The notes under the pieces are model-generated. The model had not been told where the DNA came from. It did no database searches and was given only the letters and a program-made list of their open reading frames with translations. Below are positions 1 through 64,000 of a stretch of DNA of 64,000 nucleotides, piece after piece. How positions within the stretch are numbered: the first letter of the stretch is position 1; the number at the start of each line of letters is the position of its first letter. A program made the translations under genes and the position numbers. Source of the stretch: Escherichia phage vB_EcoP_EP32B; sequence record OR544955. One strand, written 5' to 3'.

Positions 1-114
1 CGAACGATGTTCGATATCATTTCTAACTAGTAAAAAGTCTCTATAATCCGCTACGGTGAACGGCTTGAAACGATGAACACCATCCGGTAATTTACAACGA
101 ATTATATTAGCCAT
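1..114 (-). CDS. 51: Baseplate hub assembly protein gp51, N-terminal part (partial; continues beyond window start)
   Basis: Minus-strand ATG at 112-114 with AAGGAG SD; open to window edge; position divergent from gene 26 as in T4. Confidence 0.4.
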
Positions 115-131
115 AATTACTCCTTTTCTAT

Positions 132-143
132 TATTTATAAATA
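132..143. promoter_or_regulatory. Divergent overlapping T4-type late promoters (TATTTATAAATA) for genes 51 and 26
   Basis: TATAAATA on + at 136-143 upstream of gp26 ATG 162; TATTTATA on + at 132-139 (TATAAATA on -) upstream of gene 51. Confidence 0.55.
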
Positions 144-161
144 CACAATAAAGGAGTTAAC

Positions 162-788
162 ATGTACAAATATACATTTACCGTACGTTTAGGCGATAAA
201 GAAGTGAATTGTAGAGCTTTTACTTTAAAAGAATATTTAGGACTCATAGGTGCGCGGGCTACCGGTACTATTGAATCAGCAGTGAACAATATTATCACTA
301 ATTGCTCTAATGCTAAAAACTTGACCAAACAAGAAGCCGAGCTATTGTTGGTAAATCTGTGGGCACATTCATTAGGTGAAGTGAATCAAGAACACACCTG
401 GAATTGTTCCTGTGGGCATTCATTTCAAGTCTATATGAATTTATTGCACACTCAATTAGATGAACAGGCCGATCCATGGTATTCGTTCAGTGGTATTAAA
501 ATTAAGTTCCGTCAACCTAAATTATTTGACGATAAAAATATCGCATTAATGATTGCTTCATGTATTGAGGCCGTTTTTGTCAATGGAGAGTCCATCCCTG
601 TTGAAGATTTAACTGAAGCAGAAATAAATGACCTTTACGGCCTTATAACAGAAGATGACATGATCAATATTAAAAATCTTTTGGTATCGCCATCAATTTA
701 TCTGGCAACCCCTATTAAATGTCCCAAATGTGGGGCGTCACACGTTCACACAATACGAGGCCTCAAAGAATTCTTTGAGTTACTATAA
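162..788 (+). CDS. 26: Baseplate hub protein gp26
   Basis: 208 aa, same length as T4 gp26; AAGGAG SD; followed by gp25 with ATGA-type overlap. Confidence 0.8.
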   Translation: MYKYTFTVRLGDKEVNCRAFTLKEYLGLIGARATGTIESAVNNIITNCSNAKNLTKQEAELLLVNLWAHSLGEVNQEHTWNCSCGHSFQVYMNLLHTQLDEQADPWYSFSGIKIKFRQPKLFDDKNIALMIASCIEAVFVNGESIPVEDLTEAEINDLYGLITEDDMINIKNLLVSPSIYLATPIKCPKCGASHVHTIRGLKEFFELL

Positions 789-1186
789 TGTCTAATATCA
801 ATAAACTTTATTCAGATATCGACCCAGAAATGCGTATGGATTGGAACAAGGACGTTGCTCGTTCTGTAGGACTTCGTTCTATTAAAAATAGTCTTCTTGG
901 CATAGTGACAACTAGAAAAGGCTCACGCCCCTTCGACCCTGAATTTGGATGCGATTTGGTTGATGAACTTTTCGAGAACATGACACCACTTACAGCCGAT
1001 ACGATTGAGCGTAATATCCAGGCAGCCGTCCGTAACTATGAGCCGCGCATCGACAAACTTTCTGTAAGTGTAACGCCAGTATATGATGACTATACAGTTA
1101 TAGTAGAGATTAGATTTTCGGTCGTAGATAACCCTGATGATATCGAACAAATCAAACTTCAGTTAGCGTCAAGCAATAGAGTGTAA
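788..1186 (+). CDS. 25: Baseplate wedge protein gp25 (gpW/lysozyme-like)
   Basis: 132 aa as in T4 gp25; gene order 26-25-uvsY. Confidence 0.8.
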   Translation: MSNINKLYSDIDPEMRMDWNKDVARSVGLRSIKNSLLGIVTTRKGSRPFDPEFGCDLVDELFENMTPLTADTIERNIQAAVRNYEPRIDKLSVSVTPVYDDYTVIVEIRFSVVDNPDDIEQIKLQLASSNRV

Positions 1187-1266
1187 TGCTTCAAGGCAAC
1201 CTATGTATAATGGTTTTAGGTCCTTCCGATACAGCCGGGAGATTATTAGTTAAAAGAGAGAATATT

Positions 1267-1680
1267 ATGAAGCTGGAAGATTTACAGGAAGAGTTAGACA
1301 CAGACTTAGCTATTGATACGACAAAGTTGCAATATGAGACAGCGAATAATGTTAAGTTATACAGCAAATGGCTACGTAAGCACTCATTTATTCGTAAAGA
1401 AATGTTGCGTATAGAGACTCAGAAGAAAACTGCTCTAAAAGCGAGATTAGACTACTACTCGGGACGAGGTGACGGTGATGAATTCAGTATGGACCGATAC
1501 GAGAAATCTGAAATGAAAACTGTCCTGGCTGCTGATAAAGATGTGCTTAAAATAGAGACTACTTTACAATACTGGGGAATTTTACTTGAGTTCTGTAGTG
1601 GTGCACTTGATGCAGTTAAGTCTCGTAGTTTTGCACTTAAACATATCCAGGATATGCGAGAATTTGAAGCGGGGCAATAA
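1267..1680 (+). CDS. uvsY: Recombination mediator UvsY
   Basis: 137 aa from internal ATG 1267 (SD AGAGAG); sequence MKLEDLQEEL...DYYSGRGDGDEFSMDRYEKSEMK recalled as T4 UvsY. Confidence 0.85.
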   Translation: MKLEDLQEELDTDLAIDTTKLQYETANNVKLYSKWLRKHSFIRKEMLRIETQKKTALKARLDYYSGRGDGDEFSMDRYEKSEMKTVLAADKDVLKIETTLQYWGILLEFCSGALDAVKSRSFALKHIQDMREFEAGQ

Positions 1681-1877
1681 TGCGTTATTCAATTGAAGAT
1701 GCCTTTAATAATGATGAAGAATTTGAAACAGAAATTAAATTCTTAATGGAAAAGTATCGTCTACGACGTCAGGATATTCGTATCCTGGCAGACCACCCGT
1801 GTGGTGAAGACGTCCTTTATATTAAAGGAAAATTTGCCGGTGCGAGTGGTATAAATAGATATGTAATTTCAACTTAG
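1680..1877 (+). CDS. uvsY.-1-like small protein
   Basis: 65 aa ORF, start overlaps uvsY stop. Confidence 0.5.
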   Translation: MRYSIEDAFNNDEEFETEIKFLMEKYRLRRQDIRILADHPCGEDVLYIKGKFAGASGINRYVIST

Positions 1878-1886
1878 GAGGCAATC

Positions 1887-2054
1887 ATGTCAGATAAGAT
1901 TTGTGTTGTCTGTAAAACTCCAATCGATTCTGCATTGGTTGTTGAAACAGACAAAGGTCCAGCACATCCTGGTCCTTGTTATAATTATGTCCAACAATTG
2001 CCGGTTTCAGAAAGTTCAGAAGAGCAATTGAACGAAACCCAACTTTTACTATAG
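1887..2054 (+). CDS. uvsY.-2-like small Cys-containing protein (55 aa)
   Basis: ATG 1887 after AGGAGG SD; MSDKICVVCKTPIDS...; below 60 aa so absent from ORF track. Confidence 0.45.
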   Translation: MSDKICVVCKTPIDSALVVETDKGPAHPGPCYNYVQQLPVSESSEEQLNETQLLL

Positions 2055-2080
2055 TGTTACCTTTTTTGCCTATGGTTTTT

Positions 2081-2112
2081 GGCCCTTCCAAAAAGGTCGG
2101 GCCTTTTTTTTT
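2081..2112 (+). terminator. Rho-independent terminator ending the uvsY operon
   Basis: GGCCC...GGGCC stem followed by T9 run. Confidence 0.55.
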
Positions 2113-2114
2113 AA

Positions 2115-2345
2115 TTAGAAGTCTTCTTCCACATCCTCATCATCGCCTTCAAGTTCGGCACGCTTACCTGCTAAGGCATCCCTGACAGAAATATCATCTG
2201 TATCTTTTAATTCCGTTTCTTTTATACGTTTCTTATAATAAGCTTCCAATTCTTCAAGCCCTTCTAAGGTATGACAACTAGCAATTTTACCCATGAATTC
2301 GTCAATAGATGCTTCGTATAAAAATTGTTTAAATTCAAGTACCAT
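2115..2345 (-). CDS. uvsW.1: UvsW.1 small protein
   Basis: 76 aa acidic ORF immediately downstream of uvsW on same strand, as in T4. Confidence 0.6.
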   Translation of the reverse strand: MVLEFKQFLYEASIDEFMGKIASCHTLEGLEELEAYYKKRIKETELKDTDDISVRDALAGKRAELEGDDEDVEEDF

Positions 2346-2370
2346 TTTTATCTCCTAAGGGCCGAAGCCC

Positions 2371-3885
2371 TTATAAATTAATTGTTTTCATTACATAGTT
2401 AAATTTCTCATCAGCGTAACGTTGGATACGATCAATACCGTGTTTTAACAAGTAATTAAGATGAGTATACTTCTTTTTAGTATTTAATGATTTAGGTTTT
2501 ACACCTGCGTCATCTATGAGATCCCAAACTGTAGCAACAGCTTTAGAACCGTGCTTACGAAGCACACGACCTACGGTTTGAAGTACGATAATTTTTGATT
2601 TAACACCATGGGCAAAAATAACATGATGAAGATTCTTGACTGAAATACCAGTAGAGAATACTCCATATGATGCGACAATAATAATGCCTTTACCATTTTC
2701 TGCCATGACTTTAAGCGCATTACGTGTTTCAGTATCAACTTCACCTGATACGTAATAAACTTTTTCGTATCCAAGCTCTTTAATAGCTTCAAATATTTCT
2801 TTACCGTGTGTAACGTGTTTAAACATTACAAAGGCGTTCTCGTCTTTCTTAGCCAATTTGACTGAAAGTTGAGCAATCCACTTTGTACGACGTTTTAGTC
2901 CGGTAATAATTTTAACTTCTTCTTGGTATGTTTTACCTTTTAATTTAACGGCGAATTCGTCCGGATAACGAAGGAAAATACTATTAATCTTAAGCTCAGT
3001 TACCTGTCCGTCTTCCATTAATTTAGACGTGCTAACAGGACGGAAGATTTCGCCGAACATACCTACGTACTGCATTACATTGGCTTTTCCGTCTCTTAAT
3101 GAGCCGGATAAACCGAATTTAAACATGCAATTATTTAATCCTGAGATGATTGAAGAAATACTTTTGCCTGTTGCTAAGTGGCATTCATCATTCATCATCA
3201 TACCGAACTGAGAGAACCATTCTTTAGGCTGCTTAACTACCGTTTGCCATGTGCCAACAATAATTGGAGCGTCGTTTTTAGATTTGTCCGCTTTATCAGC
3301 ACCACCACCAATTTTCTTAATCATCGAATGACTAAACAAACGATAATCAACAAAATCGTTAGCCATCTGGGTTGTCAATGCTGTTGTAGGTACGATAATG
3401 AGAATTTTACCTTCATAGTTCTCTAGATAATACCGAGCTAAAAGTGCTTGGATTAGTGATTTACCTGCTGATGTCGGAAGGTTTAAAATTCGACGACGAT
3501 TAACTAGTCCTTCATATACTGCATCTTTTTGATACCAATGTGGTTCGATTTTGGCGTTGCCTGAATAAATTTCTTGTTTAGAAAGCCATGAGTCAAAATC
3601 TTCCCTGGTAAGGTCTTCAGTCTCAAAGATTTTAGGGTCAATCCATACAGAATAACTCATATTGTTACAGAACTTTTTTATTTGTCCTACAAGTCCATAT
3701 GGTAACAAACGATTGTAATCTAAAAGACGAATTCTACCATCCCATTGCCCATAGCGATATTTTGGGTTAAATTTATACCCGTCAGCTTCAAAGCTAAAAA
3801 AGTCACGAAGTTCGTAAAACGTACTTTCGTCGCATTCAATGCGAACGTGACTAAAATCATAAAAATGTACTTTAATGTCAGTCAT
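2371..3885 (-). CDS. uvsW: UvsW SF2 DNA/RNA helicase
   Basis: 504 aa; Walker A LPTSAGKS and DECH box visible. Confidence 0.9.
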   Translation of the reverse strand: MTDIKVHFYDFSHVRIECDESTFYELRDFFSFEADGYKFNPKYRYGQWDGRIRLLDYNRLLPYGLVGQIKKFCNNMSYSVWIDPKIFETEDLTREDFDSWLSKQEIYSGNAKIEPHWYQKDAVYEGLVNRRRILNLPTSAGKSLIQALLARYYLENYEGKILIIVPTTALTTQMANDFVDYRLFSHSMIKKIGGGADKADKSKNDAPIIVGTWQTVVKQPKEWFSQFGMMMNDECHLATGKSISSIISGLNNCMFKFGLSGSLRDGKANVMQYVGMFGEIFRPVSTSKLMEDGQVTELKINSIFLRYPDEFAVKLKGKTYQEEVKIITGLKRRTKWIAQLSVKLAKKDENAFVMFKHVTHGKEIFEAIKELGYEKVYYVSGEVDTETRNALKVMAENGKGIIIVASYGVFSTGISVKNLHHVIFAHGVKSKIIVLQTVGRVLRKHGSKAVATVWDLIDDAGVKPKSLNTKKKYTHLNYLLKHGIDRIQRYADEKFNYVMKTINL

Positions 3886-3914
3886 GTCAAATTACCATGT
3901 AATAAATATAGTTA

Positions 3915-3922
3915 TATTTATA
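3915..3922 (-). promoter_or_regulatory. T4-type late promoter for uvsW
   Basis: TATTTATA on + (TATAAATA on -) about 30 nt upstream of uvsW start. Confidence 0.4.
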
Positions 3923-3935
3923 ATGAGGAAATACC

Positions 3936-4604
3936 ATGATCGATAAAGACTATATTGAAGAGTTACGTGCTCTTTCTGATAAAAAGGAAGCCAAAGCTAA
4001 ACTGTTTGAATATGCGGAACAATTTGGTATTAGTGTTAAGAAAACAAAATCATTCGATAATATTGTTATTGATATCGAAGAAGCTCTTAACGCACTGGCT
4101 GATGAACCATTACCTGAAACTGATGGATTATCTATCACCGATTTAATTACTGCCGCAGATGATGTGGACAGTGTTAATTTCACCAACGAAGAAGTTAAAG
4201 AAGAAGCTATTCTGCTGTTTGATTCTCCAACAGAACAAGTTGAAGTATTAGAAGTTGTCGAACAAGAAATAGAATTCGACCATGATAAATTTGAAGAAGC
4301 AATTACTCAGGTTGTTGAATCTGAAAAAGAGCCTGAGCCAGAAGTAAATAAAGAAGTAAAATTTGTTCTGCCTGAAAATTTTAGTCCTACGCTTATTAAA
4401 TTAGGCAAAGGCCCAGGGTATGTTACTGTTCCTTGGTGGATTTATCAATGGATAGCCGAAACACCTGATTGGAAATCTCGCCCAACTAGTTTTGTACATG
4501 CTTCTGCTCACCAAACATTATTTAGCTTAATTTATTATATTAATCGCGATGGATCAGTTCTAATTCGCGAAACTCGTAATTCTTCTTTCGTAACATTAAA
4601 ATAA
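3936..4604 (+). CDS. Acidic protein in the Inh position (possible prohead protease inhibitor homolog)
   Basis: 222 aa, highly acidic, adjacent to hoc; assignment by position and size only. Confidence 0.4.
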   Translation: MIDKDYIEELRALSDKKEAKAKLFEYAEQFGISVKKTKSFDNIVIDIEEALNALADEPLPETDGLSITDLITAADDVDSVNFTNEEVKEEAILLFDSPTEQVEVLEVVEQEIEFDHDKFEEAITQVVESEKEPEPEVNKEVKFVLPENFSPTLIKLGKGPGYVTVPWWIYQWIAETPDWKSRPTSFVHASAHQTLFSLIYYINRDGSVLIRETRNSSFVTLK

Positions 4605-4613
4605 GGATAACTT

Positions 4614-6029
4614 ATGGCCTTCACTGTCACGTTATCTCCTCTAACTCCTACAGGGGTTATTGGAGGTTCACAAACATTCACTGCTACACCCGCAGGTGAA
4701 GCTCCAGACGGTACTATTACATACGTCTGGACTGTAGATGATATAACACAGGGCTCTACAGCTGCTACAATGGATTATACTCTTGCTTCTCCAGCAGGAA
4801 CAAAAAAAATTAAAGTGGTTGCAACTAATACACTTTCCGAAGGAGATCCGGAAATAGCTGAAGCATCAACAACTATCACTGTTAATAAGAAAGAAAATAA
4901 TTCCACTATCACTGTTACTCCGGCTTCTCCAGCGGCAGTAGAAATTGGAACAGCAACAACATTCACTGCTAATGTAAACAATAAACCTACTGGTGCTGCT
5001 ATTGCTTATACATGGAAAGTTGACGGGGTCGCTGTCGACGGTCAAAAACAATCAACCTTTGAATATACACCAACATCTGAAGGAACTAAGTCTATAACTT
5101 GCTCTGCCACAGTGACTGCAACTGATTACGTTGATAAAACGGTAGAATCATCAGCGGTTTCTTTGACTGTAAATAAAAAGGCTAATTCTTCAACGCTAAA
5201 AATTACACCAGAGTCTCCGACTACAGTCTTTGGTGTTCCTATTACTTTAACTGCAAATGTCTCTAGTGCACCTTCAGGTGCTACTACATCATTCCAGTGG
5301 TCAATGGATGACAGTAATATTCCAGATGCAACTTCTGCTACGTATAAATTCACTCCAACCGAGGTCGGAAGTAAAACTCTTAAATGCACCGTATCTGTTT
5401 CTGCAACAAATTATGTTACAAAAGAAATTTCAGCAGAAGCAACAGTAGTAACTAATAATGCGACATTTAATAGTGCCACCATTTCTTTATCTCCGCCATC
5501 AGTTAATACTACTGTTGGTGAAACTGCAACTTTAACAGCATCTGTTACTGGTGCTCCGGGTGATACTAATATTGTGTATTCTTGGAAGAAAGACAACGTA
5601 GCAGAAAGTAATTCTACTAATACTTACAGTATTGATACCTCCTCGGCAGGTACTCATACAATTAAAGTTGAAGCAGTATTAACTAAAGATAATTATACTT
5701 CAAAGACAATTAGTTCAACCGCTGAAGTTGTTATTGCTGAACGGACTCCAATTGAACCAGAAGGTGAACTACCTTATGTTCATCCTCTTCCGCATCGTAC
5801 TTCAGCTTACATCTGGTGCGGATGGTGGGTTATGGATGAAATCCAAAAAATGACTGAAGAAGGTAAAGATTGGAAAATTGACGATCCAGATAGTAAGTAT
5901 TACTTGCATCGTTATACGCTTCAGAAGATGATGAAAGACTACCCAGAAGTTGATGTTCAAGAATCACGTAATGGATACATCGTCCATAAAACTGCTTTGG
6001 AAACTGGTATCATCTATACATATCCATAA
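4614..6029 (+). CDS. hoc: Hoc-like outer capsid protein with four tandem Ig-like repeats
   Basis: 471 aa; four ~90 aa repeats each with (I/L)T(F/L)TA...Y(T/S)W motif plus a distinct C-terminal domain. Confidence 0.75.
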   Translation: MAFTVTLSPLTPTGVIGGSQTFTATPAGEAPDGTITYVWTVDDITQGSTAATMDYTLASPAGTKKIKVVATNTLSEGDPEIAEASTTITVNKKENNSTITVTPASPAAVEIGTATTFTANVNNKPTGAAIAYTWKVDGVAVDGQKQSTFEYTPTSEGTKSITCSATVTATDYVDKTVESSAVSLTVNKKANSSTLKITPESPTTVFGVPITLTANVSSAPSGATTSFQWSMDDSNIPDATSATYKFTPTEVGSKTLKCTVSVSATNYVTKEISAEATVVTNNATFNSATISLSPPSVNTTVGETATLTASVTGAPGDTNIVYSWKKDNVAESNSTNTYSIDTSSAGTHTIKVEAVLTKDNYTSKTISSTAEVVIAERTPIEPEGELPYVHPLPHRTSAYIWCGWWVMDEIQKMTEEGKDWKIDDPDSKYYLHRYTLQKMMKDYPEVDVQESRNGYIVHKTALETGIIYTYP

Positions 6030-6033
6030 TCAA

Positions 6034-6055
6034 GGGGCTTCGGCCCCTTTCTTCG
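6034..6055 (+). terminator. Rho-independent terminator after hoc
   Basis: GGGGC-TTCG-GCCCC hairpin followed by T-rich tract. Confidence 0.6.
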
Positions 6056-6126
6056 TTTTAAAGCATACAAACACATCTTGAGATTGATGTATATAATGGC
6101 ACAAACCAAATAATACGGGGTTGATT

Positions 6127-6321
6127 ATGAGAGCTGAAGTTGAAGTTTATACACTACATGAGGCGGGATTTTCATTCGTAGAAATTGCTCAAAAAATCGG
6201 TTTACAGCCTAAAGAAGTTGGATTACTATGGACTAAAGCCGAGACAGCTCGGTCAAAGTTTAAAGCAAAAGAAAAAGTTGTATACCGTAAACGTCTGATT
6301 AACAAAAAGGTGAAGAAATGA
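6127..6321 (+). CDS. Small basic protein (24.3 position)
   Basis: 64 aa from ATG 6127; possible HTH. Confidence 0.4.
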   Translation: MRAEVEVYTLHEAGFSFVEIAQKIGLQPKEVGLLWTKAETARSKFKAKEKVVYRKRLINKKVKK

Positions 6322-6569
6322 GTTTTGCACAGGAATTAAGAGAAAGGGCCCTGGCCACTAAAGCTAATTTGTTGAGTGATTTTATTACTAACTTCTCTGT
6401 GATGGCAGAGAAAGCCGCTGACAAAGGCCAGACACAATTTACATACTATCCATCAAAGAATGATTTAACTATCACCGAGCAAGTCGGGCAATGGCTTCGT
6501 GATAACGGCTTTCAGTACAAAATTAATCATGACCAGCGCGATGGTCATTGGATAGAAATCAAGTTCTAA
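6318..6569 (+). CDS. Hypothetical protein (24.2 position)
   Basis: 83 aa ORF overlapping previous stop. Confidence 0.4.
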   Translation: MSFAQELRERALATKANLLSDFITNFSVMAEKAADKGQTQFTYYPSKNDLTITEQVGQWLRDNGFQYKINHDQRDGHWIEIKF

Positions 6570-6688
6570 TATGCTTTACATTTTTTGATGGTATAATGAA
6601 TCTAGGTTCTATCCATTCAAATTAAACATCTGGACGGAGACAGAGTCTCTGCTAATTATTTTGATATTATTATTTATAATGGTGATTT

Positions 6689-7687
6689 ATGTTTAAGAAA
6701 TACAGCAGTCTTGAAAACCACTACAACTCTAAGTTTATTGAAAAACTCTACACTAATGGTTTGACTACTGGTGTTTGGGTAGCACGTGAGAAAATCCATG
6801 GGACCAACTTTAGTTTAATTATTGAACGTGACAACGTCACATGCGCCAAGCGCACAGGCCCTATTCTTCCGGCAGAAGATTTTTATGGTTATGAAATCGT
6901 ACTCAAGAAGTATGATAAAGCTATTAAAGCCGTTCAGGAATTCATGTACACAGCTCGAGCTGTATCATATCAAGTATTTGGTGAATTCGCTGGTGGTGGA
7001 ATCCAGAAAGGTGTTGACTACGGTGAAAAAGATTTTTATGTGTTCGATATCCTTATCAATACAGAAAGTTGTGATAATACGTATTTGACCGATTATGAAA
7101 TGCAAGATTTCTGTAATGAATTCGGTTTTAAAATGGCACCAATGCTTGGTCGTGGCACATTTGATGCTCTTATCATGATTCCAAACGACCTTGATTCTGT
7201 CTTAGCCGCTTATAATGCTACAGCGTCAGAAGACCTTGTCGAAGCAAATAATTGCGTATTTGATGCTAATGTTATTGGTAATAATACTGCGGAAGGTTAT
7301 GTTCTGAAGCCCTGTTTCCCTAAATGGTTGCCAAACGGTACTCGTGTAGCTATTAAGTGCAAGAACTCTAAATTCAGTGAAAAGAAAAAGTCTGATAAGC
7401 CTATTAAAACTCAGGTTCCATTAACCGAAATTGACAAAAACTTACTTGATGTTCTAGCTTGTTATGTTACATTAAATCGTGTTAATAATGTGATTTCTAA
7501 GATTGGGACTGTAACGCCAAAAGATTTTGGCAAAGTGATGGGATTGACTGTTCAAGATATTCTGGAAGAAACTTCTCGTGAAGGTATTGTATTAACATCA
7601 TCTGATAATCCGAATCTTGTTAAGAAAGAATTAGTCCGAATGGTGCAAGATGTTCTGCGTCCTGCATGGATTGAATTAGTATCATAA
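6689..7687 (+). CDS. rnlB: RNA ligase 2 (RnlB)
   Basis: 332 aa; KIHGTNFS ligase motif I near N-terminus; matches recalled T4 Rnl2. Confidence 0.85.
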
Positions 7688-7694
7688 CGAAAAA

Positions 7695-7717
7695 GGGACC
7701 GTAAGGTCCCTTTTTTT
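7695..7717. terminator. Bidirectional rho-independent terminator between rnlB and gene 24
   Basis: GGGACC-GTAA-GGTCCC hairpin with T-runs on both strands. Confidence 0.65.
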
Positions 7718-8999
7718 ATTCATCAATGATAATTTTTGGTAGCTTAACACCGAGTAAAACAGACAAGTCTGAACGTCCTGCCATTTTATCCATGTCCCCG
7801 CCATCAATTATTCTCGCTTCTTTTTCATCTTTTGCTACTGTGTAAGGATTTGCTGATAAGGCATATCTAACCAATAATCCGATAGACGGTTGCAAGCTTT
7901 CTGGATCAACTACAACTTTAAATGCACCGACATGTTCCGGGTCATCTAAATCCACTCCTTCAGTATATGGAGCATAAAAGATGGACCCTACAATTTCTTT
8001 TTCGCCGAGATTTTCTACAACACCCACAATAACATAATCTAACGGGCTGTTGGTATCGCAGTAAAGAGGTAATCCATTTGCCAAGAATCCATAAGCATTT
8101 TGTGAAAGATACTTGTCATCTTCTGGCTTATGTTTTAACCAACCGGAAGCAGCAAGAATAGCAGCTGCACGAGCTGAGGCTACACAAAACGTTGCAGTAT
8201 AAGTTGTCTCTTTTTGGATGTGTGATACCATTTCACACACCATTCGATATAACGAACGACCTGCTTCTGGAGCGGATGCATAGCTCAAGTCAATAAATCC
8301 GGTGTCAGTAATTCCAGTAACTTTATAACGTTTCGATACAGTAATTAAAGACTGAAGAATATCTTTATTAATTTCATCTGCCATTTCAGTAGCAAGCAAA
8401 TCTTCTAAGAAGTTAGGGGCATCAAATCCATTCGCTTCCAAATCTTGCGCTAATTCAACCGTGAGGCCAGTTTTAAGTTTACGAGATTTGACTGAAGTTT
8501 GCCATTTATTAATCTGGAATCTTGCATCAGAAATTTCGCTATCAGAGCTTTCAAATTTGCTTGTTACCGCTGCATCTGAAAATAACCGTACCTTTAAATG
8601 AACGACCGCAATCTGAAGAGCTAATTCTAGATCACTTTCTTGAATATCTGCAAATGGTGTATCTTCTAACACTTTATAGACGATATTATTATATTTGAAA
8701 AAATCGCCTTTATTTAGTGTGACTTTTGATTCTTCTGTGAGTTCGGTAATTTTTTCTCGGTCTACATATCCAACTTCACCAGCATAAGTAGCACCGGTTT
8801 TAAATGTGAATTCGTTATCTGGGTTAAGATATTTGATACCATAAAAAGCAGCAACAGGTTGATTAGTTCTTTGTGTTGCTACAATGTCAGAATATATTAA
8901 TTTAGTCGTAGCGCGAGTCAAAGCAACGAGATTTGGGCGACCAATTGAGTTGCTAGTAGACGTTGTAGATTCACGCAATAATTTTTGGATTTTACTCAT
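7716..8999 (-). CDS. 24: Head vertex protein gp24
   Basis: 427 aa, same as T4 gp24; gp23-like fold residues. Confidence 0.9.
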   Translation of the reverse strand: MSKIQKLLRESTTSTSNSIGRPNLVALTRATTKLIYSDIVATQRTNQPVAAFYGIKYLNPDNEFTFKTGATYAGEVGYVDREKITELTEESKVTLNKGDFFKYNNIVYKVLEDTPFADIQESDLELALQIAVVHLKVRLFSDAAVTSKFESSDSEISDARFQINKWQTSVKSRKLKTGLTVELAQDLEANGFDAPNFLEDLLATEMADEINKDILQSLITVSKRYKVTGITDTGFIDLSYASAPEAGRSLYRMVCEMVSHIQKETTYTATFCVASARAAAILAASGWLKHKPEDDKYLSQNAYGFLANGLPLYCDTNSPLDYVIVGVVENLGEKEIVGSIFYAPYTEGVDLDDPEHVGAFKVVVDPESLQPSIGLLVRYALSANPYTVAKDEKEARIIDGGDMDKMAGRSDLSVLLGVKLPKIIIDE

Positions 9000-9026
9000 T
9001 GCATTTTTTCCTTATGTGATATAGAT

Positions 9027-9034
9027 TATTTATA
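9027..9034 (-). promoter_or_regulatory. T4-type late promoter for gene 24
   Basis: TATTTATA on + (TATAAATA on -) upstream of gp24 start 8999. Confidence 0.5.
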
Positions 9035-9040
9035 AAGATT

Positions 9041-9070
9041 GTTTACAACGTATTTGGTATGTGATACTAT
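9041..9070 (+). promoter_or_regulatory. T4 early-type promoter (GTTTAC -35, TGATACTAT extended -10)
   Basis: Same motif family as the early promoters in the 41-60 kb region. Confidence 0.55.
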
Positions 9071-9100
9071 AGACTTATCAACTACAGAGGAGTAAACAAA

Positions 9101-9370
9101 ATGACTAAAGCACGTTTCTTACGAGATACTTTAAAAGTTCTGGAAGCTGAAGCAGTTAAGTTAGTAGAAAAATATGGTGCAAAAGTTAATGGTAATGCCT
9201 TCAACAAAGTATGGATGAAAGTTGATTCTGAAGCTCGAGCTAAAGGTTATTGGGCCACTGATAAACTTGCATCATTCAAAAACAAAGACGGTTCTCCAGC
9301 ATATATCCAAGAAGGTATGCCTAATTGGCAAAATATTTTGAAAACTTACATCAAAATTGCACAGAAATAA
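9101..9370 (+). CDS. Hypothetical 89 aa protein, antisense to the late cluster between genes 23 and 24
   Basis: ORF with GAGGAG SD and own early-type promoter. Confidence 0.5.
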   Translation: MTKARFLRDTLKVLEAEAVKLVEKYGAKVNGNAFNKVWMKVDSEARAKGYWATDKLASFKNKDGSPAYIQEGMPNWQNILKTYIKIAQK

Positions 9371-9380
9371 AACCAAAAAT

Positions 9381-9398
9381 GGGAGACCGAAGTCTCCC
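9381..9398 (-). terminator. Rho-independent terminator downstream of gene 23
   Basis: GGGAGAC-CGAA-GTCTCCC hairpin with T-run on minus strand. Confidence 0.6.
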
Positions 9399-9422
9399 AA
9401 AATAAGATTTAATCAATTAAGA

Positions 9423-10951
9423 TTAGATGCCTTTTACATATACACGGCGGAAGTAAGCGTTCTTACCAAGGCTGTTCAGGATAGACGGCATACCGGACTG
9501 GATGCGAGCACCTGGAGCCTGCAGGGAACTTTCAGCAAACGGGTTAACACCGATACCGTAACGAGTTTTGAAGCCCATTACCGGCTGGAAGTTCTTAGGA
9601 TCAGAACCACGCAGTGGGGTAAGTGCAACGTAAGGAGCATAGTAAATACCTGCATCCATTTCGTTAGCGCCTTTGTAACCAACGGTGAAGTAATCCTGTT
9701 TAGCATACTGGTCGATGTATACGCGGTATTTACCACCAAGTACACCGGCAAATACAGACTTAGTAGTGTCGGTATTAAAACCAGAAGCCAGACCCTGTGC
9801 AGCGTAAGAAATACCAGTATCAACTGAAGCCAGTACGTTAACTACGTTACGGGAAGCGATAATGAAGTTACCTTCACCACGACCGGTTTGACGAGCAATT
9901 TCAACTGCTTCTTTATCAATCTGGAACAACAGAGATTTAAAGCTTTCACCGGCCCAACGAGCACCACGGATATCAATCGGGTCCTGGAAGTCAAATACAC
10001 CAGCTTTAGAACCCGGAGTCAGGGTCATACCGGATTTACCAACCTGTGCTGAGTAGTTAATCCAATCAACAACTTCACGGTTGATTTCTAGCATAATTTC
10101 TGTAGCCAGAATACCACTCAGTTCAGCATCAGCATCCATACCGTGTACTGCACGGAGGTCTTGTGCTAATTCGATAGAGTAAGCAGCTTTCAGCTGGCGA
10201 GATTTAGCTTCGATAACTTGTTTATCGATACGGAAGCCCATTTCATTCCATGGGTTATCGGTAGAACCGTTGAAACCTTCCTGAAGTTCAGCGATAGAAG
10301 TAGCCATACCTTCAGCGATTTCTACCAGTGCACCAGCTTCCATTTGTTTCTTAACTTCGGCATCTAATTTAGCAGCATCGGTCGCATCGATTGTTACTTG
10401 AACAGAAGCTTGCAGATATACAGTACCAGTTTCCTGGAAGAAGTGAGTGCCAGAGCTGGGAATTTCTTAGCAGCACCCTGACCAGAGAACATCGCATCTG
10501 GGGCATACATCGGATGGAAAGCTTCTTTAGCGCCAGCAGCGATAGGGTCTTTACCATATACTGCACGGAGAGCAAATACCTGACCGGTCGGGCTGTTCAT
10601 AGGCTGAACACCACAAATATCAAAAGCGATCAGATTAGGAATAGCACGACGAACCATACCCATAACTGCTGGCCCAATTTGGGTTACTGCACCAGAGGTT
10701 TGACCTGCTGCGATGTTCTGAGCATTATAACCATGGTCACCACCAATTTCAGCTTCGGTCAAGAAAGAACCAAATGCCTGAGCGATTTTCTCGTCTTTAT
10801 ATTCAGGGGATACTTCGAAATCTTTTTCCTGGTTTTCGAAGATTTTAGCGATAATAGCCTGCTTGCTATTAGCGATTTCCGGCAGGCCTTCACCTTCCAG
10901 CAGTTCTTTCCATTTGTCTACGAGCTGAGCTTTAGTTTTGATAGTAGTCAT
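9423..10951 (-). pseudogene. 23: Major capsid protein gp23, disrupted by a frameshift near 10445-10455
   Basis: N-terminal 168 aa (ORF 10394..10951) and C-terminal part (ORF 9423..10343, frame open upstream to ~10450) both match T4 gp23 but lie in different frames. Confidence 0.85.
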
Positions 10952-10968
10952 TTGTGTTAACCTTTAAA

Positions 10969-11781
10969 TTAGAAACGAGATGCGACTTTCGCATATAAAC
11001 TTACATTAGAATTCTGTTCTACCTGAGTTGTGGTAGTGTCAACTGCTTCGGCAACAAAATTAAGACCGGCAGCGTCATTGTCAACTGTATTTATACTTTC
11101 GGTAATAGCGGCTTCTTCTTTAGTAGAACCTTTAACCATTTCTACAATAGCAGTTAACTTAGTACCAAATGCGTCAGAATAATCCATACCTTCAACCAGG
11201 CCAATAACTTTTTCTTTCTGAGATTCAGTCAGGTCTTTTACGCTTTCATTAATAGCGGTTTCACGCTGAACGTAATTGATATATGCATCACGTTTGGTAA
11301 CTTCTTCGAACAAACGAGCGGTTTCTTCTTTATGTTCGGCCAGCTCTTCTTCCATTTCTGCTACAACATCTACAGATTCTTCTGGAACAACAACGTTATG
11401 TTCAACAAACAGTTCTTTCAGACCACCAAGCATGGATTCGAACAAATCAGCTTTAATGCCTTTATCAACTGCGATTTGGTTTTCTGCGAGCCATTCTTTT
11501 GCAAGATGGTCTAGGAATTTAGAAGCTTGTTCAGCCAATTTTTTATCAGCTTTCTCTTCAGCATCTTCTTTAGCCTTTTCAACTTCTTCTTCGGCCTTTT
11601 CGGCGATGGCTTTGATATGAGATTCAGCCAGTTTGACTGCTTCCTGCTTAACGGTGGCTTCGAATACAGTGCTGAAATTAGCTTTAACGTCCGGAGACAG
11701 TTCTACTGATTCGAAAACACTATTAAGAGCAACTGAAGTCTCGATGTTCTGAGCTTCTTTCAAAAGTTGTTCTTTGATCAT
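10969..11781 (-). CDS. 22: Prohead core scaffold protein gp22
   Basis: 270 aa acidic coiled-coil protein; T4 gp22 is 269 aa. Confidence 0.85.
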   Translation of the reverse strand: MIKEQLLKEAQNIETSVALNSVFESVELSPDVKANFSTVFEATVKQEAVKLAESHIKAIAEKAEEEVEKAKEDAEEKADKKLAEQASKFLDHLAKEWLAENQIAVDKGIKADLFESMLGGLKELFVEHNVVVPEESVDVVAEMEEELAEHKEETARLFEEVTKRDAYINYVQRETAINESVKDLTESQKEKVIGLVEGMDYSDAFGTKLTAIVEMVKGSTKEEAAITESINTVDNDAAGLNFVAEAVDTTTTQVEQNSNVSLYAKVASRF

Positions 11782-11811
11782 TTTAGTGTCCTGTGGTTTA
11801 GATTACATTAT

Positions 11812-11819
11812 TATTTATA
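11812..11819 (-). promoter_or_regulatory. T4-type late promoter for gene 22
   Basis: TATTTATA on + upstream of gp22 start 11781. Confidence 0.5.
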
Positions 11820-12428
11820 ATGCTTTTAAACTCTCTGCGAGAGCTTTAAATGCTTCATCAGCACTGTTTTTGGTGATTTCCACCGAATTTTCTGATTCTG
11901 ATATTTGTTTAGGAGTAACCCAAGCATCTGGAGCAGAAGGTCCCCACACGGCATCTACGCCGACGGTTAATTTAAATCCTTCGTTCACGATACGGTACCC
12001 TTTATTGGTGTCGGTTAAAGAACCAAGACCACGAGAGGAAACACCTGGAATCCAACCAGCTCGTATATTAGCAGCTAATTTATCGCCGGGACCATGGTCG
12101 CCTTCAATAATTCTAGCGCGTCCATATACATCGTTTCCTTTCCACCACATATCTTCAATAATGATAGCGGCTTGCATAGGGTCAACATTTGCGCGAGGTG
12201 GATGATTTAATTCTCCAAGGGCTTGTTTGGTTGCGCTTTTTCCAAAACGCGTTTAGGATATAAACGTTTATTTCGGTTAACAACCTCTGCCTGAAGAAAA
12301 ATACCTTCTATATAAAGCCCTGGTTTTAAGCCAGAATCTTTTCCATCATGAGATTCCAACATTGGAACGCCATCAATAATCTCACCGGGTTGACCCCAAG
12401 TTTCAATAAGTAACTCGGGTTTATTCAT
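11815..12428 (-). pseudogene. 21: Prohead core protease gp21, disrupted by a frameshift near 12207-12235
   Basis: N-terminal 65 aa (ORF 12207..12428) and C-terminal 138 aa (ORF 11815..12177, frame open upstream to a stop at ~12250) are in different frames. Confidence 0.8.
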
Positions 12429-12853
12429 TAGCTTAATCCTAATGCTTTACGACGTTTAAGAGCTTTTTTACGCTTACGCAAGCCTTTAACTTGGCCTGAA
12501 GGGTTAGCTTTTTTAGCTTTAACGACCTTACGAGCGATTTGTCTACGTTTTGCTTTAGAAAGACCAGTGGTTTGGAACGCATTACGTTCACGAGTTTTAC
12601 GGTCTTTAGTGCGGGTGACTTCACCACGAGAAGAAACATGTTTAACGATAAACTCGTTTAACTGTTCTTCATTAATAATGGAAGCCATTGCAACAGCTAA
12701 ATCCGTTTCAGTTTCAAGCATGTTCTCGATAATAGTATTTATATCGTCAATATCGAGAGCAGAAGACAATGCATCGATTCGGCCCTGTGCTTCAGGAATA
12801 AGTGCTTCGACATTTTCGAGTACCAATTCATAAGATTCAGGGATAAGATACAT
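12428..12853 (-). CDS. 68: Prohead core protein gp68
   Basis: 141 aa as in T4; position. Confidence 0.75.
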
Positions 12854-13083
12854 TATTCATCGTCCTCATCATCTTCGTCTTCGTCGTCATCGCCTTCATC
12901 AGCGTCGTCTTCCGAAGCTTTCTTTTCTTCTTCAGGTTCTTCGCCTTCAATCAAAAATTGAGAAGCGATTTCTGCTTTGCGTGCTTCAATCAAACGAACC
13001 GTTTTTTCTGCCATTGCACTTTCAAAAAACTTTCGAGTAGCAACGAGGTCGTTTGATTTAATAGCTTGAATTAAATCGTCCAT
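12853..13083 (-). CDS. 67: Prohead core protein gp67
   Basis: 76 aa with acidic D/E tail; position. Confidence 0.75.
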
Positions 13084-14654
13084 TAAAAATCCTCTTGTTC
13101 TTGGTCGGGGTCTTGGAAACGAGCCTCTTTCGACTCTTCTTCAATTTGCTTAGCCTCTTGTTCAATTTCCTCGTCAGACATCTGAAGAATATCTTTCATA
13201 GCTGTTCTGTGAGAAATATATTTACCAATAAATGGTTCGGCCATCTGAAGCATATTAATGCGACGCTCCAGAATCTCAGCATCCTTTAATTCCGAGAAAT
13301 AACTATCCCGATGAAATTTTATCTTAATATTATTTATTTCATCATTCCACTCATCTTCTGTAATAATTCCTTTAAGAATTAAATTAGTTTTAAGAGGGTC
13401 TAGGAATATCTCTTCAAATTTATGTTGCAGCTCACGAATAAATTTACCAAATGATAATTCATCTCGTGTAATAGAAGTACCAGCATCAAACTGTATACCA
13501 CCTTGGTCACTTGGAATACGGGTAATAGGAATACGTAAAGCCATATAAAGCGCATTACGGAACCAACGTACATCTTCCATATTTCCGGTATTATCTGCAC
13601 CCGGTAATGTGTCAACTTCTGTTACTGCTTTACCATCACGTCGTTGTAACCAATAATCTTCGGTCATCGACATAATATGCTGCTGGTTTTTAATCTTGCC
13701 TGTAGTAGCATCATATGCAATACGGTTTTTCATCGTATTCATAACATGTTGCATATGTTCTGCTGCTTTTCTTGAAGGCATATTACCTGTATCAACGTAC
13801 CATACACGACGATCGGGAGCACGAGTAATACGATAAATTACGACAGCATCTTCAAGAAGTTTTAATTGGTTCGCTGGCTTAATAGCCCGATGCAAATAAC
13901 CGATGATATTTTTACCACAACAATCAACTAAACCAGAATGGGCATAAACAATCGCGGCTTTAGGGATTTTTATTTTTGTGCCCGCTTCATATATGCGACC
14001 ATCACAAGCATAAGATTCGTGTGATGTGTCATAAATGAAATATTCTTTATAACCCTTGACTATTTTAACACCAGCTTCAGTGGTTGTAATAACTTCACGG
14101 ACATATTGAACTTGACGTGGGTCTAAACGACGAAGCTCTTTAATACCTTCTTTAGGGCGTTTAGGGTCAATAATTTTATGGAAGAAAATTCGAGAATCCA
14201 CATACCAACGTCTAAAATGATCTGAACCTTTACGTTGGAAAGATAAATGATTTAACACTTCGTTAAATTCATCCAACATCATTGATTTGATATTTGGACT
14301 AAATTTTGTGTTGTCTAAATTTATAGAAACGACTTCTGTATCATCTTCATATACGATAGCATCCGAAACTATTTCAGAGACTGCATTATCCACTTCATAG
14401 TTCGTCATCAAATTTCGATACGTATCGATTAATTCACGCGTTGATTTGAGCCCTGGTTCTTGGCTACCGAACATTCTCTGAAACATAGCATTATATGTTT
14501 GCTGTGCTTCATTTTCAGATACTTCGTATTCTTTAGCGCCGTCGTCTAATTTTGGTGTGGTGATCGATTCTAAATTTTCTTTTTCTTGGTCTTTGTAATC
14601 ACGTTCGTCCATTTTTGCCCATGGAGCAAACAAACTTAAGATATTAAATTTCAT
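13083..14654 (-). CDS. 20: Portal vertex protein gp20
   Basis: 523 aa; T4 gp20 is 524 aa; preceded by late promoter TATAAATA (minus) at 14684-14691. Confidence 0.9.
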
Positions 14655-14738
14655 TGTATTCTCCGAATGGGAATTATAGTTATATTTATATGGACTTCTC
14701 CGTCATCACGGGAAGCTGGGGATTTCTCCCCAACCAGA

Positions 14739-15230
14739 TTATTCCCACCAATCAAGAGCAAGAGTTACTTCGAACGTTTCAATCTCGTTATTACTATCCC
14801 AATCAAGAGATACTTCACCAACGTTAGTAGGCCACAAGCCGACAATTTCAACTTCTTTAGTGACCGTTTTAGCATCACGAGCAAATTGACGAACGATAGC
14901 AGACTTTTTATATTCAGCAGGTTTACCACCGGTAATTTCATTACCTTGTCCTGCTGCAATACCTTGCCAATCAACAAATTTCTGACGAATGCTATGAGCA
15001 TCATCGTTCATTACTGTAATAGTCCAATCATCGAATGTACGATCACCGGCCACGTTAATTTTACGGTTCATATAAGAAACAGGAACCTTTTCAACAATCG
15101 CAGCAGGAAGAGCCGTAGCACGACACTGGAAGCTAAAGTTTTGCCCAAGATAAGAGATTTCTACTTCGAACAGGTTAGGGCGAGCGAAATCACCTGATTC
15201 GAAGGCACGAGTTACGTCATCTACAAACAT
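14739..15230 (-). CDS. 19: Tail tube protein gp19
   Basis: 163 aa, same as T4. Confidence 0.9.
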   Translation of the reverse strand: MFVDDVTRAFESGDFARPNLFEVEISYLGQNFSFQCRATALPAAIVEKVPVSYMNRKINVAGDRTFDDWTITVMNDDAHSIRQKFVDWQGIAAGQGNEITGGKPAEYKKSAIVRQFARDAKTVTKEVEIVGLWPTNVGEVSLDWDSNNEIETFEVTLALDWWE

Positions 15231-15342
15231 ATTAGCCTCTGTAGTAATATGGGCTTAGGATTAACCTGATGCCCATAGAATTAATTTTTAAACGATATAG
15301 TATATTTATATGGGCTACCGAAATAGCCCATCAGGCGTCTTA

Positions 15343-17325
15343 TTAACCACCTACAGCACCAATCAGTTCGTCGAAATCGGCACCAGTTGCTGTTGCTACA
15401 AAGTTCAACGTAATATAATTTATCGAGCGGGCAGGTTGTAAGTAGAAAGTAGCTACAAATTCATTACGGTCGATAACTGCTGGGGTGTTATTGGTAGTAT
15501 CACAAACAACTTTAAAGTTATATACACCACCGAGAGCTTTAATACCCTGTAGATATTGAGAAGTCTCTGTACGGAAAGAAGAACGGGTAAATGCGTTGTT
15601 CAATTCAAACAGGCGATATTTGGATGCTGAACCAATGTTCGTTTTAACCATATTGAACAAACGACGAACGTTAATACGGTCAAATGGTGAAGGAACAGAA
15701 GTGGCAGTTTTATCACCGTACAGAACATATCCATCACCACCGGTACCAGTAACAGGGTTAATAGCTTCCTGATACAAACGATCACGCTGTGGTTGACGAG
15801 TTTCAATTGCAAGCTTAATAACGTTAAGAATTTGTCCACGATTATAACCAGCAGGAGACATCCAAGGCTGAGAAATATTGTCTGTGCGAGCACAAAGACC
15901 AGCAATATCAGCAGCTAATGGAACCCAACGATTCACGTCATTATATTTGTCATATTGATATTTATAGTTACCGTCAATAGCAGCATAAGTAGAACTTACA
16001 TTAAAGTTATTATCAGTGTAAGTTCCTGACGCAGTACGCCAATCAACCAGATTATCAACTGCACGATTAACAGGAATACCGACTATAGTTGCACGTGGCG
16101 GTGAGCAAAGAACCAAGCAATCTTGACGAGAATCACCAATTGCTACAACATGTTTCTGAACTGTAGAAGCAACTTCTAAAGATTCACCTGCACAAGAACC
16201 GGCAATAAACAACTGCGCATTAACAGATTCACGGTCAGCAAACAAATCCCAAGCTTCCATTAAATCACCAGCGTCAACCGTTTCATTAGATGATAAGCCA
16301 CCACCCAGTTTGATTACGCCAGAGAAACCTTTTGGCCAACCTTGTGCAGTAGCGAAAATATAATTGCTTGCGCCTTTAGCAAAGAAATCATCAATAAAGA
16401 TATTACTACCATAAATATCGCGTTCACCGCGTTTAGTAGAAAGAACTACGCTCTGAACTACAGCATCGTTACGACGAACGATAATTGCATATTGGTCATC
16501 AGTTTGTGGGCCATACCCAAAGATTGCTTTAGCAGTAGATGCGCGAGTACCACCATCAGGATAAATTTTTAACTGGGCTGAAGCACCTTTGTCGTAGTCT
16601 GCTTTAGATACGATTTCAATTTCGAGCTGGTCGCCAAGTTCACCAGGATAAAGAGCAACTACGCCTGGGACACCATATTTTTTAATAGATTCTTGGAAAG
16701 TTAGAGAAGTAATAGCTTCTTCAGAAGTTTCAACTTCAGTTAACAGAATACCCGAATCGGTTACGATAGAACCAATTGTAATAACGCCAGAGAGACCAGA
16801 AGAAGAACTGGCAACTTCGGCGGTCCAGTTAGAACCCAATGCCGGATATTCATTAATTTCTTTTGCACGAGCAATAATTTTACCGGTTGGGATATAAATG
16901 TTAAGAATTTTACCATCGACATCAACTGAAGTGACATAACCATCTGCTTCAACAGTTTCGGTCAAATACTTAACGATAATTTTATCACCAACTGCATAGT
17001 TACTACCAGCAGCAGAGATTGTGAATTCAATATTGCCTGCTACAGGAGATGAGTTCTTAGCAGTATCACGGTCAACTGCGCGTACAACACGAAGGTCATT
17101 ACCATATTGAAGGAAGTTCATAGCAGACATGAAATAATCTGCTGTATCCGTATTAGGAGTACCAAACATATCAACTAATGCAACTTCATCAGTGATTTGT
17201 TTAATCTGGAATGCAGGGCCCCATTGGAATTTTCCAGCCAGGGCAGCAGTACCAGTGGAGTTATTAACTACAGTACTCTGTACGGTAGTTTCTTTGAGCT
17301 CAACGCCCGGAGAGAGAAGTGCCAT
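15343..17325 (-). CDS. 18: Tail sheath protein gp18
   Basis: 660 aa; T4 659. Confidence 0.9.
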   Translation of the reverse strand: MALLSPGVELKETTVQSTVVNNSTGTAALAGKFQWGPAFQIKQITDEVALVDMFGTPNTDTADYFMSAMNFLQYGNDLRVVRAVDRDTAKNSSPVAGNIEFTISAAGSNYAVGDKIIVKYLTETVEADGYVTSVDVDGKILNIYIPTGKIIARAKEINEYPALGSNWTAEVASSSSGLSGVITIGSIVTDSGILLTEVETSEEAITSLTFQESIKKYGVPGVVALYPGELGDQLEIEIVSKADYDKGASAQLKIYPDGGTRASTAKAIFGYGPQTDDQYAIIVRRNDAVVQSVVLSTKRGERDIYGSNIFIDDFFAKGASNYIFATAQGWPKGFSGVIKLGGGLSSNETVDAGDLMEAWDLFADRESVNAQLFIAGSCAGESLEVASTVQKHVVAIGDSRQDCLVLCSPPRATIVGIPVNRAVDNLVDWRTASGTYTDNNFNVSSTYAAIDGNYKYQYDKYNDVNRWVPLAADIAGLCARTDNISQPWMSPAGYNRGQILNVIKLAIETRQPQRDRLYQEAINPVTGTGGDGYVLYGDKTATSVPSPFDRINVRRLFNMVKTNIGSASKYRLFELNNAFTRSSFRTETSQYLQGIKALGGVYNFKVVCDTTNNTPAVIDRNEFVATFYLQPARSINYITLNFVATATGADFDELIGAVGG

Positions 17326-17355
17326 TTTAATTCCTCTTAATTTGCTTTATTTTAT

Positions 17356-19678
<2,323 letters not shown>

Positions 19679-20503
19679 TTATTGTTTTCTAGGACCAGGA
19701 GGGGTTGGTGGAGTCGGAATTGGAATATCATGAGTATAAGTTTGTTCAACTTCACCATTCCAATCTTGTACTTCAACGTCTCTCGGTTTAATTTCTGTAT
19801 CAACTGATTCAAAAACGCTTTCGGCTGTTTGAAGGTCTCGTTCATTAGCATGAAAATCAAGATAAGTCGTTTTAATAAGACCTTCTGCTGCGCCTACCGG
19901 AGGATACATCCATCCATTTACTTCAAATGTTAATGACCACTCTAAACGTCTACGGGATAAATTATCACCATCTATTTGTTCATCCATTGCCGCAGCCATC
20001 CATACGACCTTAATATCCCTTTCAAATGGAATATCCTGCCCATATTGCTCAATCATAGTCGTATTAAAATGCGGCTGAAAATATGGAATAATTTGCTCAA
20101 CGATTTGGAACATATCATCTTCATAACGAGTAAAGATGCTCAGTTCAAAAATCATTTTAATTGGTGATGGGTTGTATTGGTCTACAATATCCTTAGTCGA
20201 TTTACTCAAAAGAGAGTTATTCAATATATTCGTTTTAAACGTCGGGTTATAAACGAAATCCACCATTTGGAGATTTATACGTGGTAGAATAGTTTCGACT
20301 TTAGCCACATCTTCTTGTGAGTTTATAGAGGTCCATTTATTAAGTTTCATCATAAAGTGCTCTTTAGATGCATACGTAATAGGAACTCTAATTAATTTAT
20401 TGCCTGTAGACAATTGACGGTTAACTTGGATATTTGAAAACAAATCGCCCATCATTGTGATATATCGCCTGAACGACGAGTTGTAAAAATAACCAAACAT
20501 CAT
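19679..20503 (-). CDS. 15: Tail sheath stabilizer/terminator gp15
   Basis: 274 aa; position. Confidence 0.85.
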   Translation of the reverse strand: MMFGYFYNSSFRRYITMMGDLFSNIQVNRQLSTGNKLIRVPITYASKEHFMMKLNKWTSINSQEDVAKVETILPRINLQMVDFVYNPTFKTNILNNSLLSKSTKDIVDQYNPSPIKMIFELSIFTRYEDDMFQIVEQIIPYFQPHFNTTMIEQYGQDIPFERDIKVVWMAAAMDEQIDGDNLSRRRLEWSLTFEVNGWMYPPVGAAEGLIKTTYLDFHANERDLQTAESVFESVDTEIKPRDVEVQDWNGEVEQTYTHDIPIPTPPTPPGPRKQ

Positions 20504-20552
20504 TTCTCCTAACCGGCCTTTCGACCGGTGTTTGCTTTATCTTATCTATTTA

Positions 20553-21281
20553 TTAATTCATAAACCCATCGTCAAATGGTGAATTTTGTCTACCACGGTT
20601 GTTAACTACTACATACGGCTCAACGTATTCACTTGCCTCTGAATTGATTTGCTCAACTTCAGAATATTCATCGATATTAATGTCATGGATACCGTCAAGA
20701 TTTCTAACAGGGTTAAGTTCCAAGTCACTAAATTCAGGTATATTGATACCTTCATTTTTCTGAAGCACCGGATTGATTTCTTCGCCAGAGTAAATAAACT
20801 TGCCTGCAGTAATTTTACGAATCGCATTTTTACCTACTTGATAGAACGGGTCATATGGTTCAACCCAGTTAATCTCAAACAAACTGTTGTCCATTGGGAA
20901 GTATATCAAATCACCTTCCTTGGGCTCCTGATTGTTGACCTGGTGTTTGAAAAGACCTGGGTTAATAGATAATGTAACTTCGTCTTGAACTTGCATTCCG
21001 AAGTTGCTGAAGAACGATTTCGCTCCTTCATAACCTTCAAAAGAGTTCAGATATGCAGCAAATTTCCATGCTTTAGTAAATTTATTTTTAAGGTCCTCAC
21101 CAAAGATAAGGTCCACGGCAACATATTCACGTGGAACATAAAAACATTCAATACCGCGCATCTGTATGCTTTCTGCCACTAGAACATCGGCTAATGTCTG
21201 ACTATTCTCATAATTATTAAAATTAGAATACCCACCACGATTTTCTAGCTTGGCGAAAAGATTTTTATCATAAGTTGCCAT
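20553..21281 (-). CDS. 14: Neck protein gp14
   Basis: 242 aa (T4 256); position. Confidence 0.8.
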
Positions 21282-21282
21282 A

Positions 21283-22209
21283 TTAACCTACCAAAATACC
21301 TGCAGGAGGGTCCAGTAAATATAACTCTTCTCGTAAAGCTTCTTTCTCTAAACGAGCTTCTTCAATTAATCGAACACCATCAACGGTGACGCCACCCGGT
21401 AACATCATACCTTGATGTTTAGCAAGAATTTGTCCATTAAGCTCTTTAGCTAATGCAGTTGCATAATCTTTAACCCAGCGGTTGTTATATGCGCCTTGTT
21501 TGGTTGCAGGATCTTCACCAACTCGTCGTCCGACCAAATTATGGTCTGGATTATCATAACGTTCAGAAATAGACCATGAATCACGAGGACCTACCTGACC
21601 GTACCCTACTGTATTTCCTACCATCTTATGGGTCTCGATATAAGAGCGAACATACGATTCAACGATAATGACATCTTTCTGTCTAAAGTTACCCATTACT
21701 TTTAATTGCTCGTTTGCAGAGTTAAACCAAAAATCCGGGATAGGAGCAATCATATCTTGAAGCATACCCATATAAGATACTAATTGAGAATAATACCCGA
21801 GATCAGCGCCAAAAGCGTTCGGACCATAGAATTTACCACAATTACTACCCATGCCACCTGAAACACCAGCCATTCCTAAAAGGAAATCAGTGAACCACGG
21901 ATAAGTTGCATTACCATCCATTGAAGTAATAGAGCCAACGTTTGTTCTTATAATTCTTGTTACAGCAAATACGTTAGAACCACGCATATCAAATACGCCG
22001 TGACGGTATTTTTCTTCGTCATCAACAAAAAATACATGGAAACCTTTATTCAACCCGTCAAAATGGTATTCGCCATAAAGTTCTAACGCTCGTGAAATAC
22101 AATCATAAATTTGGTCTGTAGTTAATTCAACATTTACAATAGGAGCGCCTAAACGACGTAATATTACGTCCTTTAATTCTTTAGGGTTTTGTGCATTATA
22201 ACCTGACAT
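21283..22209 (-). CDS. 13: Neck protein gp13
   Basis: 308 aa; position. Confidence 0.85.
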
Positions 22210-22241
22210 ATAAATCCTTTAGGGCCCGAAGGCCCTTTTCA

Positions 22242-23690
22242 TTAAGCTGTAGGAAGTTCAACCCATGCACCATCTTTGCGAACATAGAATTTACCGTCTG
22301 AAGGAGCATCTTCAATATATCCAGCGTCCTTAAGAGTTTGGATTTCAGCTTCTGCAGCGGCCAAATCAGTTTCAAGAGTAGCAATTCTAGAAGTTAAACC
22401 ATTAATTGTCGTATCATGACTTTTAACTGTAGGCAATATACCGCGTTCTTCAACAGTCGAACCATTTGGGTTGGTGCCATTTATAAGAGTATTTAATGTG
22501 TTTACAGAACCCTTAATTCCTGTGGAATTAGTCCCAACATCAGTTTGAATGTTCTGAATGTCATTACTCAGCCCACCGATAGTTCCTTCAAGCTCTCGAG
22601 TACGATAAAGCAAAGAGCCGTCTGGTTCCGGTTTCCCACCTGAAGCGTCAACACCAACTACGTTATTTAACCATGACACATTAAAACGCAATCCTGACGA
22701 AGAATCAGAGCCGACAACAGTATTCAATGCTCCGATAGCATCAGTATTGAGTTTAATACGTCCTTGGATTGTAGTAGGCAAATCATCGGCGCCAATGGCA
22801 GTTTCTACTGTAGTCAAACGAGGTTTAATACCACCAGATTGATTGAGCTCAAGATTAATGTCGTTTATTGCTGAACTATTCGCATTAGTTGTAGTAATAA
22901 TAGAAGTCGTATTAGGATACCCAATAGACTGTTTAATGCCATCCAAGTCAGCATTTTGACGCGACAAAGTTAAATCAATACCGGAAAGACGACTAAACAC
23001 TGGAGTAGTGAAAGAAGTGCGAGGCCCCATTTCTTCGCGCAAGTGTTCAACTTCAACAGTTAAAGAGCCGACGTCAGAATCAGCAAATTTAGTTTCCAAA
23101 TCGGTTAAACGAACACCGTGGTCAACAATTACGGAGCTATTAGTCATAATACGGCGTTTCATACCAGTGCTATCATTTCCTGGAGTAGGAACCCCATTAA
23201 TATCTTGACCGGTATATTGTCCTAATTCATTTTTAATCCAAAGCAGGTCGTTACGAACCGTTCTATAAACTGAATCTGTTTCCTGATTATAAACACCAAT
23301 ATCGTCAGTATTCGCATCAATATGTTCATTCAAATCATTCAATTCACTGGCATGGGTTTGAACTGTGACTTTAATGACATCGATATCTTGGGTGTTCTGG
23401 CCTATCTGTGCAAGAGCATCAACATCCCCAGAAACATCTAAAATACCTTGAATAGCTTTGATATCTTCATTGGCCGTATTCAAAGAAGATGCTATAGTTT
23501 TAATATTAACATCTAACGCTTCTACGTTACGTTGAACTTCAACAATAGGACGGTTCATTACACCTTCAGAACCGTATTTTGTGTCAGCACCTGTTATTTC
23601 TTCATCGTTTTTAATCCATTCAATACGACTCTGACCCGCGTCTGGTGGGCCGTCAACATATGGTAAATCTACCAGAGTTATATCAGTCAT
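22242..23690 (-). CDS. wac: Fibritin (whisker) Wac
   Basis: 482 aa; C-terminal foldon-like GYIEDAPSDGKFYVRKDGAWVELPTA. Confidence 0.85.
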   Translation of the reverse strand: MTDITLVDLPYVDGPPDAGQSRIEWIKNDEEITGADTKYGSEGVMNRPIVEVQRNVEALDVNIKTIASSLNTANEDIKAIQGILDVSGDVDALAQIGQNTQDIDVIKVTVQTHASELNDLNEHIDANTDDIGVYNQETDSVYRTVRNDLLWIKNELGQYTGQDINGVPTPGNDSTGMKRRIMTNSSVIVDHGVRLTDLETKFADSDVGSLTVEVEHLREEMGPRTSFTTPVFSRLSGIDLTLSRQNADLDGIKQSIGYPNTTSIITTTNANSSAINDINLELNQSGGIKPRLTTVETAIGADDLPTTIQGRIKLNTDAIGALNTVVGSDSSSGLRFNVSWLNNVVGVDASGGKPEPDGSLLYRTRELEGTIGGLSNDIQNIQTDVGTNSTGIKGSVNTLNTLINGTNPNGSTVEERGILPTVKSHDTTINGLTSRIATLETDLAAAEAEIQTLKDAGYIEDAPSDGKFYVRKDGAWVELPTA

Positions 23691-25273
23691 TATTTTACCT
23701 TAATGATATAGTTTAAAGAAATATTCCATGGGCGAGTTTCATTTCCAATTAATTCTGGACGATTTAATGTATATTTGGAATTTCGTTGTGATGCCGGGTC
23801 AATTTCATATCCGTCATTGGTGAAGTATGAACGGTTATCCCAGTCAAGTCCTTTACGTGTACCAACAAAATTTGATCTACGGGTATTACCGAATGCTCCA
23901 GAATCATCATGTTCACCAAAACCGCCAGCATGCTTATGATATGACATCTGTTGTTTTTGCACTTCACCGACATATCCACCGGTACAACCTACACCTAATC
24001 TAGGCTTACCAAACTGGTCATTACCATTAACATTTGGATTTGTTAAGTGAGAACCACGACCTGAGCCGCGAACAAATAATCCACGCATATCGGGCAAGCC
24101 TGGGTTAGAAGAACTACCACCATATCGTGTCCCAATTCTGGAAGCATATACCGGACATTCTGAAGCAGAAACGGTCCCACCGTGACAGAAACGCCAGTCC
24201 GAACTCGGCAAACTATCTGCAGCCCACATTGTAATAGCGCCAACTGGAAGAATTCGGTCTAATTCATTTTGAGTCACAATACGATTGCCTTGAATATAAC
24301 CACCGGTCATATTGACATTACCCGTTATATTAGCACCACCAGAACCAACCGTCAACGTATTATTAATGCGAAGCGTGCCATTAATAGTTTGACCGCCTCG
24401 TTGGTGGATAACATCAGCATTCCAAGCAAGGGCAGAAGAACCATCACCACCTGATTGGCTACCCGCTTGTGTAGTTAAACGAACAACTCCACGTAAAGAA
24501 GTTGTAGCCCCACGCCCGTTTAATGTTGCGCCGGTCACTACAACTGAAGAGTTGTTACTATTTACTTCAGTCTGTGTCCCTAGTTTAACGACACCTTTAT
24601 TAGTTTCTGATGCTACTGAATTCATAAAGGTATAAGGTGAAATTGCATAGCCTTCACGCAGGGTGCCTTGTTGTGCTTGTGCAACTGTAGCTAAACGAAC
24701 AACACCTGTAATAGATTCGGTGGCGTCACTATTATTTGGAGCAATTTGTGAAATAAGTTTAATTGCTAATTGTTGTGTTTTTAACGGGGTCATTGCCGTT
24801 GTATCGTCAGAACCAGCTAATGCCGCAGCAGAAGTTGAAATTTTAATTACACCATTTGTTGCTTCTGTTGATACTTTTGTCTGGAATACATTGTCTATTT
24901 TTTGATTCAATTTAAGCGGAGTAATTGATGCATCGTCAATAGCTCCGGCTACTGCTTCATCTTCAGTAGCATAACGAGTTAAACCATATTGAGTTTCGGT
25001 TGCATTAGGATATTGTAGACGAGCATTCAGTGATGCCGGAGTAACAGCTTTACTATTATCTAATCCATCAATAACTTCTTGTGGAGTGGCTATTTGAATA
25101 ATTCCAGGTGTAGTAGTTGTTGCTTCCGGTACGCCATTAACACCTGAAGGAGAAATAGCAGCTAATGCGGCTTGGACATTAGTGACTGTATCTGGAAAAT
25201 TCGACCCAGTAGGGTCGAATTCAACGTAAATAGATTCATTTGAAACGTGTTGGTATGTATTGTTATTACTCAT
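23690..25273 (-). CDS. 12: Short tail fiber gp12
   Basis: 527 aa as in T4. Confidence 0.85.
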
Positions 25274-25929
25274 GAGGCTCTCACAAAGTGGTAGAAAACG
25301 GTAGGAGTATCATGGTTATCAAGAGTAACCGTTTGGGCACCTAATAAATTCCATGTTCCGTATCCGGATTTTGCTTCAGACAAAATTTCTTGCGAAATTG
25401 TTACACCAAACGAAGCATATGTTGGCAACACATGACGTTGGTTATCTAAATATGTCACCTGAAGTTTATTACCTTCGGATGGATGGTCTTTATAAGAAGA
25501 AATAGCGATTTGATTAGCAATGGCTTCTTGTAAAGCTATACGAACTTGTGCCGTTAATTCGTTATCAGTCATACCGATTGTTGCTTTAACAGCAAGTCCA
25601 AATACGTTAATAACGACTGGCGTTCCAGTGGTCAAAGTATCGTCGAGAACATCACCAGAAAAAGTCCAATAATCAACTTGTGCTGTACCTTCAGGCGATA
25701 CGCCTGAAGTGTTTGTGACAACAGTACCAATATCAGCTCGTGCCATATTATGGACATCATTTATTGCAGATTCTACGTTAGCATCATAAAAACCGCGAGC
25801 TAACTGAGAAATAGTCACGGAACCTACAGCTTGGTTGTTTAAAACATCAATTTGAGCTGGATTTTTTCTGTAATTCAAAAAATCAGCATGACGGGAAATA
25901 ACTCCCGCCTTTGTATTAAGTACAGTCAT
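25270..25929 (-). CDS. 11: Baseplate wedge/STF connector gp11
   Basis: 219 aa from internal ATG (MTVLNTKAG...), same as T4. Confidence 0.8.
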
Positions 25930-27734
25930 TATGCAATCCTTACCCAACGGTATACAGTTATAGATGGCTGAATATTAGTTATAGAACGCGCTGGAACATG
26001 AGATCCATTAGTCTTTGCATGGTCTTCACGATATTTAGTGTAAATAGGACCTTCTTCATCCGGGTCATATTGGCAACCGCCTATAATTACTGTACCATTA
26101 TCATCAGAAATAAGAACCTTTTCATCGGTTTGTGTAGCTGGTAAATCAGCATTTTCTAATGTGATGGTTGTTACACCAACGGTACCACCTGCGGTATGAG
26201 TAGGGTTACCATTGACGTCAAGGTCATTATTATTTAATGCAAAATTAGGATCGGATGCGTCGTCATTCCAACCTGCTAATACTTTGCCTTGTCCCCAAAT
26301 TTTCCACAAACCAAAACCTAAATAAGTTGCCGGATTATTAGGGTTAACCGCATTTTCGTAAATAGTCCCGACAGGATAAATTGTATCAAATATTGCTGAG
26401 ATAGTCGAGAATTCACGTTCATACTTAGGAACAGGTTCTACATTAGGCCATCCAATTTTATCGAAATCGGTTAATGCAACGTCACCAGTAATTTCAATGT
26501 TAGACCCTTGAGAAACATATTTCTCATCAGCGACATCAAGGATTTCTTCCATTTCAAGAAGAGTTCCTAAATCGTTATTAAACCATGTGATGGTAATAAT
26601 GTCTTGGTCTTCAAATTGACGGTCAAACAGAATTGCGCTAGGGATATTATCAGTATATTCAATCGCATAATCTGTATACGATTGAGTCCACGTCCCACCG
26701 AGATTAGCGCATGACTCTTCAGAATCAGCATCCACACCTTCACAACGGAAAATAGGAGTTCCAACAGTACCAGCTAATTCTTGGAGAATACCATTGAAGC
26801 GAACTTCTAACGAATTAGGGTTAGGTGGTTCCGTAGGATTAATACCAAATGCTGTAAATGGAATAGACCGGAACGTACTCAAATCAGTGACGTAAATACT
26901 TCCGTCAATAGACTTTTTAGCAGTCAATTTACTATCTAAAATGCGAACTTGGCGACGAGTATATGAACTACGCCACTGAGAAACACCATCTAAGAATGTC
27001 TCAATTTGTACAGTGTCGCCAACATTACATGGTTGGCGTAATCTAATATTAAATCCATCAAGTGCAACCAGTTCACCAGGATTAGCGCCTGGAGAACCAA
27101 AATCACTGTTATCACTGAATACATCACCATAGTACAATTCGTTGCCACGATGTTTTACGCGAATGTTGTTAACGTTATAAGAGGTCCCGTTAAAAACATC
27201 CATGAAATCGGTCTGACCTTGGGTTTCAACCAGATATTCTCTACGAGCAACGTTACTAATGTCAGAGCTAACTATTTTGTCAATTTGTTTGTTCTTGATG
27301 TATTCCCAACGTCCAGGAGCACAATAAACTAATTCTAAATCAGAGAACTGAACGTTAATTTCCACCGGAGATGAAGAACCTTTAATCGTGTCTCCGTTTG
27401 CCGGAATTAAAGTAACAGGGTTAATGTTCCAAGTTGCAAATACGTCACGGGCACGAATAACTTTATTATAGTCTGCAATTGTCCCTTTAGGAAGATTTAC
27501 CGAAACTCGCCCAGAAGTAGTATTAATTGCATAAGATTTACCCCAAGCAGCCTTAAGATTAAGACCATCAGCCGCATCATAAGTCTTCCATGCACCAGCG
27601 GCATAAGGAACTTCACCATCACCTAATTCATAATAGATTTCGTCAAAGTTCTCATTTATTTTTTCACCACCTCGACGAAGGTAATCGCCTTGTCCGTCAT
27701 CAACGACGTTACCAATTTTAATATTTTGTTTCAT
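25929..27734 (-). CDS. 10: Baseplate wedge protein gp10
   Basis: 601 aa; T4 602. Confidence 0.85.
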
Positions 27735-28606
27735 TATTGAGCGACCCCAATTTTCTGAGTTGAGATAATTTTAACTGCCGAACGTAATCCAATAATATCG
27801 GATGTAATCGTCATAGTAGCAAAGTTGTTAATAATACTAAAGCTAATATTAGCAATCTCGTCGGTTTCATCTACATTACCAACTCGCATTACTGCAAATT
27901 CGGTAGAAAGAACTTCTGAGTTAATTGTATCTATTAGAATATTTATTTCACATGTTTTTATTTTTCTACCGTCAGCGGATTGACATGTAACAAGCAATTT
28001 AGCCATGTTATAATCTGTGCGATAAAACAGAGGAATAGAAACTGTGTTTCCTGTAAGACTCCAAGTCCCATCGACAGGAGATTCTTTCTGCCCAAACATG
28101 CTATCAGTAGAATAATTCCATACTGAAGTCGGCCCATTAATTTCAACACAACGAAGAACAACATGGGTATAAGGGGTGGAAATAACAAGATTATTAAGAA
28201 CACCTTTAATTGAACCATCAGTTACTTGGATACTTAAAGGATTGTTAACAGAAATAGACCCATTAGAGTTTATGAATTCTACAGAGTCACCTAATTCAGG
28301 ACGGTCAATAATAACAATCACACCACCATCAGAAGCATCAATATCATGCATAGTGCCTGGTTTAATAGGAGTTTGATAATCGACCGCCTTTCCTTTTTGA
28401 TAATAACCTGTGGCATGAATAGTTTGACCTGTAGGTCCGGTTCCATCTGCTACGGCCATTTTACGTTGATCGCCAAATGCATTGTAAATAGCGTTGATAT
28501 CGTCATTTATTTTATTACCACCGTCGAATAAGATATCACCTGTTGAGGCATTACCAATTTCGCCGGTATCGATTAATTGTTTAGGAGTTTGCTTAAAAAA
28601 TGCCAT
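27734..28606 (-). CDS. 9: Baseplate wedge protein gp9 (long tail fiber socket)
   Basis: 290 aa; T4 288. Confidence 0.85.
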   Translation of the reverse strand: MAFFKQTPKQLIDTGEIGNASTGDILFDGGNKINDDINAIYNAFGDQRKMAVADGTGPTGQTIHATGYYQKGKAVDYQTPIKPGTMHDIDASDGGVIVIIDRPELGDSVEFINSNGSISVNNPLSIQVTDGSIKGVLNNLVISTPYTHVVLRCVEINGPTSVWNYSTDSMFGQKESPVDGTWSLTGNTVSIPLFYRTDYNMAKLLVTCQSADGRKIKTCEINILIDTINSEVLSTEFAVMRVGNVDETDEIANISFSIINNFATMTITSDIIGLRSAVKIISTQKIGVAQ

Positions 28607-28638
28607 AATTCTGCCTTTTGTTGTCCGATATTATATTC

Positions 28639-28675
28639 TATTTATAGATACAAAAATGGGAGCCCGAAGGCTCCC
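28639..28675 (-). promoter_or_regulatory. Hairpin/terminator after gene 8 plus late promoter for gene 9
   Basis: GGGAGCC-CGAA-GGCTCCC hairpin 28658-28675 with minus-strand T-run; TATAAATA (minus) at 28639-28646. Confidence 0.5.
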
Positions 28676-28678
28676 TAA

Positions 28679-29683
28679 TTAAAACATAAACAAAATGTTA
28701 ATTTCTTCTGTTTGGTCCATTGCCATAATAACAGGTGGTCGGTTTTCCATATAAATCATTTCACCAGAATGACGTTGCAGGTCTCTAGGGTCGTAATAAT
28801 CCTTTTCTGCTTTAACATTAGGGTCATTTGGATTTTTCTTAGCTTCTAATGGGTTTGCGATAATTGATATCTGTCTAAAACCCTTGTTACCTGGCAAAGC
28901 TGCCTCAGGGAAATAAACAGAATCAAAATATGCTTTAAACCGCATTGTATTAGCTTTAACACGATAAATCAAGCCGTAGTCGTCTTGTTGCCAAGTTAAG
29001 TTATTTTCATATCCCCAACGGGTGGGGTCTTCTTTAATTTCTTCCGGCCATGGAACTACAAGATATTCATTAGTGCAACGGTTAATTGACACATCGGCAG
29101 GAATCTCATAAAGATATTCCCAAATATATCCATCACCGGTTTCGATAACCCCATTAGCATCGCCTCTGCCTTCAGGAGGAGACATAGAACGAACAGACGG
29201 AGTCCATTTACCACCTAATTTAAGACATTCGTCTTTATTATCTAAAGATTCTATTGAACAGAGCCCTACGTCAGGGACGTCTAAACAACGGTAAATTAAC
29301 CAACCGGCTCCAACTTCTGTCGCGTTGTACGGAGCAGTATTACATGCGACTATATCGTTAATTCTAAACGTGTAAGGGTCTGGATATCGCACATCTCCCC
29401 AATCACGTCTAGGAATAACAGAATCTAACATTGAAGGTAAAACTTTAACGGTACCCATCATATGGGTCCACATATCAGTAACACCAAGAACAGAATCTGT
29501 AGGATAAGGTGGGGCGAAGCCCACCTCATTTTCATTTGACGCCCAAGGCTCTGAACGTCCAAACGTAATATAAATGGAGTTCTTATCATCTCCATCCCCA
29601 ACTGAATTATAAAAATTCAGCATTTTCTCTGTTCTAAATTTTGATGTAACTATTGCACGATAGATAACACTTGAATCATTCAT
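28679..29683 (-). CDS. 8: Baseplate wedge protein gp8
   Basis: 334 aa as in T4. Confidence 0.85.
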   Translation of the reverse strand: MNDSSVIYRAIVTSKFRTEKMLNFYNSVGDGDDKNSIYITFGRSEPWASNENEVGFAPPYPTDSVLGVTDMWTHMMGTVKVLPSMLDSVIPRRDWGDVRYPDPYTFRINDIVACNTAPYNATEVGAGWLIYRCLDVPDVGLCSIESLDNKDECLKLGGKWTPSVRSMSPPEGRGDANGVIETGDGYIWEYLYEIPADVSINRCTNEYLVVPWPEEIKEDPTRWGYENNLTWQQDDYGLIYRVKANTMRFKAYFDSVYFPEAALPGNKGFRQISIIANPLEAKKNPNDPNVKAEKDYYDPRDLQRHSGEMIYMENRPPVIMAMDQTEEINILFMF

Positions 29684-32600
29684 CTAATTTAACCTGTGGT
29701 GGATTCACGGGGTCTCTTGGATTTCCTACATTATCGATTAACCGCTGTTCAACCAAATCTCTAAATCTAGAGAATGTTGTTCCGGACGCATCAAATAATG
29801 GGCTCATCAGTTTACGTCGTTCCGATGGAAGTTGACCTTGAAATATGGAGTTATTGTTTTCAGCGTTATAATCTTCAGGTAATGGATAATCTTGACCGGC
29901 CATAGGGCCTATTTCATATATCGCTTTACCTGTAATAGGGTCAAACTCAACATTTCCTTGTGGGTCTAATTTAGCCACTCGGTCTGCATATTTAGTCGGT
30001 AATCCAGAATCCCACTTATAGTTTTTGTATTTATTAATAACGGTTTCAACATGTTTAAGTGTTAATCCGGTGTTAATAAACATTGTGAGAAGGGTAATTG
30101 CGATAAATCCAAATCCAACCGGATGAACAAAACGTAATACGTCTGATTTCCAACGAGATGATGGAAGTTTAGATTTAATCTTCATTACGTAGTATGCTCT
30201 ACCACGATTTATGTAATCGATGTTGTTCTGAGAAAGCTCTTTACCTTTAATACCACGAACAATTTCACCTTCAAAACCAGGGAGTCTTTCAGCTTTAACT
30301 TCTTGTCCTTGGATTAAACGACCTAAGAGGTTGTGAATTGTTACGGTCCATTGTAATTTACCTTTAGAGTAACTTCTCTCGATATACGTCACATTACAAC
30401 GTCCTGTCGCGGTGTATATGGTTTGTCCGACCAAATCTTCTGTCAACGAATCAGATTCAATGATGATATCATATTCGGTCCCGGAGCTAGATTCAATTTC
30501 AATTTCAACATCTTCGTTATAAAGCACTTTAAACAAGAATTTATATGATGCTTCAGTTCCTTTAGTTGAATAGAAGTCATAACTTCTTGATTCAAAGAAA
30601 CGAGACACTAAATCGCGTTTTTCGGCGTTTAAATAAATGTTTCGTTTATAAATCTCGGACCATAAATATTCCCACGCATGTTCTTCTCGCGGATATTGAT
30701 TTTTAATAAGATTCAAAAGGTTGTTATAATGGGTCCCATAACCGTCAGAAAGATACTGAATATAAGCCTCGCAGAACGCTTCAAAGTTTGTATTATCTAA
30801 AAGATAAGACTCCGGCATCATTGTAGTGAGCAATGGACGTAAATCTGGGTCTGCAATACCATTCTCTTCTACAGGAGTCCATGTGGTATCTTTTTCTTGG
30901 TTTTGTAACGATGCTGTTAAGAATATATTAGTAGGCTTCCAAATTATAGAAACATTATCTCTAACACGATAACTAAAATCATAATAAGAAATAATCTCAC
31001 CTGATGATTTATAGAAAATCATGCCGGATGCATATTTTTTAAATCCGGTGAAATCCACGTTAGGCATCACTATTGTACAGTCACCGTCCTTCCAATATTC
31101 ATGAACTTCACGGTCTGAAGAACTAAGTGGATGATTCTCAATAACCTTAGTGTAAAGTAAATCAGAATAAATTACAACAGCCTTGTCTGAGTTATTAATC
31201 CAACATCGAGTACCGGACTTTCTAGAATAACTAAAGAATGGCTCAGCATAGTATTCCATCGGTTGAGGAGTGAACGATTCCCATTGAGAGTCTTCAGTTG
31301 AAATAAATGCCATCATATGATAATGTTTATCAGCCAACCATTCGCGAGGATACTCATATTTAACAGCACCGATTAAACCGTACTTGATTTGTGTTTTTGG
31401 GTCATCAACAATATCCGATTCTAGAAATTTAAAATTACTAGATGAAATAGATAACTCAACACCATCAGTAGACATACTGGTGTACCCAGGTTCAATACGA
31501 CGGCGTTCTTCTTCAGTATTACCAAACACACGTTTAAATGTGCCAGCATCATGGTCTAGAACGTAAACGCCCTTATCAGCAGAATCAACAATAGGAGTAG
31601 TCCTCGGGTCATCGTTAAGATTAACAACTTCACCGATAATCAGTGCAAATATTTTACCACCGACAGAATCCATTTTATAGCAAACTGCCTTAGGGTTACC
31701 TGTGATGTTAAATGTTTCTTGTTCAAACAAACGTTCGGAATATGTCGGAGATAACGGGTCTGAATCAATAGGGGCATTACTAGTTTTGATAAAACGAACT
31801 TTATCTCGAGCAGCAACGTATACATAATCGTCGTTGCAAACGATAGCTTCTGCAATACGTGATACGTTAGCAGGTAATGATGCGTAGTTACCAAATATTT
31901 CTACATCAAATCCTAAATTTAATTGGTCGCCAATTTTAGCAAATGTTATATCTTGGGAACTAAATCTCACATCATCAGCAGACCAACGAATGTCTGTTGA
32001 TTTACGACCGTAAAATAATTTATCGTACCCAAGAACATACGTGGTATAATCTGTCTGGTAATACACTGTTCTTGATACAGGGTACCCTACACGGTCATTA
32101 AACAATTTAACCGATTTCCAGGTTTGTCCCTTATCATTAGAGACTTTAACCACAGGCTGATACCGTTCAAACAAATAAAGAATTCCTTCGGATTCCATCA
32201 AATAAACACGGTTTATATCATGACACACCTGTTGAATCGAACCTTGAATTTCATGATACTCATTTTCGCCAATAATGAAATTTTTAATAGATGAAATATC
32301 TGCATAAGCAGGGCTAAATTGGAACGATTCATTCATTAGAGCTGCCATTATAGTGTCGTTATTAAAATCGACATAAGCCATGTTGTTATTTGTAAATTTT
32401 TCTCTAATAAAAGTGTTAGCCAATTGCATTTCAATCATATGTTGAAATGTATACGCGTTAGTCTGAAATGATTCAAATATTTCGGTATATACCCAATCAG
32501 ATCTCTCGAAGCCTTCGGCGGCAGTTGATACACGAATAATATAAGAAGTTAATGGGTCTAAGCTATTTTCGAACCAGTTGCTATTAGGAGTATATCCTAA

Positions 32601-32774
32601 ATTTATCCATCTGTAGCTGGCAGGGGGAATTATTCCACCGTCTGCCGTTTTAGTCTCAGCGATTTCTACGAAATAGTAGAAATTAGCACCAACGTCATCC
32701 CAGCGTATTTGAACTTGGTTAGCGGACAACTTGGATATTCTGAGACTTGTGACTGCTGGCGCTTTTACTGTCAT
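29676..32774 (-). CDS. 7: Baseplate wedge initiator gp7
   Basis: 1032 aa as in T4. Confidence 0.9.
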   Translation of the reverse strand: MTVKAPAVTSLRISKLSANQVQIRWDDVGANFYYFVEIAETKTADGGIIPPASYRWINLGYTPNSNWFENSLDPLTSYIIRVSTAAEGFERSDWVYTEIFESFQTNAYTFQHMIEMQLANTFIREKFTNNNMAYVDFNNDTIMAALMNESFQFSPAYADISSIKNFIIGENEYHEIQGSIQQVCHDINRVYLMESEGILYLFERYQPVVKVSNDKGQTWKSVKLFNDRVGYPVSRTVYYQTDYTTYVLGYDKLFYGRKSTDIRWSADDVRFSSQDITFAKIGDQLNLGFDVEIFGNYASLPANVSRIAEAIVCNDDYVYVAARDKVRFIKTSNAPIDSDPLSPTYSERLFEQETFNITGNPKAVCYKMDSVGGKIFALIIGEVVNLNDDPRTTPIVDSADKGVYVLDHDAGTFKRVFGNTEEERRRIEPGYTSMSTDGVELSISSSNFKFLESDIVDDPKTQIKYGLIGAVKYEYPREWLADKHYHMMAFISTEDSQWESFTPQPMEYYAEPFFSYSRKSGTRCWINNSDKAVVIYSDLLYTKVIENHPLSSSDREVHEYWKDGDCTIVMPNVDFTGFKKYASGMIFYKSSGEIISYYDFSYRVRDNVSIIWKPTNIFLTASLQNQEKDTTWTPVEENGIADPDLRPLLTTMMPESYLLDNTNFEAFCEAYIQYLSDGYGTHYNNLLNLIKNQYPREEHAWEYLWSEIYKRNIYLNAEKRDLVSRFFESRSYDFYSTKGTEASYKFLFKVLYNEDVEIEIESSSGTEYDIIIESDSLTEDLVGQTIYTATGRCNVTYIERSYSKGKLQWTVTIHNLLGRLIQGQEVKAERLPGFEGEIVRGIKGKELSQNNIDYINRGRAYYVMKIKSKLPSSRWKSDVLRFVHPVGFGFIAITLLTMFINTGLTLKHVETVINKYKNYKWDSGLPTKYADRVAKLDPQGNVEFDPITGKAIYEIGPMAGQDYPLPEDYNAENNNSIFQGQLPSERRKLMSPLFDASGTTFSRFRDLVEQRLIDNVGNPRDPVNPPQVKLDE

Positions 32775-34744
32775 TGTGAAATAGGCTCCAAATCTATAGT
32801 TAAGTACTGAGGACGTAAGTCATTTTCGAATACGATTAAAGAACCATCCTTTGTAAAAATAATATCATCTGCAGGGTCGGAATAAAGTTCAATTGTTTGA
32901 ACTTCAAAACGGTCTGAAGTGAGGTCAATTTTAGCAATGTTCCAATAAATCGAATCGGCAGGATAATTCACTTCACCAATTGAATAGTATTTGTTTCGTC
33001 CGTCAGTAACAGTAAGTTTATTAAAATCATTACCTGTATAAGGTTGTATATTTTCGTTTTCAACAACATCACCGTCTGCAAATGGACCAATAATAACTTG
33101 ACCTATGCCACGGTCATTACGGTCAGAAGATACTATGCGAACACCGTATTTAATAGTTTCGTTTGCATTTTCTGGATTAGGTCTGTGCGAATCAAACGAG
33201 AATATATTAGATTCCATCGATCTATCTTTAATCTGATTATTGTATTTAATACCGGCCTCAGGCGTTTTATAGAAGTTTTGTACTTCGCGAACCATTTGAA
33301 TAGTAGCTGAAGAACCAATAATAGAAATATCTGCATCATCGACATAAGTTAGCATTTTAGATTTTGCAAACGATGAGTTAAAAATTTCTACATCTTCGAT
33401 ATAATATCGGTCTATTTTATTAATAATCTGCCCTTCAAGATATTGTTCTGATTCTTGGAGTTTATTCAACGCGTATGTAACTTTGATATTCATTTTGATA
33501 AACAAATAATCAGGCGAAATAACAACAGGTGTAATAGTCCCTAAGTTATAATCATTTAAATAGTTTTTGATATCATCGCGTTGGACAGAAGTCAAATACA
33601 ATCCAGATTTAGGCTTAGCAGCAATATATGCGTACCCTGGTTTAGATGAATCTGTGAATGTTTGAACCGCTTGAATAATAGAACCAAACCGCTCAGAGAC
33701 GAATGTGTCATAGTCGGAAGCGGTTACACAACGTTGTTGAGTTTCGCGTTTAATTGTGCCTAATTCGCGGATACGTTCAATATCTTCAGGGTCACCGCCA
33801 CCGTCGGCCCCGACAAAGTCTGGGTTATTGCTAGGGTTCTCGTTAATATCGATTACCGTGATATTAGCTAATGTATCAGCATAAGAAAATCCTACAGCAC
33901 CGTTGGCATCTGCGCCATTAGTAGAAATATACTCAATTACGATTTTAGAACCCTGAACAGGTTTAAGGCCACCAATATAGTTAGATGTTAACGCACCTTC
34001 TGATGTGTTAATAGAGATTTCGCCTTCACCAAAATAAAATTCTGTGTTCCCATCAACTGTTTCACGCATATAATAGATTGTTGACGTAGAACCAGCGTGA
34101 ACCATCGACTTACGAGTCCAGTTAATCCATTCTGCTCCGTCAACATACAACTTAACCAAATTACGGTCAATATTCTTATCACGAATAATGATAGGTTTTA
34201 ATCTATCAAATGTTAATTCAGTGCGAACAATACGTCCTTGAGCTAATCGAAGACGTGGAAAATATTGGTTATTTTTGTCTTTAACTACAATGACATCTTC
34301 GGTAGAAACAAAGTTATATGGGTTAACAGAAGTATCTTTAGCGTATGCTAAGAAACGAGTGCCACGTGGAATGGTGATATAGTTTCTATTTAATGCATCC
34401 GTACATGTGAGCATAATTTCTGTTTGTGCTGCTGATTTAGATGAAGGCAGATATCCGTTATCTTGAGCCGCTTGTACAACAGAACTACGCAAGTTTGCAG
34501 TACGCATAAAACTTTCATACACCGCACTATTACTGAACTGTTGGATGTAAAGAGTGTTATATGCTAAAAGGTCGCACAATACGTTTAAGCGTGAACCTTC
34601 AAAATCATAATCAAGAAATTCATTCTGCCCATTAAGCCATTCGATAATGTTCTGTTTGATTTCGGCAAATGTGCCCCCGATAAAAATCTCGGGAATAGCA
34701 TTCGCTGTTCTGGTTAATTGATAATTTACAGGAGTGTTTGCCAT
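32771..34744 (-). CDS. 6: Baseplate wedge protein gp6
   Basis: 658 aa from internal ATG (MANTPVNYQ...) with SD; T4 660. Confidence 0.85.
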   Translation of the reverse strand: MANTPVNYQLTRTANAIPEIFIGGTFAEIKQNIIEWLNGQNEFLDYDFEGSRLNVLCDLLAYNTLYIQQFSNSAVYESFMRTANLRSSVVQAAQDNGYLPSSKSAAQTEIMLTCTDALNRNYITIPRGTRFLAYAKDTSVNPYNFVSTEDVIVVKDKNNQYFPRLRLAQGRIVRTELTFDRLKPIIIRDKNIDRNLVKLYVDGAEWINWTRKSMVHAGSTSTIYYMRETVDGNTEFYFGEGEISINTSEGALTSNYIGGLKPVQGSKIVIEYISTNGADANGAVGFSYADTLANITVIDINENPSNNPDFVGADGGGDPEDIERIRELGTIKRETQQRCVTASDYDTFVSERFGSIIQAVQTFTDSSKPGYAYIAAKPKSGLYLTSVQRDDIKNYLNDYNLGTITPVVISPDYLFIKMNIKVTYALNKLQESEQYLEGQIINKIDRYYIEDVEIFNSSFAKSKMLTYVDDADISIIGSSATIQMVREVQNFYKTPEAGIKYNNQIKDRSMESNIFSFDSHRPNPENANETIKYGVRIVSSDRNDRGIGQVIIGPFADGDVVENENIQPYTGNDFNKLTVTDGRNKYYSIGEVNYPADSIYWNIAKIDLTSDRFEVQTIELYSDPADDIIFTKDGSLIVFENDLRPQYLTIDLEPISQ

Positions 34745-34752
34745 TTTAATTC

Positions 34753-35046
34753 CTATTTTATAAAGACTTTTGACGAGGCCTGAGAAACAGTATCCCCGCA
34801 TGAAATTGGGTCGGCCATTTGAACGGCCTTTTTACCGGTGACGTATACTTTAGATGTACGAGGTTCAGTAACACCTCCATGAGTCTCGTATGGTTTTTTA
34901 ATTTCTGTATGAGGTGTTATTTGGTCTCCTGCCACTAGAACAGGAATACCGCCTGTGAACACTTTAGATTGGGAAGCATTTATTACAGTAGGAGGCCATG
35001 CTTCATGACCTGCTGTAACGCACTTGTCGTAACTTAAGCCAGACAT
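34753..35046 (-). CDS. 5.4: gp5.4 PAAR-repeat spike-tip protein
   Basis: 97 aa from internal ATG (MSGLSYDK...), matching T4 gp5.4 length. Confidence 0.75.
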
Positions 35047-35048
35047 TT

Positions 35049-35564
35049 TCACGGCCTCACATAAACATAGTTTCGTAATTGATGAGCCCATTTGCTCCAA
35101 TTTCCTACTATAGTTTTTGTATAAACCTTAGTAAGAGTTTTTTGTACTGGAGCCGGTGGAGGTTCTGTACCAGAGTCACTTCTAGAACCGCCTGATGAAC
35201 TTTCTTCTTGGTAGTTATAAATCATTTCAACCGTATAACTAAACACTTTACGAAGATTCTGAGGAGCTCTCCACAAATATAACTGTGTGGACTCATCTTT
35301 TGGTAAATCATCCCATGAAGATGCGGTTTCAAAATCATCATTTAATCGATATTTCAATGCGTCCGAAGAAAAGCTAAACACACTTTCATATGTTCCATAT
35401 AAACGATTACCGTCTACCGTAATGCCTTGTGTCGGTTCATAATCTGTTATATTTATTGACACTAAAGTTTCGGTTGTTTCTAACTGTGGAGTAAAAAGGA
35501 CGTCAATAGACGCCCCTTCCATGTCTTCTCCTAAGTCGGTATTTAAAGGAAGTATTTGTGCCAT
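35049..35564 (-). CDS. 5.1: gp5.1-like protein
   Basis: 171 aa between gp5 and gp5.4. Confidence 0.6.
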
Positions 35565-35567
35565 ATA

Positions 35568-37301
35568 TTACCCAATATCAATACGAGATCCGTCAACAGT
35601 GTATTGTCCTGAAGCTACTGAGCTCATTGTAGACATTGTTTCGGCCCAATCCCCGGCAACAGTCATATCAACATTACCATTAACAGTCCATTTAACGTTT
35701 CCGTTGACGGTGTAATCATGATTCCCTTCGACCTGAGTTTTAGCATCACCTTTAACAAGAATATCTGCATTTCCGTCAACAACTATTTTGATATTACCCT
35801 TAACGTAAAGAGTTCCATCGCCTTCAACAGTTTTAGATTGGTTACCACGAATAAAGATTGTGTCATTGCCGTCTATTTGATGGAGGCGGTCTGCCATGTT
35901 ATAATATATTTCATTAGCACCAACGTTAACAAGCTTATCGCCAGAAATCAAGAAGTTCCCATCACCATTAGTGATGTCAAAAAGGTCTTCTACAGTTTTA
36001 CGAGTACGACGCCCAGATGGAGAAACTTCCTCATATGACCCTGTTGGATGAACTAAACGATAACGTTCATTACCTGGAGTGTCATCAAATTCTTGGATAT
36101 GACCGCTTTCTGTTTCCATAGCATGAACGTATGGATACTCACCACGATAACTTGATTCCGGTTCTTTAAAAAGGATGCGTGAATCTAATGGAACAGGAGG
36201 ACCAGCCGGGTCTTCTGAATCGGTATTTCTAGTAACTAAATCGGCACCAACTCCTGGTGAAGGCGGTGTTTTAACAGGAACACCGTATGATTCCATGTTA
36301 CCGGTTAAAATAATTGTTGTTACACGTGAAGCGCGTCCTTTAGTCTGTTGGAACCATAATGAATCGCGCCCAGATTTGTATGCAGTTTTCCAATCACCTT
36401 CGGCCATTGCTTTAAGCATAGTATTGAATTTTGCTACACCACCAACGCCCATTTGGAAGCACATGTTTTCTAATGCCATTTGGCGAGATCTGTTCATTTT
36501 AGCATAAACAGGACCTACTTTAGAATTAGAACGAATGTCTTTCTGCATCTTAGCAAGGTCCTTCTCAAATAACGCTGTTGCTTCTTCTAATGTAATAGTT
36601 CCCGGATTTCCTGTTACTTCACGCCCTACTTGATCAGATAACAATTTATTAATTCGAGACATATCTCGGGTCTTTTCCATTACGATAAGGTGTCCAATAC
36701 CTACGGTAGGATATCCGAGATGGTCCCAATACACTTTATCACGAAGACCTTCGTCACGACGTAACATTTCTGTTATTGTAAAATTAGGGTCGTCATCTTC
36801 TGGAATATTTGCTAAATCTGTATCGTCTGGGTTTATACCATAATCTAAGTTGTTATCTTGAATTACGTTAGAGTTCGAATAATAACCAGCTTCACCACCT
36901 TGGTTTAATACGTTCGTATCATTACCTAAACGTCGCGGATACTGACCTGTCGGGTCTGAAAAACCTTCAAGTCTATTAGGCTTTTCACGTACAATTCCGC
37001 CATACGTACCAAGTACAATCCCGTTTGTTTTCCATTTGTCTAAGAAATGACCATATACTCGAGTTCCTTCAACAGGACCTGTAACAGAACCACCAATACC
37101 TGACATTGATGCAGACGTAATAGGTTGAATAACAGTCATCCATGGAAGTTTTTCTGTAGGAATACCTTGTACATCACCTTGTGCTCTCTGTGCCGGATGA
37201 AGTCCAACTACTCGCACTCGAACTCGCCCTTGTTTTAATGGGTCCATTCTGTCCTCGACAACACCCACGAACCAATTAAGGCTACTACTAATCATTTCCA
37301 T
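35568..37301 (-). CDS. 5: Baseplate central spike/cell-puncturing protein gp5 with lysozyme domain
   Basis: 577 aa; internal T4-lysozyme-like domain (GIGHL..., MLKAMAEGDWKTAY); C-terminal beta-helix VxGxxxxx repeats. Confidence 0.9.
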   Translation of the reverse strand: MEMISSSLNWFVGVVEDRMDPLKQGRVRVRVVGLHPAQRAQGDVQGIPTEKLPWMTVIQPITSASMSGIGGSVTGPVEGTRVYGHFLDKWKTNGIVLGTYGGIVREKPNRLEGFSDPTGQYPRRLGNDTNVLNQGGEAGYYSNSNVIQDNNLDYGINPDDTDLANIPEDDDPNFTITEMLRRDEGLRDKVYWDHLGYPTVGIGHLIVMEKTRDMSRINKLLSDQVGREVTGNPGTITLEEATALFEKDLAKMQKDIRSNSKVGPVYAKMNRSRQMALENMCFQMGVGGVAKFNTMLKAMAEGDWKTAYKSGRDSLWFQQTKGRASRVTTIILTGNMESYGVPVKTPPSPGVGADLVTRNTDSEDPAGPPVPLDSRILFKEPESSYRGEYPYVHAMETESGHIQEFDDTPGNERYRLVHPTGSYEEVSPSGRRTRKTVEDLFDITNGDGNFLISGDKLVNVGANEIYYNMADRLHQIDGNDTIFIRGNQSKTVEGDGTLYVKGNIKIVVDGNADILVKGDAKTQVEGNHDYTVNGNVKWTVNGNVDMTVAGDWAETMSTMSSVASGQYTVDGSRIDIG

Positions 37302-37876
37302 TATGCAATCTCCATCTCACGAATCAAATCAGTAATAAACGAGTTTATATCTTCTTTTGCAACAATTTTTATTTTACGAAGTTTTTCATTATCTAATACT
37401 GCCGCTTCGTAAGTATCTACTGCAGCTAAAGGTCCTTTATATTGCGGATACTTACGAGCTTCATCACCTTTATCGTACCACACTAAAGGCTCGTCCGGAT
37501 ATGAAACTAAATTGTAAAATTTCTCACGATTTTCATTGATATGATAAAGAACTTGGTCTCCACCGGCATTAGCATATTTCTGAATAGAAGCTTGATACGC
37601 TGCTTCCTGAGATGTAATCCAACCATAATACGGGTCGTAGTTATCGTTACACATCAAAAGAACCCAGTATAATTGAGGGTTGCCATAAATTATGTTTGCT
37701 AGTTCTTCAGGACGCGGAGAGCCTTTAATATAATAAGAACGTAATCTATAATTGGCAGCAACACGCTTAAAGTACTCTTTATAGTTACGAAATATGTCTG
37801 TCATAGGAATAGTAGGTGCATTCTTATTAACTGTTTTAGCACTATATCCTATTGGGTCGAAGAATGTAAATAACAA
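37301..37876 (-). CDS. 53: Baseplate wedge protein gp53
   Basis: 191 aa; position upstream of gp5. Confidence 0.8.
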
Positions 37877-37903
37877 GATAGTCTCCTTCCAATATGAAAT
37901 TGG

Positions 37904-37926
37904 TATAAATAATAATACTATTTATA
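37904..37926. promoter_or_regulatory. Divergent late promoters for gene 4 (+) and gene 53 (-)
   Basis: TATAAATA on + at 37904-37911; TATTTATA on + at 37919-37926. Confidence 0.5.
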
Positions 37927-37937
37927 AGGAGGACAAC

Positions 37938-39134
37938 ATGGCCTACTCTGGTAAATGGGTCCCAAAAAATTTAAAAAAATACCGTGGAGACCATACCAAA
38001 ATAACGTATCGTTCAAACTGGGAAAAATTCTTTTTCGAATGGTTAGATAAAAATCCAGAAATTATTGCATGGGGTAGTGAAACAGCAGTAATTCCATATT
38101 TTTGTAATGCTGAAGGTAAAAAACGTCGATACTATATGGACATATGGATGAAAGATGCATCAGGTCAAGAGTTCTTTGTAGAAATAAAACCAAAGAAAGA
38201 AACTCAACCACCTATTAAGCCTGCAAATCTTACTACCGCAGCAAAGAAACGTTATATGAATGAAATATATACCTGGTCTGTGAACTGTGACAAATGGAAA
38301 GCTGCCTCAGCTATGAGCATATTCCAAATTATATCTGAAGGCGTACAAGCCCCTAAGATTGCTCAGTCTATGAATGAAAGAAAATGGATTGAGATAGGAT
38401 TAGAATACAAGAAAGCTAAAGAGAAAGGAATCACTGCAAAAGCATTTGCAGAATCAAAAGGAATAAAATACTCGTCGTTTACATCTGCAATGTCTAGATA
38501 TGCATCATCTATTAAGACCGCACAGAAAATTGAAACGCTTGAATCTAAACCTAAAAATAAACTCAATAAGCAAGAACGTCAACTTCTGATGATAAACTCG
38601 TTTCGCAGTTCAATACGAGAAAAGATTAGAAATGAAGGCGCAGCAGTAAACAACAAATCATCTAAGTGGTTTGTTGAAACAATTAAGAAAAGTGTAAAAG
38701 GTCATAAAGTAGTCAAGCCTACGCCAGGCAAAATTTATACTTACGTGTATGATGCTAAACATAAAGATACTCTGCCGTATTGGGACAGATATCCTTTGAT
38801 TATTTATTTAGGATTAGGTAAACATAATTTGATGTATGGATTAAACTTGCACTATATCCCACCTAAAGCACGACAACAGTTTCTTGAAGAATTGCTGAAG
38901 CAATATGCTAGCACAACTACTATTACTAATAACACAAAGTTGAAGATAGACTGGAGCAAGGTGAAAGGATTTCAAGGTGCTGACAAAATGATTAAAGCAT
39001 ACCTGCCTGGCCACATTAGAGGAACAATAACAGAAATAGCTCCTAAAGACTGGGCTAACATAATCATGTTACCTACTCAGCAGTTTATGTCAAAAGGAAA
39101 ACGTTTCTCTGCGAATACTGTTTGGAAATCTTAA
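37938..39134 (+). CDS. Head completion gp4-like N-terminus continuous with gp2-like (DNA end protector) region in a single 398 aa ORF
   Basis: ATG 37938 with AAGGAGG SD; one uninterrupted frame where T4 is recalled to have two genes (4 and 2). Confidence 0.5.
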
Positions 39135-39236
39135 TTCTATTCTCTTCCGTTCGTCTGATATTCTGTTGAACCGGATTAATGGAAGAGACCTAAAACCATT
39201 ATACTGTATTTTTATTAAAGCGTTTTTGAGGTGCTT

Positions 39237-39821
39237 ATGACTCGTCCAGCGAGACAGATTTTTAACCAAACAAATATAACAAACTTTGTTGTGGATATCC
39301 CAGATAGTACACGAACTTCGGGTTTTGTGCTCAATGCCCAAACGGCTCCATTGCCAGGTGTGAGAATTCCTGTTGTTGAAACCGTGACAGGCACAATGGG
39401 GTTAGGACGTGCAATGCGTGCAGGCACCACATTTGAATATGACCCTTTTATTGTACGATTTATAGTTGATGAAGACATGACGTCCTGGATGAACATGTAT
39501 AAATGGATGCTCAGCACTAATAACTATATAACCGGACATAATACGGCACACTCTGATGGTCCTGAGTTTGTTACTTTGCACATTTTAAACAACAATAAGA
39601 CCGAAGTAGTTTTGACGGCAAATTTCTATAAACCGTGGATTTCCGATCTGAGCGAAATTGAATTTAGTTACACTGAAGACTCTGACCCTGCCGTTACGTG
39701 CGTAGCAACTATTCACTACGCGTATATGACGATAGAAAAAGATGGCGAAGTCATTGTATCTCAACAACCACGTCAATCGGTCGAATCTAAATCCATTTCT
39801 AGACACCCTTCCTTGCGTTAA
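39237..39821 (+). CDS. 3: Tail completion/sheath stabilizer gp3-like
   Basis: 194 aa; position between gp2 and gp1. Confidence 0.5.
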   Translation: MTRPARQIFNQTNITNFVVDIPDSTRTSGFVLNAQTAPLPGVRIPVVETVTGTMGLGRAMRAGTTFEYDPFIVRFIVDEDMTSWMNMYKWMLSTNNYITGHNTAHSDGPEFVTLHILNNNKTEVVLTANFYKPWISDLSEIEFSYTEDSDPAVTCVATIHYAYMTIEKDGEVIVSQQPRQSVESKSISRHPSLR

Positions 39822-39875
39822 TCGCTTCTAGCTCCGTATGTTATAATCACTCATAAATTATATGAGGAAAAACCT

Positions 39876-40610
39876 ATGGAGCTAATCTTTTTAAGTGGCA
39901 TCAAACGTAGCGGTAAAGACACTACTGCTGATTACATCAATTCAAACTTTAAATCCGTAAAATACCAATTGGCATATCCGATTAAAGACGCTCTAGCAAT
40001 AGCCTGGGGACGTAAACATGCTGAAAATCCTAATGTATTCACAGAGTTGAAATACGAATACTTTGAAGGCATTGGATACGACCGTGAAACACCATTAAAT
40101 CTCAATAAGTTGGATGTTATTGAATTATTGGAAGAAGCGCTAATTTATTTGCAAAGCCAATATTTACCAATTAATAATGTTAAAGTATTATCATCGTTAG
40201 AAGGTGGATATTCATATCTAGATATTAAACCGTATGAAGCCCTGCGTGAAGCTATAAATAATATCAACGACACATGGTCAATCCGCCGTCTTATGCAAGC
40301 CCTCGGTACGGATGTTGTCGTTAATTTATTTGACCGTATGTATTGGGTTAAACTTTTTGCATTAAACTATATGGATTATATTGGAAGTGATTTCGATTAC
40401 TATGTCGTAACCGATACACGCCAAGTCCATGAAATGGAAACCGCTAGAGCGATGGGTGCTACAGTTATTCATGTGGTTCGCTCTGGTACGGAATCCACCG
40501 ATAAACATATTACAGAAGCTGGGTTGCCTATTGAAGAAGGCGATTTAGTTATTACAAACGACGGCTCTTTAGAAGAGCTTTATTCTAAAATTGAAACAAT
40601 CTTAAGGTAA
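39876..40610 (+). CDS. 1: Deoxynucleoside monophosphate kinase gp1
   Basis: 244 aa; N-terminal P-loop GIKRSGKDT. Confidence 0.85.
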   Translation: MELIFLSGIKRSGKDTTADYINSNFKSVKYQLAYPIKDALAIAWGRKHAENPNVFTELKYEYFEGIGYDRETPLNLNKLDVIELLEEALIYLQSQYLPINNVKVLSSLEGGYSYLDIKPYEALREAINNINDTWSIRRLMQALGTDVVVNLFDRMYWVKLFALNYMDYIGSDFDYYVVTDTRQVHEMETARAMGATVIHVVRSGTESTDKHITEAGLPIEEGDLVITNDGSLEELYSKIETILR

Positions 40611-40614
40611 TAAA

Positions 40615-41300
<686 letters not shown>

Positions 41301-41313
41301 TTTTCACAAAACA

Positions 41314-41348
41314 GTTTACATAAGGATGATGGTGTGATACTATCATCC
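41314..41348 (+). promoter_or_regulatory. PeSL-like early promoter with stem-loop
   Basis: GTTTAC 41314-41319, TGATACTAT 41335-41343, inverted repeat GGATGAT/ATCATCC flanking the -10. Confidence 0.55.
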
Positions 41349-41377
41349 TATCAAATAAACAACCTCAAGGAAATAAA

Positions 41378-41440
41378 ATGAAAACATATCAAGAATTTAT
41401 ATATGTTATAGTAGTCCTATCAAAACAAGAGGATAATAAA
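41378..41440 (+). other. Remnant internal-protein (IPI-type) start codon region fused to a partial PeSL
   Basis: ATG with SD encoding MKTYQEFI (capsid-targeting-sequence-like), running directly into TATGTTATAGTAGTCCTATCAAAACAAGAGGA and a second start at 41441. Confidence 0.45.
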
Positions 41441-41626
41441 ATGAAACGCGCTGAACTGATTCGTAATGTTGCTGTAGTAATTGCTTCAATGGCTTTTAGT
41501 TTTTCGATGTTTGTAGGATTCATTTGTGGACTACTGACAACAACTGAAAACTCTATCTCATTGGTAGTAGCATTTCTAATCGGCTTAATCGCTATCGTTA
41601 TGGATAAAATTGCAAAAGGTGAGTAA
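41441..41626 (+). CDS. Small hydrophobic membrane protein (61 aa; 82 aa if started at 41378)
   Basis: ATG 41441 with GAGGA SD; predicted TM helices. Confidence 0.5.
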   Translation: MKRAELIRNVAVVIASMAFSFSMFVGFICGLLTTTENSISLVVAFLIGLIAIVMDKIAKGE

Positions 41627-41989
41627 ATGAAATATCATGTATATGCAGATTTTGAAGCAAATCCTTCTAAAGACCATGATTGTCGTTTGATACGCAGACC
41701 ATTTGATTCAGCAGCTCAAGCCTGGGCTTGGATTAAATCTAAATCGCCTGGTTATATGTTCTTTGAAGTAGTCGATGACAATGGTACACTGCATCCGGCC
41801 CCTACAGAAACTATTAATTTCCTTCTGTTTGCTGGTTATGACTGTTATCCTCTTGGTGGTATTGACGACCTTGTTGCTACAGGAAAAACTGTTGAGGCTC
41901 TTCGCGAAATTTATAAAAACGCAGAAGAAAATTTTGACTGGTATCATATTGTTGATGCTCATACCTTTGAAATAGTGGAACATTCATGA
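41627..41989 (+). CDS. Hypothetical protein
   Basis: 120 aa ORF, ATGA overlap with upstream. Confidence 0.5.
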   Translation: MKYHVYADFEANPSKDHDCRLIRRPFDSAAQAWAWIKSKSPGYMFFEVVDDNGTLHPAPTETINFLLFAGYDCYPLGGIDDLVATGKTVEALREIYKNAEENFDWYHIVDAHTFEIVEHS

Positions 41990-42276
41990 TTCTTTATGCT
42001 AAGGTAAAATCCGTTGAGAATGGATATGAAAGCGACCGGGGTGCAGCTAAAGCACTAGTCGATGACTACGGTATTCTGACTAACTTTGAGGTTGAAAAGG
42101 TTTATATCGACCGTTCATCTTCACAGGTTAAATTACTCTGTGAAGACAATAAATTTAACACAGTTAATTTTGATTTCTTTATTGAAACTGAATCAGGTCC
42201 TCTTGAATATGATATTTTCAAGAATCCTTTGAAATTACGTTGCATTGAATATAATTACATTAATATGGTACGGTGA
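41986..42276 (+). CDS. Hypothetical protein
   Basis: 96 aa ORF overlapping previous stop. Confidence 0.5.
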   Translation: MILYAKVKSVENGYESDRGAAKALVDDYGILTNFEVEKVYIDRSSSQVKLLCEDNKFNTVNFDFFIETESGPLEYDIFKNPLKLRCIEYNYINMVR

Positions 42277-42280
42277 GTAA

Positions 42281-42772
42281 ATGAATATTTGTTTAGGCAG
42301 TACAATTCCTAAGGGTTACGTAATTGATGTCACTACTTGGGAAAATGACGGTGACAACTATAAAACCAAAACATTATTTGGTGTAGAAGAGCATGAGCTC
42401 CAACAGTTTAAATATCTCTTGAAGAAATTTAAGAGTCGTCATTCTAGTACTAAAGCTGAACGTTACTGTGGTAATACACTATTCAGTGATTGCTCGCTTT
42501 TAATCTATGAATACTTGGTTGAAGGACTGTTCTCAGACCAGCTTTATCCAGAATTCATTAAAAAGGTCTTTGATATTGAAGTCGACCTTGGTAATAAATC
42601 TGAAGAAGACGAATCACGTGTATTTGACCTGTTCCAAGGTCTCATTGATATTCTTGGCCATGCTTCTGAATATTATGACTATGATTTCTTGCGTGTAGTT
42701 GAACGTGTTGAATTCGCTTATATTGAAGAAGAAATTGTTTTGCCGACTGTTAAAATGATTGATTTGCTTTAA
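42281..42772 (+). CDS. Hypothetical acidic protein
   Basis: 163 aa ORF. Confidence 0.5.
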   Translation: MNICLGSTIPKGYVIDVTTWENDGDNYKTKTLFGVEEHELQQFKYLLKKFKSRHSSTKAERYCGNTLFSDCSLLIYEYLVEGLFSDQLYPEFIKKVFDIEVDLGNKSEEDESRVFDLFQGLIDILGHASEYYDYDFLRVVERVEFAYIEEEIVLPTVKMIDLL

Positions 42773-42851
42773 GAATTATGTGTTATTATTAATTCATACC
42801 CTCTATTACCAAAGGTGCTCTAAAGTGCCTTTCATAATAGAAAGTTATTTA

Positions 42852-42990
42852 GGCCCTGTAGCTCAATGGTGCAGTAGCTGCTCTGGAAAACCTGTTCCAA
42901 ATTGCAACAGAAGAACGCGAAGAAGTTACATTATGGATTGAAGATAACGCAGGTCTGAATCTCCAGGACGCGATCTCATTATCCCACAAT
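42852..42990 (+). other. Non-coding region with tRNA-like fragments (probable decayed tRNA cluster)
   Basis: GGCCCTGTAGCTCAATGGT resembles acceptor/D-arm; ...GATCTCATTATCC resembles a tRNA 3' region; no complete cloverleaf could be folded by eye. Confidence 0.3.
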
Positions 42991-43039
42991 AGTATCACTG
43001 TTCAAGGCTGGGTATCATCTAGTTATTCTTGCTAAAACA

Positions 43040-43078
43040 GTTTACAACAAGATAGGGCTATGTTATAGTAGTCCTATC
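43040..43078 (+). promoter_or_regulatory. PeSL-like early promoter with stem-loop
   Basis: GTTTAC 43040-43045; TGTTATAGT 43061-43069; inverted repeat GATAGGGCT/AGTCCTATC. Confidence 0.55.
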
Positions 43079-43097
43079 AAAACAAATGGAGTCCACA

Positions 43098-43337
43098 ATG
43101 ATTTATTACGAAAGTATCGGAACCAAAGTGGTTGGTAAAACCATTACTCGTGAAAAGTTTGCAAAGATATTCGATATGCGTTATAAAAAATCTGAACACA
43201 AAGGCATCCGATTCGAAGATGCGCACTGTACAATTTGCCCTTATAATGAAGACATAAACGGTACAATCGTTCCATTGGTAGAGGCTTCACATGATGACCT
43301 CTGGGATGAATATAATATCGCATGTCGTGAAATTTAA
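43098..43337 (+). CDS. Hypothetical protein
   Basis: 79 aa from ATG 43098 after GGAG. Confidence 0.5.
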   Translation: MIYYESIGTKVVGKTITREKFAKIFDMRYKKSEHKGIRFEDAHCTICPYNEDINGTIVPLVEASHDDLWDEYNIACREI

Positions 43338-43365
43338 GTTAATGAATTAATCCGAGGAAAATATT

Positions 43366-44322
43366 ATGATGTTAGTTATTGGTTCTCGTGCACTTCACTA
43401 TCACGGTCTTATTGATTCTAGCGCTATTAAAAATAGTGATTGGGACTTTATTGCGGACCAAGGTTCTTGGAATGCATTCAAAAATCAAATGATGGGTGTA
43501 TATGTTCACCAAGATAACCCTGATGTCCAAGTTTTCAAATGCTTCCATAATGGACGCGAAACTCATTTTGAAGCATATATTGTTCCGGCAATCACTAGTG
43601 TCCGTGAATTAGTCGGTGAACTCACTCCTGAAGATTTCACGTCTTCTTATGACCTTTTAAAATACGCCAAGAAAAATTTGACTAAAGACCGTTTGAACGG
43701 GTTTTACTGGGCAACTCCTGAGATATGTCTTGCAATTAAGATGTCTCATCGTTTCAAGAAAAATAATCCATTCTTTTTAAAGACTATGAACCATATTCAG
43801 TATCTTCGTGGTAAAGGTGTTAAACTGAACGATGAACTTACTGAAATTATGCTGAAACGCCAGAAAGAAACCTTGAACTATGCTCACCCTGTTCTTGACA
43901 CTTCTAAAAGTGCGTTCTTTAAAGATGACATCTATACATATGACCATGATACTATTCACGAAGCTATTGCACTAACAGACCGTCCGGCTTATACATTTTA
44001 CATGAAAGATGGTTCTGAAGTCATGACCTCACGCGAGAAGTTTGAATCACTTCCGGAAATGGTCAAATTGGCCGGTGTATATGAAGAAACATGTGTACTA
44101 GCGTTAGAACGTTCTCAGATTCCTAATGGCTTTGAAATCCATCCTCGTGATAGTTTTATGATGGCATTAGAAAAGGTCTGTACTTCAATCACATCAGGCT
44201 GGTTCCGTGAGTTCGCTTGGGAAAATTATAGCAAAGTAGTAAGTATGTACCAAAGCTTAGGACACGACGATTACGTCAAGCGTTTCAAACAAAACTTTCA
44301 TATGGTAAAACCTTTCAAATAA
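43366..44322 (+). CDS. Hypothetical 318 aa protein with possible nucleotidyltransferase-like GS...DxD motif
   Basis: GAGGA SD; N-terminal VIGSRALHYHGL...SDWDFIAD. Confidence 0.5.
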   Translation: MMLVIGSRALHYHGLIDSSAIKNSDWDFIADQGSWNAFKNQMMGVYVHQDNPDVQVFKCFHNGRETHFEAYIVPAITSVRELVGELTPEDFTSSYDLLKYAKKNLTKDRLNGFYWATPEICLAIKMSHRFKKNNPFFLKTMNHIQYLRGKGVKLNDELTEIMLKRQKETLNYAHPVLDTSKSAFFKDDIYTYDHDTIHEAIALTDRPAYTFYMKDGSEVMTSREKFESLPEMVKLAGVYEETCVLALERSQIPNGFEIHPRDSFMMALEKVCTSITSGWFREFAWENYSKVVSMYQSLGHDDYVKRFKQNFHMVKPFK

Positions 44323-44334
44323 TTTCACAAAACA

Positions 44335-44369
44335 GTTTACAAGGTCTGTAGTTGTTGATACTATAGACC
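44335..44369 (+). promoter_or_regulatory. PeSL-like early promoter with stem-loop
   Basis: GTTTAC 44335-44340; TGATACTAT; inverted repeat GGTCTGTAG/CTATAGACC. Confidence 0.55.
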
Positions 44370-44402
44370 TATCAAAACAAATGAGTGAATGGAGATATCA
44401 AA

Positions 44403-44603
44403 ATGACTACTTTGAATAAACGTTTCGGTAAAGCTAAACCTGGTTGTGCAGCAGAACGTCGTTATGTTTTCGCTCAGTTAGAAGATGTAGAGTATCAGAT
44501 TAATCAAGTTCACATTACTGGTATCGAGCCTATGTGTGGCCTTGAAGCTCTTCGTGAAGTTCGTGATGGGTATCGTCGTGACATCGAAGAAATGTCAAAA
44601 TAA
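44403..44603 (+). CDS. Hypothetical protein
   Basis: 66 aa from ATG 44403 after GGAG. Confidence 0.5.
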   Translation: MTTLNKRFGKAKPGCAAERRYVFAQLEDVEYQINQVHITGIEPMCGLEALREVRDGYRRDIEEMSK

Positions 44604-44604
44604 G

Positions 44605-44644
44605 TGTACAAACTGATAGGACTATGTTATAGTAGTAGTCCTAT
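44605..44644 (+). promoter_or_regulatory. PeSL-like early promoter with stem-loop
   Basis: GTGTAC -35 variant; TGTTATAGT; inverted repeat GATAGGACT/AGTCCTAT. Confidence 0.5.
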
Positions 44645-44664
44645 TAAAACATGAGGAGAATATT

Positions 44665-44970
44665 ATGAAATTAACAGAAACCAATCGAATTGGTCTTTTA
44701 ACAATACTTGCATCACCTTTTTACGCAACTCTTTCTGTTGCAGTATTACAAAAGGCTTACGATATGGATGGTGTTCCTGGTTTTGTATTCTTATCGCCGT
44801 TTTTGCTATTCGTTGGAGCATTGTTATTATATGCCACGACTGGTTTCGACCATAATGTCTGGGTCAATTATAAACGTAAATTGTCCGAAGAAGAACACGC
44901 AGAAGCTCGTAAAAAAGCTATTGAATCTACCAATCTAGAAAATTTCATTAAAGAATGTCGAGGAAAATAA
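44665..44970 (+). CDS. Small membrane protein
   Basis: 101 aa; GAGGAG SD; two predicted TM helices. Confidence 0.55.
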   Translation: MKLTETNRIGLLTILASPFYATLSVAVLQKAYDMDGVPGFVFLSPFLLFVGALLLYATTGFDHNVWVNYKRKLSEEEHAEARKKAIESTNLENFIKECRGK

Positions 44971-45092
44971 TATGAATAGTTCTAAAGTGTTTAATAGTCA
45001 AGCTCGTGCAGTAGGTGGTTTTGCTCATGCGATTAAAAATGACCAGATTAAAAACGAGCCTATGTTCTTTTGTATTTGATTCACGAGTCCAC

Positions 45093-45566
45093 ATGCTGAT
45101 GCCTGGTTGGTATCCTGCTATCCCAGGTTATCACCATGATGACGTACCACGCCCGGATATTCCGGTTGGTCAACATTTTATTACTGCAGGACAACCTGAC
45201 TATGACAATCCTCGCTATTTGTCTGAACATATTCTTGGTCTTGTTAACGCTGATGTGTGTCCTACTCATTTTGCAACAGGAACTGCGGAGTTCAGTCAGA
45301 TTCCTGATGGCGAACTTATCTATCGCCAGTGGCACAAAGAAGTCCTCGAAAAAATCGAAAAAGGCGAACTAGAGAAATGGGAAGCTCCAGACCGTACTCT
45401 TCTTCAGTTTGATTGGCAAACATGGCACACTGGTTCTCGTGCAATTAGTAATGGATGGCGTTGGTTCGGACGTGTATCTCGTAATACAGACCGAGTTAAA
45501 AAGATTACCAATGAAATTCGCGTCAATGCCCAAGTTTATCTGGAATTCCCTATGGAAGGCTGGTAA
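45093..45566 (+). CDS. Hypothetical protein (start uncertain)
   Basis: Frame open from 45015; first ATG at 45093 without clear SD; a 35 aa ORF (44972-45079) precedes it in another frame. Confidence 0.4.
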   Translation: MLMPGWYPAIPGYHHDDVPRPDIPVGQHFITAGQPDYDNPRYLSEHILGLVNADVCPTHFATGTAEFSQIPDGELIYRQWHKEVLEKIEKGELEKWEAPDRTLLQFDWQTWHTGSRAISNGWRWFGRVSRNTDRVKKITNEIRVNAQVYLEFPMEGW

Positions 45567-45925
45567 TGATTAACAAAACATATTGGTCTAATATTGACGA
45601 CGGCAATGAAGGTATTTCGTACTATTCAGTGGATTGGACAGGATGTCCATCCTACTTAGTGAAACGTATTTGCCAAGAATTTAAAATCGACAAACCAGCA
45701 GGTATTATCGTGAACAGATACATTAATGGATATCAACCTATCGATGAAGTAATACGAACAACTCAAGCTGATCTTGAAAAGTTTTTCAATAAGTGCCAAT
45801 GGATAACAGGATGGATTATATTTGTACCGTCGGTATGGTTTTTTAGTACTAAGGTGAGTTCTTTCGGTTTTGTTGATATTATTGCTATCTTATTAGCATC
45901 TGCTATCATAAGTCATCATTATTAA
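45566..45925 (+). CDS. Hypothetical protein with C-terminal hydrophobic anchor
   Basis: 119 aa; ATGA overlap with upstream. Confidence 0.5.
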   Translation: MINKTYWSNIDDGNEGISYYSVDWTGCPSYLVKRICQEFKIDKPAGIIVNRYINGYQPIDEVIRTTQADLEKFFNKCQWITGWIIFVPSVWFFSTKVSSFGFVDIIAILLASAIISHHY

Positions 45926-46018
45926 TCTTGTTAAAAGTAGTTTACAGGAACGTAAAGACAAGATAAAGGCCAAGAATAACGAAGTTGAACGTTTTATTAC
46001 TGAATGCAGGAATTTGAG

Positions 46019-46255
46019 ATGAGTATAGCAATTTACATTAAATCAGAATCATGTGATAGTTATCTGTACACATACGATAAAGATGTGTCAGAAGAAAAAA
46101 TCAAAGACGACCTTAATACGGATCTTGATATGTTCTGTCCTATTGCAGATTACAAACTTGCGGTCTCTAATAGTGAAAGTCCATCTAAAGAAACGCGCAT
46201 TGAAGAATTTATGTCCGAATTAATGGCCAAATCATGGGACCGAGATGATGAGTAA
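46019..46255 (+). CDS. Hypothetical acidic protein
   Basis: 78 aa; preceded by a GTTTAC -35-like element at 45939. Confidence 0.45.
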   Translation: MSIAIYIKSESCDSYLYTYDKDVSEEKIKDDLNTDLDMFCPIADYKLAVSNSESPSKETRIEEFMSELMAKSWDRDDE

Positions 46256-46703
46256 GAAAAATAAAGTGAAAGAACTATCAGCCGGTATTATTTTCCTTAC
46301 CGAAGATAAAGAATTATTCATGGGGCGTGTAACTGGTTCTCGTCCTAAAGGTTCTTTAGCTCATCGCTGGGATATTCCTAAAGGACGTGTCGAGCCCGGT
46401 GAATCTCCTATTGAAGCCGCTATTCGCGAATGCGAAGAAGAAACTGGGTTTACACAATATGACCCTGCCTTCCTGAAAGACCTAGGTGAACATCATTACT
46501 CAGACAATAAGAATATTCATCTGTTCCTATATACCATCCCTGTAGAGCACGAGCAATTCAGAAACAGTGCTTGTAATTCCTATCATACATTCCCAGACGG
46601 ACGACAGATTCCTGAATTTGATGCGTTCGCTTTAATTAAACCTTCTCAATGGGAATATGTGATGGGCAAATCATTATATAAGGTGCTCACTACTATCCTA
46701 TAA
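46245..46703 (+). CDS. nudE: Nudix hydrolase NudE (e.1)
   Basis: 152 aa; Nudix box GRVEPGESPIEAAIRECEEETG. Confidence 0.85.
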   Translation: MMSKKNKVKELSAGIIFLTEDKELFMGRVTGSRPKGSLAHRWDIPKGRVEPGESPIEAAIRECEEETGFTQYDPAFLKDLGEHHYSDNKNIHLFLYTIPVEHEQFRNSACNSYHTFPDGRQIPEFDAFALIKPSQWEYVMGKSLYKVLTTIL

Positions 46704-46737
46704 GTAATAAATATCTCCTATAAACGTGGGAGGTATT

Positions 46738-47226
46738 ATGAATATATTTGAAATGCTTCGTAATGACGAAGGTCTTAGACTGACTTTATACAAAGACACT
46801 GAAGGCTTTTGGACGATTGGCATAGGCCACTTGGTAACAAAGAACCCGTCTTTAGCCGTAGCTAAAGCTGAACTTGACAGAATGATCGGTCGTAAATGCA
46901 ACGGTACAATTACCCTTGATGAGGCTGAAAAGCTATTTAATGAAGACGTCGATAAAGCCGTTCGCGGAATCTTGGGTAATGCTAAACTTAAACCGGTATA
47001 TGATTCTTTAGATGCAGTTCGTCGATGTGCATTGGTCAATATGGTCTTCCAAATGGGTGTAGCAGGCGTTGCTGGTTTTACTAATTCTCTTCGTATGCTT
47101 CAACAGAAGCGTTGGGATGAAGCGGCAGTAAATCTAGCCCAATCTAAATGGTACCGTCAGACACCTAATCGAGCGAAACGCGTAATCTCAACATTTAAAA
47201 CAGGAACTTGGAAAGCGTATATATGA
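46738..47226 (+). CDS. e: Endolysin (T4 lysozyme, gene e)
   Basis: MNIFEMLR...EGLRL.LYKDTEG..TIGIGHL; 162 aa. Confidence 0.9.
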
Positions 47227-47504
47227 AAACATATAGTGAATTTTTATCAGAATCTATTCTTAACGAAGCTACTGACACATTTGCAACTAAGCTAGGTGCA
47301 GCTTTGGTTGAAGCTGAAAGTCTATTAGCACGTATTTCTGAACTTGCCAGTAAGATAGATACTCGCAAATTTGAGCGCACCAGTGATATCGTTAAGCTTG
47401 AAGCCTTGTTACGTATGTGCGATAAACCGGAAGAAATCGCTAAGAACGGCTCGCTGATGAAACAACGTCTTGAAAAATATATTTCAGGCGCTTCAGAAAA
47501 ATAG
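47223..47504 (+). CDS. Internal protein (IPII-like) with capsid targeting sequence
   Basis: 93 aa beginning [11 protein letters not shown], the CTS pattern of T4 internal proteins. Confidence 0.6.
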
Positions 47505-47505
47505 T

Positions 47506-47559
47506 GTTTACTTCCTCCAAGGACTTTGATACTATACATTCATCAACTACTTGGAGGAA
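47506..47559 (+). promoter_or_regulatory. PeSL-like early promoter with stem-loop
   Basis: GTTTAC 47506-47511; TTGATACTAT; 9 bp inverted repeat TTCCTCCAA/TTGGAGGAA. Confidence 0.55.
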
Positions 47560-47562
47560 ATT

Positions 47563-47976
47563 ATGACTCGTATCAATTTAACACTTGTTTCTGAACTGAC
47601 TGACCAACATCTTATGGCTGAGTATCGTGAATTACCACGCGTATTTGGTGCAGTCCGTAAACATGTTCAAAACGGTAAACGTGTAAAGGATTTTAAAATC
47701 TCTCCAACATTTATCTTAGGCACAGGTCACGTAACATTCTTTTACGACAAACTTGAATTTTTACGTTTACGACAAATCGAGCTAATCGCCGAATGCTTGA
47801 AACGTGGTTTCAAAATCAAGGACACGACTGTCCAGGATATTTCCGACATCCCTGCAGAATTTCGTAATAATTATGTCCCATCCGAAGCGTCCATTGCGAT
47901 AAGTCAAGCACGCTTAGATGAAAAAATTGCTCAACGTCCGACTTGGTACAAATACTATGGTAAATCAATTTACTAA
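47563..47976 (+). CDS. denV: Endonuclease V (pyrimidine dimer DNA glycosylase DenV)
   Basis: 137 aa; [12 protein letters not shown]...TWYKYYGK recalled as T4 endo V. Confidence 0.9.
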
Positions 47977-47984
47977 GGAACAAA

Positions 47985-48056
47985 ATGAAAACTCCAACCT
48001 GTAATAATGTCGAGCCCAAGTGCGGTAATGGGTTGCCACGGAATGGCCCAACATAA
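47985..48056 (+). CDS. Possible 23 aa Cys-containing micropeptide
   Basis: ATG 47985 after AAGGAA SD; MKTPTCNNVEPKCGNGLPRNGPT. Confidence 0.25.
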   Translation: MKTPTCNNVEPKCGNGLPRNGPT

Positions 48057-48068
48057 AAGAGAAACTAA

Positions 48069-48590
48069 ATGAGAACATTTTTAACTGGACCTTATCTATC
48101 CCTGATGAATGCTTTTACACACCATTCTGATGCTAGAGTAGAAGAAATTTGTAAGAACGGTTATGTCCCACCATTTGAAGACGTACTCAAGCAGTACTGT
48201 ACACTTCGTTTAGACGGTGGCAGACAATCCGGTAAATCAATTGCTGTGACTAACTTTGCTGCTAATTGGCTGTATGATGGCGGAACAGTTATTGTTCTTT
48301 CTAATACTTCAGCTTATGCTAAAATTTCTGCTGGTAACATTGAAAAAGAATTTTCTCGATATTCTAGCGATGATATTCGATTCCGTTTATTTACTGATTC
48401 TGTTCGTAGTTTTATTGGCAATGAAGGTTCTAAATTCCGTGGATTAACGCTTTCTCGTATTCTGTATATAATTGACGAGCCTATTAAAGCTCCTGATATG
48501 GATAAGATTTACAATGTCCATATTAAAACAGTTACTGTTGCAAAAGCAAATATTGCATCGGCGGTAATGCTCGTCCTCAATTTTTTGTGA
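48069..48590 (+). CDS. Hypothetical protein with P-loop-like motif
   Basis: 173 aa; GGRQSGKS. Confidence 0.5.
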   Translation: MRTFLTGPYLSLMNAFTHHSDARVEEICKNGYVPPFEDVLKQYCTLRLDGGRQSGKSIAVTNFAANWLYDGGTVIVLSNTSAYAKISAGNIEKEFSRYSSDDIRFRLFTDSVRSFIGNEGSKFRGLTLSRILYIIDEPIKAPDMDKIYNVHIKTVTVAKANIASAVMLVLNFL

Positions 48591-48600
48591 TTGGAATGCA

Positions 48601-48909
48601 ATGATGACCACTATTGAAGTTTTTGAATATTGTTATAACAGTCCAGTATGCAATAAAAGGGCCCTTGTAGAAAATTACGAGATTTACCATTTTAAACCTA
48701 AACGATATCGTTTGACTAAAGGTCCGTTCGCAGGGCAGCAGGTTCTTTGTACTGCTCCTAATGCACGACTGATGACTAGTATTCCACATTTCAAAATGGA
48801 ATTTATTGATGGGCCATTTAAGGGATTAACCACTCAAAGTTTAATGGCGTTTAGTTCTGACCCATTTTTGATTAAAGAAAAAACTTGGATAAATTTATTT
48901 TCTAATTGA
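48601..48909 (+). CDS. Hypothetical protein
   Basis: 102 aa ORF. Confidence 0.5.
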   Translation: MMTTIEVFEYCYNSPVCNKRALVENYEIYHFKPKRYRLTKGPFAGQQVLCTAPNARLMTSIPHFKMEFIDGPFKGLTTQSLMAFSSDPFLIKEKTWINLFSN

Positions 48910-48915
48910 GGTTAT

Positions 48916-49278
48916 ATGAAAGCATATCAAATTCTTGAAGGTGCACATAAAGGCACTATTTATTTTGAAGACGGTACTCAAGCCCGGATTATTGTCTCTA
49001 AGACTTTTAAAGAAGACGCTATTGTAGACCCGGAAATTTTCTACGGTTTGAATGCCCGTGAAATTGAAATTGAACATCAACCTAAAGTTAAAATTGAAGG
49101 TGGTCAACACCTGAACGTTAACGTTCTGCGTCGCGAAACTCTGGAAGATGCAGTTAAGCATCCAGAAAAATATCCGCAGCTGACCATCCGTGTATCCGGT
49201 TATGCAGTTCGCTTTAACTCTCTAACTCCGGAACAGCAGCGCGACGTTATCGCTCGTACCTTTACTGAGAGTCTATAA
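48916..49278 (+). CDS. Autonomous glycyl radical cofactor (GrcA/YfiD-like; T4 Y06I-type)
   Basis: 120 aa; C-terminal ...[29 protein letters not shown] glycyl radical motif nearly identical to recalled E. coli GrcA. Confidence 0.75.
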
Positions 49279-49502
49279 TGGCTAAATTGATTATAGAAGG
49301 GTCTGAAGATGTTTTAAAATGTTTTGCCGCCTGGTTTAGTTGCTCAGGCGAGCAATCATTCATTGAAGCATTTAGAATGGGTGATATTACTGGAAACTAT
49401 CCGACAACTGATATCACTGTACGTGGATATGGTATTAATGAGCCTATCCAATTGGTCGAATATGACCTTGCCACCGATGAGGAAATTCCTTATGTCGATT
49501 GA
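49278..49502 (+). CDS. Hypothetical protein
   Basis: 74 aa ORF. Confidence 0.45.
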
Positions 49503-49890
49503 AGACATCAAAGGCTATAAGCCGCATACCGACGATAAAATCGGTAAAGTGAACGCTATTAAAGATGCAGAAGTTCGAGGAAAAATACTAATGGCTCAAA
49601 TCCTATCAGGCTTTGGAACTCATTATGAAGCATCTAGACGCATAACTGAAAGCAATCCTTTTGGCCTTGTTCCGAAGCACAAGAAAATTCAAAGCCTTGA
49701 TGACTTTGAGAACCGCCTATGGGCCCTCTTTAATGAGTACAAGGCATATCTGAAAGAAGACGCTGACGATTGTCTTGAAGAAGATGAGATTGCGTATTAC
49801 GAACAACGCCTTGAACAGCTCAAGAACTTCCATCAGGTTCGTGACGAAGTATCTAAAGCAGTTAAAAAGTTAATTCCTTTCAAAGAGTAG
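49492..49890 (+). CDS. Hypothetical protein
   Basis: 132 aa from ATG 49492 overlapping upstream stop. Confidence 0.45.
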
Positions 49891-49940
49891 TTTACTTCTC
49901 CTCTAGTTGTGTTACTATAGACATGTCAACTAGAGGAGAA
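49890..49940 (+). promoter_or_regulatory. PeSL-like early promoter with 14 bp perfect stem
   Basis: GTTTAC 49890-49895; TGTTACTAT in loop; inverted repeat TTCTCCTCTAGTTG (49896-49909) / CAACTAGAGGAGAA (49927-49940), which includes the regB SD. Confidence 0.6.
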
Positions 49941-49946
49941 ATCAAA

Positions 49947-50405
49947 ATGACTATCAATTCAGACGTTTTTATCCGCCGTAATAAACTCCGTCGAATCTTT
50001 GAAACGGAGTTCCGCAAAATAAATGCCGGTATAAAAGATGCTGCAAAGTCTCTTGGACTACCAGGCTTTCATATCAAGTATTCTCAACATCTCTTAGATC
50101 GTGCCATCCAGAGAGAAATAGATGAGAATTACGTTTTTGAATTATTTCATAAAGTAAAAAATCATGTTAAAGAAGTTGCAGAATTTTTATCAATGCCGGC
50201 ACGTCCAGATGTTGATGAAGATTTTGTCGAAGGTGTCGAGTATCGTCCAGGCCGTTTAGAAATAACTGATGGAAATCTTTGGTTAGGACTTACAGTCTGT
50301 CGCGAAAATCCAGCATTCAAAATGAAGACTCTTCAATGCAGAATGGCTATTATTAACAGTAAACGACTACCAGGAAAAGCTTCTAAAGCAGTGATTAAAA
50401 TCTAG
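49947..50405 (+). CDS. regB: RegB endoribonuclease
   Basis: 152 aa; MTINSDVFIRRNKLRR...LQCRMAIINSKRLPGKASKAVIKI recalled as T4 RegB. Confidence 0.85.
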   Translation: MTINSDVFIRRNKLRRIFETEFRKINAGIKDAAKSLGLPGFHIKYSQHLLDRAIQREIDENYVFELFHKVKNHVKEVAEFLSMPARPDVDEDFVEGVEYRPGRLEITDGNLWLGLTVCRENPAFKMKTLQCRMAIINSKRLPGKASKAVIKI

Positions 50406-50413
50406 AGGTAAAC

Positions 50414-50956
50414 ATGAGAAAAGCACTACTCGCTGGTCTATTTGCTCTTTCATTATCAGCACATAGCTCCGAGCATACTTTTAGTAATGTCCAACTCGAT
50501 AACTTGAATTATGCTTATCAGTTTGGGGAACAGTTTTCTAAGGACGGAAAATTTAAAACGCATGAAAATATGCATAAGAAAGGACTTGGATACATAATGG
50601 CCGCAATACTATGGCAGGAATCATCTGCCGGTATTAATCTTAAAGATAAGAAAGGTCACCATGCGTATGGAATGTTCCAAAATTATCTACCAACAATGAG
50701 GGTAAGAATTAACCAGCTTGGTTATAATATGACTGATGCCCAAATTAAGAAAATGCTATCTAAGCGGTCTAATTCAGCCAGATGGGCTTATATCGAATTT
50801 TCTTATTGGTTAAATATACATAACGGGGATATAAGAAAAGCTATATCCTCATATAATGCGGGATGGAAGACAAGTGCTGGAAGTAAATATGCTTCTGAAG
50901 TCCTAGAAAAGGCTAATTACCTTAAATCAAATAAACTACTGGAAATAAAAGAATGA
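50414..50956 (+). CDS. Secreted lytic transglycosylase-like protein (SLT motifs)
   Basis: 180 aa; N-terminal signal peptide; QESSAG and SYNAG motifs. Confidence 0.55.
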   Translation: MRKALLAGLFALSLSAHSSEHTFSNVQLDNLNYAYQFGEQFSKDGKFKTHENMHKKGLGYIMAAILWQESSAGINLKDKKGHHAYGMFQNYLPTMRVRINQLGYNMTDAQIKKMLSKRSNSARWAYIEFSYWLNIHNGDIRKAISSYNAGWKTSAGSKYASEVLEKANYLKSNKLLEIKE

Positions 50957-51300
50957 CCAAAATGTTGGCTTTAATAGTTGGCTTGGTTTCATTTAGCGCT
51001 CTTGCTAATACTACATATACTGATGTAACGGAGTATACAAACAGAACGGCGTCTGATTATTGTGGTAAAAGTCAAGAGTGTAAAGTAGATTTTTCACAAA
51101 AATTGTTATATGCGTATAAAGACGGAGAAAAAGATGGGGCGTCTAGTAGGTTCAAGGCGTCTACCTTAATTAAAAGATACTATAAAAAATGGCAAATATT
51201 AGAATGCTCGGTGGCGGAACCTAAAGATAAGGCAGCATGCAATTCTATGGTGGACCGTCTAGTTGACTCTTATAATAGAGGACTTGCAGCAAGTGATTAA
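50953..51300 (+). CDS. Secreted hypothetical protein
   Basis: 115 aa; signal peptide MTKMLALIVGLVSFSALA. Confidence 0.5.
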   Translation: MTKMLALIVGLVSFSALANTTYTDVTEYTNRTASDYCGKSQECKVDFSQKLLYAYKDGEKDGASSRFKASTLIKRYYKKWQILECSVAEPKDKAACNSMVDRLVDSYNRGLAASD

Positions 51301-51760
51301 AAACTATATCAAGGGCGATATTGTCGCCCTGTTTTCTAAAGGTAATAATATTGCTCATGGGTGTAATTGTTTTCATACAATGGGCGCTGGTGTGGCAGGA
51401 CAATTAGCAAAGGCTTATCCAAAAATTTTAGAAGCCGATAAACTTCAAACCGAATTCGGAGACGAGTCTAAACTCGGGACTTATTCGGTTTATGAAAAAT
51501 ATTTTAAGACCCATAAAGCTTATTGCTTTAATCTTTATACACAGTTTGAGCCTGGACCTAATTTTGAGTACTATGCTTTAATGAATTGTATAATAGAATT
51601 AAATGAATTCGGAAAGAATAAGATAACAAAGCCTGTAATTTATATGCCAAGAATTGGTGCAGGTATCGGTGGCGGAAACTGGGATGTCATCGAAGAGATT
51701 TTAGACACATATTCCACTAAACTAGAAATTGTGATTGTTGATTGGGAACCATTATTATGA
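51263..51760 (+). CDS. Macro-domain protein (start uncertain, TTG/GTG)
   Basis: 165 aa; GDI...NIAHGCNCFHTMGAGVAGQL resembles macro domain ADP-ribose binding motifs. Confidence 0.5.
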   Translation: MTLIIEDLQQVIKNYIKGDIVALFSKGNNIAHGCNCFHTMGAGVAGQLAKAYPKILEADKLQTEFGDESKLGTYSVYEKYFKTHKAYCFNLYTQFEPGPNFEYYALMNCIIELNEFGKNKITKPVIYMPRIGAGIGGGNWDVIEEILDTYSTKLEIVIVDWEPLL

Positions 51761-51969
51761 ATATACATTATCCACATCCATATGACCCAAAGAATAAGGC
51801 AGTAATTATTCGTCAATGGGAACGCATTTGCCGTACTAAATGCCCAATTAATAGTCCACATGATGTAGATAAAGACTATATTGGAACATTCGTTGAATAT
51901 ACCTTTATTGATAAGAAAGGTCGTAAACAACATGTAGAAGAATATTGCTTAAAGGTTACATGGTTATGA
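51742..51969 (+). CDS. Hypothetical protein
   Basis: 75 aa ORF overlapping tk 5' end. Confidence 0.4.
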   Translation: MGTIIMNIHYPHPYDPKNKAVIIRQWERICRTKCPINSPHDVDKDYIGTFVEYTFIDKKGRKQHVEEYCLKVTWL

Positions 51970-52496
51970 GTCTTACTGCCGCCCATAACTATAAAGAACG
52001 TGGCATGGGTGTATTAGTTCTTAAACCGGCTATTGATACTCGCGATTCAAAAGGTGAAATAGTCTCTCGTATTGGTATTCGTCAGGACGCCAATATAATT
52101 ACAAAAGACATGGATATCTTTGAATTCTATAAATGGGCTGCAGCACAAAAGGATATTCATTGTGTATTTGTTGACGAAGCTCAGTTCTTAACTACTGAAA
52201 AGGTGTATCAACTTAGTCGTATTGTTGACGTATACAATGTGCCGGTAATGGCATATGGACTACGAACAGATTTTAAAGGTAATCTATTTGAAGGTTCTCA
52301 AGCATTAATGGCTATTGCCGATAAGCTTGTTGAACTTAAAGGTGTCTGTCATTGCGGTAAAAAGGCCACAATGGTAGCTAGAGTCACGGAAGACGGACTT
52401 CCAATTACAGATGGCAGTCAAATTGAAATTGGTGATACTGATAGATATGTGTCATTATGCCGGAAGCATTGGAATGATTTGACAGGGTTGTTATAA
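51960..52496 (+). CDS. tk: Thymidine kinase lacking the N-terminal P-loop (5'-truncated tk)
   Basis: Matches TK from ...AAHNYKERGM through C-terminal Zn motif CHCGKK...LCRKHW; no GxxxxGKS upstream in any frame; in-frame stop at 51924. Confidence 0.7.
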   Translation: MVMSLTAAHNYKERGMGVLVLKPAIDTRDSKGEIVSRIGIRQDANIITKDMDIFEFYKWAAAQKDIHCVFVDEAQFLTTEKVYQLSRIVDVYNVPVMAYGLRTDFKGNLFEGSQALMAIADKLVELKGVCHCGKKATMVARVTEDGLPITDGSQIEIGDTDRYVSLCRKHWNDLTGLL

Positions 52497-52498
52497 AT
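52491..52498 (+). promoter_or_regulatory. T4-type late promoter (TATAAATA) upstream of the rI region
   Basis: TATAAATA about 25 nt upstream of ATG 52524. Confidence 0.45.
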
Positions 52499-52523
52499 AC
52501 TAATATCTAACCAAGAGGTATAT

Positions 52524-52736
52524 ATGCAGCAATTAAACGAAAGACAACTTCGTAATCTTACTGTAACCCAATTGGATGAAATCCGAAGAGAATTAGGACA
52601 TTCTATTTCTCATTTAAACGAGGATATCCGTCAAACTGGTTCTAAAGCTGATTATACACGCAAGCGCAAGCTGGAAAAATACCTCACAGATGTTAAGGCC
52701 GTCCAAAGGCGAAAAATAAATACTGGCCAAAATTAA
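52524..52736 (+). CDS. rI.-1-like small protein
   Basis: 70 aa; AAGAGG SD. Confidence 0.5.
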
Positions 52737-52748
52737 CAGGAGGCCTAT

Positions 52749-53051
52749 ATGGCCTTAAGAGCGATAGCTGTCATGGCGATGCTGGGGTTTTTTGCAGCAA
52801 CAACTCCTATCGTTGGTACTGCATATACCGACCCATATTTTGACAACTTTATGGAATCAGGGATTAAAAACGTATATACTTTGTTTGAAATTCAAAATGT
52901 CGAGAATTCTGAAAAATTCTATAAGTATATGGCAAAGCATTACAAAAATAGCCCCTGTGATGATGCATTTGAATGTCATGAACAAGGCATAAAAACTGCC
53001 AGACAATTTGCCGAGTTCATGAAAATAAAATTAGAGCCTACATCTATCTAA
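52749..53051 (+). CDS. rI: Lysis inhibition regulator rI
   Basis: 100 aa; signal-anchor N-terminus; DPYFDNFMESGIKNVYTLFE...PCDDAFEC. Confidence 0.8.
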   Translation: MALRAIAVMAMLGFFAATTPIVGTAYTDPYFDNFMESGIKNVYTLFEIQNVENSEKFYKYMAKHYKNSPCDDAFECHEQGIKTARQFAEFMKIKLEPTSI

Positions 53052-53058
53052 TTTACTA

Positions 53059-53085
53059 GCCCCTTCCTTACGGTTGGGGCTTTTT
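53059..53085 (+). terminator. Rho-independent terminator after rI
   Basis: GCCCC...GGGGC hairpin plus T5. Confidence 0.6.
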
Positions 53086-53096
53086 GGCATCTATCA

Positions 53097-53147
53097 GTTT
53101 ACTTCTCCTCAGGTTGTGTTATAGTAGACCTTACTTACTAGAGGAGA
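53097..53147 (+). promoter_or_regulatory. PeSL-like early promoter with stem-loop
   Basis: GTTTAC 53097-53102; TGTGTTATAGT; inverted repeat TCTCCTC/GAGGAGA. Confidence 0.55.
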
Positions 53148-53152
53148 ACGTT

Positions 53153-53332
53153 ATGTCACGTAAAGAAAAAATTTCTAAGTTGATGTTTTTGATTGAAGAG
53201 TATGCTAATGCGGTGTCTGATTGGGAAAATGCTCATGGGTGCGAAGATGGAGACATCGACATTAACAGAGCTATGAAAAAGATGGCTGATACTCACACCG
53301 AATTGCAAATGTATGTTAACGAGATTATGTGA
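53153..53332 (+). CDS. Hypothetical protein (59 aa)
   Basis: ATG 53153 following the GAGGAGA stem/SD. Confidence 0.45.
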   Translation: MSRKEKISKLMFLIEEYANAVSDWENAHGCEDGDIDINRAMKKMADTHTELQMYVNEIM

Positions 53333-53339
53333 GGACATT

Positions 53340-53546
53340 ATGCTTTACGATTATACTGGAAAATCTGAAGACGGTGTACTTGAACTTTTACCTGAAAGCG
53401 CTGAAGACGATGATATGGTGGTGATGTTTTGTAAAAATGGCCCTGGGGATAAGGGATGGATTTATCTTCGCCAAGAAAATGACTTAATTGTTTTGGACCC
53501 TAAACAAGTTGAAGAACTTTATCAACATTTAAAACACAATCGGTAG
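53340..53546 (+). CDS. Hypothetical acidic protein (68 aa)
   Basis: ATG 53340. Confidence 0.45.
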   Translation: MLYDYTGKSEDGVLELLPESAEDDDMVVMFCKNGPGDKGWIYLRQENDLIVLDPKQVEELYQHLKHNR

Positions 53547-53586
53547 TTTACGTCTTGGTAGGACTATGATATAGTAATCCTACCAA
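53546..53586 (+). promoter_or_regulatory. PeSL-like early promoter with stem-loop
   Basis: GTTTAC 53546-53551; TATGATATAGT; 9 bp inverted repeat TTGGTAGGA/TCCTACCAA. Confidence 0.55.
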
Positions 53587-53603
53587 AACAAATGGAGAAC
53601 AAA

Positions 53604-53714
53604 ATGAAACTTTTGCTTATCGCTTATGTTGTAGTACAATACAATTATCCGATGTTTACTTATAACATGGTAAACGGCATAGTGAATCTTATTGAAACGA
53701 GTATGGTAAAATGA
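53604..53714 (+). CDS. Possible 36 aa hydrophobic micropeptide
   Basis: ATG 53604 after GGAGA SD; MKLLLIAYVVVQYNYPMF... Confidence 0.3.
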   Translation: MKLLLIAYVVVQYNYPMFTYNMVNGIVNLIETSMVK

Positions 53715-53890
53715 CCCGTGAACAAGCTAATAAATTGATGGACCTTATCCGTGACTTACGTGAAGCCGATTCAGATTTGAGTGATGTAGCTTATCATGCG
53801 GTAAATGATAACGGAGACTTTTATGAAAATCAGGTTGATGCTTGCCAGAATGCTTTGGTGAATTTTGTTGAAACTTTAATTGGTGAATAA
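53711..53890 (+). CDS. Hypothetical protein (59 aa)
   Basis: ATGA overlap with upstream. Confidence 0.4.
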   Translation: MTREQANKLMDLIRDLREADSDLSDVAYHAVNDNGDFYENQVDACQNALVNFVETLIGE

Positions 53891-53891
53891 T

Positions 53892-54422
53892 ATGAAAACT
53901 GTAATTGAAACAACCGAGTTGTTTGGTGATTTATGTATCGAAAAACGTGGTTATGTGTATGTTCTGACACAAGAAGATGATGCTGCTACTATTCTTCCTA
54001 TGGAACTGGACAAGATTTTGAAACTCAATCCGCCAGGCCATGCATCTGTAATTAACATCGATGAAGACCTTCAAGTTCGTTTTTATCACGGTCTTTATAG
54101 TGGGGTTAATATCGAAACTGAAGACGAATGTTTTTCTATCAATAATTGGAAAACATTCGTCACTAAGGTGAAAGAATTAATGGAATCTGAAACAGCCAAA
54201 AAGGCCAAACTTCAATGGGCTAAATGCCGTAATGCTTTTATTACAAATCAGGACCGCCCTGACTATACAACGGTCCTAGGCGTTAATCCTTCTTATGAAG
54301 ATGGTGATGTCGTAGTTATTCGTCAAATTGATGACCTTCGTCAACATATCGTTACATTAGACAAAGATGAAGCAGTTGCTCTTAAAGCTTATCTTGATTC
54401 TATTATACCGACTTTGAAATAA
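53892..54422 (+). CDS. Hypothetical protein
   Basis: 176 aa from ATG 53892. Confidence 0.5.
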   Translation: MKTVIETTELFGDLCIEKRGYVYVLTQEDDAATILPMELDKILKLNPPGHASVINIDEDLQVRFYHGLYSGVNIETEDECFSINNWKTFVTKVKELMESETAKKAKLQWAKCRNAFITNQDRPDYTTVLGVNPSYEDGDVVVIRQIDDLRQHIVTLDKDEAVALKAYLDSIIPTLK

Positions 54423-54431
54423 GGAATTATT

Positions 54432-54905
54432 ATGATTATCAATGAAAACTCTTGGCACTTTAAAATTTATGCCGCGTTTAATAGTACATGGAATCGCCCG
54501 AAAACGTTGTGTGCTTATTTTTGGAAAACGTTAATCCCGGTATTGGCTGTTTCAATTATTGGATTTGCGATTTTAGCAGCAGTCGTAATCATTGGCCAGG
54601 AAATTTTAACTAAATTCTTTGTTTTTAGTAGTCTATGGACATTAGTTCCGGCCTCAATTGGCGTAGGCATTTTAATGGTAGCAGTCATGGCTTTTATTGC
54701 TACCGGGTTGGTAATTGGTCCGTCTTGGTTGTTAGACAAATATAACGACAGAAAATATTATAAAGAAATCGAGCTCATTGCACAAAACCAAGAACGAATT
54801 AAAAATGGACTTGAACCTATTGAACGTAAGAAATCATTAATAGGTGAATACCTTAAAGCTCGTAAAGAAAAAATCTGTCCTACTCTTGAATATAAGGCTA
54901 AATGA
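54432..54905 (+). CDS. Membrane protein (about 3 TM helices)
   Basis: 157 aa; AAGGA SD; hydrophobic segments. Confidence 0.55.
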   Translation: MIINENSWHFKIYAAFNSTWNRPKTLCAYFWKTLIPVLAVSIIGFAILAAVVIIGQEILTKFFVFSSLWTLVPASIGVGILMVAVMAFIATGLVIGPSWLLDKYNDRKYYKEIELIAQNQERIKNGLEPIERKKSLIGEYLKARKEKICPTLEYKAK

Positions 54906-55891
54906 TGAAAACAATTATGAAAGGCTACTTTGGTAGCCACCTTTATGGAACGTCTACTCCTGAATCTGACGTCGATTTTAAAGAAATTTATGTCCCTCAT
55001 GCTCGTGATATCTTGACCGGTAACGTTAAAGAACACATGAGCAAGAACACGAATAACACATCTTCTAAGAACACAAAAGACGACGTGGACCATGAGTTGT
55101 ATAGTCTCAAATATTTCTTTAAACTAGCTGCGGATGGTGAAACCGTCGCATTAGATATGCTTCACACTCCACCAAGTTTAGTAGTTAAATCTGATTTGCC
55201 TGATGTATGGAAGTATATTCAAGATAACAGGTCTCGTTTCTATACCACTAACATGAAATCTTATTTAGGGTATGTCCGTAAGCAAGCTTCTAAATATGGT
55301 GTCAAGGGTTCTCGACTGGCTGTTCTTCGTCAAGCCCTTAAACGTTCTAATGAATGGGGACAATACTTTGATAATGGTGCAGTAATTCGTTTATCACATA
55401 TGAAGAATGTTCTGCCTGTAGGTGAATTTGCTTCGTGGGTTGAAACTGAAAACGAGAAAACAGGTAAGCAAACATTCTATAATCTGTTAGACCGTAAATT
55501 CCAAGACACATTAACTAATAAAGAGTTCAATGCCATCCTGGTTAAACTGGAAGAGAACTATGGTGAACGTGCTCGTAAGGCAGAAGCTAACGAAGGTATT
55601 GACTGGAAAGCATTGAGTCATGCATGTCGTGGTGGACTTCAATTATTAGAAATTTACAAAACAGGCGATCTGGTTTACCCACTTCAGGATGCTCCATTTA
55701 TTCTCGATGTTAAGCTTGGTAAACATACGTTTAAAACTGTACAAGAATTCCTAGAAGATATCGTTGACCAAGTTGAACATGCGTCAGAACAAGCTGCCAA
55801 GAACGGTATGCAACAAAAAGTAGATATGAGTTTCTGGGATGACTTCCTTGAACAAGTCTATCTCGAAAATCATAATTCTTACTATAAATAA
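54902..55891 (+). CDS. Predicted nucleotidyltransferase-fold protein
   Basis: 329 aa; N-terminal GSHLYGTSTPESDVDF matches the minimal NTase G[SG]...D.D motif. Confidence 0.55.
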   Translation: MMKTIMKGYFGSHLYGTSTPESDVDFKEIYVPHARDILTGNVKEHMSKNTNNTSSKNTKDDVDHELYSLKYFFKLAADGETVALDMLHTPPSLVVKSDLPDVWKYIQDNRSRFYTTNMKSYLGYVRKQASKYGVKGSRLAVLRQALKRSNEWGQYFDNGAVIRLSHMKNVLPVGEFASWVETENEKTGKQTFYNLLDRKFQDTLTNKEFNAILVKLEENYGERARKAEANEGIDWKALSHACRGGLQLLEIYKTGDLVYPLQDAPFILDVKLGKHTFKTVQEFLEDIVDQVEHASEQAAKNGMQQKVDMSFWDDFLEQVYLENHNSYYK

Positions 55892-55922
55892 GTAGATAAA
55901 TAACCATTAACTTGAGGTAAAT

Positions 55923-56204
55923 ATGAAAAAATTAGTAATTGGTTTATTCGCAGTAATGATGGCATTCTCTGTTGGTGCTACCACGGGTGCTGCTGGCGGT
56001 AGTGCAGGAGCTGGTGGTAACCAGTCTTCTGGGCCTTCTAATGGTTCGGTAAATGCATCACATTCTCAGGGTATTGAGAACATTAGATCAAGCTATATTA
56101 ATAGCACGGCCGGACAAGCAACTGAAGCATGGTCAAAGGGCCGAGTAGTTACTCGCTCCGTATTCTGTGATATGCCTAATTATGTTGCTAAGTGCGATAA
56201 GTAA
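55923..56204 (+). CDS. Secreted Gly/Ser-rich small protein
   Basis: 93 aa; signal peptide; GAAGGSAGAGGNQSSG. Confidence 0.5.
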   Translation: MKKLVIGLFAVMMAFSVGATTGAAGGSAGAGGNQSSGPSNGSVNASHSQGIENIRSSYINSTAGQATEAWSKGRVVTRSVFCDMPNYVAKCDK

Positions 56205-56208
56205 ATGT

Positions 56209-56228
56209 GGGGACCTTCGGGTCCCTTT
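56209..56228 (+). terminator. Rho-independent terminator
   Basis: GGGGACC-TTCG-GGTCCC followed by TTT. Confidence 0.55.
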
Positions 56229-56255
56229 AGGGGGTCAAAATATTTTTAAAAAGTA

Positions 56256-56290
56256 GTGTACATGCTTTTAGGATATGTTATTATAGACCT
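56256..56290 (+). promoter_or_regulatory. PeSL-like early promoter
   Basis: GTGTAC -35 variant; TATGTTATTATAGACCTATCG. Confidence 0.5.
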
Positions 56291-56322
56291 ATCGAAACGA
56301 AATGAGTAAATTGGAGAATAAA

Positions 56323-57303
56323 ATGTTCAACGTTCAAATCAAAAAAGGTATCTATCGTAATAACGAAATCTCTGGTTCTTATGTTGCCACAAAGACCTGG
56401 TTCCCGGCAAAGCTTAATCCTGAATGTTCCCACTTAGGTGATGGTAAAATTTTCGTTATGATTGATGGTTCTGAACGTGGAGTATGGGTCTTCAAATCAG
56501 ACATCGTAATGGAAGGAGTTGAGACATCACCGGTTGCAGTTGTTGAAAGCACTGAAGATATGAAAACTCGTATCAACAAACGCTTTAAAGTAATGAACAT
56601 GATGACGAATGGCATTATCGATGGTAAAATTCGTTCACTCATTATTTCAGGTGCAGCTGGTATTGGTAAGACGTATTCTCTGGATAAAGCACTTAATAAC
56701 GCTAATGATAATGGTTTCATCAAATACAAAAGCATTAATGGTAAAATCTCCGGTATTGGCCTTTACGAACAACTTTGGCTCAACCGTGATGCAGACAGCG
56801 TTCTCTTAATCGACGACGTTTACGTATTCTCGGATATGGACATCTTGAACCTTCTTAAAGCAGCATTAGATACTGGAGATAAACGCAAAGTTTGCTGGAG
56901 CACGGCGTCATCTTATCTCGATGATAAGGGTATTGATAAAGAATTTGAGTTTGAAGGTACTATCGTTTTCATTACAAACGTTGATATCGATAAAGAGTTA
57001 GAACGCGGTTCGAAACTTGCTCCGCACCTTCAAGCTTTAGTATCTCGTTCAGTGTATCTCGACCTTGGAGTACACTCTAATGAAGAGATTATGGTTCGAG
57101 TTGAAGATGTAATATTATCTACTGACATGATGCAGAAACGTGGTCTGACGGATGCAGAAACGTATAAAGCATTGTCCTGGATGAAGGCTAACGTATCTCG
57201 TCTTCGCAATGTATCATTACGTACGGCTCTTTATGTAGCAGATTTTATTTCAACTGATAAAGATGGTTGGGAGGAAATCTCCGAAGTAACTTTACTGAAA
57301 TAA
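56323..57303 (+). CDS. AAA+ family ATPase with N-terminal extra domain
   Basis: 326 aa; Walker A GAAGIGKT, Walker B VLLIDDV, sensor-1-like FITN. Confidence 0.6.
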   Translation: MFNVQIKKGIYRNNEISGSYVATKTWFPAKLNPECSHLGDGKIFVMIDGSERGVWVFKSDIVMEGVETSPVAVVESTEDMKTRINKRFKVMNMMTNGIIDGKIRSLIISGAAGIGKTYSLDKALNNANDNGFIKYKSINGKISGIGLYEQLWLNRDADSVLLIDDVYVFSDMDILNLLKAALDTGDKRKVCWSTASSYLDDKGIDKEFEFEGTIVFITNVDIDKELERGSKLAPHLQALVSRSVYLDLGVHSNEEIMVRVEDVILSTDMMQKRGLTDAETYKALSWMKANVSRLRNVSLRTALYVADFISTDKDGWEEISEVTLLK

Positions 57304-57441
57304 GCTTATAGGAAGTTCTGAGGTAACAAAAGCCATAAAGATGAATAATCATATGGCTTACCTCAAAGAAGGACACCAGGAACCTACTGAGGGCATAGAA
57401 ATATTTAAAAATAATGTTGTACAAATCAAAGAGGCTATGTT

Positions 57442-57729
57442 ATGGATTTTATGCAAAAAATTAAAGCCGCAGTCGAACTGTATGCTCATCGTATGGTTAG
57501 TTCTACAATGCAATATAGCGAGGAGGTTCGCCAGGACTCTTCCTTGAAAGGAAAAACTAAAGCCTTAATTACCTTAGACCGTTTGCAAAAGAATGTCATA
57601 GAGATGCTCCAGTACGACAAGGGTGTATATAAGAAAGAACAGGAAGAGAAACTTAAATCTGAAAAATTACAAAAAATCCCGAAGTCGGTTTGGTTCAGTG
57701 GAAAAAATACCGAAAAAAGTTTCTTTTAG
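57442..57729 (+). CDS. Hypothetical basic protein
   Basis: 95 aa; AAGAGG SD. Confidence 0.45.
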   Translation: MDFMQKIKAAVELYAHRMVSSTMQYSEEVRQDSSLKGKTKALITLDRLQKNVIEMLQYDKGVYKKEQEEKLKSEKLQKIPKSVWFSGKNTEKSFF

Positions 57730-57731
57730 TT

Positions 57732-57765
57732 GTTTACAAGGTCTATGTTTATGTTATTATAGACC
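57732..57765 (+). promoter_or_regulatory. PeSL-like early promoter with stem-loop
   Basis: GTTTAC 57732-57737; TATGTTATTATAG; inverted repeat GGTCTAT/ATAGACC. Confidence 0.55.
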
Positions 57766-57787
57766 TATCAACTACTGGAGGTAAAAC

Positions 57788-58315
57788 ATGAACGCTAAAG
57801 ATATTTTCAACCTGGTAAATTATAACGACGGTAAATTTAAATCCGAAGCACAAAGCAAGTTCTTTAATGACGTTGCTTATGGTAACGAGATTACTGTGGA
57901 CGGAGGTCAGATTTTCAAATCTCGCTGGAATTGGATTGTTATCATCGATTCAGTTGGAATTGTGGAAGTCTACAAAAACACTAACAAAAAACGTACATTA
58001 TTCTGGTCTCGTGAAACTAACGAGCAGTACAAAAAGGATAAAGCATCTCGTTTATCCAAAGTAACCCAGGAAGATATCGAGTTTATCAAGAAAGATATCG
58101 AGATGTACGAAAATTTAATCGCTGAAGACCAGGCAGTACTCGATAAGTTTGATGAAATTAAAGCTTCTCGTGAAATCCCTGACTTCATGAAAGAAACAGT
58201 AAACGAACGATACGCTCTCACTTCAGAACGTATTGCAAACTATACAAAACAGAAATCAGAACGTATTAGTACTCTTCGGAAATTTGAAGAACGTTTAAAG
58301 ACGGTTCACGCATAA
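57788..58315 (+). CDS. Hypothetical protein
   Basis: 175 aa; GGAGG SD. Confidence 0.5.
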   Translation: MNAKDIFNLVNYNDGKFKSEAQSKFFNDVAYGNEITVDGGQIFKSRWNWIVIIDSVGIVEVYKNTNKKRTLFWSRETNEQYKKDKASRLSKVTQEDIEFIKKDIEMYENLIAEDQAVLDKFDEIKASREIPDFMKETVNERYALTSERIANYTKQKSERISTLRKFEERLKTVHA

Positions 58316-58318
58316 ACG

Positions 58319-58342
58319 CTTTACCCAAGGACGGGTTATAAT
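58319..58342 (+). promoter_or_regulatory. Early sigma70-like promoter
   Basis: CTTTAC -35, TATAAT -10 at 58337-58342. Confidence 0.5.
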
Positions 58343-58377
58343 GGTTTTGAGTTCCAATTCAATCTGAGGAAATAGTT

Positions 58378-59373
58378 ATGAGCATTACATCTGATGCTGT
58401 AAAACATGAAATTAACGGTTTATGTGCTTCACAGATTAAAGTGTGGTTTAAAGACCATAACGATCGCAGAGCACTTAATTATGAGCAAATTGCTATCCAA
58501 GTTCATCAATTACTGACTAGTAAATTTGATTTTCATATGCCGTCTGAAATCTATACTAATCTACCGCGAGCGCTTATTAAAGCGTGTAAAGGTTACGGAA
58601 AATCAATGGCTGATGGAATCTTCAGCGCGCTGAATAAACTTAACGTTCTGTCGATGATTAACTCTAACAACATCCTGCGTAATCTAGGACGTACTGATTT
58701 GTTCGGTCGTGAACAGTGTAAAATGCCTTTGAAATGGATTGTTGCTCATCTTAACGAGAACCAAACACGTTTTATGGCCGTATCAGCACGCTTACAAATG
58801 GGCCTAGATCGTCAGATGAACTTTAAAACTCATCCACGTTATTCAGGTTCAACAGACTTTTATAAATGTGAGCTTCAAAAGGTCGGTGGCAAAACCGTCT
58901 TAGTAGTTCGTGTAACGTTTGAAGGACGACGTCAAGGATATTTTGACCTAATCGGCTCTGGTCTTAAACATTGTGGATTTATTGACGAAGTTGATATCAA
59001 GCGAGACGGCATTGGATACCGTATTGGATATGTTTGTACTCTTAAAGAAGAGATTTCAGGACCAGCACCAGGACTAAAAGACGTTAGATATAAAGACGAG
59101 CTCATTGAAGAAATAAAAGAAGTTGAATATGATATCAACCAAGAAGATGCTCTTAAAGACCTTATTGATGAACTAAACCAAGACGTTATTCCGGTTCAGA
59201 AATTTGAATCAAAACACGCTGAGCAAATCAAATACTTTGAAGCTTTGATTAACGAACTTAATGTAACTATTCAACAAACTGATGATGAAATCTCACGATT
59301 AGCAGGCTTAAACGGTAAAAATAAAACAGAACGAGCTAATCTTATTCAGGTAGTAAAACTTCTTAAGGAATGA
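58378..59373 (+). CDS. Hypothetical protein with C-terminal coiled coil
   Basis: 331 aa; GAGGA SD. Confidence 0.5.
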   Translation: MSITSDAVKHEINGLCASQIKVWFKDHNDRRALNYEQIAIQVHQLLTSKFDFHMPSEIYTNLPRALIKACKGYGKSMADGIFSALNKLNVLSMINSNNILRNLGRTDLFGREQCKMPLKWIVAHLNENQTRFMAVSARLQMGLDRQMNFKTHPRYSGSTDFYKCELQKVGGKTVLVVRVTFEGRRQGYFDLIGSGLKHCGFIDEVDIKRDGIGYRIGYVCTLKEEISGPAPGLKDVRYKDELIEEIKEVEYDINQEDALKDLIDELNQDVIPVQKFESKHAEQIKYFEALINELNVTIQQTDDEISRLAGLNGKNKTERANLIQVVKLLKE

Positions 59374-59402
59374 TGTACAACCAAGGATGGTTGGAGTATA
59401 AT
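59374..59402 (+). promoter_or_regulatory. Early promoter cassette (copy A of a 26 nt direct repeat)
   Basis: TGTACA -35; ACAACCAAGGATGGTTGGAGTATAAT identical to 60264-60289. Confidence 0.55.
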
Positions 59403-59428
59403 AAATTTTTCAACATGAGGAATATAAA

Positions 59429-60196
59429 ATGGCTTTTATTACACGTAGAGAACTTATCAAAGAATTTACCTCGAACGCATATACTCCAGGACCTAATCCT
59501 ATCCGTATGCCTGTAAAGACTCCTGAAGAGATTGAGGAAATCTGTTCATATTATGGGATTACTTCTCGTAAGTTTACTCAATTTGAATGCGTTACTAACA
59601 CACCCGTTAAAGAGTTCATTAAAAATGGTGAGTTCAGCCGTTTATTAGCCAAACAGAAACTTCGTAATTTTTGTATTGGCGGTGAAGGACAATATTTCGC
59701 TAAGCAGTTTCGGAATAACCTTAACAATCTGATGGCCATTGCTTCTCGTATTCGTCCTCAAGCAATTAATATGAAACATTTGAAATATACTTACGATAAG
59801 TTGGAAATCATGGTTATCAGTGAGAATGAGTTCACTCTCACGTATAAACCTAAGAATGATAACGTTGCTCGTGTATTCCACCAAGCGTTGGAAGTGTTAG
59901 GTGATAATATTCACCAGATTAAAGCAATTTATTCTCGTGAGCTTAATATTATCAACCCTATCAAGAATAAGGGCCATATCGCTATCCAGGCTCGTGTATC
60001 TATTGGTAAAAAGGTTCCTGCGCCATGGTGGCACAAAGACTCCGAATATTATCAAAATCTTAAAAAGGAAAATGCACTAATGACCTTCTTCCGGCCGAAG
60101 ATTACCATTACAATCAAATCAAGGCCACTATGGACCAACTGTCTGTTGAACTTGACAAAGCACAAGCTAAGCTTCGTGATGCTCAAAGTGTTGTAA
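59429..60196 (+). CDS. Hypothetical protein; C-terminus possibly frameshifted
   Basis: 255 aa; last ~35 aa hydrophobic/low-complexity while an overlapping frame (to 60254) encodes a coiled-coil tail like those of neighbouring ORFs. Confidence 0.45.
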   Translation: MAFITRRELIKEFTSNAYTPGPNPIRMPVKTPEEIEEICSYYGITSRKFTQFECVTNTPVKEFIKNGEFSRLLAKQKLRNFCIGGEGQYFAKQFRNNLNNLMAIASRIRPQAINMKHLKYTYDKLEIMVISENEFTLTYKPKNDNVARVFHQALEVLGDNIHQIKAIYSRELNIINPIKNKGHIAIQARVSIGKKVPAPWWHKDSEYYQNLKKENALMTFFRPKITITIKSRPLWTNCLLNLTKHKLSFVMLKVL

Positions 60197-60259
60197 CGAA
60201 TCTCCAGTTGCAGTACTCTAAACTTTTTAACGCAATGAATGCATTAAAATCATAAATCA

Positions 60260-60289
60260 GTTTACAACCAAGGATGGTTGGAGTATAAT
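60260..60289 (+). promoter_or_regulatory. Early promoter cassette (copy B of the 26 nt direct repeat)
   Basis: GTTTAC 60260-60265; TATAAT 60284-60289. Confidence 0.55.
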
Positions 60290-60318
60290 GAAATCTATCT
60301 TAACGAGAGGAAAATATT

Positions 60319-61263
60319 ATGACACGTTCACATTACGTTGATTATTTTGCAGGTCTTATCGCTAACGTTCATGCCCAACGTGCTTCTGGTGCACTAGGAT
60401 TTGATGTTCCACACCGAGATGTAGTAAGTGGCATTCTTCGAGATTTTGGTACATACACAGGTCAAGAAAATCATATCTGTAAAGATACTCAGAATGCGTA
60501 TTCTCATTCATTAGGGACGCTGCTTCAATGGTTTAAACGTTCTCGTTTATTATCTTCTACTGTGGCTCGTGATAACATTAAAAACTTTATGAAGCCGAGC
60601 TTTATTAAATCTGTGACATCTAAAACCGATTTGGTTGAATTCACTATTGTTAATGATGTTAAAAAGGCTCATTTGGCTGATTGGTTCTCTACCATTCCTG
60701 AAACTAAATTTGCTGATAAATTTGCTTGTGAATTCAATAACCAAGTGAATATGCTTTTTAAACATTCACGTAAATTATTCACTGGCGGCGATGGCCGTAC
60801 AAATAAAGTTCATGTTAAAGATTGGGTTACTGCAGTATTCAAACCAACTGGTAATGGTAACGCATCGTTATCAATTGATATCCAGGTTCCTTATTATTAC
60901 TCACGTAATCTCGGTACCATGAAAGCCGAAGAAATTAATAAGCGCAACAAAACCATTCGTTCTCTGTCTTATAAACTTCGCATGATGTTACAGACTATGG
61001 ATGTTGTTGAAATGTTCGACGAAACCGAAGATAACGGTTCAATGTTATTCAGTTCTCGAATTAAAATTAAACTGAAGAACCCTAATGTGTTTAAGCCTAT
61101 TAAAGAACCTAAAGCAGAAAAGGTCGATATCATGGCCGAAGAACGCGAATATCTCAAATCTCGTCTGAAAGAAGTCGAAGCCCAGATTGCAGAACAAACT
61201 AAATCGTTAAAAGCTCTGAATGCGAAAGCGGACGGTTTACGAAATGCCATTGAGGTGTTATAA
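60319..61263 (+). CDS. Hypothetical protein with C-terminal coiled coil
   Basis: 314 aa; GAGAGG SD. Confidence 0.5.
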   Translation: MTRSHYVDYFAGLIANVHAQRASGALGFDVPHRDVVSGILRDFGTYTGQENHICKDTQNAYSHSLGTLLQWFKRSRLLSSTVARDNIKNFMKPSFIKSVTSKTDLVEFTIVNDVKKAHLADWFSTIPETKFADKFACEFNNQVNMLFKHSRKLFTGGDGRTNKVHVKDWVTAVFKPTGNGNASLSIDIQVPYYYSRNLGTMKAEEINKRNKTIRSLSYKLRMMLQTMDVVEMFDETEDNGSMLFSSRIKIKLKNPNVFKPIKEPKAEKVDIMAEEREYLKSRLKEVEAQIAEQTKSLKALNAKADGLRNAIEVL

Positions 61264-61568
61264 TGAACCTACGTCTTCTAGAGGATATTGATATGAGCAC
61301 TAATCATGGCTTGGTTAAGTTTATTGACGATAGTTCAAAGATTGAATTTGTTCAGCGAGATAAAATCCACGGTGAAGAAGAGTTCGTTCCTCCGGCATGG
61401 AACGAAATAATGAAAATGGTTGAACGACGTGAAAATGCTGCCAAATCGGCAGCAAAACATCCATGTCCGGAATGTGGAACTATCCAAGTCCAACTGGTTA
61501 ACTGGACCACTGATAACTTGAAATTGAAATGCCGTAAATGCTTCCACAAATTTGAGAGAACATTATAA
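61263..61568 (+). CDS. Small zinc-ribbon protein
   Basis: 101 aa; CPECG...CRKC. Confidence 0.5.
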   Translation: MNLRLLEDIDMSTNHGLVKFIDDSSKIEFVQRDKIHGEEEFVPPAWNEIMKMVERRENAAKSAAKHPCPECGTIQVQLVNWTTDNLKLKCRKCFHKFERTL

Positions 61569-61981
61569 TGAGATATAGCCTTCGTTGTTTTATCGCAGCT
61601 TTAGTTTTTGCCATCATTCCATTCATTTGGAACAGCCAGAATACTTACATGGAAACTAAAGTAATTCCTGTGGAGGTAGTGGAATTAATTTCAGGTCAAT
61701 CTACAGGAAAATATTCTAAATTGGAATTTATTGCAGTTTATAAAGATGAACAAGGTCGAGTTTTTGACAGGCATGTATCACCATCGTTTTATACGCTTCT
61801 TAATAAAGGTGATACGATAGCTATAGAAATTCGTGAGATGGATATCAAACAAACTACTAAAGATAACCTGATTTGGTTCTTTGGTACAGTGTTGATGTTC
61901 TCTATCGGTATCACAGGTTTTATTACATGCATTGTATTTGGTGTTGCATATTTAATCGATGAAAGGAAAAATAATGTTTAA
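61568..61981 (+). CDS. Membrane protein
   Basis: 137 aa; N- and C-terminal TM segments. Confidence 0.5.
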   Translation: MRYSLRCFIAALVFAIIPFIWNSQNTYMETKVIPVEVVELISGQSTGKYSKLEFIAVYKDEQGRVFDRHVSPSFYTLLNKGDTIAIEIREMDIKQTTKDNLIWFFGTVLMFSIGITGFITCIVFGVAYLIDERKNNV

Positions 61982-62237
61982 AGTGTACGGGTATGACTCT
62001 ACTATTCATAAATGCATTTATTGCGATAATGCGAAACGATTGCTGACTGTTAAGAAACAGCCATTCGAATTCATTAATGTTATGCCAGAAAAAGGTGTGT
62101 TCGATGATGAGAAAATTGCTGAGCTTCTGGTTAAGCTTGGCCGTGAATCACAAGTCGGATTGACTATGCCTCAAGTGTTTGCTCCTGATGGAACTTCGAT
62201 CGGTGGCTTTGACCAACTACGAGAATATTTTAAATGA
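61974..62237 (+). CDS. nrdC: Glutaredoxin/thioredoxin NrdC
   Basis: 87 aa from ATG 61974; CIYC active site; MFKVYGYDS...GGFDQLREYFK. Confidence 0.85.
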   Translation: MFKVYGYDSTIHKCIYCDNAKRLLTVKKQPFEFINVMPEKGVFDDEKIAELLVKLGRESQVGLTMPQVFAPDGTSIGGFDQLREYFK

Positions 62238-62371
62238 CAATGGTTACCATTACCGTTGAAGAATATAATCGCCTGCAAGCCATTGAAGAGCTTCTTTGGG
62301 AAATTGAATCTGATTTGCCATCTGGGCTAGAATCCTGGGTTGATTATGAAGAGATCAATAAGCTCCGCGGT
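62234..62371 (+). CDS. Possible 45 aa acidic small protein
   Basis: ATGA overlap with nrdC stop. Confidence 0.3.
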
Positions 62372-62423
62372 TAAACCGTGGTATTCGGCTCGATGGGAGA
62401 CAGTCGAGCCAGACGTCGAAACG

Positions 62424-62453
62424 GTTTACAACTACGAAGAACCATGTTATGAT
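62424..62453 (+). promoter_or_regulatory. Early promoter (GTTTAC / TGTTATGAT)
   Basis: GTTTAC 62424-62429 with extended -10-like element at the expected spacing. Confidence 0.45.
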
Positions 62454-62502
62454 GAACCTTCAATAAATGAATTAATTGATATGGAAATGGGAAGAGATTA
62501 TT

Positions 62503-62673
62503 ATGCAAGTTAAATTATTATACCGTTTATTAAAAAATGGCAAGCATGATTGGTATTTGCTTATTAAAACCGATCCGAATTTTTTCTCTGGACAACCATT
62601 TACAGTTCGTCCTACTAAACGTCAGCTTCGCAAAGCTAAACGTTCTCATCGTAACTTTTATAGAGAATATTGA
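62503..62673 (+). CDS. Small basic protein (56 aa)
   Basis: ATG 62503 after GGGAAGAG. Confidence 0.4.
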   Translation: MQVKLLYRLLKNGKHDWYLLIKTDPNFFSGQPFTVRPTKRQLRKAKRSHRNFYREY

Positions 62674-62674
62674 T

Positions 62675-63088
62675 ATGAATATTTCTGAAACTCGCGGTAA
62701 ATGGTTCAAGATTGTTAAAGAAGACGAAGAACTCCAAGATAAGTTTCCTGAATTAAAGAAAGATACGATCATCAAGGTAATTGGTACTACTACCGAAGAT
62801 GGTTATGGCGACCATGGCATTATCGAAGTGATGTTGAACACAGGTGAGAAACTTTGCATCTATGACCGTGATACTTCTCTTTGGTGCTTCTGGGAATCCC
62901 ATTCAATAGATGAACTCGAAGAAATTGACCAAGTAGTTTGTGATGGTGGTCTTGGCGAATTCGAAGGTGAACGTATTTCTTATGCTTTAGCTAAATTAGC
63001 CGGTCAAGAAAATAACGACGGTTATGAAGGTAATCTGATGCAAGCAGCCGCAGAATACATTGAATATTTAGAAAGACGTTTAAGTTAA
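62675..63088 (+). CDS. Hypothetical acidic protein (Pin position)
   Basis: 137 aa; ATG overlapping upstream stop. Confidence 0.45.
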   Translation: MNISETRGKWFKIVKEDEELQDKFPELKKDTIIKVIGTTTEDGYGDHGIIEVMLNTGEKLCIYDRDTSLWCFWESHSIDELEEIDQVVCDGGLGEFEGERISYALAKLAGQENNDGYEGNLMQAAAEYIEYLERRLS

Positions 63089-63127
63089 GTAATAAATACC
63101 CTTATCTATTTAAGGTAAGGGTTTATC

Positions 63128-63601
63128 ATGTTATTATCAGGCGCAAAATATAAAGAAGAAAAACAAAAATTTTATGATGCACAGAATGGTAAGTGTCCTA
63201 TTTGCCACCGTGAATTAGACCCTGATGTTCAAGGTAACCATCTTGACCACGACCATGAATTAAACGGGCCAAAAGCCGGTAGAGTTCGTGGGTTACTATG
63301 TAACCTGTGCAATGCAGCAGAAGGTCAAATGAAGCATAAGTTCAACCGTTCTGGTCTTAAAGGTCAAAACGTTGACTACCTCGAATGGCTTGAAGCTCTT
63401 CTTGCTTATTTGAAACAAGATTATTCTGATAATAATATCCATCCTAATTTTGTTCCAGACAAAACTAAAGAGTTCTCAAGACTAGGTAAAGAGGAAATGA
63501 TGGCCGAGATGCTTCAAAGAGGATTTGAATATAATGAATCTGATACTAAAACACAATTAATAGCTTCATTCAAAAAGCAGCTTAGAAAGAGTTTAAAATG
63601 A
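63128..63601 (+). CDS. 49: Endonuclease VII (Holliday junction resolvase gp49)
   Basis: 157 aa; zinc site CPIC...H..H.H; MLLSGAKYKEEKQKFYDAQNGKCPIC. Confidence 0.85.
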   Translation: MLLSGAKYKEEKQKFYDAQNGKCPICHRELDPDVQGNHLDHDHELNGPKAGRVRGLLCNLCNAAEGQMKHKFNRSGLKGQNVDYLEWLEALLAYLKQDYSDNNIHPNFVPDKTKEFSRLGKEEMMAEMLQRGFEYNESDTKTQLIASFKKQLRKSLK

Positions 63602-64000
63602 AAATTGAAAAAGAAATTGAAGGATTAATTCGTAAAACTAATAAAGATCTTTTAAACGAGAATGCTAATAAAGATTCTCGTGTTTTTCCAACTCAACGGG
63701 ACCTTATGGCTGGTATTGTGTCTAAGCACATTGCCAAAAATATGGTCCCGTCTTTTATTATGAAAGCGCATGAAAGTGGAATTATCCACATGCATGATAT
63801 TGATTATTCTCCTGCTCTTCCGTTTACTAATTGTTGTTTAGTCGATTTAAAGGGGATGCTTGAGAACGGATTTAAATTAGGCAATGCTCAAATTGAAACG
63901 CCTAAATCGATTGGTGTTGCTACTGCAATTATGGCACAAATTACTGCACAAGTTGCTTCACATCAGTATGGCGGAACTACATTTGCAAATGTCGATAAAG
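63598..64000 (+). CDS. nrdD: Anaerobic ribonucleotide reductase NrdD, N-terminal part (partial; continues beyond window end)
   Basis: ATG 63598 overlapping gene 49 stop; MKIEKEIEGLIRKTNKDLL...; open to window edge. Confidence 0.7.
   Translation, partial: MKIEKEIEGLIRKTNKDLLNENANKDSRVFPTQRDLMAGIVSKHIAKNMVPSFIMKAHESGIIHMHDIDYSPALPFTNCCLVDLKGMLENGFKLGNAQIETPKSIGVATAIMAQITAQVASHQYGGTTFANVDK

Follow-up and report, generated by a model that had tools for sequence, protein, structure and literature searches.

Predicted export features of the phage "valyl-tRNA synthetase modifier" Vs and its pairing with a predicted cell-wall enzyme in T4-like phages

Is Vs, one of the oldest named "host-modifier" proteins of phage T4, really a modifier of a cytoplasmic tRNA synthetase, when the sequences of its family bear the hallmarks of export and of coupling to an enzyme of the cell wall? 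The question is raised here by a locus in a 64-kb window (the whole stretch of DNA analyzed, 64,000 nucleotides), whose source is an RB69-like T-even phage (Mosigvirus) and which is 98.8% identical, at the DNA level, to several phages of E. coli and Shigella. A sequence-only reading had described at this locus, downstream of regB, three consecutive overlapping ORFs encoding a secreted lytic transglycosylase-like protein, a second signal-peptide protein and a macrodomain protein. The genes themselves are known, since the three ORFs are the long-catalogued T4-type genes vs.1, vs and tk.4/adfM. The SLT similarity of vs.1 is old, and the tk.4 macrodomain now has an experimentally supported anti-DarTG2 role in T4, so there is little new in either. 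What is new here is the disparity between the label of the Vs family on the one hand and, on the other, its export features and its pairing with a cell-wall enzyme.

All three ORFs were found on the + strand, and the gene upstream of them is indeed regB (49947..50405, + strand), which encodes an endoribonuclease RegB matching Pfam REGB_T4 with E = 7.2e-69 and showing 73% identity to T4 RegB. The mechanical regB ORF starts at 49923, but the likely start is the ATG at 49947, as supported by the N terminus of T4 RegB (MTIN...) and by the 459-nt gene annotated in relatives. It is followed by a vs.1 orthologue (50414..50956, +; phrog_600, E = 1e-66) encoding a predicted exported SLT/GH23-like lytic transglycosylase of 180 aa, a vs orthologue of 115 aa annotated as "valyl-tRNA synthetase modifier" (50953..51300, +; phrog_1256, E = 1e-35), and a tk.4/adfM orthologue (51293..51760, +) encoding a stand-alone DarG-like macrodomain of 155 aa, assigned by Pfam Macro and by its identity to T4 Tk.4. 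The order regB-vs.1-vs-tk.4 is that of T4, whose orthologues share 81% (vs.1), 67% (vs) and 83% (tk.4) amino acid identity with the proteins in the window. The first two genes overlap by 4 nt, the vs start lying on the vs.1 stop (ATGA). For tk.4, the mechanical start is a TTG at 51263 (165 aa), and the likely real start is a GTG at 51293, which yields the 155-aa protein and an overlap with vs of 8 nt. This GTG follows a Shine-Dalgarno sequence (GAGGA) at a distance of 9 nt, agrees with the N terminus of T4 Tk.4 and is also annotated in some close relatives. Since the stretch has DNA-level matches in 657 phage records, 155 of them at 95-99% identity, and since homologue searches found the proteins of all three ORFs to be kept across T4-like phages, these ORFs are not there by chance.

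The first protein, Vs.1, starts with a predicted Sec signal peptide read from the sequence (MRKALLAGLFALSLSAHS, 50414..50467, +), in which an A-H-S cleavage motif is followed by SEH. Downstream of it are three motifs, as defined for family-1 lytic transglycosylases: motif I, QESSAG (aa 68-73; 50615..50632, +), with the putative catalytic Glu69; motif II, YGMFQ (50666..50680, +), the equivalent of GLMQ; and motif III, SYNAG (aa 146-150; 50849..50863, +), the equivalent of AYNxG. In 29 diverse homologues, which are 39-83% identical, residues E69, S71, G86, Q89, Y147, N148 and G150 are invariant, and conservation reaches 90% or more at S146 and A149. The SLT motifs put forward in the sequence-only reading (QESSAG and SYNAG) are thus present, and profile searches uphold the assignment through the relatives of Vs.1: Pfam SLT (PF01464) matches 27 of the 29 at E <= 0.01 (best 1.3e-7), although the protein in the window scores 17.8 bits, under the gathering threshold of 21.3. 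Several Vs.1 relatives carry a precomputed PF01464 annotation. The AF2 model of Vs.1 (pLDDT 88.9) retrieved as best Foldseek matches in the PDB a GH23 chitinase, g-type lysozyme, MltD, Slt, Slt70, the phi6 P5 lysin and T7 gp16, with a probability of 0.85-1.0, TM-scores of ~0.4-0.5 and E-values of 0.01-0.7, and everything above noise in this list is a GH23 enzyme, a lytic transglycosylase or another lysozyme-like muramidase or chitinase. Because a profile search of the PDB gave no significant match, the link of Vs.1 to SLT rests on Pfam, motifs and fold. Considering its predicted goose-lysozyme/SLT (GH23) fold and its invariant, putatively catalytic Glu69, Vs.1 is most likely a lytic transglycosylase that cuts the glycan strands of peptidoglycan, from which we infer a role in remodeling the wall. 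The SLT similarity of T4 vs.1, which is non-essential in T4, was published in 2006 (PMC1524935).

As for Vs, its N terminus is also a predicted signal peptide (MTKMLALIVGLVSFSALA, 50953..51006, +), in which an A-L-A cleavage motif is followed by NTT, leaving a predicted mature protein of 97 aa and 11.0 kDa. Despite sequence drift, a signal-peptide-like N-terminal segment is found in all 57 distinct Vs orthologues, and in five of them the AXA cleavage site is replaced by a lipobox (L-S-G-C), a variation that also occurs in two Vs.1 orthologues. Export signals were scored with a heuristic of our own, distinct from SignalP, which looks for a basic n-region, a hydrophobic h-region and either small residues at -3/-1 or a lipobox. 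It was passed by 66 of 71 Vs.1 orthologues, by 49 of 57 Vs orthologues and by none of 157 cytoplasmic controls (RegB, Tk.4, Tk and DUF7202 sequences), which bears out the proposal that the first two proteins carry signal peptides. Among the Vs sequences that failed, six did so narrowly, their hydrophobic stretch containing a proline, and one is a frameshift fragment. In the literature that could be searched, no report was found on Vs topology or on cleavage and periplasmic location of Vs or Vs.1.

The predicted mature part of Vs contains four cysteines conserved in the alignments, C37, C43, C85 and C96, whose codons start at 51061, 51079, 51205 and 51238, respectively (51061..51240, +). All four are invariant in a close set of orthologues (A1), three of them (C37, C43 and C96) are invariant in a diverse set (A3), and most orthologues retain four cysteines. 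In the AF2 model (pLDDT 84.6), Vs consists of four helices, with the cysteines at the turns of the H1-H2 and H3-H4 hairpins, where they might pair as disulfides; alternatively, they could bind zinc in a cytoplasmic protein. The diverse Vs alignment varied too much for a pattern scan. No relative of Vs turned up in the copy of Pfam that was searched, nor in the PDB, where a single sequence and a 27-member profile as queries both gave nothing but noise. An exhaustive HMMER search of 1.84 billion representatives and word-indexed searches returned PF26829-type relatives only; every named relative is a phage protein, and these searches found no bacterial relative with a known role. Membership of LprI/DUF1311 or another lysozyme-inhibitor family was considered and rejected, because the 27 members gave no recurrent Pfam match even at E <= 10. 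The viral contigs recovered with Vs as a query were those already recovered with Vs.1.

How tightly the two genes belong together can be seen from their distribution. Vs is present in 64 of the 80 loci with a Vs.1 relative, and in 56 of these 64 the vs start lies between -8 and +7 nt from the vs.1 stop. The close junction is found also in loci L050-L059, which mostly lack regB, tk.4 and tk and in which the Vs.1 protein is similar to its counterpart in Acinetobacter phages. Between vs and tk.4, in contrast, 22 loci have 0.2-0.65 kb of intervening DNA, and some loci that keep vs.1-vs have no tk.4. Treating vs.1, vs and tk.4 as one system was rejected on these grounds, and the locus is better seen as a two-gene module, vs.1-vs, with tk.4 as an independent neighbor.

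Fitness data on both genes are available for T4. In the HIDEN-SEQ data (Extended Data Table 6, sheet S8), mean reads per site in vs fall from 26.6 in LB to 5.0 in M9 (log2FC -2.19, adjusted p = 0), and those in vs.1 fall from 22.6 to 11.9 (log2FC -0.87, p = 0.0055, adjusted p = 0.155). The flanking genes are neutral (290 to 275 reads per site for tk.4 and 652 to 626 for vs.3), so polarity on downstream genes cannot explain the vs defect; the vs.1 insertion phenotype, for its part, might merely reflect polarity on vs. A clean deletion of vs in T4 gives poor plaques on M9Glc, and vs was recently reported as the T4 gene most required in minimal medium. The main texts of the CRISPRi-ART paper and of a second Tn-seq paper make no mention of vs.1, vs or tk.4.

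We consider it probable that vs.1-vs is an exported wall-enzyme/partner module and tk.4 a separate, cytoplasmic counter-defense gene. This reading is supported by orthology, predicted folds, motifs, conserved export signals, synteny and the T4 phenotypes, as shown here or in the literature. Vs.1 would be exported to the periplasm by its Sec-type signal peptide, and Vs, translated from a start overlapping the vs.1 stop, would carry a signal peptide of its own. The mature Vs of ~11 kDa would have four helices, with a disulfide stapling each of two hairpins, and would assist Vs.1 in the periplasm, or regulate it, be it as cofactor, targeting factor or regulator. Together, Vs.1 and Vs may remodel the host wall during infection, and the pair would add to the fitness of the phage, an effect seen best in minimal medium.

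A bolder version, which we put forward tentatively and rate somewhat below an even chance, is that Vs is primarily a disulfide-stapled periplasmic partner of Vs.1 and vs.1-vs an envelope module that has gone unrecognized, the modification of valyl-tRNA synthetase (ValRS) lying elsewhere, being secondary or being a post-lysis artifact. T4-like phages would then need vs.1-vs for full fitness in nutrient-poor conditions. If Vs is indeed exported and coupled to a wall enzyme, the vs phenotype would have to be reinterpreted as one of the cell envelope and not of translation, annotations would have to be revised in hundreds of database entries, and the best-studied phage would gain a new periplasmic enzyme-partner pair.

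The most probable of the alternatives takes the label at face value. Vs would be a cytoplasmic tau that binds host ValRS, with an N terminus that does not serve export or that exports part of the pool, its adjacency to vs.1 would be a historical accident, and the minimal-medium defect would be a matter of translation physiology. The label, some 50 years old, reportedly goes back to a tau peptide binding the cytoplasmic valyl-tRNA synthetase, which counts against export, and the genetics of the 1970s-80s (McClain, Marchin and Neidhardt) is said to have found that vs mutations alter growth on valS(ts) hosts, implying an effect in the cytoplasm. The size of tau is reportedly ~10 kDa, near the 11.0 kDa predicted for mature Vs, although this agreement would itself imply that the signal peptide is cleaved. 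The orthology to T4 vs is secure, and the HIDEN-SEQ authors interpret the M9Glc defect as nutrient dependence. The insolubility of N-terminally His-tagged T4 Vs in E. coli (PMC8076793) is compatible with either a cytoplasmic or an exported protein. However, if Vs were not exported, it would be difficult to account for an N terminus that is kept through drift in all 57 distinct orthologues and that has become a lipobox in five of them. The conserved cysteines, the start-stop coupling to a predicted exported enzyme that outlasts the loss of other neighbors, and the parallel fitness defect of vs.1 insertions likewise speak against this alternative, which we regard as rather unlikely.

If Vs is periplasmic, it might restrain a muramidase instead of assisting one. 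There is a small chance, in our estimate, that Vs is a Spackle-like periplasmic inhibitor of Vs.1, of host muramidases or of those brought in by superinfecting phages, and that loss of vs is harmful through uncontrolled degradation of the wall. T4 Spackle provides the precedent, being an early, exported, 75-residue helical bundle with a disulfide that binds and inhibits gp5 lysozyme (PMC7677548), and Vs, with the helices of its AF2 model, fits the same general description. That depletion in M9 is greater for vs than for vs.1 insertions (5.0 against 11.9 reads per site) would also fit an inhibitor. No relationship between Spackle and Vs is detectable in sequence or fold.

It is improbable that Vs.1 acts at lysis, as a secreted endolysin that is auxiliary or ancestral, and not as an early wall remodeler. 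Relatives of Vs.1 do occur in 2,060 phage records, many of them outside the T4 group. In T4-type phages, however, vs.1 belongs to the early transcription unit of regB, and the lysis genes (e, t and the spanins) lie far away from it. In T4, vs.1 is dispensable, and e mutants fail to lyse although vs.1 is present.

While vs.1 and vs form a pair, the third gene stands apart. Tk.4 matches Pfam Macro (PF01661) over profile positions 2-117 of 118, its 27.4 bits exceeding the gathering threshold (22), and its PDB matches are macrodomains, with BT1257 (1.6e-10), Poa1p, SCO6735, TARG1 and DarG among them and the best seven ranging from 1.6e-10 to 8e-5. An alignment of 50 homologues with human TARG1, whose sequence was verified against the PDB, shows an invariant I-G-x-G in the glycine-rich loop predicted to bind the ADP-ribose phosphate (RIGAGIGGGNW, 51650..51682, +) and a conserved M-G-A-G in a second glycine loop (MGAGVAG, 51380..51400, +). 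The macrodomain proposed for the third ORF from its glycine motif was therefore borne out. DarG models match Tk.4 over the macrodomain only, and a full-length DarG architecture is absent: the PADLOC DarG model matches with 2.5e-8 over positions 4-145 of 329, and the DarG equivalog NCBIfam NF048014 scores 30.4 bits, below its cutoff of 250, over positions 4-146 of 338. The position of TARG1 Lys84, which we take to be equivalent to DarG K80, is occupied by Gln in 49 of the 50 homologues, and that of Asp125 by Ala or Gly in all 50. Since the Lys/Asp dyad of TARG1 is thus replaced in the Tk.4 family, a hydrolytic mechanism of the DarG/TARG1 type is not assured.

The suggested relevance of this gene to ADP-ribosylation-based conflict has since gained experimental footing through the T4 orthologue. 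A 2025 preprint, in which T4 tk.4 is renamed adfM (anti-DarT factor, macrodomain), shows that the gene counters the defense system DarTG2: it was the sole T4 HIDEN-SEQ hit under DarTG2, and a clean knockout was DarTG2-sensitive (bioRxiv 10.1101/2025.11.20.689424). Tk.4 would be a cytoplasmic counter-defense protein unrelated to vs.1-vs, and in T4 it neutralizes the DarTG2 DNA ADP-ribosyltransferase toxin, presumably by stripping ADP-ribose from thymidine in phage DNA. That Tk.4 acts on small molecules instead, as an ADP-ribose-1''-phosphate phosphatase or an O-acetyl-ADP-ribose deacetylase, is very improbable. In its favor, "phosphatase" is the common annotation and the label of PHROG 335, the best PDB matches include yeast Poa1p, which is an ADP-ribose-1''-phosphate phosphatase, and the TARG1 dyad is missing. 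Against it, no T4 gene other than tk.4 was specifically required under DarTG2, as a clean knockout of tk.4 confirmed, and the profile matches to DarG span the whole of its macrodomain. We infer the enzymatic activities of Vs.1 and Tk.4, where the proteins reside in the cell, and any interaction of Vs with Vs.1.

Comparison with known systems places each protein. Tk.4 and T4 AdfM are 83% identical over 155 aa and occupy the same slot after vs, but the anti-DarTG2 activity is known from T4 alone, the RB69-type orthologue being likened to it by sequence. With the DarG antitoxin, Tk.4 shares the macro fold and the ADP-ribose-binding glycine loops, with a profile match across the whole macrodomain, but it lacks the C-terminal DarT-binding domain and has 155 aa as against ~330-340. 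Vs.1 is in the same genomic slot as T4 Vs.1 (NP_049725; 81% identical). With the SLT/GH23 family-1 enzymes, such as E. coli Slt70, P. aeruginosa Slt and MltD, it shares a predicted lysozyme-like fold and the motif series E-S, G-x-x-Q and (A/S)-Y-N-x-G with an invariant Glu. In contrast to these enzymes, it is a small, single-domain protein of ~160 mature residues, with a predicted signal peptide of its own, no superhelical or LysM modules and marginal sequence similarity to bacterial SLT domains. T4 Vs (NP_049724; PHROG 1256; precomputed Pfam PF26829) is 67% identical to Vs, has the same length of 115 aa and is likewise encoded between vs.1 and tk.4. It too has a signal-peptide-like N terminus and four cysteines, and no feature distinguishes the protein in the window from it, so that the clash of sequence features (export signal, cysteines and coupling to an exported enzyme) with a cytoplasmic functional label concerns the T4 Vs family as such. 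For the possible role of Vs, T4 Spackle (gp61.3) is a functional analogy: a small, all-helical periplasmic protein, made early with a signal peptide, disulfide-bonded and acting on a phage muramidase. The Spackle gene is not adjacent to that of its target, and the four helices of Vs, with two disulfides proposed for it, set it apart from Spackle.

Three consecutive plus-strand ORFs lie downstream of regB, just as the sequence-only reading had described. Our ORF listing and reading of the sequence identify orthologues of T4 vs.1 (50414-50956, 180 aa), vs (50953-51300, 115 aa) and tk.4, the last beginning either at GTG 51293 (51293-51760, 155 aa) or at TTG 51263 (165 aa). The GTG is the more plausible start: a GAGGA Shine-Dalgarno sequence precedes it by 9 nt, it matches the T4 N terminus, and some annotations of close relatives use it. 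The vs.1 and vs genes overlap by ATGA, vs and tk.4 by GTGATTAA. By megablast, 49900-52500 matches 657 phage records, 155 of them at 95-99% identity, with Escherichia phage HY126 and Shigella phage phi25-307 the closest (98.8% DNA identity). The two top-match records examined belong to the genus Mosigvirus (RB69-like T-even phages), the gene order agrees with that of the annotated T4 genome (regB, vs.1, vs, tk.4, tk.3, tk.2, tk.1, tk), and the proteins share 81% (Vs.1), 67% (Vs), 83% (Tk.4) and 73% (RegB) identity with those of T4 in global alignments. The region thus corresponds to the vs.1-vs-tk.4 block of a T-even phage.

Similarity of vs.1 to SLT was reported by Nolan et al. in 2006 (PMC1524935). 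The Pfam SLT match to the window protein is marginal (17.8 bits against a gathering threshold of 21.3), and 27 of 29 diverse family members match at E ≤ 0.01 (best 1.3e-7). An alignment of 29 sequences, whose identity to the window protein ranges over 39-83%, shows E69 and S71 (W-Q-E-S-S), G86 and Q89 (Y-G-M-F-Q), and Y147, N148 and G150 (S-Y-N-A-G) among its invariant residues; we take these to be motifs I-III of family-1 lytic transglycosylases. The motifs originally quoted are indeed found (QESSAG at aa 68-73, SYNAG at aa 146-150; the glycine-rich RIGAGIGGGNW is also present, in Tk.4). Sequence-only searches of the PDB returned no match for Vs.1. Its AlphaFold2 model is confident (pLDDT 88.9), and nearly all Foldseek PDB matches above noise are lysozyme-superfamily enzymes, mainly a GH23 chitinase, goose-type lysozyme, MltD, Slt, Slt70, the phi6 P5 lysin and T7 gp16, with modest scores (E-values about 0.01-0.7, TM-scores about 0.4-0.5). 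Together with the Pfam matches and invariant motifs, these bear out the SLT likeness first proposed from motifs. Relatives of Vs.1 are present in 2,060 phage records, some with genomes of ~86-157 kb, well under T4 size. In two distant large phages (L070 2776-4117 and L072 2941-4239), the SLT gene is followed directly by two overlapping genes, for a membrane protein and a lipoprotein resembling an inner-membrane and outer-membrane spanin pair, which suggests lysis cassettes as a possible setting for the family.

Orthologues of Vs are named "valyl-tRNA synthetase modifier" in databases, a label that derives from the tau polypeptide, a binder of host ValRS. Neither the Pfam copy searched nor the PDB yielded a match for Vs. 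Its relatives are all PF26829-type proteins, every named one from phage, and sequence and profile searches found none outside this type. In all 57 distinct Vs sequences the N terminus has a basic residue, then a hydrophobic stretch and, after it, a site of the small-x-small type. A simple signal-peptide heuristic was positive for 49/57 Vs and 66/71 Vs.1 proteins, and for 0/157 RegB, Tk.4, Tk and DUF7202 controls, in agreement with the signal peptides originally noticed on the first two proteins. Among the Vs failures, six came close and have a proline within the hydrophobic core; another is a frameshift fragment. Moreover, five Vs orthologues carry a lipoprotein lipobox (V-A-L-S-G-C) in place of the AXA-type site, a swap between two export signal types that is hard to account for unless Vs is exported, as predicted. 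C37, C43, C85 and C96 are invariant in a close set of orthologues, as are C37, C43 and C96 in a diverse set, where the third cysteine moves in the alignment. The AF2 model of Vs (pLDDT 84.6) has four helices, with cysteine pairs at the H1-H2 and H3-H4 hairpin turns, the geometry expected of stapling disulfides; alternatively, the four cysteines could form a Zn(Cys)4 site. Several results therefore argue that Vs is an exported protein, with a predicted mature form of 97 aa and 11.0 kDa.

As for Tk.4, the macro domain suspected from its glycine motif is supported by a full-length Pfam Macro match (27.4 bits, threshold 22) and by PDB sequence matches to macrodomains, including Bacteroides BT1257 (1.6e-10), yeast Poa1p, Streptomyces SCO6735, human TARG1 and DarG. 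PADLOC and NCBIfam DarG models match over their macrodomain part only, so Tk.4 is a stand-alone DarG-like macrodomain. The proposed relevance to ADP-ribosylation conflict was right and has already been shown for T4, where tk.4 is the sole gene specifically needed in a host expressing the ADP-ribosylating defence system DarTG2, and where a clean knockout becomes DarTG2-sensitive, hence the new name adfM (November 2025 preprint, 10.1101/2025.11.20.689424). We aligned 50 Tk.4 homologues (loci L004-L078) with human TARG1, its sequence checked against the PDB (the stretches concerned are 51533-51544 and 51650-51682 in the window). The ADP-ribose-binding loops are invariant; the position of catalytic Lys84 is Gln in 49/50 homologues and that of Asp125 is Ala or Gly. 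The catalytic mechanism of the family may thus depart from the TARG1/DarG paradigm.

Close relatives (L001) carry 445 bp that the window lacks, at a junction near 51966-51972 (within 51757-52496) that falls between the gene resembling tk.3 (DUF7202; 51757-51969, or starting at TTG 51742) and tk. Along with two small ORFs, the deletion takes out tk codons 1-19, and with them the P-loop AAMNAGKS, and it joins ATG 51966, where the first of the lost ORFs began, in frame to tk codon 20. The thymidine kinase left by this event is thus probably inactive. No one-piece match across this junction was found among the best 25 phage records of the megablast listing, so none of these shares it. Upstream, a plus-strand chimeric ORF (49492-49890, 132 aa) fuses the first 29 residues of Vs.4/Acb2 in frame to a T4 Vs.3-like body, and of the Acb2/Tad1 hairpin domain Pfam recognizes no more than positions 1-22. 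In relatives, Vs.4 is intact (88 aa) and a different ORF comes after it; intact Acb2, an anti-CBASS cyclic-nucleotide sponge, seems absent from this phage. The Vs.6 orthologue (48916-49278, plus strand) carries a glycyl-radical motif at its C terminus (Pfam Gly_radical E = 2e-18), and its relatives are annotated as GrcA-like autonomous glycyl radical cofactors.

In the best-supported reading, Vs.1 would act as a lytic transglycosylase in the periplasm, Vs would join it as an exported partner, and Tk.4/AdfM would counter DarT in the cytoplasm. Its main competitor is the classical assignment of Vs to the cytoplasm as a modifier of ValRS, drawn from in vivo genetics in valS(ts) hosts. The literature searched, which did not include the original genetics, gave no account of how the vs locus was assigned to this ORF. 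N-terminally His-tagged T4 Vs was insoluble in E. coli in a 2021 study (PMC8076793), the behavior expected of an exported disulfide protein when its signal peptide is blocked; taken alone, the finding is uninformative. Neither the genes nor the SLT similarity nor the macrodomain function is new. What remains of interest is the Vs paradox, whose topology problem we did not find discussed in the literature searched; it is cheap to test, and if export holds, a classic T4 gene would be re-labelled.

Partnership of Vs with Vs.1 is consistent with their linkage in 80 viral loci encoding Vs.1 relatives, in which ORFs were sorted by jackhmmer. Vs is encoded in 64 of these, with its start -8 to +7 nt from the vs.1 stop in 56 and 0.47-1.2 kb downstream in the other eight. 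The pair is kept in L050-L059, loci whose Vs.1 shares 42-49% identity with that of the window, the range of Acinetobacter-phage homologues, and most of which have no regB, tk.4 or tk nearby. Between vs and tk.4, by contrast, 22 loci carry other ORFs spanning 0.2-0.65 kb. This pattern indicates that vs.1-vs behaves as a two-gene module and tk.4 as an independent neighbor. Four loci with Aeromonas-phage-like Vs.1 have regB and vs.1 and no detectable Vs. Downstream of vs.1 they encode a 140-146 aa exported protein or lipoprotein unrelated to Vs (L060 4109-4549, L061 3856-4296, L062 4375-4797, L074 4031-4471), adjoining tk.4 in the last three. This protein may take the place of Vs as a non-orthologous replacement. 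At 51312-51330 on the plus strand, AGGGCGATATTGTCGCCCT and a GTTTTCT behind it resemble a terminator hairpin. It begins 12 nt past the vs stop, within the first tk.4 codons (K-G-D-I-V-A-L-F-S), and could partly uncouple vs.1-vs from tk.4 transcription or be a by-product of coding sequence.

T4 transposon-insertion data set the same two genes apart. In the resampling table of the HIDEN-SEQ preprint supplement (mean reads per site, LB versus M9), vs and vs.1 alone are ~tenfold under-represented already in LB, after liquid competition, and both drop further in M9: vs from 26.6 to 5.0 (log2FC -2.19, adjusted p = 0) and vs.1 from 22.6 to 11.9 (log2FC -0.87, p = 0.0055, adjusted p = 0.155). Changes are not significant for tk.4 (290 to 275, log2FC -0.07), vs.3 (652 to 626, -0.06) and tk.3 (767 to 754, -0.03), and regB rises from 179 to 403 (+1.17, p = 0.049, adjusted p = 0.80). 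Since insertions downstream of vs are neutral, the vs defect is not due to polarity; the vs.1 defect could be, through an effect on vs. A clean vs deletion reproduces the M9Glc plaque defect, which the authors read through the ValRS label, stating that the role of the modification is unknown (10.1101/2025.11.20.689424). For an exported Vs, the parallel vs and vs.1 phenotypes fit a cofactor or targeting role slightly better than that of a pure inhibitor. A precedent by analogy is T4 Spackle, which, as predicted here for Vs, is a small helical disulfide-bonded periplasmic protein, and which acts on a phage muramidase (PMC7677548).

Follow-up and report, generated by a model that had tools for sequence, protein, structure and literature searches.

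The nrdC accessory-gene cluster and its 255-residue reading frame

The stretch of DNA analyzed here (the window) comprises 64,000 nt of Escherichia phage vB_EcoP_EP32B (OR544955). Endonuclease VII and NrdC are encoded just downstream of the locus under study, which identifies a T4-like phage, and approximately 150 Mosigvirus (RB69-group) genomes match the region at 95 to 99% identity. Based on these sequence matches, the window's phage is an RB69-group T4-like phage of the genus Mosigvirus, and the region is its nrdC accessory-gene cluster. We assigned gene names from the RB69 annotation and by BLASTP against T4, which gave the order nrdC.10, nrdC.9, nrdC.8, nrdC.6, nrdC.5, nrdC.3, nrdC.2, nrdC.7, and nrdC. 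The order nrdC.8, nrdC.6, nrdC.5, nrdC.3, nrdC.2 agrees with the RB69 annotation, and nrdC.5 keeps its position downstream of nrdC.6; at the equivalent place, T4 carries nrdC.6, nrdC.5, nrdC.4, and nrdC.3. The reading frame of 255 amino acids (aa) and its neighbors of 331 and 314 aa have the coordinates given in the first-pass annotation, and these are listed in Table 1 together with the other features of the locus. The putative promoter of nrdC.6 bears a shortened relative of the hairpin motif CCAAGGA(C/T)GG, and the equivalent site in phage SA35RD is annotated as a T4-middle-promoter-like element.

Table 1. Features of the nrdC.6-nrdC.5-nrdC.3 interval, with positions in the window
Feature	Position	Strand	Description
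nrdC.6 putative promoter	58317..58342	+	CGCTTTA...TATAAT; by its appearance a MotA-box middle promoter, activity presumed
nrdC.6 homologue, 331 aa, intact	58378..59373	+	29% identity to T4 NrdC.6 (E 1e-18); phrog_2257; RB69 equivalent annotated nrdC.6
Predicted promoter copy 1 (nrdC.5)	59374..59402	+	-35 TGTACA (59374-59379), N17, -10 TATAAT (59397-59402); 10/12 consensus
nrdC.5 native N-terminal coding part, codons 1-216	59429..60076	+	First part of the 255-aa ORF (59429-60196)
Deletion junction	60076..60077	+	133 bp absent between ...GGAAAATGCA and CTAATGACC..., from alignments with relatives
Wrong-frame tail of the 255-aa ORF	60077..60196	+	L MTFFRPKITITIKSRPLWTNCLLNLTKHKLSFVMLKVL, then stop; translation artifact of the deletion
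Orphaned native C-terminal segment, codons 262-319 and stop	60079..60255	+	Heptad-rich long helix; contains a 41-aa ATG ORF (60130-60255)
Predicted promoter copy 2 (nrdC.3)	60261..60289	+	-35 TTTACA (60261-60266), N17, -10 TATAAT (60284-60289); 11/12 consensus
nrdC.3 homologue, 314 aa, intact	60319..61263	+	57% identity to T4 NrdC.3 (E 6e-123); homologues carry Pfam PF26897

The 255-aa ORF is 100% identical in protein sequence to NrdC.5 of phage mobillu over 217 aa. It matches Pfam family DUF7235 (PF23882) with 279.6 bits against a cutoff of 30 (E 4.7e-83), covering profile positions 1 to 209 of 307 only, and the C-terminal tail is missing. Full-length matches to this family are obtained with the intact mobillu protein (415.8 bits, E 1.6e-124) and with T4 NrdC.5 (420.6 bits, E 5.3e-126), which are 25% identical to each other over 304 aa (E 2e-11), and the RB69 annotation names the equivalent gene nrdC.5. 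By family membership, the 255-aa ORF is a disrupted NrdC.5. The gene-bearing relatives inspected, from a total of 132 such records, carry nrdC.5 as a single continuous ORF of 930 to 960 bp (approximately 309 to 319 aa): the protein has 319 aa in mobillu, NBG1, O157 typing phage 6, KMB38, PhAPEC2, and SA35RD and 309 to 311 aa in moha, PHB12, and TU01. The exception among the ten relatives examined is RB69 itself, whose reference sequence is out of frame here with different indels and shows four apparent 1-nt deletions in nrdC.5. Its annotated NrdC.5 (300 aa) terminates in the same wrong-frame peptide as the window ORF, and we flag this ending as an annotation problem.

The first-pass annotation had proposed that the C-terminus of the 255-aa ORF is frameshifted, and in this it was right: the last 38 residues (218 to 255, with the stop codon at 60194-60196) are out of frame, and another frame holds the true, conserved, heptad-rich tail. 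That frame had been placed at 60062 to 60254, essentially correctly; by our measurement it is open from 60064 to a stop at 60253-60255 and reads ...NDLLPAEDYHYNQIKATMDQLSVELDKAQAKLRDAQSVV...ALKS, with a C-terminus also written ...NDLLPAEDYHYNQIKATMDQLSVELDKAQAKLRDAQSVVTNLQLQYSKLFNAMNALKS. Hydrophobic residues occupy 94% of the a and d heptad positions of this orphaned tail. The nature of the lesion had been misjudged. In place of a small frameshift within 60050 to 60130, alignments with relatives place an internal deletion of 133 bp between 60076 and 60077, and since 133 is 44 x 3 + 1, the native reading frame is lost at this point. We rejected the A5 run (60062-60066) as the site of a point frameshift or homopolymer error, since the alignment gap is 133 bp long and relatives have an identical A run. 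A small overlapping gene, the other suggestion made earlier, and programmed frameshifting are both left without support by relatives that carry one continuous ORF; the two-frame architecture is not conserved among the ten relatives examined.

The coiled-coil tail in the second frame had also been likened to the C-termini of the two neighboring proteins. As far as the coiled-coil-like tails are concerned, the likeness is real. They have in common a heptad pattern and the motif L-x-N-A-[ILM]-x-x-L-K, which appears in the window proteins as SKLFNAMNALKS, DGLRNAIEVL, and ANLIQVVKLLKE and in T4 as SKLNNALNALN (NrdC.5), NGLRNAIEVLK (NrdC.3), and DRLEQALQLIK (NrdC.4). Otherwise, no relation is detectable. 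The 331-, 255-, and 314-aa proteins are 14 to 16% identical when aligned with MAFFT, BLASTP among the NrdC.6, NrdC.5, and NrdC.3 proteins returned nothing significant, and the three belong to different PHROG and Pfam families. Comparison of the three families with hhalign gave probabilities of 3.5%, 0.6%, and 0.4%, from profiles that are shallow because the word-indexed searches behind them gave close relatives only. An exhaustive phmmer search of intact NrdC.5 against 1.84 billion representative proteins listed three, two of them clear NrdC.5 relatives, and no NrdC.3- or NrdC.6-like protein was established among the three. Paralogy of nrdC.6, nrdC.5, and nrdC.3 is therefore unsupported by BLASTP, MAFFT, hhalign, or phmmer; the three proteins are not detectably paralogous, and very remote homology may still connect them given such shallow profiles. 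The proteins thus proved largely unrelated, and the alternate-frame segment is strongly conserved.

Promoter-like repeats and the presence or absence of nrdC.5

The first-pass annotation had noted identical 26-nt promoter repeats on either side of the 255-aa ORF. Exactly two copies of the 26-mer ACAACCAAGGATGGTTGGAGTATAAT are present in the window (59377-59402 and 60264-60289), allowing up to 3 mismatches brings no third copy in the window to light, and 100 shuffles give an expectation of 0 matches. The true exact repeat is one base longer on its 5' side and thus 27 nt in length (59376-59402 and 60263-60289), within a stretch identical at 29 of 30 nt (59376-59405 versus 60263-60292). Both copies fit the T4-group early promoter consensus TTTACW-N17-TAYWAT (Comeau et al. 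2014, PMC4122927), both are followed by a Shine-Dalgarno sequence and then an ATG, and copy 2 is the top promoter consensus match within 55.5 to 64 kb, at a site that carries a promoter annotation in NBG1 and SA35RD. We infer that the repeats are sigma70/T4-early-type promoters of nrdC.5 and nrdC.3, respectively. Among the ten gene-bearing relatives inspected, copy 1 is found as the exact 27-mer upstream of nrdC.5 in nine, and the 27-mer is exact at both sites in eight; the exceptions are KMB38 and TU01, in which the same single T-to-C change affects copy 1 and copy 2, respectively. A terminator scan of 59340 to 59375 and 60230 to 60262 found nothing upstream of either promoter.

Within the -35/-10 spacer, both copies contain CAACCA-AGGA-TGGTTG, a hairpin with a 6-bp stem that folds as DNA at -5.5 kcal/mol (z -2.9 to -3.5). 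A spacer hairpin with the AGGA loop recurs before T4 nrdC.3, nrdC.4, and nrdC.7 as well as before nrdC.6, nrdC.5, and nrdC.3 of the window, and the stems differ between these sites through mutually compensating changes around the constant loop. In relatives, an exact third copy of the 27-nt element lies approximately 40 kb away, in the dda/dexA/motB region. The element could conceivably be more than a promoter, namely, a dedicated module that is kept uniform by gene conversion and mobilizes counter-defense cassettes such as nrdC.5 between coinfecting phages, perhaps as the target of a phage protein or of processing in read-through RNA, a proposal that we regard as a long shot. We separately rejected a window-wide family of AGGA-loop hairpins: the two promoter copies alone qualify, and hairpins of this kind are overall no more frequent than in shuffled sequences.

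Among related records, 153 are informative for the interval between the repeats; nrdC.5 is present in 132 and absent in 21. The records without the gene were found by a 201-nt probe across the nrdC.6-promoter-nrdC.3 junction, and we read the junction in eight of nine loci fetched (p000v, AV109, WFK, G2285, F2, JM10, F27, and PTE-Eco05), leaving out ESCO47 with its variant promoter. All eight contain a single hybrid promoter with the left flank of copy 1, i.e., the end of nrdC.6 (...GGAATGATG-TACAACC...), and the right flank of copy 2 (...TATAAT-GAATCTATCTTAAC...ATGACAC). As read from these flanks, the hybrid junction is exactly the product expected of an exchange inside the repeat. The earlier idea that the repeats are a good substrate for homologous recombination is thereby borne out, since the 21 records lack the gene exactly between the repeats and retain the hybrid promoter.

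Four haplotypes were distinguished directly 3' of the repeat (GAATCTATC, CTTTCTATC, GAACCTATC, and GAATTTATC), and each is seen in phages with and without nrdC.5 alike. Phages lacking the gene are scattered among those carrying it in neighbor-joining trees of both flanking genes, trees that carry no bootstrap values and are indicative only. The shared haplotypes and this scatter imply at least two independent exchanges within the repeat, and from the haplotypes there were probably four; because the haplotype site adjoins the repeat, the crossovers fall within approximately 27 to 30 nt of homology. Phage moha also bears a mark at the repeat. Its nrdC.6 is followed by an extra hydrophobic ORF of 66 aa and then, ahead of nrdC.5, by a remnant of the nrdC.5 3' end (approximately 25 to 35 nt) and a copy-2-type -35 element, an arrangement that, to judge from its parts, is the footprint of an insertion or duplication at the repeat and that likewise accords with the repeats acting as recombination substrates. 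The distribution as a whole suggests that nrdC.5 is a repeatedly lost or gained cassette, with excision as the presumed direction of exchange.

A 133-bp deletion in nrdC.5 and its possible explanations

The deleted stretch corresponds almost exactly to a hypervariable linker (about aa 217/218 to 261) that connects the N-terminal domain to the long helix at the C-terminus and is the most variable part of the gene among relatives in both sequence and length. In an AF2 model of an intact orthologue, which is poor overall owing to a shallow alignment (mean pLDDT 44.8), residues 212 to 266 or thereabouts are unstructured (pLDDT approximately 25), and residues 267 to 318 form one long helix (pLDDT 70 to 85). 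The deleted linker is accordingly predicted to be disordered. A profile search of PDB sequences returned only weak coiled-coil matches (E 0.1 or higher). At its left end, the deletion stops at the last base conserved before the linker, and at its right end, it takes in the first base of the adjoining conserved TCTAA; retention of the T of TCT would have made the loss 132 bp and in frame. Microhomology is lacking at the junction, with which the nearby AAATG motifs are not in register. With no sequence common to both sides, an origin through microhomology or slipped-strand mispairing was rejected. A hairpin juxtaposing the deletion ends is no better than in shuffled controls (z -1.0).

With a 101-nt query across the junction, all of the records listed, out of 132 covering the site, align in two pieces; the pieces span 234 nt, apart from one listed record that spans 210 nt, and the 234-nt span holds for all 18 records at 99% identity or above. 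None of the viral, metagenome, and genome contig collections contains the deletion junction, and a hypothetical in-frame (132-bp) junction is absent from viral contigs and phage records. Compared with mobillu, the N-terminal 216 codons carry 5 changes, all of them synonymous, and no nonsynonymous difference separates the orphaned tail from its counterparts in NBG1 and O157 typing phage 6. As the remnant has accumulated no nonsynonymous changes, the deletion should be recent; on this evidence, it looks private to the window's phage and recent, or else an artifact.

Very probably, in our judgment, the 255-aa ORF is a recently inactivated nrdC.5, broken by a 133-bp linker deletion and lying within a promoter-flanked cassette that can be excised and inserted. 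The deletion would have removed almost exactly the linker of an intact nrdC.5, after which translation would run through 38 wrong-frame codons to a stop and leave the coiled-coil-like tail untranslated in the other frame. The 27-nt promoters, as direct repeats, would make nrdC.5 both excisable and insertable, and homologous exchange within them would repeatedly have yielded relatives that lack nrdC.5 and have one hybrid promoter driving nrdC.3.

Several other explanations deserve consideration. One is a sequencing or assembly artifact, in which the phage in truth carries an intact nrdC.5 or an in-frame 132-bp deletion with one base dropped from the consensus. The allele is private, missing from the 132 phage records and from the scans of viral, metagenome, and genome contigs, its coding sequence is without decay, and the deletion is one base short of in frame with ends that coincide with the linker boundaries, all of which speaks for such an error. 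However, the junction GCA/CTA has no homopolymer and no flanking repeats able to collapse an assembly, which makes an artifact less likely; the in-frame junction is likewise absent from viral contigs and phage records; and a recent real deletion explains the lack of decay equally well. Deletions also arise readily in the nonessential nrdC cluster of T4 (PMC9391042). We therefore think an artifact improbable.

It is also imaginable that the lesion is bypassed during translation. A -1 slip at CTT-AAA-AAG (60059-60067) would give a linker-less NrdC.5 of approximately 275 aa that links the N-terminal domain through GKCT to the coiled-coil tail and might be partly functional. The sequence A-AAG is slippage prone in E. 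coli, no stop interrupts the -1 frame between 60064 and the end of the native tail, and a slip anywhere in the interval 60064 to 60080 would restore that tail. The heptamer, however, is T-AAA-AAG (60061-60067), which allows perfect re-pairing for the A-site codon only; a canonical slippery heptamer X-XXY-YYZ is absent from the frame junction. All relatives share this site, with a -1 frame that ends within a few codons (KGKCIV and a stop), so that the site has not been selected for frameshifting. We identified no stimulatory structure, and the yield would at best be a by-product of a few percent, which makes a bypass of this kind very unlikely. Hardly credible, in our estimate, is a split gene, with the 255-aa protein and the product of the 41-aa ORF (MDQLSVEL...) both synthesized and either acting on their own or reassembling. 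An ATG at 60130 is preceded by AAGG 5 nt upstream, and the AF2 model shows the tail as a long helix that stands by itself; yet the arrangement is found in this genome alone, both the ATG and the AAGG belong to normal coding sequence in every relative (ATM codons), the first 17 residues of the conserved tail fall outside the 41-aa ORF, and there is no sign of selection.

Cassette shuffling and counter-defense in T4-like phages

The probable recent inactivation of nrdC.5 within a recombination-prone cassette can be set beside what is known of accessory genes in T4-like phages. Under the promoter-early stem-loop (PeSL) model, T4-like phages excise or insert accessory genes when repeated early promoters recombine with each other, and excised mini-circles are reported to have been detected (Arbiol et al. 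2010, PMC2839356). In common with this model, a nonessential gene in a hyperplastic region is bracketed by repeated predicted early promoters of the strong sigma70 type, each with a Shine-Dalgarno sequence and a start codon behind it, and the gene is present or absent in close relatives with the crossover inside the repeat and a chimeric promoter left behind. To this extent, the behavior of the locus, as it appears from the relatives compared, matches PeSL promoter-mediated cassette shuffling. Differences also exist. Unlike the classic PeSL, in which a terminator stem-loop lies upstream of the promoter, the sole hairpin here is inside the -35/-10 spacer, which is why we liken the locus in its working to a PeSL cassette and do not class it as a textbook member. 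Copy 1 adjoins the nrdC.6 stop codon, so that no intergenic AT-rich region lies upstream of its -35 element, and the exact homology amounts to 27 nt. The two PeSL papers searched (PMC2839356 and PMC4122927) do not mention RB69 or nrdC.

The 133-bp loss itself has a different kind of precedent. Spontaneous deletions via short or no homology are attributed to nonessential regions of T4 in earlier work (PMC9391042; Mosig et al. 1998 and Singer et al. 1982, both cited in PMC2839356). Like these, the present lesion is an internal loss in a dispensable early-gene region, of a kind that arises readily in T4-like phages; unlike them, it is small and intragenic, lacks microhomology, and ends at the edges of a hypervariable linker.

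The likely function of the family follows from T4, in which NrdC.5 is reported to counteract the SIR2-domain defense protein Dsr1, and plasmid-borne nrdC.5 restored the plating of a T4 deletion clone on MG1655 with dsr1 from ECOR17 (Srikant, Guegler and Laub 2022, PMC9391042). Anti-Dsr1 activity has been shown for T4 NrdC.5 only, and the Mosigvirus family member is placed by its sequence. The intact Mosigvirus protein resembles T4 NrdC.5 in its full-length match to the same Pfam family (DUF7235), in its place downstream of nrdC.6 in the nrdC cluster as an early gene with its own promoter, and in an architecture that ends in ...SKL(F/N)NA(M/L)NAL. It differs in being only 25% identical and in having a different hypervariable linker, and the window copy differs further in its truncation after residue 216/217. 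By extrapolation from T4 NrdC.5, the window's phage has probably lost a counter-defense (anti-Dsr1) function in recent times, and the prediction is that it would be sensitive to Dsr1-carrying E. coli. If this counter-defense reading is true, the variable presence of nrdC.5 would reflect fluctuating selection by host defenses.

We regard these events as ordinary accessory-gene turnover, which is instructive and leaves the current understanding unchanged. With 153 genomes, the locus offers a population-level example of a likely counter-defense family behaving as a promoter-flanked cassette at a 27-nt repeat, and it would extend the model of PeSL-type shuffling to the RB69 group.

Dispersed copies of the 27-nt promoter

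The 27-nt promoter that precedes nrdC.5 (copy 1) and nrdC.3 (copy 2) in the window has a third, exact copy in relatives, for example in phiE142. This copy falls outside the window, in the dda/dexA/motB region, 5' of a gene beginning MNINT..., and is likewise flanked by CAGTT upstream and CTTTCTATCTTAAC downstream. Such dispersal of three identical copies suggests that the promoter is mobile or has been homogenized by gene conversion. A single-base variant was also recovered. Within the hairpin loop region, copy 1 of KMB38 and copy 2 of TU01 carry an identical T-to-C change, which turns AAGGATGG into AAGGACGG and agrees with the variant in the promoter preceding nrdC.6. This pattern is compatible with either gene conversion between copies or recurrent mutation.

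In moha, an additional ORF encoding a hydrophobic 66-aa protein lies between nrdC.6 and nrdC.5. After it come a short piece left over from the 3' end of nrdC.5 (...AATGAATGCATTAAAATCATAA) and then a -35 element of the copy-2 type. This arrangement looks like the footprint of an event in which a cassette was inserted or duplicated at the promoter repeat.

Hairpins in and near predicted promoters

Promoters throughout the nrdC cluster, in T4 as well as in the window phage, contain, in the -35/-10 spacer, a hairpin whose loop, AGGA (or AAGGAC), is constant. The stems vary yet remain complementary (CAACCA/TGGTTG, AGCCA/TGGCT, CCACA/TGTGG, ATACCA/TGGTAT, and ACCC/GGGT), and in the window copies GGAG follows the hairpin. 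A scan of the window for AGGA-loop hairpins returned no qualifying copies beyond the two at 59374-59402 and 60261-60289.

The region 5' of nrdC.10 has a canonical layout of the promoter-early stem-loop (PeSL)-like kind. Its stem-loop is GC-rich and reads, in order, GGGGACCTTCGGGTCCC, GGTCCCTTTAGGGGGTC and a T-run, with an AT-rich stretch and the early promoter (GTGTACA...TATTAT) on its 3' side. Several similar early promoters recur across the window (repeat families D1-D6).

Positions of promoter, cassette, and gene features
Feature	Genome	Position
PeSL-like arrangement, 5' of nrdC.10	Window	56210-56295
AGGA-loop hairpin promoter	Window	58317-58342
AGGA-loop hairpin promoter	Window	59374-59402
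AGGA-loop hairpin promoter	Window	60261-60289
AGGA-loop hairpin promoter	T4	Intergenic, nrdC.4/.3
AGGA-loop hairpin promoter	T4	Intergenic, nrdC.5/.4
AGGA-loop hairpin promoter	T4	Intergenic, nrdC.8/.7
Third copy of 27-nt promoter	phiE142 (KU255730)	Within 22151-24453
Additional 66-aa ORF, nrdC.5 remnant, and -35 element	moha (MN850590)	1533-1834 (locus)
nrdC.5	RB69 (AY303349)	1610-2606 (locus)

nrdC.5 in RB69, annotation, and gene order

Compared with SA35RD and PhAPEC2, nrdC.5 of the RB69 reference carries four 1-nt deletions that fall in the linker, the hypervariable stretch predicted to be disordered. These give the annotated 300-aa protein the wrong-frame terminal peptide that also closes the window ORF (FFRPKITIT...MLKVL). 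The RB69 gene is either a real pseudogene or the product of sequence errors dating from 2003.

In many deposited Mosigvirus genomes (GenBank), nrdC.2 through nrdC.10 are labeled "thioredoxin," a label apparently carried over from the names of the genes. Our PHROG and Pfam comparisons gave no thioredoxin family match for any of these proteins.

Between 56300 and 62240 in the window, nrdC.7 is located between nrdC.2 and nrdC, whereas in T4 it follows nrdC.8, and the T4 genes nrdC.4 and nrdC.1 are missing. These differences in gene order are consistent with cassette shuffling in a hyperplastic region.
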